DNA from: Klebsormidium nitens
Lineage: Eukaryota > Plantae > Klebsormidiophyceae
Reading direction: 5' to 3'
DNA: 64,000 bases
Assembly (NCBI GenBank): GCA_000708835.1
Contig: DF237219.1
Location: 53,307-117,306, forward strand
Shown here: positions 1-64,000 of the stretch, piece after piece
How the letters are laid out: each line of letters opens with the position of its first letter
Numbering within the stretch: the stretch's first letter is position 1
Notes under the pieces: model-generated
What the model saw: only the letters and a program-made list of their open reading frames with translations
Databases searched by the model: none
What the model was told of the DNA's origin: nothing
Position numbers and translations under genes: made by a program

Positions 1-510
1 TAGCACGTGGGCTGGCAAGCTTAAAAAAGCAACGAGCTTCGCAGATTGCGCTGCTCAATGGACTGCCCTCTCAGTGTCAGGAGAAATGCAGTTCACCAAC
101 TTCCAAGTGGCGTTGCCCAATTTGCATGATGTGCTATCTTCAAGAATTAGGTCTCAGAACCCCTCGGAAACGGGGAGGCCCATGTCACTAGCTTCACGTT
201 CGTCAATCCAAGGGGGTCCCCCTAGTTTGGGCCTTATCGTCCGTTCGATGAGGGTCAACTGAAGCCCAGCTCAGCCGGATCTTCCTGTGCGGAAAACCCC
301 GCCCTATCTGATCGTCGCTGTGCCCTTGCCCTGCACATACATGTGGTTAAAACTGGGACGAGCCTCAGAGGCCAGCGATCAGGTGATTTGTAGGCAGGTG
401 CTAGGGAGGGGTGGGTTGAGCGCTCGGGAGGGGCAGGGGCGTTATTGTAGCAGGGTGGCAGGGGTCAGGGTGGAAGGTGGGCGGGTGGTGGGGCTCAGTG
501 GACTTGCACC

Positions 511-3067
511 ATGGAGACGGACCTTCTGGATCTTCCCCTGCCTTTGTTAGGATTAGTCCTTGCAAAGCTTCAGAGTGTCGCCGATGTTGCCTCAGTCGCC
601 TGCAGTTGCAAGGTACTGAGAAGTGCTTGCCAAGAAGCCCCGCTGGCTCTACGAGTAGAGCCTCAGGAGGTTGGTGGCGATGTTCCGCTATCAAGGGTCC
701 TGCCTTTGAAGGTGGCGCTGAAAGGGATCTGTGAAACACTCAACAATGTTGTCGCCCTGGACCTGAGAGGTTGCGCGGTGTCAGACATGGACCTCCACTT
801 CCTTCAAAGCATCTCTGCGCTGAGGAGCCTGAATCTTGGGGGGTGTCAGAAGCTGTAAGTTTTGCAAGGTTTCTCAACCGTTGAAAAGTTGTACACAGTG
901 TTTTACATCAGCCTGGCTCAAACTTGTTTCTACAAGGTTGTTTACTAGGAAATCTGAGATTGCTATCTCCAAGAGGTGGCTGGTCGGGCGCAAGACTCTG
1001 CTGGTTAACCACAGCGCTCCTCGCTTTACGTGCTTATCGCTTTCTGCGGGGTTTTGTTTCTGGTCGGTGGTGCTTGTGGTGGGCTCTTTTCCTTGTTTTT
1101 GAAAACTCCAGATTCAGGGGCTGTTGTTCTGCACGCTGAGCTGAAGCCAATCTGGATCTTTGTTTGTGCAGAACGGTGGCAGCCGTGCAAGCTCTTAATT
1201 CAGGCCAATTTGGGCAGGGACTCGAGCTGCTCAACCTGCAGCGGTGCTTCCGGATGTGGACCGCTGATTACAGCTTGCCTTTGCTAGAGCTCCTCACGGG
1301 AGCAGGGTCTTCTGGCCGCTTCCTCAGGACTTTGCTCCTTAGCCACATCTCCTCCTTGGACGCCCTAAAAGCCATTCTCGAGCATGACAAAATAAGCATC
1401 CTGGGGCCTTCGTTGTCAGATGCGAATGCTTGCCCTCAGTCAGGAGGGCCGCCTGCAGAGGTAGGGGAGTCACCTTTACAGAGGGTGCGCCTTGCTGGCC
1501 AACGTCTGCGAATCCTTGCGATGCACAACTGTGGCAAGATTGAAACGGAACATCTTCTTGCCTTGGCGACTGCCTCAAGCAAGCTTGAGGTTCTATGCCT
1601 TGGGGGCTCAAAAGTGGATTGCCAGAGAGTAGATGAGGTGGCCGACGCATTTTCCAGATTCCAGCAGCTGCGCTTGCTTGAGGTCACCTTCTGGGAAGGG
1701 CAAGGAGCATGGTCGAACGGAAATGCCAACGGCTCAGTTTCCTGTGGGACGGCACTTCTTGCCTCTCTCCGGGCATCCCTATCCTCCAACCAGCAGCAGC
1801 GTCAAGTGCGGGTCTGGGACCTCTGCAACACTAAGGATCTCGAGGAGGCCCACTCGTGGTTTCATAGTCATGCATCAGCTCAGGAGAGAGCCGCTCTCAC
1901 TGCGGCTTCGAACTGCTCCGATCAGCGGCGGCGCACACCCCTGCATGTAGCTGCATCAAGGGGAGACACCGCATCAGTGGTCCGCTTGCTAGCGCTTGGG
2001 GCGTCAGCAGGAGGGGAGGGAGTAGTGGTTGGAGATGGTCCACGGGATGTCGGGGGGGCAACAGCGCTGTTCCTAGCCGCCGAGAACGGGCATGCGGGCT
2101 GTGTAGACGCCCTTATCCGAGGGGGTGCCAATGTCCTCGCTGCCAACCGGGGGAACGAGAGCCCACTGTACATAGCTTCTCTGAAAGGTCATTGCGACGT
2201 GGTCGCGGTGATGTTGCAACACTGCCACACGAGGAATCTTGAGTGGCAAGATGCTAACGCGTATGGTGAGGATGTCCTTCTCAGCTTTGGAGGCAACGCA
2301 GTTTTGGAGTTGAGTCTGATTGCCACTGTTGCTAGGCAGTTGTCAACATGTTATGCTGTTGTCGTTTTCTGCACAGGCCTGCCCTTTGTCTCAATGCCCA
2401 TGTCGTTGTCTGCACAATCCCTTTCCTGTCGCTCACAAGGAGCTGGAAATACGAACGGTGACCCAAACGTTACACACGACCTGCAGGGGATGGGTGGACA
2501 CCCCTGATGGCTGCTGCAGTGGCCAACCGTCAGGATGTTGCTAATCTCCTGCTTCAGACAGCGTTTAAGGAGAGTGCATCTGAACCGCCGGACCTCCTCC
2601 CGCCTGGGCTACCCTCCTTCGTCTCCAGCACTGTGCTAGCTCGAGAGACCCGTCATGGCCTGCACTCAGGGGCCCAACTAGGGCCCTCAAAACGGGTCAG
2701 TTTAGGTGTGGATAAAGAGCAGATTAGCAGCTTCTCAGCACGCGCTGGCAACTTGGGAAGCATTCCCCTCATTGATGCTCGGAACAGGTATGGAAGCACG
2801 GCGCTGCATATCAGCGCAACGAAGAGCCTTACTTGGTTTGTTCTCAATCTGCTTACTGCTGGGGCAGATTGGCATATCCAAGATTCTTATGGCTTAACCC
2901 CGCAGCAGGTTGCTGCAAAGTTAGGGCATAGGGATGTTGAGCAGATTCTGTCGAAGTGGGATGTTGATTTGTCGGGGTCGTCAAAGCTCCCATCGGGTAG
3001 GTCGCGTGCAAGGGAGCGGCGAAAGGGACGGGCTTCAAGGAGGTTGGCTGCATCTGGAGACTCTTAA
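511..3067 (+). CDS. F-box / leucine-rich-repeat / ankyrin-repeat protein (3 exons, approx. 511-855, 1171-2264, 2488-3067)
   Basis: N-terminal F-box-like segment (DLLDLPLPLLGLVLAKLQSVADVASVACSCKVLR), LRR-like LxxLxL units (LRSLNLGGC, LEVLCLGGS) and ankyrin motifs (RTPLHVAA, ATALFLAA, ESPLYIAS, WTPLMAAA, STALHISA). GT-AG junctions join the frames. Confidence 0.8.
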
Positions 3068-3608
3068 CCGGGTATCACACGTCAACGAACGAACAGGGAG
3101 CCCGAGTCACAACTTGTCGATTGCAGTCAAGTCGCAGTCAATTTACTGAGCTGCAAATCGTTGCAGGCATGCCTTACTTGCACGCAGAATTACATAAGGG
3201 GTCGATCAATTGGGTGTCTCTTGACACTTCGATGAAAATGACAAACGAAATCATTACATCCACCTGCGAGGTGTCTCAGCACAGGCATTGCATTGAATGG
3301 GCTTGCATGATTGACCAGATTACATGCTGAATTCTAGTAATGGTGCACTACTCAAATCGTTGTCCCTTTCCGTATATTTGTTACTAATAAGACCACGTGT
3401 CTGAGTGCGGGCAGCTGGCTGGCAACAAAAGGAATTTTGTTTCAAGGTTGGCTGAGAGTTGTCATGTAAATTACTAGTGGCACAAATATGGTTCGAATTG
3501 TCCTGCAAGTATGTACACGTATATACTAACTGGTCACCACCGGACAGAAGCGCAGCTCTCCGACCAATCGTATATGCATGCGGCCGGCTAGCTCACCCGT
3601 GTCATTAA

Positions 3609-4363
3609 GGTGGTAGGACGGTAATTCAGGTTGGATTGACCCTGGTTTACGTTCTGGTTCATAGAATGTTCAAAACTAAACCAAATCAGGTTTCGTCTTC
3701 TCCAATGGCTTCGAGACACCCTCGGGGTCCTCTCGAAGCTCCTCTAACCACCTCGAAGTAGTTTGGGTCAGTCTGAGAAACCCTGCCAACTCCAAACAAC
3801 CTGGTTCAAAGGGGTATTTCCATTGGATTTTCTGCCTGTCAACTGCCACGATAAATTTCCTTCGAACAAGAGGAAATCACCTTCGGGGCAAGCTGGGATG
3901 TCAAAAACATTTTTCCAAAAAAAATCTGACGGAAATGTGCACCGCCAGGGGGGAACATACCTGGTCAACAACCTGAGAAAAAACCATTTTGAGCATATAA
4001 GCTGGGAGTTTTGACCATTAACGGTGCACATTTTCGTCAATATTGTGATTTAACCGTTCGATAGACATCCCAGCTTGCCCCGATTCAGTTTTAGGGGGGT
4101 CAATGAGAATTCTATCATTTCGTTTTTCTGACGGCCAAGGGTTCATGTAGGGGGGTAAATGTTCAAACTTCCTCAACTTCAGACTTTCCTCGACAAGTCG
4201 TCAGTGAGTTCGAGGTGGTCCCAGAGTGCTCGAGGGGGCCTCCTTGGTCCCCCCCGAAAGATGCAAAAGACGGGACTCGATTTGACCACGTTATGACCAA
4301 GTTACGCCCCTTCAAACCCTAGAAACCCTCTTTTCTGGCTGAATTACCGTACGTCCTACCACC
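3609..4363. mobile_element. Non-autonomous DNA transposon (MITE/fold-back) with TTAA flanks, Kolobok-like termini
   Basis: TTAA at 3605-3608 and 4364-4367. TIR GGTGGTAGGACG-GTAATTCAG (3609-3629) matches CTGAATTACCGTACGTCCTACCACC (4339-4363) with a 4-nt indel. A perfect internal 19-bp inverted repeat lies at 3884-3902 / 4064-4082. No transposase ORF. Confidence 0.8.
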
Positions 4364-5071
4364 TTAATTATCATGTAGCTAGCTATACCGCGAACTTGAT
4401 TCGGAAAATCCGTGCGGGAGGTTCCGACCACTTCGACTAGATATATAATTCATAGGTTTGAAAAAGTGATCTCAACTTCAAGTATGCTAAAAGCCGAACA
4501 TGGGGCAACAGCTCGATCAGAGACATAAATTCTACCATCTGCATAGGTTTTACATGGCACGCAATGACTCTTCTCTTTGTGCATTGATGATCATACGCAT
4601 CAATTGAGACGGGCCCGAACCAAAGAATCTCGAAACTCCGCTCGATCTCGGTGATCATGTAAGCGTGCAAAAGGGCACATAACAAAATGGCCGGAGCATT
4701 GGATGGTGCGACCTATCTCGTCATAGCGGAAGCTCTCTAAGTAACCGGCGCCCTTTTAGTCATAAAGTCCTAGTTTCTTTCATGGATGTGCTTCGTTAGA
4801 GGCTATAACATGGTACATTGGACGCGATCAGACCAAAATTCTTCAATATGTCTAGCATCGCTTGTAGAGCCTTGATAGCAAAGCCTCGACCATCGTTCCT
4901 CTTTGATTGTTCGTCATAAAGCAAAGAAGAAAGAAGGTAACATGCACAAAGGCATGCTTCAAAAGCTGTGATTGACCCTTCCTGCATTTCCGCAAAGGTT
5001 CTGCTAAGTTCGTCCGGAAGGCCTTCTTCAAAGGCCTGAAGGACGTTTGCCTCCTTTCATGGACCTTGTTG

Positions 5072-6257
5072 TCAGAGGCTTTTGACGTAGGCATCAAGTG
5101 TTGACTCAAAAAGCTCACACCTGCACATTCGACCTGTCAAGTAAGCGATGTCCTATTGAAAGACACACGTATGAACCTCCTGATGGACGTGATGGTTGTG
5201 CCTGAGAGATAATCTGGTATTTGGCTATGAAATCGACCCTTAACAAACATTGAAGACATGTTTACTTTCAGAAGGTGGACTATTAAAGACGAGTTCTTGA
5301 TTCAGCAAAGCATTGCGCCAGTGCAAGAGTCTTCATGTTAAGAATGTGTCCAGGAAACTGACCGGAAAGGCTGTCCCGGAGTGTAGATGGGATTCTTGGA
5401 GACGTACTCAACATAGATATTGCTGTAGATATTCCTCAGCGCTTCTCGCAGGTCTCCCATCCTTGGATCAGTCACAAGGACAAACTGCGCAACAAAGACA
5501 TGCTATGAATCAGCAGCCTCCAGGGAACAGATTGAGTGCCAAGCAAAGGGCCCCACGGACACACAATAAGGGCAACACCAGTCGTCACACCGAAACAGAT
5601 TTAAGTGCTTGGACAACCAAAGTCATGATGCACCTACTGAGCAGAGTAGATTAGAAGCACCACAATAGCACAGATCCGACTCTCAGGACATCTATCTTCC
5701 ATTAAGTTTTTGTGTAGATTATACAATCTCTGACAAACTCTGCTGCCCACCTTGACACCAGCAGCAGTCTCGAAGTAGCTGAGCTTGTAAGTGTTGGTTT
5801 TGAAACTATGAAAGGAGCACCCCTTTCCTGCTTGACCAGCATTGTCACCGCTGCAGAGCACACAGTATCAGTTCTGTTGGACCAGACGTGTAGTGAAGAG
5901 GTCTCAAACAGCACTCCATGTGCTTGGACAATTCAATCACATGCCCATGTTTTGAAGAATTCGGGTGCAGGACGATTGAGGCTCAATTTTACCCACGTTC
6001 AAATGCGCCTCAAACTATGCAAAGAGCAGCAACGTGGACAGAAAGGAGGCAGCGATAGCTCACTTGATAGGATCCAATTTTGCAGTGAATGATTTCAGGG
6101 AGAAGAGCAAGCCAAACATCAGCTTCTGATCTTCTTGAGAGCTCAGTGTCACCAGTGGTCGCGTCCATTCTCGGTAGTGGATGCATATTCCCTGCTTGTT
6201 ATAGACATAAAACGTGTAGATTCCCGGTCTACTTGGCTGATTTAGTTGGTTTAGCAT
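5072..6257 (-). CDS. TRAPPC1: Trafficking protein particle complex subunit 1 (Bet5 family), 4 exons
   Basis: Spliced reading gives IYTFYVYNKQGICIHYREW...KLMFGLLFSLKSFTAKLDP / FHSFKTNTYKLSYFETAAGVK / FVLVTDPRMGDLREALRNIYSNIYVEYVSKNPIYTPGQPFR / CELFESTLDAYVKSL*, the characteristic sybindin/Bet5 sequence. Confidence 0.9.
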
Positions 6258-8067
6258 GGTGAGAAGGAAGCGGGTATATCCTCCTCAACAGCAAAGTTTA
6301 GTGGGAAGAAAGCACGTAAGCCAGCGCTTGTGAGACACTTGTAGAAAGATACATGCTAAGTTTTCAGTCGCATGGAAGCCAATGCTGAACATGCATGAAG
6401 TGTGCAAATGGCAAGGTGCTGATTTGGGAGAACATTGCCGCTATTTGATTGTATTTGTAGCTGCGCCCCTGCAAGCATTTGATTTCGACTCTGAGCTGTC
6501 GAGACTGGACCGACTCGGAGCTGCAATGTATTACAGTAGGTAGATCGATGGGCGCGCGCGCGATCAAGTCTGCAACAAGGGCGCACGCGCGAGTTTCAGA
6601 TCTCTGTACACGGTTTTGAGCGAGTTCGAATTCGCGGCGCCTAGCCAGCCAGTATGGAAGTGGGCAACAAAAGGACTCCTTTTCGGTGATGACAAATTTG
6701 ATGTCACTTATAACCACGTACGGCCGTCGATCTCTTCAAAGCGTCACTCGCGCGGATGATCGAAGGTGCATATGGATTTGACGCATAGTGCTGAGCTTGT
6801 GCTCGACGAGGAATCTGAGCTTTTCGTGGCATGTAGCGAATGGTACTCAGACTGCGTTGACTCGTCCCGCGTACAGGGTCACCATCACACGGTTTGCGGT
6901 CGGTACAAAATCACACTGAGCTCAGCTGCGTCTGCTTTGTCCAAGTACAGTAGCGTACAGATTCAAGATTCAGAGCTTTTCAAAGTTTGCACGAACGTCG
7001 CGTGCTTTTGGAGAGGGAGAGAGGAAGAGCTCGCCAAAGTGTTTGCGTTCATGAACCTTGATGGTATGGCTTTACCAGCTTCTAGGAATGGTTTTGAAAC
7101 CTTGGCGGCTTGTTCTTGAGCATCTCGGTGTTGGTAATCGCATAGGGAGGCCGGCACCATGAAATGCTGTACCTTGCGACAGAAACTGGAGAGCTCCTGG
7201 TCGTTGTCCATGTACTGAGTTAGTCGACCTCTTAGTCGAAAGAAGTACGCAATAAGCCCAAGGATTGAACCCACGCCAAGTCTGTCGGTGAGTTGCTTCG
7301 TTTTTTTCATCAGCATTGCCTTTTCTTCAGCTAGATAGAGTTGTGTTCATCTGCCCAAGCACAAGGTCTGATGCGGACAGGTAAATCACCATGTTGAGAA
7401 TTGGCTGATTTTGGGAGCCGCATGTTTGTGCGAAGAATGCTGCATGTTAAATGGGCAACTCAACCCCTACTAGCAAGGTAACAAATGCTGAGGAAGTGCT
7501 ATTTCGTCTGTTGTGTATGTGCCGAGAGACTTGTGATTGTTCAGGTGGTGCTGTGCCAAGCGTGGCTTTAATTTTAGAGCCGCATCATGTTTGACACAGC
7601 AACTTTGGATCTTGGAGCCGAGTAGAGCAGGGAGGGATGCTTTAAAGTTCTCGTCATGTGATTGTCACAGTGGTCAAATCTCCTGTTGCAGTGAGTGTAT
7701 GGAACGAAGGAATGATCTTTCGCTTCCAACAAGAATTAGGGACCAGCAAATTTTATCTTGCCTGCGTAGTGCAGCATTGCTTGCTTCGTTGAGAGCCTGT
7801 TTAAGTGCATGATTACTGGTTTCTTCATCCCTGGCCTGCAGGGCAAGAGCTATTCTGGACTATTCAATGATGGAGTTGCTCTTCTTGTCCTTCAATACCA
7901 GGGGGGGTTGTTCAGCTTTCAGGGAGACCACAAAATGCTGTTGCACGACAAGCTGTTCAGAGGTCAATGAGTCTGGAACCAGTATTACTCGCTTCAGGAA
8001 TGCTGAATCGAGTTGTCACAGAACAATCAAAGCGGCCAGGCTGATCCGAAGCGTTGTATGCAGGCTA

Positions 8068-11000
8068 ATGCTGCTTGCCATGGACGTGCCGGGGCCATCT
8101 GAAGTGGTCCAGGCCAGCCCATCCCAGCCGCCCTCCTCCAGTGCATCAGAGGGTCATCAGCAGCCCGCCAGCGAAATGCTGCCGCCGGCCCAGCACTCAT
8201 TGCCTGCTTCATCTCCCATAACCACTAGTAGCGCACCGGGCATGCAGACCGTGCTGGCCCAGGTTGCAGACTTCAACCAGGTGCCCCAGGGCCTTGTGTT
8301 AGCAGCCGAGCAGTACCTCCTAGCATCCGAACGAGGGGTGCAAGGAGGGAGGCCCGCACCACATGGGGCGGTTGTTCAAGAAGGGACTGAGAAAAGCGGG
8401 GCCACCGCACAGCCCGTGCGCAACACGCCTGCTTCCATGGCCACAGGCCTTCCAAGTGCTGCGCCAGGGACCTCCTCTGAGAAAGGTAAAATGCTGTGAG
8501 GGTGACCCCGCCCAGCATCAGCCCGCCCTCATCACAGCTAAGCATGCACATTTGGTGACTAGTACTAGCATTGATAAGAGGAGGTCTTGGAGAGTAATCT
8601 TGTCGATCCTACTGATTTGTTCAGTTCTGATTCAGGGCTCCAGGGCTGGACAAGTCCCAACCCACTCTCCAACCATCTTGCAGGAAGTGGCACAGCCCGT
8701 CATGTCAGCGCCGCTGTTCAAACAGGCCCACCAACAGCTGCAAGCGCAGGCGTGCAAGCAGGAGGGGGGCTGCAACCGATCATGTCTGGTAAGCTTTGCA
8801 GCCGCCCTGCCAGACTGCCCCTGACTTGCAAGGGCAAAGCATGCAGAGGTGGCCAATGTTCATCCAGCCTTCTTGAGGCTGTGCTGCAGCGCCCAGGTCT
8901 GCTGTAATCGGCATTGTGCTGGCTGCACTGCTCCACAATACTTCTTTTCAGGGGCCCTTTTGTTCAGATGCTCTTTCTTTTTGTCTTCTCATCTTGTCAA
9001 CCTGTACAGCATTTGTGTACAGCAGCCCTTATATGTTGTTCCTTGTTTGCAGAAGCCCCCACTCAGTACCCTGCCACTGCATCACGCTCTGCCGGCATTG
9101 CCCGGCCCCAGCTGATCTTGCCGCGGCCCCCAACGCCGCGCTCGGTGGGGCTTCCAACTGCCAGCCCAAGATTCTTTCTGCCATCAGGTGAGCCTTTAAA
9201 CGTGCATGCTTAATCTGAAGGATTGTACAGGGAATTATTGGACCTGGTTAGAATGCCTTGTCGCAAGTTGCCATCTCGCAAGTTGTAGACCCTGGGACTG
9301 CGCTCGTGCAGGTTGAATCAACCTTCTTTGCCGATGTCACAAAGACGAAACATATGATCTCTTTGCTGCCTTGTGATATTGTCCCTTTGACATCGATACC
9401 CTTCTTTGTCTCGCTTGCTCAGATTTGTGAGCGGTATGACTTCATGAACAAGTTTAGCCACTAGCTGGTGAGGGATGCAGGCTCTTCCATGTTGCCCAAC
9501 TCAGCAACGCATAACATGTAAGTGTGGGTTGTCTCTTACAGGCGCTGCCGTCACTGTGACCACCACTCATGGCGCGCATCAGCCACAGGGGCGCCATCCA
9601 GGGCATCCGCGCGGTGGCCCAAACGCTTCTAACGCTGGTCATCCCCCCACAGTGTTTCGCATTGAGCTTAATGCAAACGCCCCTCCCCGCACCCCTGCTC
9701 TGTCCCCCTTGGGAACTCAACCGACCCCTGGGGGCCCCTCTCAACAGTGGGGCGGGCCTGCCGTAACTTCGCTGGGAGGGAATGCAAGCAGTGGCCCGGT
9801 GCCAGGGGCCTTGCAGCCGGGACAGTCAGGGGGCTTGGGCGGGCTTTGGGGCTCTCAGACGCCCCTGTCACAGGGTCCACCCGGTGACTGGCCCTCAGGC
9901 CCTGAGTCCAGCGATGGTAGCGCTAGGCAGGCGCTTGGACCAGAAAGCCTTCCAGCCCTCTACTCTCCACTGTCGTCACCGTACGGCGCGCCCTCTTTCA
10001 GGGACTTCAAGAGCCCCCGGGGCGGGTCGACATTGAGAGCAAGGGGCCGGGGTCGTGGCCGGGGTGGCAGGGGGCGGAGGGGTCCGGAAGACGGCGGCTT
10101 CTTTGGTTCTGCGCTCTCTCCCGGTAAGCCTGCACGTTCGGCTACTGACTGGTCTGGAGACTGCTGAGACAACTAAGCATCGGAGTCGCTCTTCTTGCAC
10201 CTTTTTCCCTTTTCAAAGTGCTGATCGCAAGAGTGGTTGAAGACAGTTTAAATAGAACGTCGTAGTTGTTCAAAGCTTTGGAGATCTTTGAAACCTTCGG
10301 CACATGAATGCTAACGTCTTTCGTTGTCTGTCAAGGGTTACCTCCTAATATTCCGATGGCAGCTGTTCATGCTTCGTCGTATCCGCAGCAGCCTGGTTGG
10401 CGCTCTTGGCTGAATTACTTCTTCTGTCTCGCGCCAGGGTTTTTGCTGGCGTCCACGAACGCAATCCAGGAGGCAGTGCAGCGCACGGTGGCGGGGATGA
10501 CCCCCGAGCAGATCCGGCAGGTCGCGCGCCTGTACGGTGTCACAGGGGACACCGTGGACATGCCGTCGCCCAACACCGTCGTCTCACACATGGTCAACGT
10601 CTTCAGCACCTCCGCGGACGCACTTGCCCGCGGGGCGGGGCAGCACCCGCAGGACCCCACCAGGAGAGTGGAGGAGCAGCGGCCGCAGGGGCAGCCAGCT
10701 GACGGGGAGGCCGCGAAGAAGGATGAGGGGCCCAAGGACGAAAATGCTGAGCCCAAGATCGGCGCGGACGTCGAGCTGTTTGTGAGCGAGGCGCTCGTGG
10801 AGCCCAAGGGCGCCGAGGAGGCTGCGGTCGGGCCGGCGACACCAGCACTCAGGCCTGCCACGGAAATGACCGCAGCGGGCACAGCCATGGGGCCAGCGGA
10901 GGGGGCTGGGAATTCTGCCGTCGGTGCTCCTCCAAACACTGACAGCGCTGCACAGCCCCAAGCTAGCGCTGCACAAGCCTCCGCCCTTGTCTCTCCACCC

Positions 11001-14000
11001 CCTGTCAGCACCACACATACGGCAGTCAGCCGGGGGCAGATCTTACGAGGAGACGCTCCGGCTGTATCTGGTCCAGCACCAGGCGTTGGCGGGGCTGCCG
11101 CTGCCCCGGGAAGTGCGGCACCGGAGGCCGTGAAGATGCCTCCCAAGCCGCGCGTCCAGGTGCCCACGACCGTGGCGGAGCCCACGGACAACCTGACCCC
11201 GCGCACAGTGCTCTTAGAGCGGGCGCCCACGCCTCCCAGCACAGGCCCGTATGCGGGGACTCCGACGGTGCGGCCGCAGAGGGAGGGCGAGTCGGCGCTG
11301 GAGAGCCTGTTCCCGGCCAGCCGGTACGTGGTGCAGGAGGCGATGCAGAAGGCGGTACAGGGCATCCAGCAGGACCACTCCGCGGTCATGGGGCGGGCCA
11401 TGATGGCAGGTGAGCCGAAATAACAGAGAAAGGCTACTTGGATGAACTGTAGGCCACGATATGATCTTGAGATCTTGCAGTCTCGATCTGCTGCTGAGAC
11501 GTCTGCCGTTGGAGGTTCAACTACCCTCAAGCCCTCGGAGTACCACCGACAGTTCAGAGAGTTGTTTGACTTGACAGCCTTCCTTTCATGTTCGGGCGTG
11601 CAGTAATGTCGAAAGAAAGTGAGAATATCGACCTTAGGGCGATTGGATTGCGGCTTCATCGGTCTTCCTTGTTTGTCTCCAGGCAACCTGGGGCTGGTCC
11701 AAGCAGCGGTGGCCACTGCGGAGGCGCGCCTGACGGCCGTGTTCAACATCGCGGTCAAAGAGATTGCGGAGCAGATTGGGCGCGAGGCGGCCGCACGCGT
11801 CATCTCTGCGGAGAACCGCGCGGCGCAGGCGGACCGCATGCTCAAGGACACCAAGGAGCAGGCCATGGCCATGATCAAGCGCATCCAGGACAGCTTCCAG
11901 AGGAGGGTAAGGGCGCCGCCGCCCCGCTGCGACCATACCTCAGACGGGCTGTTTCCGACATTGATAATTCCCTATGGCAGGACGTCTGAAGCGTGGGCAC
12001 TACGGGGCGCTCGGCGCTGCAACCGTCTCCTTGTCTCGCGTCTACTTGCATATACGACAACTTGAATGCGCCTCATATAATATTATCGTCCCTCTTTCTG
12101 TTGAAGAGAAATTCCGAAGTCCCGACAGCAAGTACTTCGCGACTCTCTCTCACTGAGTTTAGCGTGCGCTTTTCTTTTGCAGCTGGCCCAGGTGGAGGCT
12201 CGCGCAGCAATGGAGCTCAAGAAGGCCACTAAGAAGAAGCGCGTCCGGGCAGCGGCCGCACCAGCCCCTGCCGCGGATGCTCAAGAGACAGCGGCCAAAG
12301 CGGGGGACACGGCTGCAGTCCAAGAGAAGAGCAAGCCCTTGAACGTTAATGCCGCGGTCCCTGAAACGCCGGTGGAGCAGGAGAAGGAGGAGCGAGTGGC
12401 TGCGCCGGCGAAAGCAGGGCCTCCACCTGAGCTGGTGGAGGCTCCAACCGGGGCTTTGAAGAAAGGTAGGGGCTGTAGAGGAATTCTGCGGAAGTTTACC
12501 ACGTCATGTGCAGCCTTTCGAGGGGCTTCGGAGCTAGTGCGTGCGGTGTGGTGCTAGGAGGGGTCCGGTGCAATCGACTGCATAGAGGTGCGAGGGTTTT
12601 GTCTATCCTGGGCCCCAAGTTCCGCCTCTGCTGTTCCCCCAAGACCACGGCGAAGCTCGTCATCGTCAAGTTTCTTGTTCCCGAAATCTGCTCGTTAAGT
12701 TCAATTGCTTGGCACCTTGCAGCCGCGGTTGCCTCACCCGCCGCCCCCAGACGGGCCGCTGTTCCTGCCAAGCGCAAGAAGCGGACGTTGGCGGAGGACG
12801 AGCCCATCTCGAAGCTGCGCAAGCTGCTCTCCGCACGGGCCAAGCCCGCGAAGCCACGCCCGCGGCCACGCCCCCCGCGGCCGGGCCTGGAGATTTTGCG
12901 CAAGGAGCCCAAGCTGGGGCTACTCAGCGTGGTGGCGGAGGTGATGGACAGCGAGGACGAGGGGCCGCCCCCGCCCAGGCCCGCACCCAAGCCCAGCACC
13001 AAACCCGACAAGAAGGGGAGCACGGGGACGAAGACTGCCAAGGCCGGAGCGTCTAGAAAGGGGGGAGCGGCAGTGAAGGCGATCGCAAAGAGTGGGGTCA
13101 AGAAGGCGGCCAAGAAAGGGCCGAAGGGTGCGCGCCCCGTGGGGCCGGCCGACGCCCCGTCCGAAACGGAGTCGGACGAAGAGACGGTGCCGATCGCGCG
13201 GCGGAAGAAGCTGGTGTCGCAGGACAGCGCGCTCAAGGCCGGCACGCCGGTCGGGAAATCGCCTCAGGCGCCCGGGCGAGCAGGCAGCGCGGCGGCGGCA
13301 GACGAGGACACCCCGGTGGTGCGGCTGACCAAGCTGCCGGCGGGGCTGGAGCAGGCCATGGCGGCGCGCGCGGCGGATAAGGAGCAGGGGGGGAAGAAAG
13401 GGGAGGCTAAGAGGGGACAGGAGCAGGGGGCGGAGAGCGAGGCGACGGTGGTCGAGCTGGTCGACCAGGGCGGGGACGAGGCAACCAGCCCCACCGGGAA
13501 GAAAACCCCTCAGAACAAGCTGTCCATGCGCAAGCCTGCGAAAAGTGAGGCGCCACAAGCAGCCATGTCCCCTTGCTTTGCACAATCTGCTTTTGAAGTG
13601 GACTGTCCTCTCAGGCTTTTCTCATGTCTGCTTGCGCCTTTCTCCGGCCTGCACGAATGTTGTTTACCTTTCTTTTGATTCGTTGTGCACCGTGTCCAAG
13701 CCGCCTTGCTCTCTCGCAGCCCCGCCTGGCAAGGCGGGCAGTGGGGCGGCCAAGCGGCCTCGGCAGCAGGCCGAGTCTGCTCCGGAGCCCCCCGCCAAGG
13801 TCGCGCGCACCACCCGGCAGGACGCGGCCGTGGGTCGGACCAAGAGCGGCCGCAAGACGACGTCCGTCTTCGTGCGGCAGTCCGCCCGCAACCTGGACTC
13901 CGAGATGGACACCAGGAACAAGCGGCGCCTCATGCAGGGGGCCAGGCAGGTGAGCAGGATACCTGTTGCTGTAGCGCAGAAAGGGCGGACGATACCGTGG

Positions 14001-14197
14001 CCAACCCGGGAGCGTCAGATCGCTTTTTCGGGGTGGCCGCCAGGCTCGCACCTATACCCGCCGCTGCTATCCATTGACACATTCTCTACACAACGGTGAA
14101 GAATTTTGCTGGTTACTGGCCCTATGCGGTTTCCCTCGAAACTGATTTGAGCTGTTCTCCAATGCAGCTGCTTGCTATGGCGAAAATGCGGAGGTGA
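8068..14197 (+). CDS. Large low-complexity, largely disordered protein (~1,250 aa, 10 exons) with RG-rich box, coiled coil and Lys/Ala-rich region; function unknown
   Basis: Exons at approx. 8068-8486, 8683-8788, 9052-9187, 9542-10122, 10438-11410, 11683-11906, 12183-12466, 12722-13544, 13720-13949 and 14168-14197 join in consistent phase at GT-AG sites. No family recognised. Confidence 0.7.
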
Positions 14198-15210
14198 TCT
14201 TATCGTGGAGGGGAGGGTTTTGTGTCTAGTATCTTCTTAGAAGGTCCAGTGTCGCCGTTAGTAAGTCCTGTCGCTGCTAGTAAGTCGCGTCCAGTGTCAT
14301 GGGTTAGTCATGATCGTATCTAGACGTCCAGAAAGCACACATACAAACACAAATCAGGTTCGCCATTCGAGCCGACACTTAGAAGTGAGTCGAACATTCA
14401 AAGACGAAGTCTTCTCCATTGACATCGTGGTGTCAAGGAACAGTACGTTGCTAGCGCAGTCCGCATCCAGAATGTGGATGCTCGGAGATCGTATGACCTG
14501 TCAGAAGTTGCAAGGCGTTCATGCGGTGCATGCTTGACAAACAAACTATATGTGTGTCCAGTTTTTGCATTAGGCACATCCGTGCGTAACACCCTGCATA
14601 ATACTATATTCCCTCATGTGCAAGTCGAATCGTAGGACTTTCCGATCTGCAAGTTACTTAAGATGCGTCATCAGTGTGATCAAGAGTAATAAGATTCAAT
14701 TCTCAATGTAAATCAAGTGCTAATTGACTTAATAGCAGGTTACTGGGAGCCTGGGAGGTCAAAGAAATATTAGTTGACATTTCAAATTTATGCGTAACTA
14801 AGTCTACAGCTAGGCTTAAGTCAATTGCAGATCCAATCGATTCAAAGATCTGATACCTTTCTATGCGGCATGGCATGCAATGCAGTCCATTACTGCAGCG
14901 TAAATTGGTATTTCGCGGATCACATGCACTTCGGGCAAAAGCTGCCCCTAAGGTTCACCAGTTCACATGCATACATGTTCGTTTCAAAACCTACACCGAT
15001 TAGCGTTTTCATATACGCAGAATTAACGCTTTTATGATGCCCGTCCAATACCATGGTCAAAAGGCAGCGCAAAAATCATGAGCGATCCTCGCAATATAAT
15101 CATTATGCAAGAAATGTTGCACGACAAGGTTGTCAACCTACAGCAGTTTGCGTGAATTACCTTCTTGTCCCAGGAGCAACCTTGCATGTCGCAGTTCTTG
15201 CATACCTTAA

Positions 15211-15730
15211 AGTGGGCGTCGGGGTATAAAACCGGTATTTTCAAGACCGACCCGGAACCCGGTCGATTCGCCGTGGCTCAGGTGGCTAGCGCGCAGCCCT
15301 AAAATTGACAAGGAAGGTCCGAGGTCGTGAGTTCAAACAGCCAACTGTATCTTGTTGCCACTTTTTGCACCTTCCTTTTTGGGGCACTTGCTTATTAGGG
15401 CCTGTCAAAGAGTACACACCGGGCACCCGATCTGGCCCAAAGTTGACCATCGGACGGTCTGTATGCAATATTGAAAATACGGTGGTGATCGAAAGGCTTA
15501 AAACGCTGCAAGTTTAGATTCACCGGGCAACTATGGCTATGACGTCACCGGCCCTCCGCGGTACTCATTTGATAAGAGGTACTGTACCACTGGTACCGCG
15601 GTACATCCCAGCATGTTGAAGCGACAAATCATCATGACCGCTCATCGCGAAATGTCAGATCGACTGGATGAATGTTGGGCCGTTCGATCGGCGTTCAATC
15701 TGAAAAGGACGTGCACGTCCTAAGCCCACT
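15211..15730 (+). mobile_element. ~520-bp TTAA-flanked non-autonomous element, copy 1, carrying a tRNA-like Pol III cassette
   Basis: Perfect TTAA on both sides (15207-15210, 15731-15734). Termini AGTGGGC...GCCCACT. Homologous along its length to the inverted copy at 15746-16264. Confidence 0.8.
15267..15366 (+). ncRNA. tRNA-derived Pol III unit (degenerate, not a foldable tRNA) inside element copy 1
   Basis: TATAAAA at 15225, A-box TGGCTCAGGTGG at 15274, B-box-like GAGTTCAAAC at about 15329-15338, TTTTT at 15362-15366. Acceptor and T stems do not pair. Confidence 0.55.
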
Positions 15731-15745
15731 TTAATTAAACTTGAA

Positions 15746-16264
15746 AGTGGGCGTGGGACCCGCGGGTCCCAAATTGACCGAATCTGATCGGACGCTGCAG
15801 ATCCCATCGGCTCAATCGATTGGACCTCCATCGGACGGTATCGATGAGCTGTGACATAAGCAAGCGTCAGCGTACCGCATATATCTGGTACGGTACTTCT
15901 AGAGTTAGAGGTACCGCCAGAAAACCATGACGTCATGAAAGACTATGCCCGGTACACTGCAAATAGGGTACAACATACGCCGTCAGATGAGCCCAAGTTC
16001 TAGTGACACAATATTTGACCGTTAGATCGCGTTTCTCGGGCCAAATCACTTGCCCGGTATGCCCCCAAAAGCCTGCCTTAATAGCTTGGTGTTGCAAAAA
16101 GGAAGAAGTAAACCTCGAAAAAGTTGGGACCTCCGCGAATCGAACTCAGGACCTCGGCCGATTCAGCCGAGCTTAGGCGAGCGCGCTATCCACTTGAGCT
16201 ACTGTGACTTGGCCGACTCCCAATTCAGTCTGGCAAATAGGGGTTTTATACCCCGACGCCCACT
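15746..16264 (-). mobile_element. ~519-bp element, copy 2 (inverted, tail-to-tail with copy 1)
   Basis: Termini AGTGGGCG...CGCCCACT; flanks TGAA and (TT)TTAA. The outer end has a perfect 25-bp match (AAAGTGGGCGTCGGGGTATAAAACC) to the outer end of copy 1. Confidence 0.75.
16118..16208 (-). ncRNA. tRNA-derived Pol III unit (degenerate) inside element copy 2
   Basis: On the minus strand: TATAAAA (16250-16244), A-box TAGCTCAAGTGG, B-box GAGTTCGATTC, then TTTTT (16122-16118). The acceptor stem GTCACAG/AGGTCCC does not pair. Confidence 0.6.
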
Positions 16265-16444
16265 TTTTAAGCTCGAGTCCTGCACTCTAGCTCCGACTCT
16301 CAGTCCGATTTTGTGATGCGCGGACACGCGCGCGCTGTCGTCCGCCAAGCATGGTCCAACGCATGGAGCCTGAGGCTGAGGCTGCAGAACTTCTGCCAGA
16401 AGACGGAACCTTGATTTCGTGGCGGCCAAGCAGTGACAGCGACA

Positions 16445-19400
16445 ATGGCGACAAGCCGGCTTGCCTCTTTGGTTGGTGCAGGTGGAGCCAGCTTTGTCGT
16501 CCAATGCTGCGAGGTTGACCCCTCAGTTAGCCCTTTGTGCTCCTGCCCCCTCGCCTCACCACTGCTCGCTGCCCGGAGGGTGTCGCATTCGCAAGCGACC
16601 AGCCGGACATCGCCACCCCAATGCATCACGACGGGGAAAGTAGAGCATTCACGCGCAAGCACGAGGCGAAGAGCAGTGCGCAGGCCGGTGGTAACCTGTG
16701 CTGTTCCTGGCACCAGCCCGCCTCCATACGTAGAGAGTCCTCCCTTCACGGAAGATGCACTGGACCGGGCTGCTGCGCTGGCGCAGGCCACGCTGAGGGA
16801 AATGCTCAGCTATGTGAGTGTCACGGACCTTTGCGTCACTATAGGGATTCTGACCTATGCCACTCTTTTCTTTCCCCGGCAAACACTCTCATTCATAATC
16901 AGGAGAATCCAAGTCCAATATCGTTTTGACTGACCTTGCAACATCAGTGGCATAGTATGCCCCCAATATCCTCGCTGGAATTTACGGTCAACTGTGCTAG
17001 GCCACATCGGCCGAACTTCAGAGAGTGCTATGAAAACATTGCGGAGCCCCTCGCACTTTGCTCTAATGATGAAGTATGCAAGTACCTTGGAGTGAGGAGA
17101 ATGGAGCTTAGTGGTTCCAGGAGGCAGAGGGGGACTAAACAGCAACTGCCATCGTGGTATTACCATTAATGTGCGAATCGAGTGAGAAAGAGCTGGCCCG
17201 GCCTGAGGCGTCCCTCATGGGTGGTGTGAGTGCAGTTGGAGGATCTCGGCAACACGGGCGGCCTGGAGGAGCTGACGGTACAGCTGGCGGCCAACGCGGC
17301 CATCAGCAAGCGCATCGACAAGCTGGACGGGGCATTCATGCTGGCCATTGACACCATGCTCATGCAGGCAGAGAGGAACAATGATCCCCAGGTGGGTAAA
17401 AGGCAGCGGGGCAGGCTCAGGGACAGGGCAAGGCGACCTGTATGGTTCGGCAGAGCGGGAAGACCGAAAGCATCTCCAACAAACTGACCAATGAACAGTT
17501 GATACATTGGCCTGCGCCAATCATACTTTCCTAGCGATTCAAACGCAAGCTCAGTGGTAAGCATATGGACCATGTTGGATGGTCATCTGTGGCCTCTCTG
17601 TCCCACTCACACCGTTTTGTCGGTGGTTGTGCAGTCGGTGGCCATTCTCCTGATTGTGAAGCAGGAGGTCCTGGCAGCGCTGGCCAAGAGCTTCCCGCCC
17701 AATGTGAGCGGATCATTCAAATGATGCTTAGGTGACCGATGCCTTTAAAGGCAGTGCGGCTGGACAGAACAAAGACAAATTCCTTAGAAGAGCCGATTCT
17801 CGTTTGCAGCTGTTAGCCTGCTGAAGCTGTGCCATGGTTTTCTCAAACCACCAGAAAGAGATAGTCGTTATTGTCTTGGAATTTACTTCGGCTATTCGTG
17901 AGTATCTGAGAGACGGACTCCACAAGCCGTTCGTGGCAAGCCATTGTAGTGCTGCTCACACTCTCCCCCTTCTCTGTGTCCTTGTGGTGTGCAGGTGCAG
18001 GTGTTGGAGCTGCTGACGAGGGTGCCCCTCAAGGAGGTGCGCAAGGACCTCATCTGCCTGGCCGCGGCTGGAGGGGGCCAATACACCGGGGGGGAGTACG
18101 AGACACGGGAGGACAAGCTGCTGGTGCCCGCAGCAAGGATTGAAAACGTGCTGCGGCAAACGGACGACATGGTCTACGTGAGTTAATGGCGCTGCTGGCT
18201 GAAGACGTTGTGTGTGCCGCCATTCGCTGGTAGATTGAGCCATAGAGGTTCGAAGCCCTGTTCGTTTGACTGCTGTGTCTTTTAGACTGGCAAGACGTTG
18301 GGTCGATAACCTGTAAGTTCACAGTGCATTTAATCGGACGCGGTCATGGCATACCTATTCAGCCATCTCACATCGAGAAACAGTCCGAGCCCGGGAGGCT
18401 GTCACCACGATAGGGAAGGCGGTTTGAGAGCAATCACGTGGACTCCTCCCCTCGGAACACCTGAAGCGTTCAAAGCCTGCGCTGATGAAGTTCTATGGTC
18501 TCCCATGATCCTCGTTTGTGATCGGGCTGTCCATAACCGTATGCTGTGAGCGTTTGCGCGCAGGACATGGAGGAGCGCGCGCAGGTGGCGGATCGGCGGC
18601 TGCTGGCGCGGCTGGTGCTTATCCGGGAGGAGCTGCGCGCCATGATGGCAGGGGGGATCCACGACCCGCGCGCCAACACGCGCGTGCTCGGGAATCTGCC
18701 GCAGAAAGAGGTGCAGGCCCGCGCAGCCGTGTTTATGAGAAGCCGCCGTTCTGACGGAGCTCGAAGCTGAAAATACGAGTGTTGAGTTTTCGATTTGGAC
18801 TGCGTGTTCCCTCTCGATTCAAGCGTCTTTGCCCCGTGGTGATAGAACTATGCCACAGGGACAACGATGCAGGGAAGGACCAACCTTTCGATGTCCGGAG
18901 ATCATTGAGTTCTGCCGAAGTATTTAGTCAAGTGTACGAAGATCTTCCGTGCAGTGGCTTCTATTCGACAGGTTTCGCTAATGCCTCACACATAGCTCAC
19001 AAGCTCTGGCTTCGCCTCCCCCAGGTAGAGTTTCTGAGTGCGTTGGCGGCGATGCGGCCCGGGGAGCAGATGTCGGCGCGCATCGCCAAGGTGCTGGCGG
19101 GGCAGGACGAGGGCGCGGACAAGGTGACCAAGTTTGTCCCGCAGGCGGAGCGCGCCGCGGCCGAGTACGACATCGACGAGGTGCGCACGCGGGGGCTGGA
19201 CGACGAGGAGCTGGCGGAGGAGGACCACGCGCTGCGCATGCGCATTGCGGGGGAGTCGGGGGAGACGCGCGACGGGCAAGTGACGACCACGCTGCCGGTG
19301 CGGCCGGGGCAGCTGCTGGAGACGCTAACCAAGCTGACGGGGAGCGCGCTGAGCGGGTATACGGCAGGGGGCGACGCGGGGCTGCTCATGCAGATGCGCC

Positions 19401-19927
19401 ATGTGAGGGGAGGCCCGCACAGGCCGCGTGACTCCGTCCCAACAGAACCACGAGCCTACCGGCTTGTATGGCTCATGGTCTAAATTGTCGGTCGTTTCAA
19501 TGACTTTCCTGTGAGCTTGGGCTTGTTCGAGAAACCAATTCTGGAGCTTCTGCCGTGCGTTGGTGGCTCTGCTTTTGCAATACAACGGTGTCGACTGCCT
19601 ATATTCCAAGCCCCTGTCACGAAGCTGACAGAAGTGCCAGACATGCTTCACTTGCGCGATGAAGAAGAAAGACCCGTCGGGTGTGCTGCAACGCCAGCTT
19701 TAAGCCCGTGCATTGGCGCGTATGGCGGGCTGCTGCGAGGATTCCTGGTTTAAAGGAGTGCCCTCTGGTTTGCTGTGGATCCCTTTGCGGGCAGCCTGGA
19801 GCAGCGGAGACACTTGAATGCGAGAGACCTTGTTGTTGCATTGCAGGTGCGGAAGGTGTGCTTGGAAGAGCTGGAGGATCTGGCAGGCTGGGGGAAGTTC
19901 GAAGATGCAAGCGAGTATCGGCCATGA
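16445..19927 (+). CDS. PRDA1: PEP-RELATED DEVELOPMENT ARRESTED 1 homologue (plastid nucleoid protein), about 7 exons
   Basis: Transit-peptide-like N-terminus. Motifs VQLAANAAISKRIDKLDGAFMLAIDTM, DRRLLARLVLIREE, GQDEGAD and LPVRPGQLLETLTK match my recollection of Arabidopsis PRDA1 (VELAAQGVIGKRVDEMESGFMMALDYM, DRKLLARLVLIREE, GKDEGAD, LPVRPGMFLETVTK). Confidence 0.85.
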
Positions 19928-21207
19928 TAATCTCGGCTTGACACTCGGCGGCGAACGGGCGATATAACGGGGCGAATCAAGAAGGGGACCAATATCGAGG
20001 ATTGGGGCGCGGTTGAGCGGTCTTTTGAAATGTTCTATTTGACCTACAAGACCATTTGCGATATCTGGCATAGTGAAAGATACATTTCAGAAGCTGAATC
20101 CTATAGAAAATTTCGAAAGCGTTCTAAAGAAGCCGTCGACGATATCCGCTCGAAGCGGCATGAGAGTAGTAAGATGGCAAGGAAAAGGATGAGCCTAGAG
20201 TTTGGAAAGCTCATAGAATACTTGAAAGATGGAAACTCAACTCTCAGGATTCCAAGGCTCAGAGGGAATCGCTGCGGCTAAGCTGTATGTCAGGACTAGA
20301 CCGCATTAGATCTTGACAAAGATAAATCCTCTTTTACGATGGTAAATGATTGACGGTTGCATGGTGTGCCTTGTTGCAGTCATTGACGTACGCGATTGAC
20401 TTCTTTCCAGTCTATGTTGACCTGTATCAGAATTCAAACCGTGCAATTATACTCTATTGCAGCCTTGAACACTCTTATATCGGATGGTTTCACGTTCACA
20501 CTGCATGAGAGTGTATATATACCAGAGTTCGAGACGTGCAAGTAATTGACGGCCTGACAACTGCTGCACCTGGAGCTGCTGTTGGCGGCCGGTCGCGATC
20601 TGCAATTGTCGCCGTGCTGCAATCGAGATCGAATTGCAGATCGAGACCAACTACAGTAGCTTGTCAGATCAACTTCGCCGCGTGCACAAACGCGAAGCTG
20701 TAATGTTTTACTTATCCTTGTCTCCCCGCGTATACTTTGCACACGCGCAGACCCCTCTCGCGACAAATTGAGTCACGCAATGCCAGATTCTGCTCTGAGC
20801 AACACAGCTCGCTCAGCAGATCCATGTGCATGAAGGCTCCATTTCCTTGTCAGAAATGAGAGGGAACAAGTAACCGTGACCGTTTTCCTGGACATCTGCT
20901 GACATATGTTTGCACTTCTTGACACGGAATCATGCCTGAAGGTTTAGCCCAAACAGTGAATCGCTCTACCCCATGAAACCAGCTCCTCGATAATGACGTG
21001 CCAAACAATGTCTTGCGTTGCAAAAGAATCGTCCAACGTGCGGCGAAACGCAAATCGTTCACACAATCAGCACTAAGATAATAGAACGTACACCTGAAGT
21101 TTTCCCCACGTAGATTTACTCAAGCTCCTTTTCTAAAAGAGAGCCGCTTCAACACGCCTGGTGTCAGTACGCAGAATCGCCCACACCGCTGGCGCTGCCG
21201 CGCTCGT

Positions 21208-23546
21208 CTACCGCCGCGCCTCGAGCAGGACGAGCGTGAAGAAGACGACGACGGTGCCGAGGCCCTTGATCAGGATGACGCGCCGCGTGTCGGCGTCGCG
21301 GAAGGTGAAGCGCTCCGTATCCGCCAGGTTGATGAACGACGGCGCGAGCGTGTTCACACCCAGCACGACGAGCCAGCTCATGCTGACGCGCAGCACGGTG
21401 GACTCGAAGAAGACGGACGTCAGGTTGTACTTGATGGACAGCCAGAAGAACACCGCGATGCGCGCGTTCGCCAGCGCGCGCTGCACGACCACCAACGCGA
21501 GCGCCTCCCCGCGCGCCGCGCAGCACTGCGCCACCGCCTGGCGCGCGGCTTGCGCGAGCGTCTGCTCCTGGTCGTGCATGTCGGGGAGGAACACCTGGCG
21601 GTACCCGGCGGGCAGCCAGTCGCACACCCACAGGAACGCGCCCATGTACAGCGGGAGCAACACCTGGCGTGGGAGCAGGACCCGCCGTCAGCAGGGGAAG
21701 GACGAAGAATGACAGGAAAGCCCCCGACCCGGCCCATGATTTTCTCGACTCATTCACGAGAGAAGTTATGAAGCAGGAGAAAAGTTGAAAAGAACCGACT
21801 CAAAGTCCCCGATGAAGGAAAAGCCAACAGCCAGCGGGAGTGGCAAAGACGAAAGGAATCACAAGAGAAGGAGAGCCGTTATGGGGTGTCGAAGTTGCAG
21901 GCAGCTCCACCATGTTCCAAGTCAATACTGAACAGGCTTCAGGCGAGCTTATTGATCCAAAAATGCGGTTTGAAGACGACTCAGCTCACAGCAGAGGTCT
22001 TTGCTTCCTATGTTTCTTACAATGCAAGTAAGCGGCTGCAAACGAACTCTCAGCAACATCCGACCGTCAGACCTCAATGTCTTTCCGATGTAGACGTTAG
22101 CCAAGCCAAGCGTCATATTGACGCCTTCCACAACCACTGCTATCTTCAGGATAGCATTCCTGAAACTCGATGACCATGCAAGTGACGGCATAGCATTCTG
22201 GAAGAGCTAATGACGGCCCGAACGGCCTTCGCCCCACCTGGTCGAGCGCGGTGAAGCCGAACTCGTTGACGCGGCAGCGGTCGTTGACCAGCTTCTGCAC
22301 GATCACCCACACCGCCATGCTCGTCACCAGCACCCCGAAGATGCCCCCCAGCAGCAGGAACCCCACCAGGCTGCGCCCCGCGCCGTCGCCCTTGCCGGCC
22401 GCCCCCAGCAGGCCCGCCGCCTCGTCGTCGCCGTGCGCGCGCAGCACGTGCTTCTCCACCTCCTCCGCCTCCACGGCCACGTACCCCGCCTTTTCTTTCC
22501 CCCCCCCCAGCCCCCACCCCTGCCCCGCGTTCTCGTGGAAGTGCTCCGACACCGGGAAGTCGTCCTCCACCGTCGCCGTACCCACCACCGCGGCCGCGCC
22601 GAGCGGCCGCGCAGCCCTCCCCGCGCGCGCGTCGTCCTCTAGCGCGTCGTCGTCGTCCACGGTGGCCAGCTCGACGTGCTGGTGCGGCGCGGGCGCGCGC
22701 TTCTTTTCGTAGAGGCACAGGTACGTGCCGGCCGCGCCGACGAGCATGACGTAGGCGGGGATGGGCGCCTCCAAGTAGCCGAAGACGCGCGCGAGCGGCA
22801 CGATGAGGAACGTGGCGAAGAAGGACGCGAGCGGCTTGAACAAGATGCCCAGCGGGTGCAGGTGCAGCACCACCTCGCACACGTCTGCGGCGCGAATTGA
22901 AAGAAGAAGGCGCATCAGCGCGGCGTGTGAGAAGACTTCTGAGAGCTTTTTGAGTCTCTTGTAAACGGCTGCTTGTAAGTAAGAAGAAATGAAGGGCGCA
23001 GAAGGCCAAGGGCCAAGGAAAAGCAGAAGCAACGACTCCCCAAAGTCATGGCAGGAAGTGTTCTAATGAAGTGCCAGAAAGTGTTCTAATGAAAGTGCAC
23101 AGAAAGTAAAATCCTTCTCTATACCCAACGGGCGTGCTTATGAAGAGCGAGTTTACGTTGATTGTCTGTTCTAGAGCGCTTGATTGAGCCTCACGGTAGA
23201 GGATGGCGAGCAGTCCCAGCAGCAGCAGCAGCGGGTGCGCGCCGATGGCCCACCCGATGGTGGACGGCCCCTGCGCGGGGCAGGCCACCGGGGAGCACTG
23301 CTCGGGGCGGGCGATGCAGAAGGCCTCGTCCTTGCCCGGCACGCCGGCCAGCACCTCCCGGTAGCACTGCACCGGGCGGCCGCGCACCACGATGGCGCCC
23401 GTCTGGCGCGGGAACAGCAGCTCGCCAATACCGCCCAGGACCAGGACTAGTAGCGCGGACACCAGCATGCTCACCAGGATCATGCTGCGGGCAGGGCGGG
23501 ACGGCACAGTCAGGAGCGTTGCGGGAGTTGGCCAGGAGTCTGTCAT
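21208..23546 (-). CDS. Polytopic membrane protein (~485 aa, 3 exons), possibly drug/metabolite-transporter-like
   Basis: Exons at approx. 23546-23190, 22886-22238 and 21663-21208 join in phase. Two groups of hydrophobic helices are separated by an acidic loop, with near-exclusive G/C third positions. The family assignment is inference. Confidence 0.7.
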
Positions 23547-23887
23547 GCTGCTTTGATGAGTCGGTGCAATCTAGGCCGTGCAGACAGATATCGGACGCTC
23601 AAATTTTCAACCAAGCTATGTCAGAATCATGAGAAGTGCTTTCGATCATAATCGAGTCGCGGGACAATTCGTATCTCTGACAAAAAGCTTCCACAGATAT
23701 CTGAAAAGCAAGGTACCGTTTTTTCAAGGCTTGCCAAAGGTGCCAAGAGGTTGGAAGTATGAGTACCGAGAAGGGACCGAGAACCAAAGGGCACAATGAG
23801 CGCAGGGAGAAGAGGACCGAAAGGAAGAAGGAGGTATAGAATCACGGTCACGTTTATGTGCAATCCTAGACGCCGCACCGGTCGGGC

Positions 23888-26800
23888 TCACCGGCGGGTC
23901 GACTTGAAGTGGTGCCGCGTGGCCCGCTGTCCGAGCAGGTCCCCCCCGACGCTCCCCAGGCACAGCAGCGCGATGATCCACAGCGGCGGCTCGCGCGACG
24001 GCTTCCGCACTTCCCCCGCAGCCGCGGCCGCTCGCTCGCCCGCCGCGGCCGCTAGCTTGCTCGGCGTGGCCGGGTACTGCACCATGTCCACCGTCCAGAG
24101 GGCGACCTGGAAGGTGGATCCATCGGTGGCCAGCGCGCCGTCCACCAGCGCGCGCACGTCGGCGCGCAGCGGCTTCTTGAGCGTCCCGTTGCACATCACG
24201 CCGTCGCCGCGCTGCCGCGCCAGCACCGCCTGCGCGCGCGCGCGCCGCTCGGCGTTCTGCCCGGCCACGAATCCTCCGGGGATTGCGGGCTCGTCGTCGG
24301 GGAGTGCCTGGTAGAGCACCCCGATGACGGGAATGGTGACGTTGGTGAGGCGGTGGGACGGCAGCTGCGGGTCCTTGCGGCAGCGCTGCGTGTAGTTCTG
24401 GAGGGAGTCCGGGATGCACTCCACGAAGTGGCCCGCCGGGTGCTGGTCCACGCAAAACACCGGGTGGTCCAACTCCTGCATCGGCAGATACGCCGGTAAA
24501 AAGGACAGGTGAGGGTCAGCTTAAAGGGAAAGCGGAAGAGGCTGCCATCCAGAAGCCGAGAGAGCATACAAAGAAGAGGACTGTAGGACGTTCAGTCTCG
24601 TCATTCAGAATGGGTACACGGGTCTGTCATTCGCTCAAAAGACGGGAAGATTTCTCTTCCTTGCAATCCCTGGATTGAAAGGAAACCACCTACATGATCG
24701 GATTTTCGAACAACGACAAGGCTGGCGTTCTTTGAACAATAAAGATCAAGAATCCTGGAAACCAGATTGGAACTCGAAATGAAACTCGCTCAAACGATAC
24801 TTCTCCGCCAATTAGTCGGCACTGAAACCTTCACACGCTGTGCCGTTGCGAGTCAGAATTGACAGGATCGCACCCACACCCGTCTTGGCGGTGAGCGCAT
24901 TTACGAATCTGGACTCAGCGTCTACGTTATATAACCTTCCACGTCAGCGGCGGGCAGACTGCGGGGCACCGGCGGCTGACCTGCGTGCCGAGGAGGAGCA
25001 CGAAGTCCTCCCCGTCGTGGTGCGCCTTGACGAAGGCCCACTCGACGCCCTTGAACTGGTCCTCGTCCTCCGACCGGATGTTCCACGTCAACACCAAGTA
25101 GCCCTCGATCGCGTCCGGGAACTGCGGGGCAAGGTAGGCGGCGGGGTGCAGAGCAAGCAACGGGCAAGCGGCAAGAGAAATACTTTTGCGTTTAAGGATT
25201 TCAAGGAAGGCTCCGACTCGAACGCCTTGTTTGGGATCGATTGCAAGATTTCAGAGCTACAGATTCTTCCGAGCAAAGTGCCCATGTCAGCGTTGACTAG
25301 TAGGACTTTTCTGCGGTAGCAGACTGACTGACCTGCACTGTTTCTCCACAAAAAGTAGCAGGTTTCTTCGAAGTAGCTGTAACTGACGCACGTTGCCAGA
25401 TCCTTAGAAACGCGGATCAGGGAAAATCAAACGGAGGACTTCGTTTACATGAAAGGATTATTATCGTCGCAACGAACCGTTTCGATCTGAAACAGTCAAA
25501 GATAAAATTGTTGCCCAAAAGTCGATGTGGGACCGCAGTTTCAGAACGTCACCTACAAGGCAACGCATTGCCTCCGAAGACTGCAGTGTCCTAATGTCGC
25601 GAAGTCTAGTTGTTTGGAACAAGAGCACCCATCCTTCTAGCAGCCCTCATCAGTTTTGCATAAGAAGCTGGACAGGACGGAACCAAGACAAGGATTTCGA
25701 AAGTCGCAGAGGTCGAAAGGGAGCGATTCAAGGTAGCCTGGCGGCTCCGCGTCGTACCCGGTACCCGGGTGTGAGGATCTCGCTGTAGTCGTGGGAGTGG
25801 GGGCAGAAGCGGTCCTGGTAGAAGTTGAGGTCCAGCCCGCGCTTCCTGCACCGCACCACGGCAGCACGGCAGCCACTCAGAGGCGCGAGCACAGCTGGGC
25901 CGCCGGCTTTTCTCCGGCGCGATCTTTTTCCGAACGCCCGGCCGTTCGGTATGCCTTTCAATAAGATTGTCTTCCTTCCTTTGTTTACTTCTCCCAGCAT
26001 CTCAAGAAGAAACAGCCAGAGTAACGAAGAGCCGTTTCCGTAGAGTCAGTTGGGAGTGCAAACAGTGGAGGGGGAGGGCTGACCGGTGGTCGGGCGCCAG
26101 AACAACGACATCCGGCCCGTATACCTCGTTGGTGAGGCCCTGGGAGGACGACGAGTACTGCACAACAGCGACCAGAGACGGCGTCAGTGTGGCACACATG
26201 ATAGGAGCACCGCCCGTCACTCAGAGCTGCGGCAATGCAGATACGGTAAGCATTCAAAGGATCGTGAGTGCTCCAGATTTGAATAGAAGGAAGGCTGAGC
26301 ATAACGCTGATGACTGCTTGCATTGGCCCTTCAAGCATTATACCAGCGACCTGTTCAATGTCTTTGGTCAAGTTCTGGCGCCCCCCTGAACAGACCATCT
26401 TTGGTGCACGAGACCGCCGTTGCGGCGCGCGGGGCTGACCAGGCAGTCGTAGGGGTCCTCCCCCAGGTCGTTGCCCACCCCGAGCAGGTACGTCTGGTCC
26501 AGTGCCTCGCGGCCCAGCCGCGCGAAGCGGTGGTCCAGCAGCAGCCGCGCGCGACACACCGCGGCCGCCTCGCTCAACCCCGCGCCAACCTCCGCCAGCC
26601 CCGAGTCCGCAATCGCGGGAACAATGTCGCGCACCAGCTCCTTGAAGTACTGCACCGCGAGCAGGAACCCTTTCAGTCCGCGCTTTCTTCCGACGGGGAC
26701 CTAGAGCGAGGGCTTCGTGAAGCGGGCCTTCTCTTGCGGAGCGTTTGGGGCAGCCTCTCGTTCATGGCAAAGCAGCAAGGAGAGAGGGTCGTGAGCATGG

Positions 26801-27700
26801 ACTCCAAGATCTCGCCTTATAACACCGGCGCATTGTTCGCACCCCTGACCTCATTACCTGCAAACAGTATATCTCATTGTCTGATTCGATTCCAAGATTG
26901 CGAGTACTCTGCTCACATTTTCATTCGGGCAACACCTTTGTGGCGCATATGTTGCAGCGCTTGCTCCTGGCCACAGCGCGTTTGCGAAGTGTCTAAGCCG
27001 GAGGGGCATCTAAGAAAGGGAAGTGACCATAGTGAGCGAAGATCCGTAATGCTTCTGTGGTAGAGCTGGTGGCTCACCTTATATTGGGGCCAGGGCCCGT
27101 CCTCCGTGGTGGGCCAGTGCCCACGATCCCTGGACGCGGCGAGAGGGGGTCAGATCGGCGTAATGGTCACAAGGAAAGGCAGCGCAACGGCGCTCAGCTG
27201 ATCTGAGCCATCTCTGGAAGACTGGAAAAAAGATATCAGGGAGAAAATGATGATGTGCAGATCTCTATACCCTTAAGACATTCAGTGGGTGTGGAGAGCT
27301 GCCCCCACCAGGCGTAGACGAGGTAGGGCAGCGTGGCCGTCTGGTTGAGGAGGGCCATCTTGTAGACGGTGAAGAGCGCCGTCTCGTAGTACGCAAAGGG
27401 ATCCCCCAGCATGGCGCGCACCGCCTGCGTCAGGTTCATGCCCCGGCTGTTCCACAGGTCCGTCCCCGCATACGTGCGCTGCCGCACCCCCCGCGGCAGC
27501 CCAGTAAAGTGGGGGGGGCCCTTTCGGGCTTCCAGCTCCTCCACCATGGGGCGGAAGGTGGCGACGCCGGTGGGGGGGTCCAGGCAGCCGGCGGGGGAGA
27601 AGGTGGGGCCGGCGGGGCCGCTGCAGGCAGGGCGGGGCAAAGTGCCGGCCAGGCACGCAGCCAGAAGGAGACACCGGAAGAGGGCCCCCCGCAAAGCCAT
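23888..27700 (-). CDS. Uncharacterised secreted or membrane-anchored protein (about 7 exons)
   Basis: Signal peptide MALRGALFRCLLLAACLAGTLPRPAC. GC3-rich exons near 27700-27310, 27145-27075, 26650-26415, 26160-26085, 25850-25760, 25140-24945 and 24480-23888. Hydrophobic C-terminal stretch PLWIIALLCLG. Confidence 0.65.
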
Positions 27701-28509
27701 GGCAGATGCCGGCGCTGGGAATGCTGCGCCAAGTTCTGCCCCGCAAGTCAGATCAGGAGCAGAGAAGCGCCAAGATCTGAGGTTATGAGTCAGGCAAAGG
27801 AAGGAAATGCTGTCCGCCTCGAAGGTGCGTCAAGCACGGGCCTGCTGAGGGGTGAACTCTGCTTTCCTGTGCTTGGCAGGAGAAGCCTGCGTTGGGAGTT
27901 GCAGTTGCGCAGCCAGCTTCCCTTGCCGGTCGTTTACAGGAGGGCCATTCAGTCTGCATCAGCCACGACGTGTGCCCCAAATGCAGGGCACAGCTCACGG
28001 GATAAAGCTCGTGCTTCGTGTCTGCTCGAACTGCACGATTGAGAAGCTTCTGCATAGAAAGTAAAACAGCCTAGCGGGCATCTGCCGCTTTCCACACATG
28101 ACGAATCAAGCATCTGAGACAGAAGGTATCAAACAAATCAAATAGACGCTTCGAAGCAAACGGTTTTGCCGGAGGATATGACCTCGCACTTCACTCATAG
28201 ATGTCCAGCTAATAGTCGGCGTCCTACAATAGTAGCATATCACGATCCGGTCCACTTCAAGCATCAGCGGTGTCCTTTGTACGCGTTCGAAGTGTGCTGC
28301 TGAGACGGTCAGCCAGCACGGCTTAGGCCAGCTGGCGATCGGCCATCATTTGCACAGGCTTCGTATCCCCTTCTTCTTGGTTTACAAACCATCTGATAAT
28401 AGTGGTCAATTCTGCTTCTAAGTTCACAGTTTCCTAGGTTCGTATACTTCGCAAGTACTATTGGAGCACTTGTGGACATGTTGGACGGCATCGAGAAGTA
28501 CGTCATTGG

Positions 28510-29895
28510 ATGATAATTGATGCGGCTGTTGATAGAGCACCGTCGGCACTGTGCTCCAGCGGGGCCGCGGCGACCGCGCCCGGCCGCGCCGGCGGCCGCG
28601 GCTTGAGGGTCACGCGGCCGCGTCAAACTCCTGCTGGGGACAAGCCTGTATTACTATGGGTATCTCGTGCAGAGCCTGAGAAATCAGATGTCTGACAATC
28701 TTAGCGCATGGTCGCTCAAAAAGCTTTGAGGACCCAGCAGACGTGGCCTTTCCATTGTTCGTTGCAGGGTATTAAGTGGTTTATAAGTTTGTGGTGTCTG
28801 TGTAGTTTGAGCTTGAGCTGTGGCATCTGAAGGCACCTGGTAAGCGGAGCACGGTGCGCTGCCGGGTTTGAAAGCAGCATGGCACAACAAAGTGTGAAGC
28901 GAGATGGCAGCCATTCTCTCAACAAGGTGCTGCCTGAAGGCGCTGGAACCAGGATTAAGCAGGAGGCGCATGGTGCCTCTGGCACCTTCCCTTCGATGGC
29001 TGTCCAATCCAGCCGCTTGGAGGGGCAGCTGACAGGGGACGGGGCAAATCCAAGGAGTGGGAAGGCTGGATTTTCAGTCGAAGAAGGGAATGCGGGGAAA
29101 AGAGTGCATTGCCAAGCGTGGCTGCCTGAAGAGACGCACCCTGCGCCACCCCGGCTGGATGGGGGTGCCGCTTCGCCGCCTCCTGCTAGCCTGGACGAGG
29201 CCTTGCGGCCCCTCTTGCCAGAGTCTGCAAACCAGGTGCTTACAGGTTTTACAAAGGCGAATGCTTTGCTAAACAGTCAGCTTAGTCTGCTTTCAAACAC
29301 AGCCAAGGAAGTGCGGGCGCAGTACGATAGAGTGCGGTGGCAGGAGGTGCAGCAGGTAGACGCACAGGGGCTGGCCCGCCGCCTGTTCAACAGGCAGGCC
29401 AGGGAGGTGGTGCGCCTGGGGGAGCGCTGGAAACATGTGGACCTGTCTGGTACACATGAGGTGAGTGGCGCCCGATGTTGTCCTCCCCAATGCAGAAAGT
29501 GAAGCCGCCCATGGCTAGTTGCAAGCTTTGAGGCTGTGTTATTTGACTGGCCGGGCAAGATGTAGGCTTCCTTACTTTCACCACCACCCATCGGTGACAG
29601 CCACAAACTCTCTGTCCATCCCAAAGCTGGGAACTTTGAAAAGGCCAGCTTTTCTGTCCTTACTCTGTGTGTCTTACTGAGAAGCGGCCCCGTTCTGACC
29701 CTCTTGCAGCTGACCAGAAAGACTCGCCTGGACACAAGTCTCAGTGGAACGCCGCTCCGAGTGGAGCAGCTGAGCCTGAAGCTGCTGCACAACGGCACCA
29801 GTGGGAGCGCCACTACACGGCGGCAGCTAGCCGTCACTGGGGCCACAGACCTGAGGAGTCGCAGTAGACTGGCACTGGAAGGAACTGTCAGGTGA
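28510..29895 (+). CDS. Hypothetical protein (2-3 exons)
   Basis: 207-aa ORF 28879-29502 with a donor at about 29460 spliced to an exon from about 29710 to 29895. Possible Ala/Arg-rich first exon at 28510. No family recognised. Confidence 0.45.
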
Positions 29896-30117
29896 ACCAC
29901 AGGAGATGGCTACTCCCTTCAAAATTGTTTGGAGGTGGCTTCAGTGGAGGCTGCCCCGTCAACAACGCAACTGCAAGTGCATGAGTATGCTTTTTCCCCT
30001 TTCTAGTCTGGCATGATTGTGCAATAAAGTGAACGTCGAGGCCGCTGCGAAGATGCCAGGAAGTTTTCTGAATGTGGTTCTTCTAGCGAAACAGACCTGT
30101 GCTGGAAGGCGCTGCCT

Positions 30118-30990
30118 TCAACGTTGGGCTACAGTGATCTCACGTTGAAAGTTCGGGGTCTGAAGATCATTGCGCCACCGGGTGCGCTGCATGAAGTTGG
30201 AAACATGCTTCACGCTTGACTCAAGCTCTGCTTGCAGGTTGTGCACTTGCTGAGTAGGGAATAAGTTGAAGGGAGGCTCCCTTGTGTTATCAAATCTGCT
30301 TGACTCAGCTTCGTGTGCCTGTGCAGCAATGCATCGGACACCCACTCCTGCTCTACCATTTTGGCATCCGACAATCTGTCGTACTTATCCTGGGGAATTG
30401 CAAGTCAGCACCGGTGAGCCTGCGCCTCCGGGGTCGCCAAAGCATGGCATGCCTTTCCAGCTAGCGTGGATCGAGTGGCCAATACCCCATAACGATGCTT
30501 GTACTGCTCGTAAAGGCCTTTCAGCAAAAGCGTAAAGTAGAATCTTGAGCCAACGGCTCCTTGACATTGGCTGCCCCGCTGGCTGCCTCTCTGTGTCCAG
30601 GTTAAGCAAGAAGCTGACGCTGTTTGCCAGAGCCAGTGCGGACGACTTCCAAGGGAAAAAGCTCATACTGCAGGTAAAAGCCGTAACTGTCTGAAGGCGA
30701 GCGGTCTTTGCGACGAACTGCTGAATTCGAAACCTCTGAGCTGAAAGCCCCTGTCAGTCAGATCAACTGTGAACGCAGCATGCTTCAAAGCATCTGGACG
30801 TGAACCTTTCTGATTGGTGGCAATCAAGCGAGGGACTCCTCAAGCGGCAGCAAAGCTAGACCGCGCTCGTTATAGTACGTGGGAGTCCCCTAATTCCCTG
30901 TTTCTCGGCCTCTCTGCAGACTGTACATACTGTGAATCTGCGCGACTCGATCTCCCCTGTCGTCGCCATAGCACTGGGTCGTGCTGCCCA
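30118..30990 (-). CDS. Possible small hypothetical multi-exon gene
   Basis: Protein-like terminal exon QAELESSVKHVSNFMQRTRWRNDLQTPNFQREITVAQR* after an AG, and open frames at 30400-30660. The exon chain could not be resolved. Confidence 0.25.
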
Positions 30991-32275
30991 GGCGGGTATC
31001 GGCTGGACCCGCCAACTCAGCCATGACCGTGAGCGCCTGCCTCTGTTCTTGGGCTTTCTCCGAATGCGGAACAGGTCTGCTTTTGCAAAGGCATTTGCAC
31101 AAATTCATCGTTTTATGTTGAACTTTCCGCCTGCACTTTGCCCAAACTTCTCGACTCCTAATATGAAGGGTCGGAAGTCTCAGCGCGGGAAGCAATTCTT
31201 AAAACTGTCTCTTCTCGTCTAAAATAATATGCAGATCCATGCTGATTTCTACTTTTGCCGACCTTGCGTTGCAGCGAGCAAGCTAGACAATAAGATTACC
31301 CTCAAAGTACTGGCTTCCGGAAAAGGGGCTTATGCAGTCAATTTCGCATATAAGGGAACCGAGGGCTGACACTTTGACTACAACGCTGTGGCAGAGATTA
31401 AGCAAACGACCGACTTTCGTGTCCCGGACTCCGGACTGGAGAATGAGCAAACAACTCGACAATTCGAGACTGAGGCTACACATCGTTGGGCATAAGTATA
31501 TGCAACGGCCCTCGCGGTTCAGAATCTTCGATTCGTGCATGAAGTGATCTTGAAGAGGCATTATCGCTCCTCGTTGCTTAATGAGAGCTCAGGTGCCAAT
31601 GTCGATGCATGGCAATGGCTTGCATGCTGCGCGTCTCGGCATTTTGGTATCGGCACGTTCAAAAAGAACCTCATCAGTACGGTCATGACTGATGTTCCAT
31701 TTTTTGTGAAGACTTGAATGTGCACGCGCGTGCACATCAATTAGCCCTGAGCGCTCTATCAGTGACAACATTTATATCATTGCCTCAGATCAAGCTTCAT
31801 ATTGACACTGTCAGGCAAGTGCATGGGCGGGGCGCGAGACCAATGTGGCGGGCAGATAATTTCGAAGCGCTGATAAACTCAATTACAAGGCAACATCCCA
31901 GATGGTATGCTGTACAATTTGACCACTTTTACAAAAAATCGAACAGCTTTGATGATCATCGTTGTTGTCGATAATTCCTATTATCCTGCTGCATGGGAGG
32001 TCGATAGCTACCTGTGTGCGAATATGATCCTTGTGCCATGTTCGCATGACTTCCGTCGATATCCATGAATGGAGCCACCGGCTGCAACCAGAACACACGT
32101 GCTGCTTAGGGAACAGATGAGCAGCGACACGAAACGACCTTCGAAGTGCAGAAGCACATGCTAGACACTACATTGATCGGACTCTTGATAAATCTCAGTC
32201 TGCACCGTCAAAGGGGACACAGAATACTCGACCCTATAATCTAATCCTTGTAGCACGATCGCATGCTCGGAACCA

Positions 32276-35200
32276 TCAGTTGGAATAACCTGGTCGAGGA
32301 CCACTTACCTGAACTGCGGGGTATCCTTGAGGGGGGTAGCCCCCGGGCATCTGCTGGACAGCGCCGGGAGGGCCGTATGCAGGAGCGCCCCGGCCATACA
32401 CTACGGCCCCTGCATATGCCGGCTGGGCATATTGCTGGGGCGGAGCCGTGTAGTACTGGCCCGGGGCGGCATAAGCGGCTGGGACGGGGGCAGCATACAC
32501 AGGGGGAGGCGCCATGGGCCGGTGCCCATACTGCGGCGGGTGGTACGAAGGGGGGGGGTGCTGCTGCGCGGGGTGCTGCTGCTTGGGGGCCGGCTGCCCC
32601 TGGCGGGGGGGTGCGCGTGGGGCGGATGCTGGCCCTGCTGCGCGGCGGGCGCGGGGCGGTGGCGCGCATCGTCCTGCTGCTGGCGCGCCTGCTGCCGCCG
32701 CTTCTTGGTCTGGTACTCGTGGGAGGCCTCGTACTGCGGCAGCCTGCACGGGAAGCACAAAGCTCGGGGGGGAGACACACGGGCACGGCTGCACTCCGAC
32801 CTCCCTGCTGAATCTTGTCAAGAAAAGCAGCTGAAGCTGTCCGACTACCAACAGCAACACACGGCTTTCGAAAAGACGTCAAGTGGGCGACATTTGCAAT
32901 GAGCAAGATTCAGTGCGCAGGTGCTGCGGTGGCTCACTCTTTCGGATCGCATGGCAGGGGTGGGGTCCAGAAGAATTCGGCGTCCAGGGCTTCTGCGGCG
33001 GTGCCACGCTGCAAGCACGGCGAGAGTGGCAGGGGTCAGCGACAGGCAACAGCACAGGGGGCAGGGGAGCACGCACCGGGGAGAGGGGCCCGAAGCGGAC
33101 AAACGCAGTGCAGCAAAAGGCGGGGGCAACCGGGGCGCACCTTTTCGGGGTCCAGGGTTAAGAGGCGCTCCACCAGCTCTAGGGCGTCCGGACTGAAGCT
33201 GCGGGCAACGACAGCGAAAACAAGGTCAGGACCCAAGGGGGACCGCCTGGGCAAAGGAGGAGCCGTCACGTCCAGACACCTGTAGGAGCAGCAGGATACC
33301 AGCAAAAGAGGCGCCAAAGGTGAACAAAACAAAGCCTTACTTGAAACCCTCCGACGAATGGCACGGAAACCTTTTACTAGTGGATAACGAGTCCGCGCAC
33401 TTCCGCCCCTTGCCAGCGTACCCCATCACCTAGATGGACGCCTTTGAGAAGCAGTCCATGGATGCGAAGCAGCGGCACAGCGGGACTTACTTTCGGAAGG
33501 TGTGTCGCAGCTTCCTGGGGCGGCGCGGCACAGCGTCGGTCCACTGCTTGGCCCAGGGCAGCTCCAGGTAGCCGGGCCAGTTCTCCTCCGTGGGGGACCC
33601 GCACAGCTCCATGATGCGCTGGAACTGGTCCACCTGCACGCCGCAACCACACGCGACGGGTCACCACTACCCGTGCAGCCCGTCCAAAGCCCTCGAGGAC
33701 AAGACTTACCGCACAATGGCGGCAGCCTTCGATTAGCAAGAGGATTCCGGAATTGATGATCCTGCTTACTTGTTTCCAGAGTAACAAGTGGCCATCAGGC
33801 AGCCTGGCGTTGGCCCTGTGCTGCCAATTGGGCGGTAAGTTTTTTCTTACCTCGTTCTTGCCTGGCAGGATGGGCTTCCCATACAGCAGCTCCGCAAAGA
33901 TGCAACCAACGGACCACATGTCGATGGCTGGCCCGTATTTGGTGGCGCCCAATAGCAACTCAGGGGGCCTGCACACGCGCAGACACACAGCGCTGAAATG
34001 GCGACACAATACCCGGTCAGATCCCCCACAAGGGCGGTTGCTTTGAATCCTAGCAATAAAAGGTTTAAGCTTGATTAAAGGCCCCTTCACTATGGAAAAC
34101 TACAACGGGAGCTAATGCTTGACAGTGGAGACACGAGCTCAGAGAGTCTGAAGCAGGTCGGAGTAAACGGCCGGCAAGGAGGGCAGCTGTGATTGAGCCC
34201 TAACTTCAGATGGAGGCCGCAACAAGGATTGGGTGAGCGGCCCACCTGTACCAGAGGGTGATGACGCGGTTGGTGAGGGGGGCGGGGTTGTCCTTGTCGC
34301 TGCTGAAGTTGCGGGCCAGCCCGAAGTCGGCTAACTTCAAGATGCCCTCGTTGTTAATCAGCAGATTCGATCCTGGCGATCGAAACTTCAGTAGCATTAA
34401 GCACAAATCAGAAATGGCCGGAACTTCCTTTTCGCCAAGCTCCGGAAATGACAGCAAGTAGCATAGAACTACACAGGATCTGTGCAGATAGTCAGCACAA
34501 TCAGATACTCGACGAAGAGGGCAACATCACAGATTCTAACAAAGAACTCTTACCCTTAATATCACGATGCAGGACTTGGTTAGTGTGGCAGAAATGAAGG
34601 CCTGTTAATAGCTGTTTGAGGTAGCACTGCAAAAGAAGCAGGCAACAATAAAAGTGAGTCGACAAATGTTTCCTTCTCAAGCAGTTGCCCATGCCACCAT
34701 CAATGACAAAGTGAAACCCCTTCGAGTCCTGTCTCTCTTCCCACGAATTGTGCAGTTGCTTTTACGCCACCACAAATACGTGAGTACGGGTCTGATGCCA
34801 CAGAACGACTTGAGACCGAGCACACTGGGTGCAGGGACATCTCTCACTTGCCTTGATCTGAGGCAGGGCAAACTTGACGTCGTTGCGGTCAGTGAGGCCA
34901 GTGAGGTCATGGTCCATGTACTCAAAGACCATGTAGATGCTGCCCTTGGCCTTGTTCTGCTGCGCGCCAGAGTCTGGACCACAACAAACATGGAGTGAGT
35001 AAGATGGCAACCGCTTCAAAGCACACTGCTCACTCAGACCAAGATGGTAGCGTAGGTCACCGACAGCGATGAAAGAAAGTGAGGCCAGAACAAGTCTGTG
35101 GACTTACCTTTCTGAGTGACAATTTCTTTGAGCTTCACGATGTTATCGTCGTTCAGCTTCTTCAAAATCTTGATCTCTCGAATGGCTGTGATTGGGAACT

Positions 35201-35885
35201 GCAGGATTCAAAGGGCCTTGTAAGATTGCGGATACCGCACCAGTCACATGCCAGACCACGGACATAGCTGCAGAAAGACCAGCAAGGGGATGGGAGACAG
35301 CTACACCAGCCACGCTCATTCAGATCAAACCTGAGCTAAGGAGTAATAGTGCCGGTGACAATATGGGAGAAGCAAAACGTGCTCTGTGGCCTTACTTACC
35401 CCTTCTTTCTCGTTGTCCATCCGCACCTTTTTCAACGCCACTATCTCGCTGGTCTCATTGTCCCGGGCTTTGTACACTTGTCTGCAAAAAGCCCAGGTTA
35501 TGTCACAACATGGGCTAAGGAACCACTCAATGATGCAAAGCTTTTATGGACGACACTTCTCTGAAGCATGCTGCTTTTGAATCCCATGTCCAAGGGCATC
35601 CCCACTCCGCATGACAACGCAGAGTGGTGCTTGGCAGCCCCTGGAGTTCTGATGATTGCATCAAGGAACAACCTCTGGCTTGAATCCTATCTAAGTTTGT
35701 AGTTGCAGCTGTTCGCATCTGGAACCAGCGACTGTTTAACAAAATTTTGCCCGTGTCCTTTTGTAGGAAACTCACCCGTAGGTCCCTTCGCCAATTTGTT
35801 CCAGTTTTGTGAAGCAATCGCTGCTGCGCACCCCTTCGGAAGGGACCGCTTCCAGGTTCAGTTGGCCATCCTTGGCGAGCGCCAT
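32276..35885 (-). CDS. CDKC: Cyclin-dependent kinase C (CDK9-like, PITAIRE type)
   Basis: [108 protein letters not shown]. The tail is frameshifted as assembled (see findings). Confidence 0.95.
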
Positions 35886-36904
35886 GGTGCCCACAGCAGC
35901 CGGCCCTACAACCTAACAACACTGACCGCTAAAGAAGGTTGCTATCTGCAAATCCGTTTAGGTATTGCCGCCTCACCCCTTGCTTGCCGCCATGTTTTGA
36001 GGCTTGGCTGGAGCTTTGGTTGGCAGGCTCCCTAGGGCCTAGGCTAGGCAGTGTCAGGCAGTGTGGATTACCGGTATTTGGAACTTGCAATGTGCATACC
36101 GGGTCAACCGGGCCTGGTGGTTGTTGAACCTACCTATAAGGAATTAGAATAGGTACACCTCTTCACCTGGTTTGCGGAAGAAACGGCACCGCCATGTTGA
36201 GCGAATGCGTGGTGCGAATCTGCTGAGCTGGCCGGCCCTACCTTCCGTGACATACCGTACTACAATAGCTCGAGCTATTTTATTCAGAGTGCAAGTAAAC
36301 CGGCACGTCAGGTAATAAAAAGCCGGCTTGCAAGTTTCCTTTGCTTGGAGTATACTATTACCGTAATATTACGGTACTAGCACTACCGGCTACGCCCGGT
36401 ACATGGTGGCAAGCGCGCTTCTCTTCGCCTAGTTCAATTAAGGCGGTCTGCAAGGAGCTGCTCCTGACAGGGACATTGAATTTGCAGGATCTGATTCTCG
36501 GCAGCCTTGGAAGTCGGAAGTTTCTCAGAGCGAAGAGGCGGTCCACCACCAGCCCCAACAGCTCGCCAAGGGTGAAGGCTCAGAGGGAGTGAAGGATCCT
36601 TCTTTGCAAAGTTCTGGTCGTTGGTGCACCTGAAGTAGAACTCGAAGGTACAACAATTCCAATCTCGTAGAAGACTCGTAGGAACTCGACATTCTTCCTA
36701 CTCAATTGTCCGACTCGGACCCTGTTTAAACGGTGGCAGTAACCATTTGTAAAAAATACTATCACAAAGTTCTGATGCAAAAGTTTCGTCACCGCTGAGA
36801 GCAGGAAGCAATCAACTTGCAGGTGTGGGTCTGAGTGGGCTAGTACTTGTCTAACGATCGGCTTATTTTTTTCCCCTTCTTTTTCAACAAATACTCAGCC
36901 TAGC

Positions 36905-38163
36905 ATGGCTCGCCCAGCTTTGAAAGGTGTCCTTCAAGTGCTGAGGCAATGCCAGCATGCGCGCAATATGATCGTCAGTGGTGCAGCTCCAGGGACACAG
37001 GTAAGAAAAGCACCCCATTCGCTCCTTGGTTGGAAATTTTATCTTGCTCTTGGACCAAAGAGTAGCCAGATTGTCCTCGAAAGCGAAGGACCTATCGGTT
37101 GCAATCGATTCCACATTTTATCTCACAATCAAACGTACATAGATCTTACAAACACCCTTTGGAAGACAAACACCCTTTGGAAGGTGGTCGAGGATAGTCA
37201 CTGAAGTCACTCGTGACAAAGAAACCTCGCAAATGGTGAGCTCTGATGCAAGGGGTTTGGAGGCTCGGTGTCATTCTGATGACGGGGGACATACAGGAGT
37301 GTACCAATGCATGCTTCTTAAGGTTTCAAATGAAGAGATGTGTTCCTGTCACACGCGCAGGCAGTGTATGACGCCAGCACCCAGCATCTCCAGGCCATCT
37401 GCTCGACCAGTGCTTTTGTAAGCGTTGATGGGCAGCGAAGGGGCGTACAGGGGCCGAATCATACCGCCAAGTGGATGCAGGTAGGAGTCATAGAGCTGTA
37501 CACTGGCATTTCTTGCAATTGCTGCAGCTCCCGTCTGCACTGTTCTTGGGGAGCAGTCTCTGCTTTGTCCAACTCGTTCCACCATCGCCACTCCTATAAT
37601 GACATATTTGTCCTTGCATCTCTGTAGAGGAAAGACCAGAAGTCTCCACAAGAACTGATCAGCGAAGTCCCCCCTATCGAGATCCTTGGAGCGGTGGCAG
37701 CCTGCCAGGGGGGTAAGCTGCAGCACTGTGTACAATCTGTGCACTTCCATCTGGGCTTTTATCGTTCATCGGTTGACTGCTTGCTTCATTGAGGGAACTT
37801 TGTAAACACGGCGCTCTTGTTCCAAGAAAGGAGAGAACGGAAGCAAGGACTCCGCAATCTTTGTATCAGGCGTCCTTCACCCCTGACATCCAATCTATGA
37901 AAGGTTTCCACATCGTATAATAGGCTTGGATTGCTGACAATATCTCCCCATGGACTCTCATCTTTGTGCCAAAGACTTTGCTGATACTTGAGCAAGTGCT
38001 TCTGCAAGAATCCACGACTCGCTCGACATGATTTGCAGGCAAGGACGTTGCCCTCGGCCATCCTGTTGAGTACATCAAGCTAGATAGTCATGAACCTTCC
38101 GTCTGCAAATATTGTGGGTTGAGGTACATCATGAAGGAGGTAGGAGGTGCTTACGCCCATTGA
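36905..38163 (+). CDS. NDUFS6: NADH:ubiquinone oxidoreductase 13-kDa-A subunit (zf-CHCC), 4 exons
   Basis: Mitochondrial-presequence-like start, then NHTAKWMQ / KSPQELISEVPPIE...ACQGG / ALGHPVEYIKLDSHEPSVCKYCGLRY. Confidence 0.9.
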
Positions 38164-39410
38164 TGAGGAGCCACTGTTGTCAGTGTGGATCAATCTTTGA
38201 CCGGTTAAAATTGCATTGGGTATCAATTCGAGGAACGTGGTCATACAGCCAATACAAGCATCAAGCTCTTACGGTCATGGTCATTGCCAATGATGGCGAA
38301 GAGTTACAGTGGCGGTGGGGCCAACCGGAGGTGCAATTCTTGAACAAATTTTTTATCCGCTCAACAATGATAACCTGGTTGGTCAATCCAGGTAGATGTG
38401 TGCGTTGTACACAATACCAGTCAATATTGCATCATGCGTTTGAGCTAGCATGCATGAGCATTACAAATGGTAAAAATGCCCCATGCCTTTCAATCTAGCT
38501 TGCGCTCGCGGCTCCCTATTGATACGGGTCATGATCAAACGGCCAGATCGAAGGTGTTTCAACGCGGTGATCTTGCAGTCCACGTACTCGTATATCTTGC
38601 ATATGATAGATTGAAGTCAGGGGTACTTGATGGGCATGTGTGCATGCACATGCACGCGCTCTATCGCACTATCCAAGTTGATCTGATTGAGACGTACGGT
38701 CCAGTGGCATGCCAGCGATTCTAGTCCTCTGGCTCAGCCCTTGATTAAGATGCTATGAACCAGTCGTCCATAACGATTAATCAGGGCTTAAATCCGCTCG
38801 CAATTACCCTTTCAGACTGCTCAGTCATGCAGGCTGTGAGGAAGGCCACAGTGGTTCAAGGTTCGACCATGGAGTGCACTCAAACTGATCCGGAAGGTAC
38901 AATCGTCAAATGTACTAACAAGCCGACATTCATAGTTTATTGTCTCCCCTGCTATGATAATTTTTGCTGCACATCTACAAACACGTCCACCTCAGAACAC
39001 GCGCGTCGTGTCGTGCTCACATGCGTTTGTCAATGAATTACATACATTATTTCGAAACTGCATAGGAAGAGGTCAACTCCGTTTCTTTACTTTATTCAAC
39101 ATGAGTGCCTTATGAAGGAAGCTTGCTGAGTTCACGAGTTGCTCGTCAAGTCGTGACACTTGACGCCCCGAGAGGCCTGCAGGTATTTACGGTTGTTTAT
39201 TGTCGGTTTGACCATACCACCAGTTGTACCAACCTGACGGACTGGCGGGACACGAAGCAACTCAAGCGGAAGTGCCACAGAGCCAACATGTCGGGCTTCA
39301 TCAGATCGAATCATGGTCTCCAACTTCAGACTCTGGATGGCAAATGTCCGAGCTACAAGCTGTTCACTGTTAATGCTGATGTCCGGGCCGCACGTGGTCG
39401 CATGGCCGCC

Positions 39411-42400
39411 TCACGTTGCGCCCGGCGCATGGCTGTTGAGCTCGAGGTGCACGTCCGCTTCCGCCACGTCGGCCAGGCTGCGCTCCAGGTCGGCCTCCAA
39501 TTGCCGCCCCAGGCGGGCAGCAGCCCTGCGGCACAGCGGCAGAGGGGCGGACACTCGCACACCAGCAGCACGCAGCAGGGGGGCACCCCGACGGCAAACA
39601 CAAGCGGGGGTTCGCCAAGCAACAAACAGCGAGTAACGCTCCAAGACAACAACAACTGTTCGTGTCGCAGGGTTGCCAACAGGGGTTCTGCGGCTCACTC
39701 GACGGTCATGGCAGGGTCCACCTGGATGGTGATCCGCGCGATGGTCCCCCGCTCCAGAAAGTGACACGTCACGTGCGTCACGGCGACCACCTGCACGACG
39801 GACACGGGAGGCTCGACCAAAAAGAGATGGCAACAGGGCCACGCAACGCGTCTCTCCACACGTCCGGGCAAGCGCGGGGGAAGACAGCTTGCTCCTCACC
39901 GCCAGGGAAAAGCAGTCAAACAACGGACGCCGGGAATGGTCATTCGCACTCCTCCTGCAATGCCTGCATCTGCTGCATTCCAGATTGGCCCAAGCTCATC
40001 ACCCCACGCTCTTCAGACTGTCCCCGTCTCCCCGGACATAAGTGCCCGCCCCACTACCCCTGCAGGCAAGCGTGATCCCCCTGCCTCTTTCCAATCCGCG
40101 CCGCTGAGCGTCCTCACCTCCGGAAAGCTGCTGCTGACGCGCTCCCGGATCTGCGCTTCCACGTCGGACTGCAGCGGCAGCTGCTCGCGGTGGCGATTCA
40201 GCCCGTCCTCCTGCTCGCGCACAGCCTGGTGGGCGTGCGCGTTCTCCCGCCCCGCCACACTTTCCACATGGGCCTCGTTCCAGTCGGGGCCAGCTCCGTT
40301 GCCACTGCTCCTCGCACTCGAGGCTCGATGTGGGGGGAGCTCGTCGTCGTGAGCAGCATCATCGGGCTCTGGGCAGAGACGGGGGGGAGACTGTTGACGA
40401 CAACATCTTCGCCAGGCATTAGGTGCCACCAACATGAATTGCATTTTTCGATCCTTGTGCCGAGGCACGTGCCTGTCTTTCCGATGAAAGGTCGTGGAAC
40501 TCCCCGTGGGGCTTCGTTGCATGGCGGGGGACAGTGCACGGGCCTCTCACCCACATGTACGATGACGTCGACGAGAGAGGGGTTCTTGCGCAGCAGGGCC
40601 AGCCGGACCACCTCCGCGACGTTGTGTGCGGCGCTCACGCTCAAGAAGGGAGCCACCTGAAAGCACAGCGGGAGCCATCAGTAGACCACACCAAGGCGAC
40701 GAACCTCACGGCAACCGTGGAGGAGTTGATTGGCGAGTATAAGGAGGCAGGATAATGCACGTAACCCACGCTGGCCCGACACGTGCGTGCTTACATCGAT
40801 GGTCAGGTCTCCCACGATGTTGGACCCCATCTTGCGGGCCCGGACTCGATGACAGCCCTGCACGCAGGCAGCAGTCCCGCCGTCAAGCAAAAGCCCGGGA
40901 GGACGTGGGCGATCATGAACGACAGATCGAGGCGCGATTCGCGGCACAAAGGCGAAGATCCGTTTTCGGTGGTGGATTCGTTGCGACCCCCAACAGCCGC
41001 ACTTATACAGAGGCGCCACTTGACCGGTGTGGCTGGCCCGGCCCTGACCTTGACCTCGGGCACCGCCATGGCCGTGTCCCGCAGCGACGTCAGGACGGGG
41101 TCCGGCACTGACGCGTCCACCAGCTCCTTCACGCTGCGCACCACACAGGGGCACATCAACCCCGTCACAGACCGTCGACGACGTCAAAGAGGTACTCGCG
41201 GCCCGGGAGAGGTGACACAATCAAAAATATGCACAGCGCGCCTTAGCTGCGAACAGGACTCGAAACGGGGCCAAACCGGAGCATTGAGCTGCGATATTGG
41301 CTGACGAACGGGAGCCAGACCCCGATCCCAGGCTGGCCAACTTGCTGCGAGCAGGAACCGGCGTTACGAAAAACGGCTCCAATCTGCGGGAACCGATTCC
41401 TGTTCCCTTAGAAGCGCCCTCGAAATGGGGCCTTGCTCCAAGCCTTCGCCACAAATTTGAACTAAGAAGCTCCTATCTGGCCCCGATCCGGCTACGATTC
41501 GACCAAGGCGCTCTGTGATGTGCACCAAGAAGAGTCCAGGCTACCGAAGCCCATGTGGGCGGTAGAAGAAGCGGGCGGCAGTAGAAGGCCGGTGCGCGCA
41601 CCTGTTGGTGGAGATGTCGAGGCCGGCTTTGACGATCATGCCCGCCAGCAGCATCCCCGCCACCGGGTCCAGCCAGGGGACACCCAGGTACGCACCCCCT
41701 GCGCAAGTGAACACGCACGCGGGTGAGCGACGGCCGCTGCAACAGGATAGAGCGGTCCGTCAACAACCGACGGAGCAGGCTTCGAGGTCACCATGACGCT
41801 CTATCACTTGGAGTATTGAGTAATCCTTGTAGTGGCTCAGTGCAAATCGTTTCTTTGATGAGTACGGCGTACAGAGACGGAGTGCGGTTGTTCAATTCCA
41901 TAAGGAACCAGAGCGCCAAAGCGACCACGGAGGACATGTCTCGCAAGAATGGCGCTCGAGGTGGCAGGCTGCTGCTTGCGCGCGTCTCACCGACGCCCAC
42001 GAGGGCCACCAGGGAGGAGAGCGCGTCGGAACGGTGGTGCCACGCGTTGGCCATCAGCAGCTGGCTGCCCGTCTGCTCCCCCACCGCCTTGGTGCGCCAG
42101 TACAGCCTGCGCGAGAAAGGGGGGAGAGGCGTGACAAGAAGGACCGAAAACTTAATTGAGCTGGCACAGCTTCTGGAGTCAAAGTGTTGACTCCAGCCAT
42201 TGAGACTGTTGTCTTTTTGGGACTGTTCTGATCGAAGATTCGAATAGAAGAAGTAGCTTCGAGGACCCCAGTCAGAGGATCGAACCTTCGCCCCGAAACC
42301 AAAGAGGACAAGTCTCCTGCTGAAAGAGTTCCTACCCTTCTTTGACACCAATGGAGAGCAGCGCTGCTGCGAGTGCCACCCCCAGGTTGCCCGTGTCAAT

Positions 42401-44043
42401 GGCATGGGAGTGTCCCCCATGGTCATGTCCCGACGTCACGGCTGCCTGCGCTGCGCTCAGCGCGTCAGGAAGAGACGAGGCAGCCAGGGCCAAGGCGGGG
42501 CCCATCGCGGCCTGCAGCACACGCCACCGCTCAGAGTCCCTCACCAACAGCTGTAGACGAATCTAGACTCCGACTTGTGCAAACCACTCGAAAGAAGTGC
42601 TTGTGTTCTCGAGCAGGCGGCTGAGGCAGTCATGCTTCCACAGCGAGCCCACCTGTGTTCACTTGGACGGAATCACATTCGACAAGCTTAGCATCTCCTC
42701 TACAATCCTACCTGAAGGACCTACCTGAAGAGCTTCTAGGGCATTCCACGCAATGCCGGCCCCAGTCGCAATGAGCAACACCGAGACTCCAAACGCTCCA
42801 AGGGACTCGTACTTGCCATGGCCTGCACAGAAAGACAACCAGACGCCCTCAGATCGAAGAAGGAGATCTGCCTTGTGCACCTACATTGTATGAAGTATGA
42901 TACACAACCAGAGAGACATAACATTCTATGGTAAGGGCCCGAAGATCTACAGTAAGCAGAACCCCCGACGAAACCATGATGAGGCCCACGCAGGGAACAA
43001 CTCTGAAGCTGCAGTGAAAAAGCAAAGCAGAAGCTGCAACAGACCTGATGCCCAAAAGTGCCATCACGAAGACTTTGTGGCAGAGTTTTCAAGGCCCTCC
43101 AACCGGACCACCCCTGCAAGTGGATCTTATAAGCCACAGCGCGCGTAACACGGTCTACAGTAACTCACCATAGGGGTGCTCTTTGTCCTTGGGCACGGCT
43201 GCGGCGCGCACCGACCACCAGCTGACGCCGCTCAGCGCAATGTCGGAGAAGGAGTGAGCAGCGTCCGCCAGCATGGCCGTGGAGCCAGAGATGTAGCCCG
43301 CACCCGCCTGGCCACACAGAGAATGGGAAGGGGCAGCTCAGGTGGGCATTGGGGGTCAGGATCTTATCAATAGGAGGGGATCTAAGGAAGCTGAAAGACC
43401 TGAGTATGATAAATAAGGCCCAACTTAGCCTCAATGTGCGCATCATGAGAGTTAGCCCAAAGCAGAGCCAATGTGGAGGCCAATGTGGAGAACTGCCGCT
43501 TGCCTTGCCGATGGTCAGCCCAATGTCGCTCCAAAAGCCCAGGCGCACGACCTTCTCCCCCTCGGAGGTCACCGGCTCATGCGCTGCGTGGTCATGGCTG
43601 TGGCCCATGTGGGTGCGCACCCTGCCCACCGACGGCCACCCTGGTGCCTTCGGGAACATCGTACTGGGCGCTCCTTGAAATGCTGTCCCACTCCGCGCCT
43701 GGCCCCCCCCGGACCCTACAATCTCGTCGTCGCGCTGCACCACCCCCCGGTGCGCCCCAATGAGTGGCAAGGGCGATGACCTGGAGTGGTATGCGTGTTG
43801 CCTCCAATCCTGCCCGGCTGCCCGCCCAGCATGCACCCAATGCTGCCCCGCTGCTGGGGCCGGCCTGGCCGCCATGCGTGGAACCCCAGCGATGGGCGCC
43901 GCCGGGTCACAGTCTGTCTCCCCATCGTTAGAAGCGGGCCGGGCAAGAATGTGGACGTTGTCAAGGCCAGGGCCACTGAGCAGGAAGCAGCGGATGTAGC
44001 GACCCGGTAGCAGGAAGGAAGGCCGGAGAAACGCCATTGGCAT
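39411..44043 (-). CDS. Cation diffusion facilitator / metal tolerance protein (MTP6/Mmt-like Fe/Zn-CDF clade inferred), more than 10 exons
   Basis: GSTAMLADAAHSFSD, HPYGHGKYESLGA, His-rich GHDHGGHSH, LMANAWHHRSDALSS, WLDPVAG, RARKMGS..GDLTI and AHNVAE.VR...VDVIVHV, followed by a second C-terminal domain ending DVAEADVHLEL. Confidence 0.9.
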
Positions 44044-44104
44044 TCGAATAGGTGGGCAGCTAATCCTGGTCTAGTAGTATCATCCTAAGAAACTCAGAGC
44101 TGGA

Positions 44105-44122
44105 GCTGCTGCTGCTGCTGCT
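44105..44122. repeat. (GCT)6 microsatellite upstream of the MTP start codon
   Basis: Read directly: gctgctgctgctgctgct. Confidence 0.9.
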
Positions 44123-45230
44123 TTAAACTATTTTCATCTTTCAAACCCGAAGCTGGATCAGTAACGAACACATCCTATGGCCTACCCTGAGCGGAGCAAT
44201 GTCATGCAGAGCAGCACACCGATCATGCATGAGTTCCGGTCAGGAATCATGGAGAACTCCAGTTTAGGACCTAGGACCTAGCCAACAGAAGTTGGGAAAG
44301 CTGCACATGGGATACAAAAGATGTCTGATGCGCGACTCATTGACATTGTTTTGGGTGTTTCATGCAAAAGGTGCCTTTTGATGAGACACCACGAGTCATC
44401 GTGGCCGTCAAAAAGGTCAGAAGCTGGAGCCTGGATTCTCCTTTACAAGACATGATGTAAGCCGTCCGATCTTGCACTTCGACCCGTCGATTGCCGACCA
44501 TAGGGATCACACATTGACACTTGTCAAGAGCATGTTAATTATTGTCAGTTTGTCAGCCGTCGATTGAAGGGCTTGGCCAACTATTAACAGTCGCTTGAAC
44601 TATATTTCGAGTCACCGGGGAACTCAATTTAAAACCCCTAACCCAGAAAATGACGCGCTCCACACCCGAAACCCAACCTAACCACCATGCCAACCCCACC
44701 CGTCTCCCGGGCACCTACTCTAGTTCAAGCGCCTGTTATTATTCAAGCGAACGTTGCCAAAAGTCCCATGGCAAGTCTTGGCAAGGCAACTCAATGACAC
44801 TGACAGCATTGTGCAGCATCAGCTGGACCTTGCAACTTGCAAGCGAGTTGGCATTCCGAGGTTGGTATTGGGTTTCTGCCCTGGCCCTGGGGCGGCATTT
44901 GCATCAACACTGATGTCAACAGCTCTAGTTGGGGACTGGTGAGGCGGCCGCCCCTGCATAGCTTGAGCTGGTTTGAGCATATAGGCGGGTTCACGGGGAG
45001 AACAAGGGCGCTCCTTCTAAAGTTTAGTGGTTTGGGCCTAAGAGAAGTACAAAGTATTCAGAATTGTTAGTGTTGGTTCCTCGCATATTGGTCCCAGCTG
45101 TTCTGCGGTGGGATGTGGTAGTACATGTCAACAGAATGAAAGTCTGATCTGCTGGTACTAAGTTACGGTGAGGAGGATTTAGTCCTTGAGTATCATACTT
45201 CAAACCTGGGCATTCTGTTCTGGGCCGGCC

Positions 45231-47384
45231 ATGACGTCCCTGAAGGCCTGGAGGCAGCTCTACCGCGCCGTCTCCTCTCGCGTCGGTCCGGCCTCCCGTG
45301 AGTGGAGGTCCGCAAGGGGTGACAATCAGGTGGCACGGCACTACTGTCCCCAGGCGTTTCCTGGCTTGTTAGCAGCCACTAATGCGGCCTTCAGTACGGT
45401 GCAAGATTGCAGTCTTGCAAACCCCAGGGGTGGGGCGCGCACCGGCTCAATTGTTCCCCTCCTGGGGCTAGCTGCCGCGGCTGCCAGCTTGTACGCGAGC
45501 GCCGCAAGCATGGAGGCGGAGAATCTGCGGGAGGAGGCTGACGCCCAGGACAGGGGCGGCTGCTCGCCGTCTGATGCACCACCCCTCGAATCAGCTGAGG
45601 CACTCGCTGAGAAGTTCACTGGGATCCAATTCCCTCTGCAAGTGCGGATGTCAAAGAAGTGTGGAGAAGGCGGTCAACAGTATCACCTCTTAGGGACGGC
45701 AGTCAGGTAATGAATCACTGTCTACCTTTTCAGATATAACCGTCTCGACCATCGGAGTCATTTCTAACAATGCTTTCAGATTCAGTTGTACTTTAAGGCC
45801 ATTCCGCCTTTCTTCTTCATGTCTCCTTACAGCAGACTGTGAGTCCGAAAGAAAAGCATCTTGTCATGTAGTCAAGTCATGTCCAAATTCAAGACAGAAG
45901 CTCTTTTCGGTCCATCCGAACTGAGGCTGTCAAGCGGCGAATGACATAGAAATGTGTGTAAAACTTTGCTGCTCTCATTCTCGTAGGTGCATGCTTGGGG
46001 CCTGTTCTTACAAGTACGCACGGGCGTATGCGGTGGGCGTATACATTGAGGTGAGTAGAAAGCTGCAAAGCTCGGCGGCGGTGCCTGAGGAGTGCTGTCT
46101 GACTTCTCCAACGTGCATCATTGAGAAGCCATTTTGCACCGGTAGATACCTTAGAGATGACAGGTGATCCAGAGCTTCCCTGTACTTGGGGTCATCTCCT
46201 CCTTGCTGCGTTTGTTCAGGAGGGGCAGGAGGCACGGCGGTGGCTGCCCGGGAACGGCGCAGGTCCGGCCACCACGGAGGCCCTGCGGAGAGAGCTGCTG
46301 GCGGCGGTGGGGGCGGGGCGGATGCTGCGGCTGGTCATGGACAGGGACGTGGACGGGCACCACATCGCCAAGGTACAGCCACGCAGCAAAGCCAGGCAGA
46401 CAGAACGAGAGCCCGCGGTACTGGAAATCCGGTTAAACCTGTTTCAGATGGTCGAGAGGAATGCGTGCAAGGTGCCCGCAGAATTGACTGGTGTCGGCGA
46501 ACAGACTGAACATCAGTAACGTCTCTCTGGTTGTAACATGCAGGGCTTTGATCGCTCCTTGATTCCGCGTGTTCGAGAAAGGCAAGGGGGTTTCAAGAAA
46601 GGGGACGGGAAGAATGCGGTGAGAAACTCAATGTCCCTTCTGAGTCTGGCTCCTGTTAGGTAGATGCTCCCAAGGCTTTGTCAGACTGCTTCAACACTAG
46701 CGCATTGTCATTGAAGTTCAGGTCTTGGTTGATTGTCCACTACGATGTACAGAGCATGTTCCTGCTGACCGAGCCGTACTAATGATGCCAATGCACGATG
46801 CAGCTGAAGCAGTTTACGAAGGTTTTCTATAGCGAGAAAATCCTGAAGAAGGGCACGAAAGTAGAACTGGTAAGCATCCCTCGCCCTATGTGCCCTTTCC
46901 TCGACTGCTGTCATACATTAGTCGGGGCTCCGATCTGTTGATGACCTGGATATCAACAATCTCACGTCTGAAAGCATGGTGGTCCATTCTGTAAGATTTC
47001 AGAGGCCGCTCACATCGCCCTGGTGGGGTTATACAGTTATGGCGACCTGACAACTCCCTGGTGACAAGCATCGATGGCAGGTAGGGACTCTGGTCCTTGG
47101 ACCGACGAGGCACCTTGTTGTGTCTGCCAACATTGTTCATGTTGCTATATCTTCTCGTTTGAGTTGAAGTTGTGCCTTAAATAAAATATGGGTATGTGTA
47201 TCGATGCTACATGCAATACATGTTAACCCATGAACGCCTGGCTGTTTGCAGGGTAGCGAGCGTGATCTATAGCCCAATCCTGTGTCAATCGTTGTTTGAC
47301 GTGTACTTTGGCTCAGACAACATCTTCAGTAAATACAACAATACAGCCTTTCAATTCTTAGGACAGTACGAAGACCGACCATGA
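45231..47384 (+). CDS. Chalcone-isomerase-fold protein (FAP / Aim18-Aim46-like), probably mitochondrial
   Basis: Arg/Ser-rich presequence, then EKFTGIQFP, LLGTAVR.M, YAVGVYIE, MLRLVMDRDVDG, GFDRSL, KKGTKVEL, DNSLVTSIDG and SPILCQSLFDVYFGSD, the typical CHI-fold motif order. Confidence 0.75.
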
Positions 47385-47531
47385 AGGACTTCCTCGAACA
47401 CCGCGTAGTCCAATGGATCACGAGGCATACTATGCACACGTACCATAATACAAGCTGCCTTTGCAACTCACCATCCTGTTCCACTCTCGAGAGCCGGATC
47501 GTGCACTCTGTATATACTCGACTTCAGATGC

Positions 47532-49271
47532 TCAGAATTTCTCCAAATAGGGTCTCACATCCAGCTCGTGAGTCCACACCGTTTTGTCTTGGACGTGAAG
47601 CTGCCAGTATTGCTCAGCCAGAGCATCCGAGTCGAGGAATGAGTCAGGAGCTCTACTGGGGCTGGCATACCTGCACACCACAATCAGGACACATTAAGTC
47701 AAAGGCCTTAGTAAGAACCGACTTCAATTGAGGTTGATCCATCCACACCGACAGCTTCAGAGCAGACAAAGACCGGACGTACTGTACCCCCGCATGTAAC
47801 TCTCAAGACCATTGAAACTGACTGCGGAAATGGCAGTTTGAGCATAGCTGGAACAAATCTTGACTCAAGCCGTTTTCGTCGGAGAAACGAAACCAGCCAC
47901 CTCACCTTTCGCTTCTGATCTGTCCATCCACGATGACGTGTGCCACGTGGATGCCTTGCGGGTGGAATTCTCTGGCCAGCGACTGCCCTAATGCGCGGAG
48001 GGCGAACTTGCCAACAGCTGTCCAAAGAACACGCATCCTGATTCAGATTGAAAAGCCTTTGCATGCTCATGTCGAAGTCGAAGCAACAGGGCCGAGGGTT
48101 GGGTTGGTGCCCGTTTGGACAACACCGGAGTGCACGCATGCTGACATGAATGTCTACAACGGACAACTGCGCAAACCAATGTGTGGACAAAGCAGGAGAA
48201 GCGAACACACAGGCAGCCCTCTCGGACTACAAGTCCCGGGGGTCGAACTGATAGAGCATGTTTGCTTCGCTCGCTTAACAGAACATGGCGCCTGTGTGCA
48301 CAATGATTGCTGGTCTAGATTCTGAAGGCATAAGGACAGTTGGAAAGGTCAACCACACAGGCCAATTCATACATGCCCACTGCTCACTCGAGCAGAGCAA
48401 GGCGTGCCTACCAAGAGTGGCAAAACTTGCGCCTCCCCTCAAAGACGCAGTTGCCCCTGTGAGCAAGATGGTGCCGCTCTTCTTGTCTATCATGGCGGGA
48501 AGCACCTGCAGCACACAAGAAACAAGACGGGTGTCGTAGCCACCGAGGCTTGCAATGCAGAAATAGTCAGCAAGCCCAAGTTTTATCAAACACTGGCCCC
48601 CAATGAGCTTTGAAGGGATACCAGTCCCACAGCATGCTCGGAACATGATCAAGCCATAGGGCAAAAGCTCAAGCTTTGATATCAGAGGGCAAGCTCAATG
48701 ATCACTGAAACTTTTACCTCTTGCGCTGCGTAGAAGGCCCCTGTGGCTTGCGCCGCAATGGAGCCCTCAAAGTGCTCCGGAGTGATGTCCATGAACTTGG
48801 GGGGTGGCCAAGGAAAGGACGTGTTGGCATTGTACACCTGCTTCGGAAAGAAGAAAAAGCTCACTGTTTCCGCATGATGTATGCAAGGTATGCAGCTCGT
48901 TGCCTGATTATATCCGAGGAAGATATGAGAACAAATGAAGGACGAAGGGTCCTCGATAGATGCAGGCAATGGCCCAAGAGAATGGCGCAAACCTGTATTT
49001 GCCCCGGGAGCCTCACCAGGACGGAGGGATCCCCCAGCTTTTTTCTGACTGAGTCAAATGCGGCCTTGACCGAGTGTGCGTCGGTGACGTCCACCGCCAC
49101 CCCGGTCGCCTGGTGGCCGTCCTTCACAATCTGCTGCGCCAGCGCCTCCACCCGCTCCGCCGTGCGGCTCATCAGAGCCACATGGAACCCGCCAGCTGCA
49201 AAGCGCCGCGCCACAGCAAAGCCAAGCCCGGGGCCAGCGCCCACCACCACCGCAACTTGTGGGGCCGCCAT
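47532..49271 (-). CDS. Short-chain dehydrogenase/reductase (classical SDR), 5 exons
   Basis: VAVVVGAGPGLG, DVTD, VLVYNA, GTILLTGATASLRG, GKFALRALGQSLAREFHPQGIHVAHVIVDGQI and YWQLHVQDKTVWTHELDVRPYLEKF*. Confidence 0.9.
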
Positions 49272-50297
49272 GATGGGGCAACTGCTGCTGGCGACTACCA
49301 CCTATGCGATGGCCACCAGCTGCATCGATCGCTTGTCTGGACTCCTACGCTGCAATTGTGCTTTTGGGGGCTGCAGCTGCAGCTGCCACTGGCATCCGAA
49401 GCGAAGTCTAAAGGCGCCTCCTTTCCTGCTGTACGTGGAGACTGCCAGTGTGAGCCAAGAGATGATTTGATGGGCACATGCCACGTCCAGTGATCCACTG
49501 TGGAAGCTTCTGTGCAGTGCTCTGGTGCTGGACACCTTTCTGGCGGAGTCCGCTCAGCATCACGTACTTAACGGTAGGGCCTGGAAGCGCCCATGTGGGC
49601 CAAGTGCAACTTCGGAACCAATACAAAGTAAGTTACGAATCAGAATGAAGGGTGTCGGAAATTGGATCGCTCAGGACGCAATAAGCCGATAACCTTGTGA
49701 GAGGCGTGGGACATTGGCCTGGCGGCCAATGCCCTCCGCGACTGGAAGTACCCAACATTGATTCTCATCCAAGTATTACCCACAGCTAAAAGAGGCTATA
49801 TTATGTTATTGAGTAGGTTATATCCCAGCCTACCTACCTTGACGCCTGGCGTTTTCAAGAATGTTGGCCTTTCAAGCTATTACGTGGCTAAACCGTTCGA
49901 TCGGCCCGCGTGGCGCTCATCGCATCTTGGCTTTGCTCGCGTACAAATGACTACGTTATATTAATTAGTCCAACTGCAATGCTAGCGCGCAAATTGCCGC
50001 CGGGATGACGCTACACCCCGTCAGTGAAATCTGCCGTCCGATGAATCTCCACCGCACAAAATACTCTCGATGAATTCGGAATAGTGATAGTTTTAATTTG
50101 GAACTTCGTCGATGAATCTCGGAGCAGAAGATGGAGAACGCACCGCAGATATAATTTCCTTATCAGGGGGCTCTTAGTGACTCGCCTGGAGGAACCCTGC
50201 GATCTGATTGGTTGAGTGACGTAAGCTTAACGCCGTCGCCGAATTCCGACTAAACACCAGAATATCGCGGCTGGGCTGGTGTTAATAATAAGGACCG

Positions 50298-50837
50298 TCG
50301 CAGACTGCCAAGTGGTGTCAAATGTCCGAGTCAAGCACGTAACGTTGAAGACCCAGCACTTTCTTCCGGAACCGGTGCATATCACGCACTACTGCTGTGT
50401 CTGCTCAGATTTGTCGCACCGTATTTGAATGCTGTGTGTCAGCGGGTTCAGTCGATTTGTATGTGGTTGATAAACGACACTAAATCTGGTCAGCCGGTGC
50501 ACAATCGCACGACTGGAAAGCTTTCTGTTGAGCTCGCACCGATCTCGCAACTTGTGTCAACGATACGAGTCGAGCCTGAACCCCAAGTTCGATTGCACCG
50601 GATTTGACATCTGGTGTGCATTTTGGTCGAGCGCGAGCAAGGCATTATTTTGTCGCACCGGATTCAAAGAATAGTGTCAGCTCTATCAGTCGTGCACGAC
50701 CCCTTGGCCGGTGTGCACCAAAACATTTCTGGGTGTACAACTGGACGACTAAAAGCGCTTTGCACAGATATCGCACCGAAAATAAAAAGCAGTGTCAACA
50801 AGACTATTCGAGGGGCCCACTTGCGTTGTTCACACCA
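50298..50837. repeat. Degenerate ~59-60-bp-period array of bipartite motifs YGCACC(G/A)-N12-14-GTGT(C/G/A)
   Basis: Motif starts at 50414, 50534, 50593, 50653, 50713 and 50771; inverted copy at 50476-50501; weaker copies at about 50298, 50354 (inverted) and 50830. Confidence 0.7.
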
Positions 50838-52003
50838 GACGGAGTGCGGGGGCCCAAAGCCCCCGCACTCTTGATTAAACGATCTACAGTCACTAGCTTG
50901 GCGCGCGAACTTAGGTTTCGATGGCATGAGCCAAGGTCACGGAGGCAAGAACTAGCTACGGAAAGAAATTAGTCCTACCGTAGGTACAAAGGTATAGGAC
51001 TACAGATGTGTCGTAGGTAATTCTTGTAGTTGTTTCAATGCTCGTGCCATGTGGGCTCTGCAGTGACTACCTGTGCATGCAGGCAGGCCGGGCTCGAGTC
51101 CCGCACCCGTCCCGCACGCTCTCGAGTGCGGGACCGTGGTGTTTGGAGCTTGTAGGAGCTTTAAGTCACGCACTTCCTTCCTGCTCTTCTGATCCTCTCA
51201 TTTTGGAAAGGCTGCGCTGGAGCAGACCTCGAACTCGAAACCGCCCCAATGCACCGCTTACACGGGCGCTATGATCGCCACATGGGTCATGACACTGTGA
51301 ATGAACAAATGAAAGGAGGAGAGCCACCTTTCCAGAACCAGGGCTATGACCAATCCCCTAGCAAAAGTCTTATCCCTGGCAGGTATTATTTGCGAGTTGG
51401 ATTATGAGTCTTAGAAGCCACAATGCGCCTCATTCGAAGTCGACTTTGAACAGGCAAGGCGTGCTATAGCAGCAACCTTTTGATGAAACGGGATGCTATT
51501 CAAAGATTGGTCATTGCAGCGGATGCAGTGCCTATGAGTCAAATTGTGCAAATGGGGTGCAACAGCCGGGATACATACCCAAGAATTTTTGTGAATCGAC
51601 GAGTGGCAGAGTCTCTTAAAAGCAATCATCGACAAGTTACAATCGATGACCCACAAGTGGTCATTCTACATACGAAGAAGAGCATCTGGACCTATGAGCC
51701 AAGATTGCAGATGGCTGACGACATATCTCCCGACCCTAGATCACCTCCTGGCTTCACTTTCTAAGCATATATGGTTGTGAACCGATTCACAAGATCTTTT
51801 GCTCTTCAAGTACACCGTTTCCTCCAATTCAAAAAACGGAAACGGCGAACTCAAGCTCTGCGATTGTTTGCGAGAATTTCAGCATTTAGTAGATGGTTGC
51901 AAAGGATCACAACTCATCAACGATGAGGACAATAAGAAGGCTGTGCTCAAAAACATGCAGTGGACACCTCCTTACTAACGGTGCTGCACTTCGTCTCATA
52001 AGC

Positions 52004-54056
<2,053 letters not shown>

Positions 54057-54555
54057 GCGGCCTCTGCTTCGCCCAGCGAGAAGCATCTTTACCGCCCTCT
54101 CAGCCCGTCTTGCGTCTTGCTGGGCAATCAGCTCATTGTACGGCTCAGGGTATCAATGCCGCAAATGCAGGCTTGGGAAGCGCCACCTACGCACCTACCA
54201 ATGGTGAATGGCCTCCTGATCAACAGTACCGTACTGACTTTGAGTCTCCCGCATCAATGGCATGCCAATGCAGCCATCATGGCCCTGGCCGGCAACTAGG
54301 CCCAGGCCTGACCCAGGCTACATACAAGGTCGTCTGCAGCAGCCAATGACATCGCTGGATTGTAACCACGTGGTACCCGGGTACGCACCATCTTCGCGAC
54401 CCTAGCTCTGCAAAGCACTGTGCTGTCAGTCAGCCTGTCAAAGGCTGGGATTTGCGCAGTGCTTTTCGGCACACAACCCGAATTGCAAGTTGGTCAAGGG
54501 AAAGGGGCCGCTGTTTGTGGTGCTGTTCTTCTACACAAGTTCCCCCGCCTGCAGC

Positions 54556-57417
54556 ATGAATAACCTCAACTCTCTGCGCAACGTGAAGCTGCCTCCTGCG
54601 GGCGCAGCCTCCCGTCTGCTGCAGCTGGCGGTGCTGGGGGGCCTGGGGGTGTACGGCGCAGCCAACAGCCTATACAATGTGGAGGGAGGGCACCGCGCCA
54701 TCGTGTTCAACAGGATCGTGGGTATCAAGGACAAGGTGGGGCACATGCACACGCGCAGGGATCTAAGCCTGCATGGGGTGCAGGCTGCCACTTATAGGAT
54801 TGCCTGAAACTCGCATTGAGGAACGTACTCTGTGCAGCTCATGATATAGTGCAAATAATCATGGTAATGGTTTGTCATCGCCTGCCATCATTCAGCAGTT
54901 TGAAGCCTCCTTTCTCGTTCTCAGAGGTCAATTCTCAGATTGATCAATATAGGTTCACTGCTTGGCACCCGTTGATATGAGGCCGCACGCCCTGCTTTTG
55001 GAAACGAATAGCAGCTCACCGAGAGGAGATGGTAGTTTGATTTTGTCCATCAACCTATAGTGGTTGCATCCGCCGAACGCTCTTACCTCGCCGGCACTCT
55101 TTCTGGCGTCGTACTGGGATTCTGGCACAGAGGTCGTGGATGCGATCTATGGGCTCATTGTTTGGTGCCATGTTGAGAGCCTATTGAGTCACAAGGGGGT
55201 CTTCTGATGGTGCAAGTGGTATCATCAGACTCTCTTGTGGCTAGGGGCCAGCAGAGGTCGTCGCCTCTGTTTGCCTCTGCTATCCCTTGAACTGTGTATC
55301 GGCGGGGTGTGCTGTCCTGCTGACTGGGGTTCCTGTCCAGGTGTATCCGGAGGGCACACACTTGATGATCCCCTGGTTTGAGCGGCCCATCATCTATGAC
55401 GTCCGCGCGCGCCCCAACCTTGTGGAGAGTGTCTCCGGCAGCAAGGACCTCCAGATGGTGAGCAACATTTTTCCAAATGTACTCAGTGCAAGGTGCCCAC
55501 CTCCCCGGGGCAATCGTCCGCAAGTGGGACGTGTTGCGCTTGCATGAGCAGCACCTGTTCTGCCGGCTGGGCCGCACCGGCTTGCTGTTGACGCAGGCGC
55601 TGCGTGTGTGCAGGTGCGCATCACGCTGCGGGTGCTGACGCGGCCCATGGCGGACCGGTTGCCGCACATCTACCGCACGCTGGGCATGGACTACGCCGAG
55701 AGAGTGCTGCCCTCCATCGTGCAGGTGCGGCGCCACCATGCGCACCCGCACGCCTTCCCTGGGGGAGCCTGCCGACAGTGCCTTGCTACTCATGTCTTGG
55801 AGGCTTGACCCCTTGTTATCTGCCCCCACTGAACCCAGTCTCTTATCACACCTCTGTCGCCACTCTGCCTTGTCCATATCAACATCCCTCTCAACCTGTG
55901 GCCCACGTCTTGTTGCAGGAGACGTTGAAGTCTGTGGTGGCGCAGTACAACGCCAGCCAGCTCATAACCCAGGTAGGTCGTTCTTGCTGGATGGAAAGTC
56001 GGCCCAATGGCGCCGGACTGGCATCCAAGGAGGCGTTGGCTGTCTTCCCGTGCATTGGTGGGGATGCTGCTTGCGATGCTCCTAGCCCGCGCTCCATTGG
56101 ACGTTGCCCGCGATCCTTCCCCATGCGCTGAGGCTGGCGTGTGCACCGCTGCTGTGTGCAGCGTGAGGTGGTGAGCCGCGAGATCCGGCGCATCCTGCTG
56201 GAGCGTGCGGGCTTCTTCGACATCGCCCTCGATGATGTCTCCATCACGCAGGTCAGGACGCAGCACTCTGCCGCGCACACGCTGGGCCACTGGGCCAGTG
56301 GACAGCGTCGCTATATCTGGGGCAGGCTGGGGCCGGCTGGGGACCTGACTCGCAGCAGAGCCTGTGGCGTGGTTTCGTGTAGACTTGCAGACTCCTTCCG
56401 TTGGTCCCATTGTCATGCTGCAGTATGAGGGTGGCTTGTTTGCCTGACGTACTGCCGTGGTGGCTGTCTTCCAGCTGACCTTTGGCCGCGAGTACACGGC
56501 AGCTATTGAGTCGAAGCAGGTGGCCGCCCAGGACGCTGAGCGGGCGCGCTTTGTGGTAAGTGGCACAGCGAGGCACAGGCTGGGGTATGGCATGCCAGAT
56601 TGTACCGCAAAAGTTGTTTGGAACGTACCGTTGCATGATCAATGCCTGCTTGTCGTTGCTGCTTGATCCGTACTGGTGCACCCGGGTATGGGCAGGGCGA
56701 TGACGCGGGGGCGGTGTGCGTGTGCGTGCGCAGGTGGAGAAGGCAGAGCAGGACAAGAAGTCGGCCATCATCCGGGCCGAGGGAGAGGCCACCAGCGCGC
56801 AGCTGATTGGCGACGCCATCAAGAACAACCCCGCCTTCATCACGCTCAGGAGGATCGAGGTGCGCCCCGCTTGCCCACGTCCTGCGCAGGCCCCCTCCCC
56901 GCTCCTGACATTGCATTTCACTTTGCTGCTATTTGCGCTCCTTGGTATGTGTGTGCTTGATCAGAGCGGCTGCGGCGGTCAGATTGTGCCTGGCAGATCA
57001 GAGTCGCTGCGTCGTGCACCTGCCCCACATCCTGTGTGTCGTGTCATTGGCCCCCTCTCAAGCCGCGCTGTTGCTGCGGTTGCAGGCCGCGCGTGACATT
57101 GCTGGCACCATCTCGACGTCCTCCAACCGCGTCTTCCTCAACTCGGACAGCCTGCTCCTCAACCTGGTAAAGAGCGTACCCCCCCCCCTGCCCTGCCGCA
57201 CCGCGTCTTGCTTGCCATCGTGTCCCTGCCCGGGCTGCCGCTGCGGGCTACCTGGGCAGTGCTGGTGGCTGGTCGACCTGCATTTTCCTAGCTGTTCATT
57301 CTCATGTTGTTCCGTAGCATGATTGATGGGCCGGCTGCCCTTCATGTTCTGACCCTGCGTGCGGGGCCATGTGGTTGTGTGCAGGACGAGGTGGACACAG
57401 GCGTCACCGCCAAGTAG
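54556..57417 (+). CDS. PHB2: Prohibitin 2 (SPFH family), 9 exons
   Basis: [101 protein letters not shown] and [14 protein letters not shown]. Confidence 0.95.
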
Positions 57418-58438
57418 GCCCCCGGCCCTTCCTGTACAGTGGCAACCGCAGCCGGTATGAAGTGGGCGGGGGGGTCCAGCAGGGCGGGCAGGCTCCGCAG
57501 GGGTGACTGTTGCAGGAGAGCCTACGGTGGACCAGTGACCGACCATGTCATGCTGCTTGAGAAGGAGCCATCGTTTCGAGCAGCCATGACCTCCTTAGTT
57601 TCACCGGTAGATTAGTTAAAACGGTCCGCTCGTTCTGATCAAGTGACTTGATCAGGCAGCTTTGCATAGGAAGCCAAGCTGGAGTGCGCCTCGTACGTGG
57701 CACGCTAGTCATGCCAGACTTGCTTCAGGTTAGACACTGGTCGTCTGCGCAATAGACAGGCTGCTGCCAAGGTTTGTTGACCGCAAAGCTTGTCTGCATC
57801 GGCCATGCGACGCAAGGATTGACAGATTGCTTTCAGACGTGCCATGTGCTTTGAAACCAGCAGTGTCGCCGCAATATGCTTGATTGGGTGTCATGCAAGC
57901 TGTTTAACGAACAAATCAGCATCTGCGTATGTCCGATCAATCATGCCAAGGCACATGCCAATTGTGTAGACTTCCCTTGATGTCGGCTGCGATCTGCCGT
58001 GCGTCGGACCTGCAGGTGGGCCGCTCGTGCTTATGCTCTGCTTCGAAAATCCACGGTTGAGAATGAATCAGTAGGCCAGATCGTACCATTAACCAGCGAT
58101 CTCTCGTGAGGATCTGCAGACTGCAAGGGGTATGCTACCTAGGGCAAGAGCAAGGAATTCTGGAGCTGCGCCCAAGCATGCAGAATGTAGATCGATACGG
58201 AGTCTGCTTTCATCTGTTGGTTGCAACAATGTTCCAATGAGTGATCTGGAAGAGATTGCGATTCGAACGATCACGCAGACTATCCTTGCCTGTGTAATTT
58301 TCGCCAGTGCCTATTTTCCGGTCCACCTAGCTTCGGCCGATTGCAATAAGCAAACCGCTGGGTTAGAAGATGCGCTTGTGCGCATGAGGCCTGAAGCTTC
58401 GGGCCCATGGATTGGCTAGAAAGGTATTGACCACGACC

Positions 58439-58548
58439 NNNNNNNNNNNNNNNNNNNNNNNNNNNNNNNNNNNNNNNNNNNNNNNNNNNNNNNNNNNNNN
58501 NNNNNNNNNNNNNNNNNNNNNNNNNNNNNNNNNNNNNNNNNNNNNNNN
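58439..58548. other. Assembly gap (110 N)
   Basis: Run of N; the two flanks repeat each other (see rejected list). Confidence 0.99.
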
Positions 58549-59009
58549 GGGTTGAAGGATGCGCTTGTGCGCATGAGGCCGTGAAGCTTCGGGCCCGATG
58601 GATTGGCTGAAAGGATTGCCACGACCGACTCAACCGCCGGGGCCACGGCGCGATCACGGATGCACGAGCGTTCGATCGCAGGCTCCAAATCAACGAGGCC
58701 CAAGCATCCGTCGAGTATTTCAATCTGCATGACTTGGTTCGTACAGACTGATGGTCAAAAGTCGGGCAACAGTAGTCGCAGGCGACGACAACTTGGGTCA
58801 TGGACTTCGACGATGGAGTTTTTGGTGACGTGCTGACAGTGCATGCACACACTGCGCAGAGTTGTCGCTGAACGGGATCAAGCGCCCCTTTTCTCAGCTT
58901 GTGACCTGACGTTCCCCCTGCGTGAGCGCCTTTGCCTCCGGTGGACCGAGGGGAGCACGAGACCGAGGTTGGCGCCATATTCGCTGGGCGTGCGGGTGTC
59001 TGCGGCAGC

Positions 59010-62000
59010 ATGGCAGAGGGCGCAGCGATGGACGGGGCCGCGGGGCGGGAGGGCAGGCCGGCGGAGGAACACGAGGAGACGCACAAGGGCTACCAGGTGA
59101 GGCGATAGCACCACTGATACACTGCATGAGCCAGCCACAGGGGAGGCGGGCGGCGGGTCTGCGGGCGGAGCGCAAGCCCGCTGGCGACGGCAGGATACCC
59201 GCAACATCCCTCTGGCCCAACACAATCGGTTGGAAGTGAACAAAGCTACGCTAGTTACAACCTTGTGCATTTTGCGGAAGACTTGGCTCGTTTGAGTGGG
59301 TAAATGCTACACTGGTCAAGCTTCCTGTAGCTTAAGGTTTATGACTCAACAATCGGGGCCAAATAAAGGCTGAGCCTAACGAGAATCTGCAGCTCGAGCG
59401 AGTCAATGGCTTATAGAGCCCTTTAGGCACGTGCCTTCTGATAGCGATGGTCTAAAAGACGAAGTTGACTCCGACGTCTCCAAGCTAAGAAGTTTGGAAG
59501 AAAGACACTGGAACTTTGCAAGGCTGCCAATCACCTGCAATTGCATGGTTTTCGCGCGGATTTTACCCTTCTTTCATCACCAAAGGTTGGATACTTTGTT
59601 TGTATCAATCCGGTCTTTCTGCTTGCTTTAAGCGCTCAAAGCTAGCGAGGGCCATGCTTCCCGACCCGGATCCGACGGGGCCGCGACCTGATTAGTCAAC
59701 CTGCCTTTCCGTTTTTCCAGCATATGAAGGATTATGAGGTTGTGAAGAAGAAGAATGTCACGTCTTCCTGACTTCGTGAACAATCCCCTGAAAGTGGCAT
59801 GAGCTGGTTGACGTCGATTCACCTCGGGTACGGCCCCTTCGTCTGTATATTTCTCGACCGCTACCTGTTCCTGTCTTTCTGCTTCAAATTCCAGGTCGAC
59901 GAAAGGCGTCACTCAGCTTCGCGAGCCGTTCTTTCAAATATTTCTGTCGCCCGCTGATCTCCTTTACACATTCTGCGTTTCGCTTCTGGTTCAAGCAAGC
60001 ATACACGCGACGTGTCCATGCCTGGTGCAGCCCATCGGCGAGATCCGCGCGTGCGGCGGCCTGGACAAGCTGGTGGGCCCCACTGCGGGCGCGCGCCCCG
60101 CCAGCCTGGCGCGCATGCACCTCGACCCCGCGCTCGACAAGCAGCTCAGCGCCGCCGTCGGGTAACGCACCGCACTCGCGCTGGCCAGAACTGCTGATTC
60201 GACTGACATGAGGATCCCTTGCAAAGCGGAAGCCGTCTTCGGCGTGGCCCTGCAACGTCTGTTGCAGCACCACAAGGGCCACCATTCGCGAAGTCACTTC
60301 GGCAAAGTGTCGGCAGCAGTCCAGGCGGCCTTCTCATCCATGCTCTGAAGTGTATACCTCTCACCGGCTCCCCGCGCTGTCTCCATGCCCGCCCGTCCGC
60401 GCGCCCGCCCGCCCGCTCGTGCGTTGCCTGACTGCCGCGGTGTGCTGTCCGCAGCGTGGCCCTGGGCACGTGGTATAACCTGGAGGCCATGGCGGTCTTC
60501 TGCCTCAAGGACACCGTCGCGCTGCCCGGCTTCACCAGGTGCGCGCGCGCCACGGCCCACGCCAGTTCTTATCTCTAACAGCCCGCTGGCTCAAGCAAGG
60601 GCAAAGGGCCTTCCAATAAAGTCACGTCTTGCTCTCCTGTGGTCGGCGAGCCACGGTCCCTGGCATCCACCCGGATGCGTCCCGCCGGGCGTGGAGCGGG
60701 CCCTGTTGCTGCAGCCCGCTGACGCTGCCGGCGGTGTTTTGCAGGTACTTCCGGGGGCGGGCGGGGCAGGAGTACCGCGAGGCGCGCAGCATCATGGACT
60801 ACGTCGTGAGCAGCGCAAGCCCGCGCCTCGCTGACGCATGTGTCACCCGGGGTCGTGCATCCAAAGGATCCTGCAAGTCTGCCCGTTGTAATGGATTTAC
60901 ACTTATGCGTGCCCGCATTATTTGTCAAGTGGGGCATTGGCGGCAGAAGTTGTAAGAGCGAGGAGCGGTGGCCCTCAGCGTTGTAACGGGAGCGCTCTGT
61001 GGTTGCAGAGCCAGCGTGGCGGAGCCGTCCAGTTCAAAGAGGTACGGCCTTCGTCCAGCACGGGTAGGGCTGCCGAAACATGGTGCAGGCAGGGGAAGAC
61101 GCGCCAGATGGGCAGTAGCGTCAATGTGACGGCACGTAGTTGGCTGCAGAGATCAATTGTCTTTCGAAATAGTAACGGCCTCATGAGCCTGTTGTGTCGA
61201 TTCTGCAGATCGCGCCGCCGCCCAACAGCTTCAATCACGAGGAGAAAGGGGACGCGCTCTTTTGTGAGTTCTGCCACCCTCGCCAACTTCGTAATACAAG
61301 TACGGTTGGCGTTCGTCCTGTTCGTTGTACTTTTCAACCCGAACACGCCTTTTTCCTGTCAACCCACGTACGTAAAGCTTCACTGGTGTTAGCTCGGTGC
61401 CGGCCGCGGCCCGCTGTGTGCTGATGCGGGCGGCGTTTGTGCGCAGTGATGGAGTACGCGCTGGCGCTGGAGAAGGTACAGAACGACAAGTACGTCCAGC
61501 TCTTCCGGGTGAGTCGACCCCCATGCGCCCCCATGCGCCCGCAACGGAGACGTACAATAGGGCCCAACTGTACTACCTCTCCCTCGTGACGTCCTGCCTT
61601 GCCCTTGCTGGTGTGCTGCTGTGCCTCACCCCTGCATGCTGGCTCACCCGTCGTGCCGTCACGTGCTTGTTGTGTTTACCGCTGCCAGGCCGCGGGGGGC
61701 AGCGGTGACCCAGGCGTGCAGGCGTTCGTGCAAGTACGCTTGCTGGGGCCCCGGGTGAGGACATAATTGTGTCTGGTGCGCCCCAAGCGAATCCTCTTCT
61801 GGCGGGTACATTTGGTAGCACTGTATTTTTGAAGAGTGTTTTTGAAGAGTGTGGCTTCATCTTGGAGTAACACGAAGCTGTCTGGTGTGGTGGCAGGCGG
61901 CCATCATCCAAAGGACAGCGCAATGCGTAGCGCAACTGCGACGTCTTGGAAAAGGAGCAGGTGAGCGAAAAGACGGATTTGGGTCTCGTTGTTCTTTGCT

Positions 62001-62315
62001 GTGGCAGCCTTCTCGCTGGTTGGGCGAGGGCACAAGAGGACTGGAGCAATGCTCTCCAGCAAACCCCCATGCAAAACAAAGTTCACGAGGTGTTTAAAAG
62101 GCTCTCATCAGCACTGCCGTTGCTTCGCAGGCGTCTTCGTCTTCAACGCGCAGCTCTTGGCTGAGCAGCCCAGGGAGGAGTCCCTTGGGAACGAAGCCGA
62201 GGTGAGCGGTCACAGGCTCGCGGAGGAGCGAAGTCGAAATCACTTGTGGCAAGGGTCAAGAGGACGGTCGAAACCAGTCCAACGAAGCAACCTACAGCCT
62301 AATGGAGACCTCTGA
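59010..62315 (+). CDS. Divergent plant-type ferritin-like protein (~275 aa, 10 exons)
   Basis: Exons 59010-59096, 60031-60161, 60455-60538, 60745-60805, 61009-61041, 61209-61263, 61447-61508, 61689-61754, 61897-61960 and 62131-62315 all join in phase. Ferritin hallmarks: SLARM, DTVALPGF, QRGGAV, FNHEEKGDALF, MEYALALEK, VAQLRRLGKGAGVFVF. Confidence 0.85.
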
Positions 62316-63672
62316 TAACGTATGCCATCAATAATCGAGGGCATTGACAGGCTTTGTGAGAATATTCTCTTTGGTTGTGTGTCATGAGTGGCCACTTTAA
62401 GGAGCTCCTAGCTTTTCAAGCAGAACCTCCATAGTATCCAGCTCATGGTAAATTCCATACTGCTTGTTGGTTACTGCGTGCTTTACTCAACTCCTTGTAC
62501 GTCCCTGTTAGGACCAGGATTGGAGCTTGCCGGGAAGTGGCGCATGCAAGCGGGCCAAGTCTGGTGTGGCACAAGGATAAGAACAACTAGTTGAGGATCA
62601 CCCCGTGTGCTAGTCGACATGTTCTCATCGGCTATTCTACTAGTTGATACTAGTGTGAGACGACTAGTTACTAGTAAAGTACTCTGCCTTGCAACCTCTA
62701 CAAGTTCGGTCCGGGTATGACTACTCCACTGGTGTATCCACCCCGAGCTGCATGGAACTAAGAGCCAATAAACCGAGGATTCGATGCATAGATGATTGCT
62801 AAAGAGTGCAAACGCTTTGCTAAGGCGGCCAATTGGCACCATTGTGAGATCTTGACATAGGCTGTTGGGGTTTCTAGTGAATAAAGGTCACACGCTGCAA
62901 ACCAACCAAATTGAAAGACATCATACTTTTTCGACAAAAACGCTTTTGTGGATCAAGTGGTTGCAAACGGGGGTTCTTTTTGTCGACATGTTCCCTGGTA
63001 ACACAAAGGCAGGTTCCGCATGCGGTTCGAAATACATATCTGTTGGCCATTTTGCAACTAAGGTACTTAATACTAAACCAACGACAAGTCCGGGCTTCCT
63101 CGATTAGCGGCTTCGCAATCTGCACGGCTTTTGTGTGGCAAACCGTTGATCCTTGTGTCCAACGTATGTAAGCATTGTACCAACTTGGATATGCCTCGAT
63201 CAATGATCCCGTCAATATGACGACTAGTGACCAAGTGGTTGTTGCGGTTGTGTGCTTGGTCTAAGATCTATGATTCAACGATTTTCAAGATCATACAAGA
63301 TGGTCCTTGGAGATAGTGCCGCATTAAATGATTTGGTGGTTTGATTGTAGCGCAACATGAAAGATGCATAGATAAAGGATAATATGGCCAAAAGGAAGAC
63401 ATTTAGGATTCTTTCAATCCCAATGATAACCAAACTGGTTCCAACGGCAAGCTCGCTACACAGTACTCCTAAATATCATGCATTAAATCTGATCGGGCAT
63501 GTCATCCAATATACGAGAAGGATTTTGCGAGCCTTCATGTATCTTGACGAGCAGATGGTTAGCAATTCCTTGAATGCCGCATATATATAGAAAATACAAG
63601 CTTCCACTGTTGATGCGCACAACCACAAAAGTTATTTATTGCTCAAGTGACGAAACTGTCGGCCCCGGAACA

Positions 63673-63782
63673 GGCATATATTGGCATACGGTCTACCGAA
63701 TTTTGAGGCTTTGGCATACGGAATATTGGCCAAAAATGGATTTGGCATACGGCATATCCAGTTTGTAATGTGCCAATATGCC
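63673..63782. repeat. Short spaced repeat cluster TTGGCATACGG x3 inside an imperfect inverted repeat
   Basis: TTGGCATACGG at 63681, 63711 and 63742. GGCATATATTGGC (63673) versus GCCAATATGCC (63772-63782). Confidence 0.65.
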
Positions 63783-64000
63783 AGGATAATACTGCAATAT
63801 GTCCAGCTTTGCCCCAAAAGTAGCATGTACTTTTTCAATCTTTCTGGAACATTAAACTGCTTATGTGTCTAGCTACAATTTCAGAGCTTATGAAACTTTT
63901 CAGCGGCATATACCTTGAGGTGGTCAAACGAGCTCTTTCGAAGAACCAGTGTGACGATTCGAGTCTATGAATCTTCATATCGAACTCGTCCCAGTATATT

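Follow-up and report, generated by a model that had tools for sequence, protein, structure and literature searches.

What process placed two non-coding units of ~520 bp tail to tail in an intergenic region of the green alga Klebsormidium nitens, each with a segment derived from a tRNA gene? The first-pass annotation read them as copies of a DNA transposon that had captured a tRNA gene together with its promoter. We examined the pair within the whole 64-kb stretch of DNA under analysis (the window), and we weigh that reading here against a local inverted duplication, a functional module selected at this locus and an ordinary SINE. Both units are present as annotated; their positions, and those of the features within and beside them, are collected in Table 1.

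Table 1. Positions, in window numbering, of the paired units and their component features
Feature	Position	Strand	Remark
Copy 1 of ~520-bp element	15211-15730	+	Termini AGTGGGC...GCCCACT
Copy 2 of ~520-bp element	15746-16264	-	Inverted, tail to tail relative to copy 1
11-nt spacer between copies	15735-15745	.	Homologous to neither copy
TTAA flank, head of copy 1	15207-15210	.	Candidate target-site duplication
TTAA flank, tail of copy 1	15731-15734	.	Second TTAA at 15735-15738
TTAA beside head of copy 2	16267-16270	.	Two extra A/T before AG terminus
Left-end block, 25 nt, TIR plus TATAAAACC	15209-15233	+	Identical in both copies
TATAAAA, copy 1	15225-15231	+	42 nt before tRNA-like +1 (15267)
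TATAAAA, copy 2	16244-16250	-	42 nt before tRNA-like +1 (16208)
tRNA-gene-derived segment, copy 1	15267-15350	+	With anticodon insert; cloverleaf gone
tRNA-gene-derived segment, copy 2	16125-16208	-	With hairpin insert; cloverleaf gone
A-box-like, copy 1	15274-15285	+	
A-box-like, copy 2	16190-16201	-	
B-box-like, copy 1	15329-15339	+	
B-box-like, copy 2	16137-16147	-	
Two T5 runs, copy 1	15362-15366, 15376-15380	+	Second within conserved block CTTCCTTTTTG
T5 run, copy 2	16118-16122	-	Native tRNA terminator position
T5 run, copy 2	16096-16100	-	Within conserved block
Body blocks of copy 1 common to copy 2	15418-15604	+	
ACCGGGCA, copy 1 body	15418-15425, 15522-15529	+	
ATGACGTCA, copy 1 body	15539-15547	+	
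GCGGTAC, copy 1 body	15558-15564, 15598-15604	+	
Right-end perfect 14-nt palindrome, copy 1	15707-15720	+	Hairpin, -5.4 kcal/mol as DNA
Right-end perfect 16-nt palindrome, copy 2	15755-15770	-	Position homologous to 15707-15720

Homology between the units and conservation of their ends

Aligned to each other, the two copies are homologous over the whole unit length, with sharp boundaries, and the homology stops at the unit ends. It is unevenly preserved. The outer 25 nt had been described as identical and are so, 15209-15233 matching the reverse complement of 16242-16266 without a difference; the heads (~126 nt) have 74% identity (BLAST E 7e-16), and the bodies about 55-59%.

The bodies had been called only patchily similar. 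Their conservation is indeed patchy, with seven exact runs of at least 7 nt where permutation gives 3.4 (P 0.02), but the underlying homology is real throughout: global alignment of the bodies scores 16, against 2.1 +/- 1.3 in dinucleotide shuffles (z 10), and alignment to the reverse strand or to random window segments stays at background level. The shared blocks that had been noticed, ACCGGGCA (twice), ATGACGTCA and GCGGTAC (twice), follow one another in identical order in the two copies. The ORFs of the element are short, and none is common to both copies.

Each unit has a TIR of its own (16 nt at 88% and 14 nt at 93%), and both copies have AG...CT termini. The sequence AAAGTGGGC occurs at four sites in the window (0.86 expected), and these are the four unit ends. 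At 57460 unrelated GC-rich sequence matches the TIR with one mismatch. The element ends are asymmetric and extend over ~25 bp, of which the outer 11-14 nt form the TIR (AAAGTGGGCKT...); at the right end there is a GC-rich palindrome as well. The terminal sequences of the element read AGTGGGCG and AGTGGGCGTCGG.

Conservation is much higher at both ends than in the element interior. At the left end 35 of 40 positions are identical between copies, and a perfect run of 25 nt would be expected 0.0006-0.07 times at 60-74% identity. At the right end the last 24 nt agree at 18 positions, by hand count from the alignment, and the palindromes are perfect in both copies while differing in sequence through compensatory changes.

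TTAA is rare in the window, with 100 sites in 64 kb. The perfect TTAA flanks annotated for copy 1 are there on both sides. TTAA being a palindrome, however, they look the same whether they are a duplication or 4 further nt of TIR, and the sequence is compatible also with a TA duplication beside a longer TIR. The sequences abutting the termini of copy 2 are TGAA and TTTT; its perfect TTAA sites lie 7 nt and 2 nt farther out.

The tRNA-gene-derived segment and its likely source

In each head the A box, the B box, an upstream TATA-like element and a T-run terminator are found, as sequence matches, at tRNA-gene spacing and colinear with natural tRNA genes; plant rules for Pol III type-2 signals are given in PMC13578239. 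The annotation had placed TATAAAA exactly 42 nt before the tRNA-like +1 in both copies, and that is where it lies (15225 to 15267; 16250 to 16208), the interval from TATA to +1 being free of indels between the copies. The A-box, B-box-like and T5 signals, likewise claimed to be kept in both, keep their native geometry. In copy 1, C61 is missing from the B box.

The RNA structure has not been kept. Pairing is lost in the acceptor, anticodon and T stems of both copies, and neither ARAGORN nor the Rfam tRNA model (E<=10) finds a cloverleaf in either, in agreement with the earlier view that it was destroyed; as a control, the same model gives a natural intron-bearing tRNA-Met 53.9 bits. The units match no Rfam family. 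We found no RNA fold shared by the copies, and their folding stability is unexceptional (z +1.7 and -0.15). An insert does stand at the anticodon, at about 12-13 nt and not the 14-15 nt first reported.

To place these heads among tRNA genes we used comparators (L001-L005) from a looser A-box/B-box pattern search of metagenomes. That search returned only genuine intron-bearing tRNA genes, none of them a member of the element family. Both heads are colinear with one, a natural intron-bearing tRNA-Met(CAT) gene at 3235-3317 of metagenome contig L005, at 67-70% identity, and this gene matches the element profile with E 5e-8 (nhmmer). For each head, identity to this foreign tRNA-Met (67-70%) is on a par with identity to its partner (66%). 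The likeness takes in the TATA-like element, the A box, the D arm (TAGCGCGC), the anticodon insert, the T-arm half GAGGTC-GTGAGTTC and the T-run terminator. The two differ in that the stems of the natural gene pair, with the score given above, whereas those of the element are unpaired and have no Rfam score at E<=10.

The resemblance to tRNA-Met noted in the first-pass annotation is real and colinear, but it is not exclusive to tRNA-Met; as judged from sequence, an elongator tRNA-Met gene is our best guess for the donor. About 34% of the nuclear tRNA genes of K. nitens have introns (PMC13578239). Since the homology takes in the TATA box, upstream sequence and the intron-sized insert, the tRNA part was copied as DNA and not by way of a Pol III transcript. 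With two copies at hand, selective retention of the A and B boxes cannot be separated from what all tRNA genes share.

Explanations for the pair

The account we favour, with modest confidence, is that the pair represents a cut-and-paste element that is non-autonomous, has ends of Kolobok-like type (TTAA, AG...CT) and has captured a tRNA gene. The anatomy is that of a DNA transposon, as first proposed: sharp boundaries, a TIR for each unit, AG...CT termini and TTAA on both sides of copy 1. The proposed captured gene with its promoter geometry is likewise recognizable, from the TATA box through the A box, intron-sized insert and B box to the T runs, in native spacing. The Kolobok assignment, based on one perfect TTAA pair, is tentative. 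The divergence of the bodies (~55-59%) beside intact ends could reflect selection at the locus and not constraint by a transposase.

Under this account the units would be copies of one ~520-bp non-coding DNA element that diverged long ago, or else would represent two of its subfamilies; they would have inserted, probably at a TTAATTAA site, in the interval separating two genes of a Klebsormidium-type alga. A TTAA-specific DDE transposase, most likely of Kolobok type and supplied in trans, would recognize the element ends. The element would have captured a genomic tRNA gene directly behind its left repeat, from TATA box to T-run terminator and with the intron-sized insert included. Since then the tRNA part would have lost its folding and retained the A box, B box, TATA and terminator in native spacing. 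By default we expect this part to be a decaying passenger whose box-like blocks are the slowest to be lost, though it may still bind TFIIIC or yield a ~100-nt RNA.

A bolder form of the idea is that a transposon lineage has kept a working Pol III unit from an intron-bearing tRNA gene, so that each insertion is a mobile tDNA; we consider this quite unlikely. In such a family the TATA box, A box, B box and terminator would be preserved although tRNA folding is lost, and the tDNA would either make the ~100-nt RNA or bind TFIIIC as a portable boundary near genes.

Of the other explanations, a one-off local inverted duplication survives best, and we hold it to be unlikely. Here an immobile segment with a tRNA pseudogene would have been copied in reverse by fold-back or template switch at the right-end palindrome, and both halves would since have decayed. 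The layout suits it, the units being adjacent, inverted and 11 nt apart with a palindrome at their junction, and so does the outcome of our searches, which gave no further copy in the window, in viral, metagenome or prokaryote sequences, or at the level of ORFs. Neither BLASTN (word size 7) nor an nhmmer profile built from both copies detected a third copy or a fragment in the window; a 21-23-nt left-end pattern had no match in viral contigs, JGI metagenomes or GTDB genomes. None of eight element ORFs was present in the protein collection by exact look-up, and the 88-aa head ORF, used in a word search, brought up no candidate.

However, a fold-back predicts no inner-end motif at the outer boundary, and each half has its own TIR. 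Neutral decay to ~55-59% should also have eroded the identical 25-nt left ends and the perfect palindromes, and TTAA stands at both ends of copy 1.

A full HMMER search with an element ORF gave one match, P0003, and no family relative; we rejected P0003, an unrelated tandem-repeat protein that matches the tRNA-antisense part only. No transposase-like ORF was apparent on inspection of the window ORFs of 220 aa or more, and neither an empty site nor polymorphism was seen.

Selection on the locus itself seems to us less probable again. The units would then form a functional module, either a pair of convergent Pol III small-RNA genes that descend from a tRNA gene or a tDNA/TFIIIC-type boundary joined to a transcription-factor platform; the platform would lie in the downstream gene's promoter region, with the terminal repeats and body blocks (CRE-like TGACGTCA, GTAC cores) as putative protein-binding sites. 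The patchy conservation, with its excess of exact runs in the body (7 versus 3.4, P 0.02), would fit, as would the indel-free native spacing of TATA box, A box, B box and T runs. So would the position of copy 2, which ends about 175 bp upstream of an ATG at 16445. Against such a module, the copies have no common RNA structure, ordinary stability (z +1.7 and -0.15) and no Rfam family match; the B box of copy 1 misses C61, and the boxes are what any two tRNA-derived sequences share.

The annotation had put the element ~180 bp upstream of PRDA1. The PRDA1 identity was not confirmed, the exons of the downstream gene, queried one by one, having no match to a Pfam family, a solved structure or the Atlas. 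For its first exon no relatives were found, and the exon ORF at 18779-19480 has two Logan relatives, P0001 (96% identity) and P0002 (72%).

An ordinary tRNA-derived SINE, that is, a Pol III transcript copied by a LINE reverse transcriptase, would account for the tRNA-like A and B boxes in the 5' head but is hardly credible: the sequence common to both copies includes the TATA box and the 14-16 nt preceding it, neither of which a Pol III transcript can carry, so that retroposition is excluded for these copies; moreover, the T5 runs ~100 nt into the unit would stop a transcript far short of the 3' end, and that end is a palindrome followed by GCCCACT, with TIRs in place of an A-rich or simple-repeat tail. 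The annotation's preference for a DNA element over a SINE is borne out by the upstream homology, the TIRs and the absence of a tail.

We return to the captured-gene transposon for what it would mean. Retroposed SINEs spread the tRNA-type promoter and TFIIIC sites. If other copies of the present element exist and keep their Pol III signals, a DNA transposon would be doing the same, and the element would offer a simple system in which to test for an influence of mobile tDNAs on gene boundaries in an early-diverging streptophyte. If the pair is a one-off, it amounts to no more than a common kind of decayed repeat and matters little. In the literature we found no TIR element described as having a Pol III head of tRNA type.

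Comparison with known systems

Several known classes share single traits with the element. Helitron 3' ends have, like its right end, a GC-rich palindrome a few nucleotides before the 3' terminus. Helitrons begin with 5'-TC, end with CTRR-3' and have no TIR, and we rejected this class on the AG...CT termini and TIRs of the element. PiggyBac elements, which combine a TTAA duplication with CC...GG termini, were rejected on the same AG...CT termini.

Like tRNA-derived SINEs, the element has A-box-like and B-box-like blocks in its 5' region and has lost tRNA folding. It differs from them in that its copies include the promoter (TATA and TIR), the intron-sized insert and internal T5, and in having TIRs instead of a 3' tail.

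Dada transposons are, like the element, DNA transposons physically tied to tRNA gene sequence. They insert inside intact tRNA or snRNA genes with 6-7-bp duplications, and their U6 and U1 families are without TIRs (PMC3706591). In the element, by contrast, the tRNA-like unit is internal cargo and colinear, and we rejected Dada on terminal and flank features.

The ends resemble those of Kolobok elements, as the first-pass annotation had proposed. The Kolobok signature is TTAA with termini 5'-RR...YY-3' (PMC9587614, PMC6004289), which differ from those of piggyBac (PMC9587614); AG...CT obeys this rule, and TTAA is found on both sides of copy 1. In Xenopus, the TIRs of Kolobok elements begin with AG, and in T2-MITEs the TTAA is followed by AGGRR (PMC6004289, PMC9587614). 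Non-autonomous Kolobok elements such as the Xenopus T2-MITEs (e.g. Xmix) are, like our units, short and non-coding, with TIRs, the TTAA seen at copy 1 and AG...CT termini. In the literature on Kolobok we found no mention of a tRNA-derived Pol III-type unit. The element departs from the T2-MITEs in the displaced TTAA of copy 2 and in its terminal AGTGGGCG, which is not the T2 motif, and from Kolobok elements in having a complete tRNA-derived Pol III-type unit directly behind its left TIR.

Anatomy of the paired units

We lean slightly towards reading the pair as a mobile element with terminal inverted repeats (TIRs) that carries a captured tRNA gene. The intergenic interval 15207-16270 has a GC content of 48%, against 55-65% in the adjoining 2-kb bins, and contains two ~520-bp units, inverted and tail-to-tail, placed and oriented as in the first-pass annotation. 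Each unit has its own TIR (16 nt at 88%, 14 nt at 93%), and the four unit ends account for all four occurrences of the 9-mer AAAGTGGGC in the 64-kb window.

Features of the locus and its surroundings (window positions)
Feature	Position	Strand
Copy 1	15211-15730	+
Copy 2	15746-16264	-
Perfect 14-nt palindrome just inside right end of copy 1	15707-15720	
Perfect 16-nt palindrome just inside right end of copy 2	15755-15770	
CRE/bZIP-type palindrome, copy 1, ATGACGTCA	15539-15547	
CRE/bZIP-type palindrome, copy 2, perfect 12-nt CATGACGTCATG	15928-15939	
19-nt inverted arms	14644-14662 and 14815-14833	
ATG of downstream gene	16445	
Exon ORF of downstream gene	18779-19480	+
Assembly gap (110 N)	58439-58548	

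Over the first 25 nt, AAAGTGGGCGTCGGGGTATAAAACC, the two copies do not differ, as had been claimed; the left ends agree at 35 of 40 positions, and the right ends have their terminal 9-11 nt in common. The palindromes just inside the right ends occupy homologous sites, and the changes that set them apart are compensatory; the whole window has only nine perfect palindromes of 14 nt and five of 16 nt. Beyond the first 25 nt, identity is 74% over ~100 nt (BLAST E 7e-16) and ~55-59% over the remaining ~360 nt. This last part, the body, had been called only patchily similar; the shared blocks are present in the same order (exact 7-9-nt blocks ACCGGGCA twice, ATGACGTCA, and GCGGTAC twice), and the body is also clearly homologous throughout, with an alignment score of 16 versus 2.1 +/- 1.3 for dinucleotide shuffles. 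Alignments to the opposite strand or to random window segments scored no better than background. The copies share seven exact runs of at least 7 nt, versus 3.4 expected (permutation, P 0.02). The CRE/bZIP-type palindromes occupy homologous positions, with the GTAC-core blocks (GCGGTAC) nearby in both copies; these could be protein-binding sites.

At 60-74% identity a perfect run of 25 nt is expected only 0.0006-0.07 times, so the ends are under a constraint absent from the interior. A one-off local duplication is an unlikely origin for the pair: a simple fold-back would leave unexplained both the repeat of the inner-end motif at the outer boundary and the intact ends beside a decayed body. We find it harder still to credit a module selected at this locus only.

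TTAA stands immediately outside AGTGGGC...GCCCACT on both sides of copy 1, the perfect flanks noted earlier, and is rare in the window, whose 64 kb contain 100 such sites. For copy 2 the tetranucleotides at the termini are TGAA and TTTT, and perfect TTAA is displaced outwards by 7 nt and 2 nt. With both copies taken out, the site would read roughly ...GCATACC TTAA TTAA GCTCGAG..., suggestive of two insertions at neighbouring TTAA sites. As only one copy is clean, a palindromic TTAA duplication is indistinguishable from a repeat longer by 4 nt, and copy 1 would also be compatible with a TA duplication. Sharp boundaries, separate inverted repeats, constrained asymmetric ends and TTAA flanks together make up the build of a non-autonomous cut-and-paste element; if the pair is a mobile TIR element, TTAA targeting of the Kolobok type is fairly probable.

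The tRNA-like heads

Comparators for the heads, the tRNA-gene-derived parts behind the left TIRs, came from a metagenome search with a pattern built from the A-side and B-side blocks common to both. It retrieved five contigs, all with genuine intron-bearing tRNA genes: tRNA-Arg(TCG) on L001-L004, of which only L001 was put through ARAGORN, and tRNA-Met(CAT) on L005. The last (JGI contig Ga0164242_10010240, GC 55%), which we take to be green-alga or plant-like nuclear DNA, carries the tRNA-Met gene at 3235-3317 (-) and tRNA-Pro(TGG) at 3578-3650 (-), ~260 bp apart.

Both heads are colinear with the comparator genes from the 5' acceptor position through the T run. Against the tRNA-Met gene they show 67-70% identity (z 6.8-9.0), and nhmmer with the element profile gives E 5e-8; since the heads themselves supplied the search pattern that yielded the comparators, all these values are inflated. 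Colinearity outside that pattern (A box, 3' acceptor GGTCCCA versus GGTTCCA, terminator position of copy 2) is real nonetheless. The likeness to tRNA-Met proposed earlier holds insofar as that gene is the best comparator; tRNA-Arg is nearly as close and introns occur in about 34% of the nuclear tRNA genes of K. nitens (PMC13578239), so tRNA-Met is no more than a candidate donor.

In each copy TATAAAA begins 42 nt ahead of the tRNA-like +1, the stretch between being free of indels, exactly the spacing first described. The T8-to-T54 distance of 57-58 nt in the heads compares with 55 nt in the natural gene, whose intron is ~10 nt long, and with ~45-46 nt when an intron is absent; the heads therefore hold an intron-sized insert, which had been put at 14-15 nt and measures ~12-13 nt by this distance. 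The cloverleaf is indeed destroyed: on either head ARAGORN finds nothing and the Rfam tRNA model has no match at E<=10, the natural intron-bearing gene scoring 53.9 bits as control. The two heads yielded no common fold, and their stability was not above shuffles. They are 66% identical, no closer to each other than to the foreign tRNA-Met, and with two copies A/B-box conservation is inseparable from the fact that all tRNA genes have these boxes as their core. The shared sequence takes in the intron-sized insert, the TATA box and a further 14-16 nt on its upstream side, which means that the tRNA unit was copied as genomic DNA and excludes a SINE origin for these copies; we give a tRNA-derived SINE almost no credence.

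Neighbourhood and further copies

No third copy was found within the window, in the viral, metagenome and prokaryote collections searched (which do not include the alga's genome as DNA) or by ORF-level searches. The antisense translation of the head weakly matched P0003 (E 5e-7), a 422-aa product of a tandem-repeat ORF with five repeats of ~77 aa; this ORF may run across tandemly arrayed tRNA-derived repeats of a different organism. The 19-nt arms in the same intergenic region (89% complementary, 152 nt apart, CTTAAG within each) may delimit a distinct MITE of ~190 bp.

The downstream gene starts ~175 bp beyond the pair. Its exon ORF has no match in Pfam, PDB or Atlas that names the gene, and the first-pass label PRDA1 was checked and not confirmed. 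The Logan relatives of this ORF, P0001 (96% identity, on a 64,018-nt contig) and P0002 (72%), indicate that assemblies of related algae spanning the locus exist. The interest of the element depends on a genome-wide copy survey.

Comparison with known systems

The AG...CT termini, together with the TTAA flanks of copy 1 if these are a target-site duplication, agree with the signature published for Kolobok, in line with the first assignment, and Xenopus Kolobok TIRs likewise begin with AG. The first-pass annotation contrasts this with the ends of piggyBac, which it gives as CC...GG. Pol III heads count as a feature that sets SINEs apart from MITEs (PMC3845634), and the literature searches brought up no element with TIRs and a Pol III unit of tRNA type. 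Dada transposons have a link to tRNA genes as well, but as their insertion targets, whereas here the tRNA unit would be the cargo.
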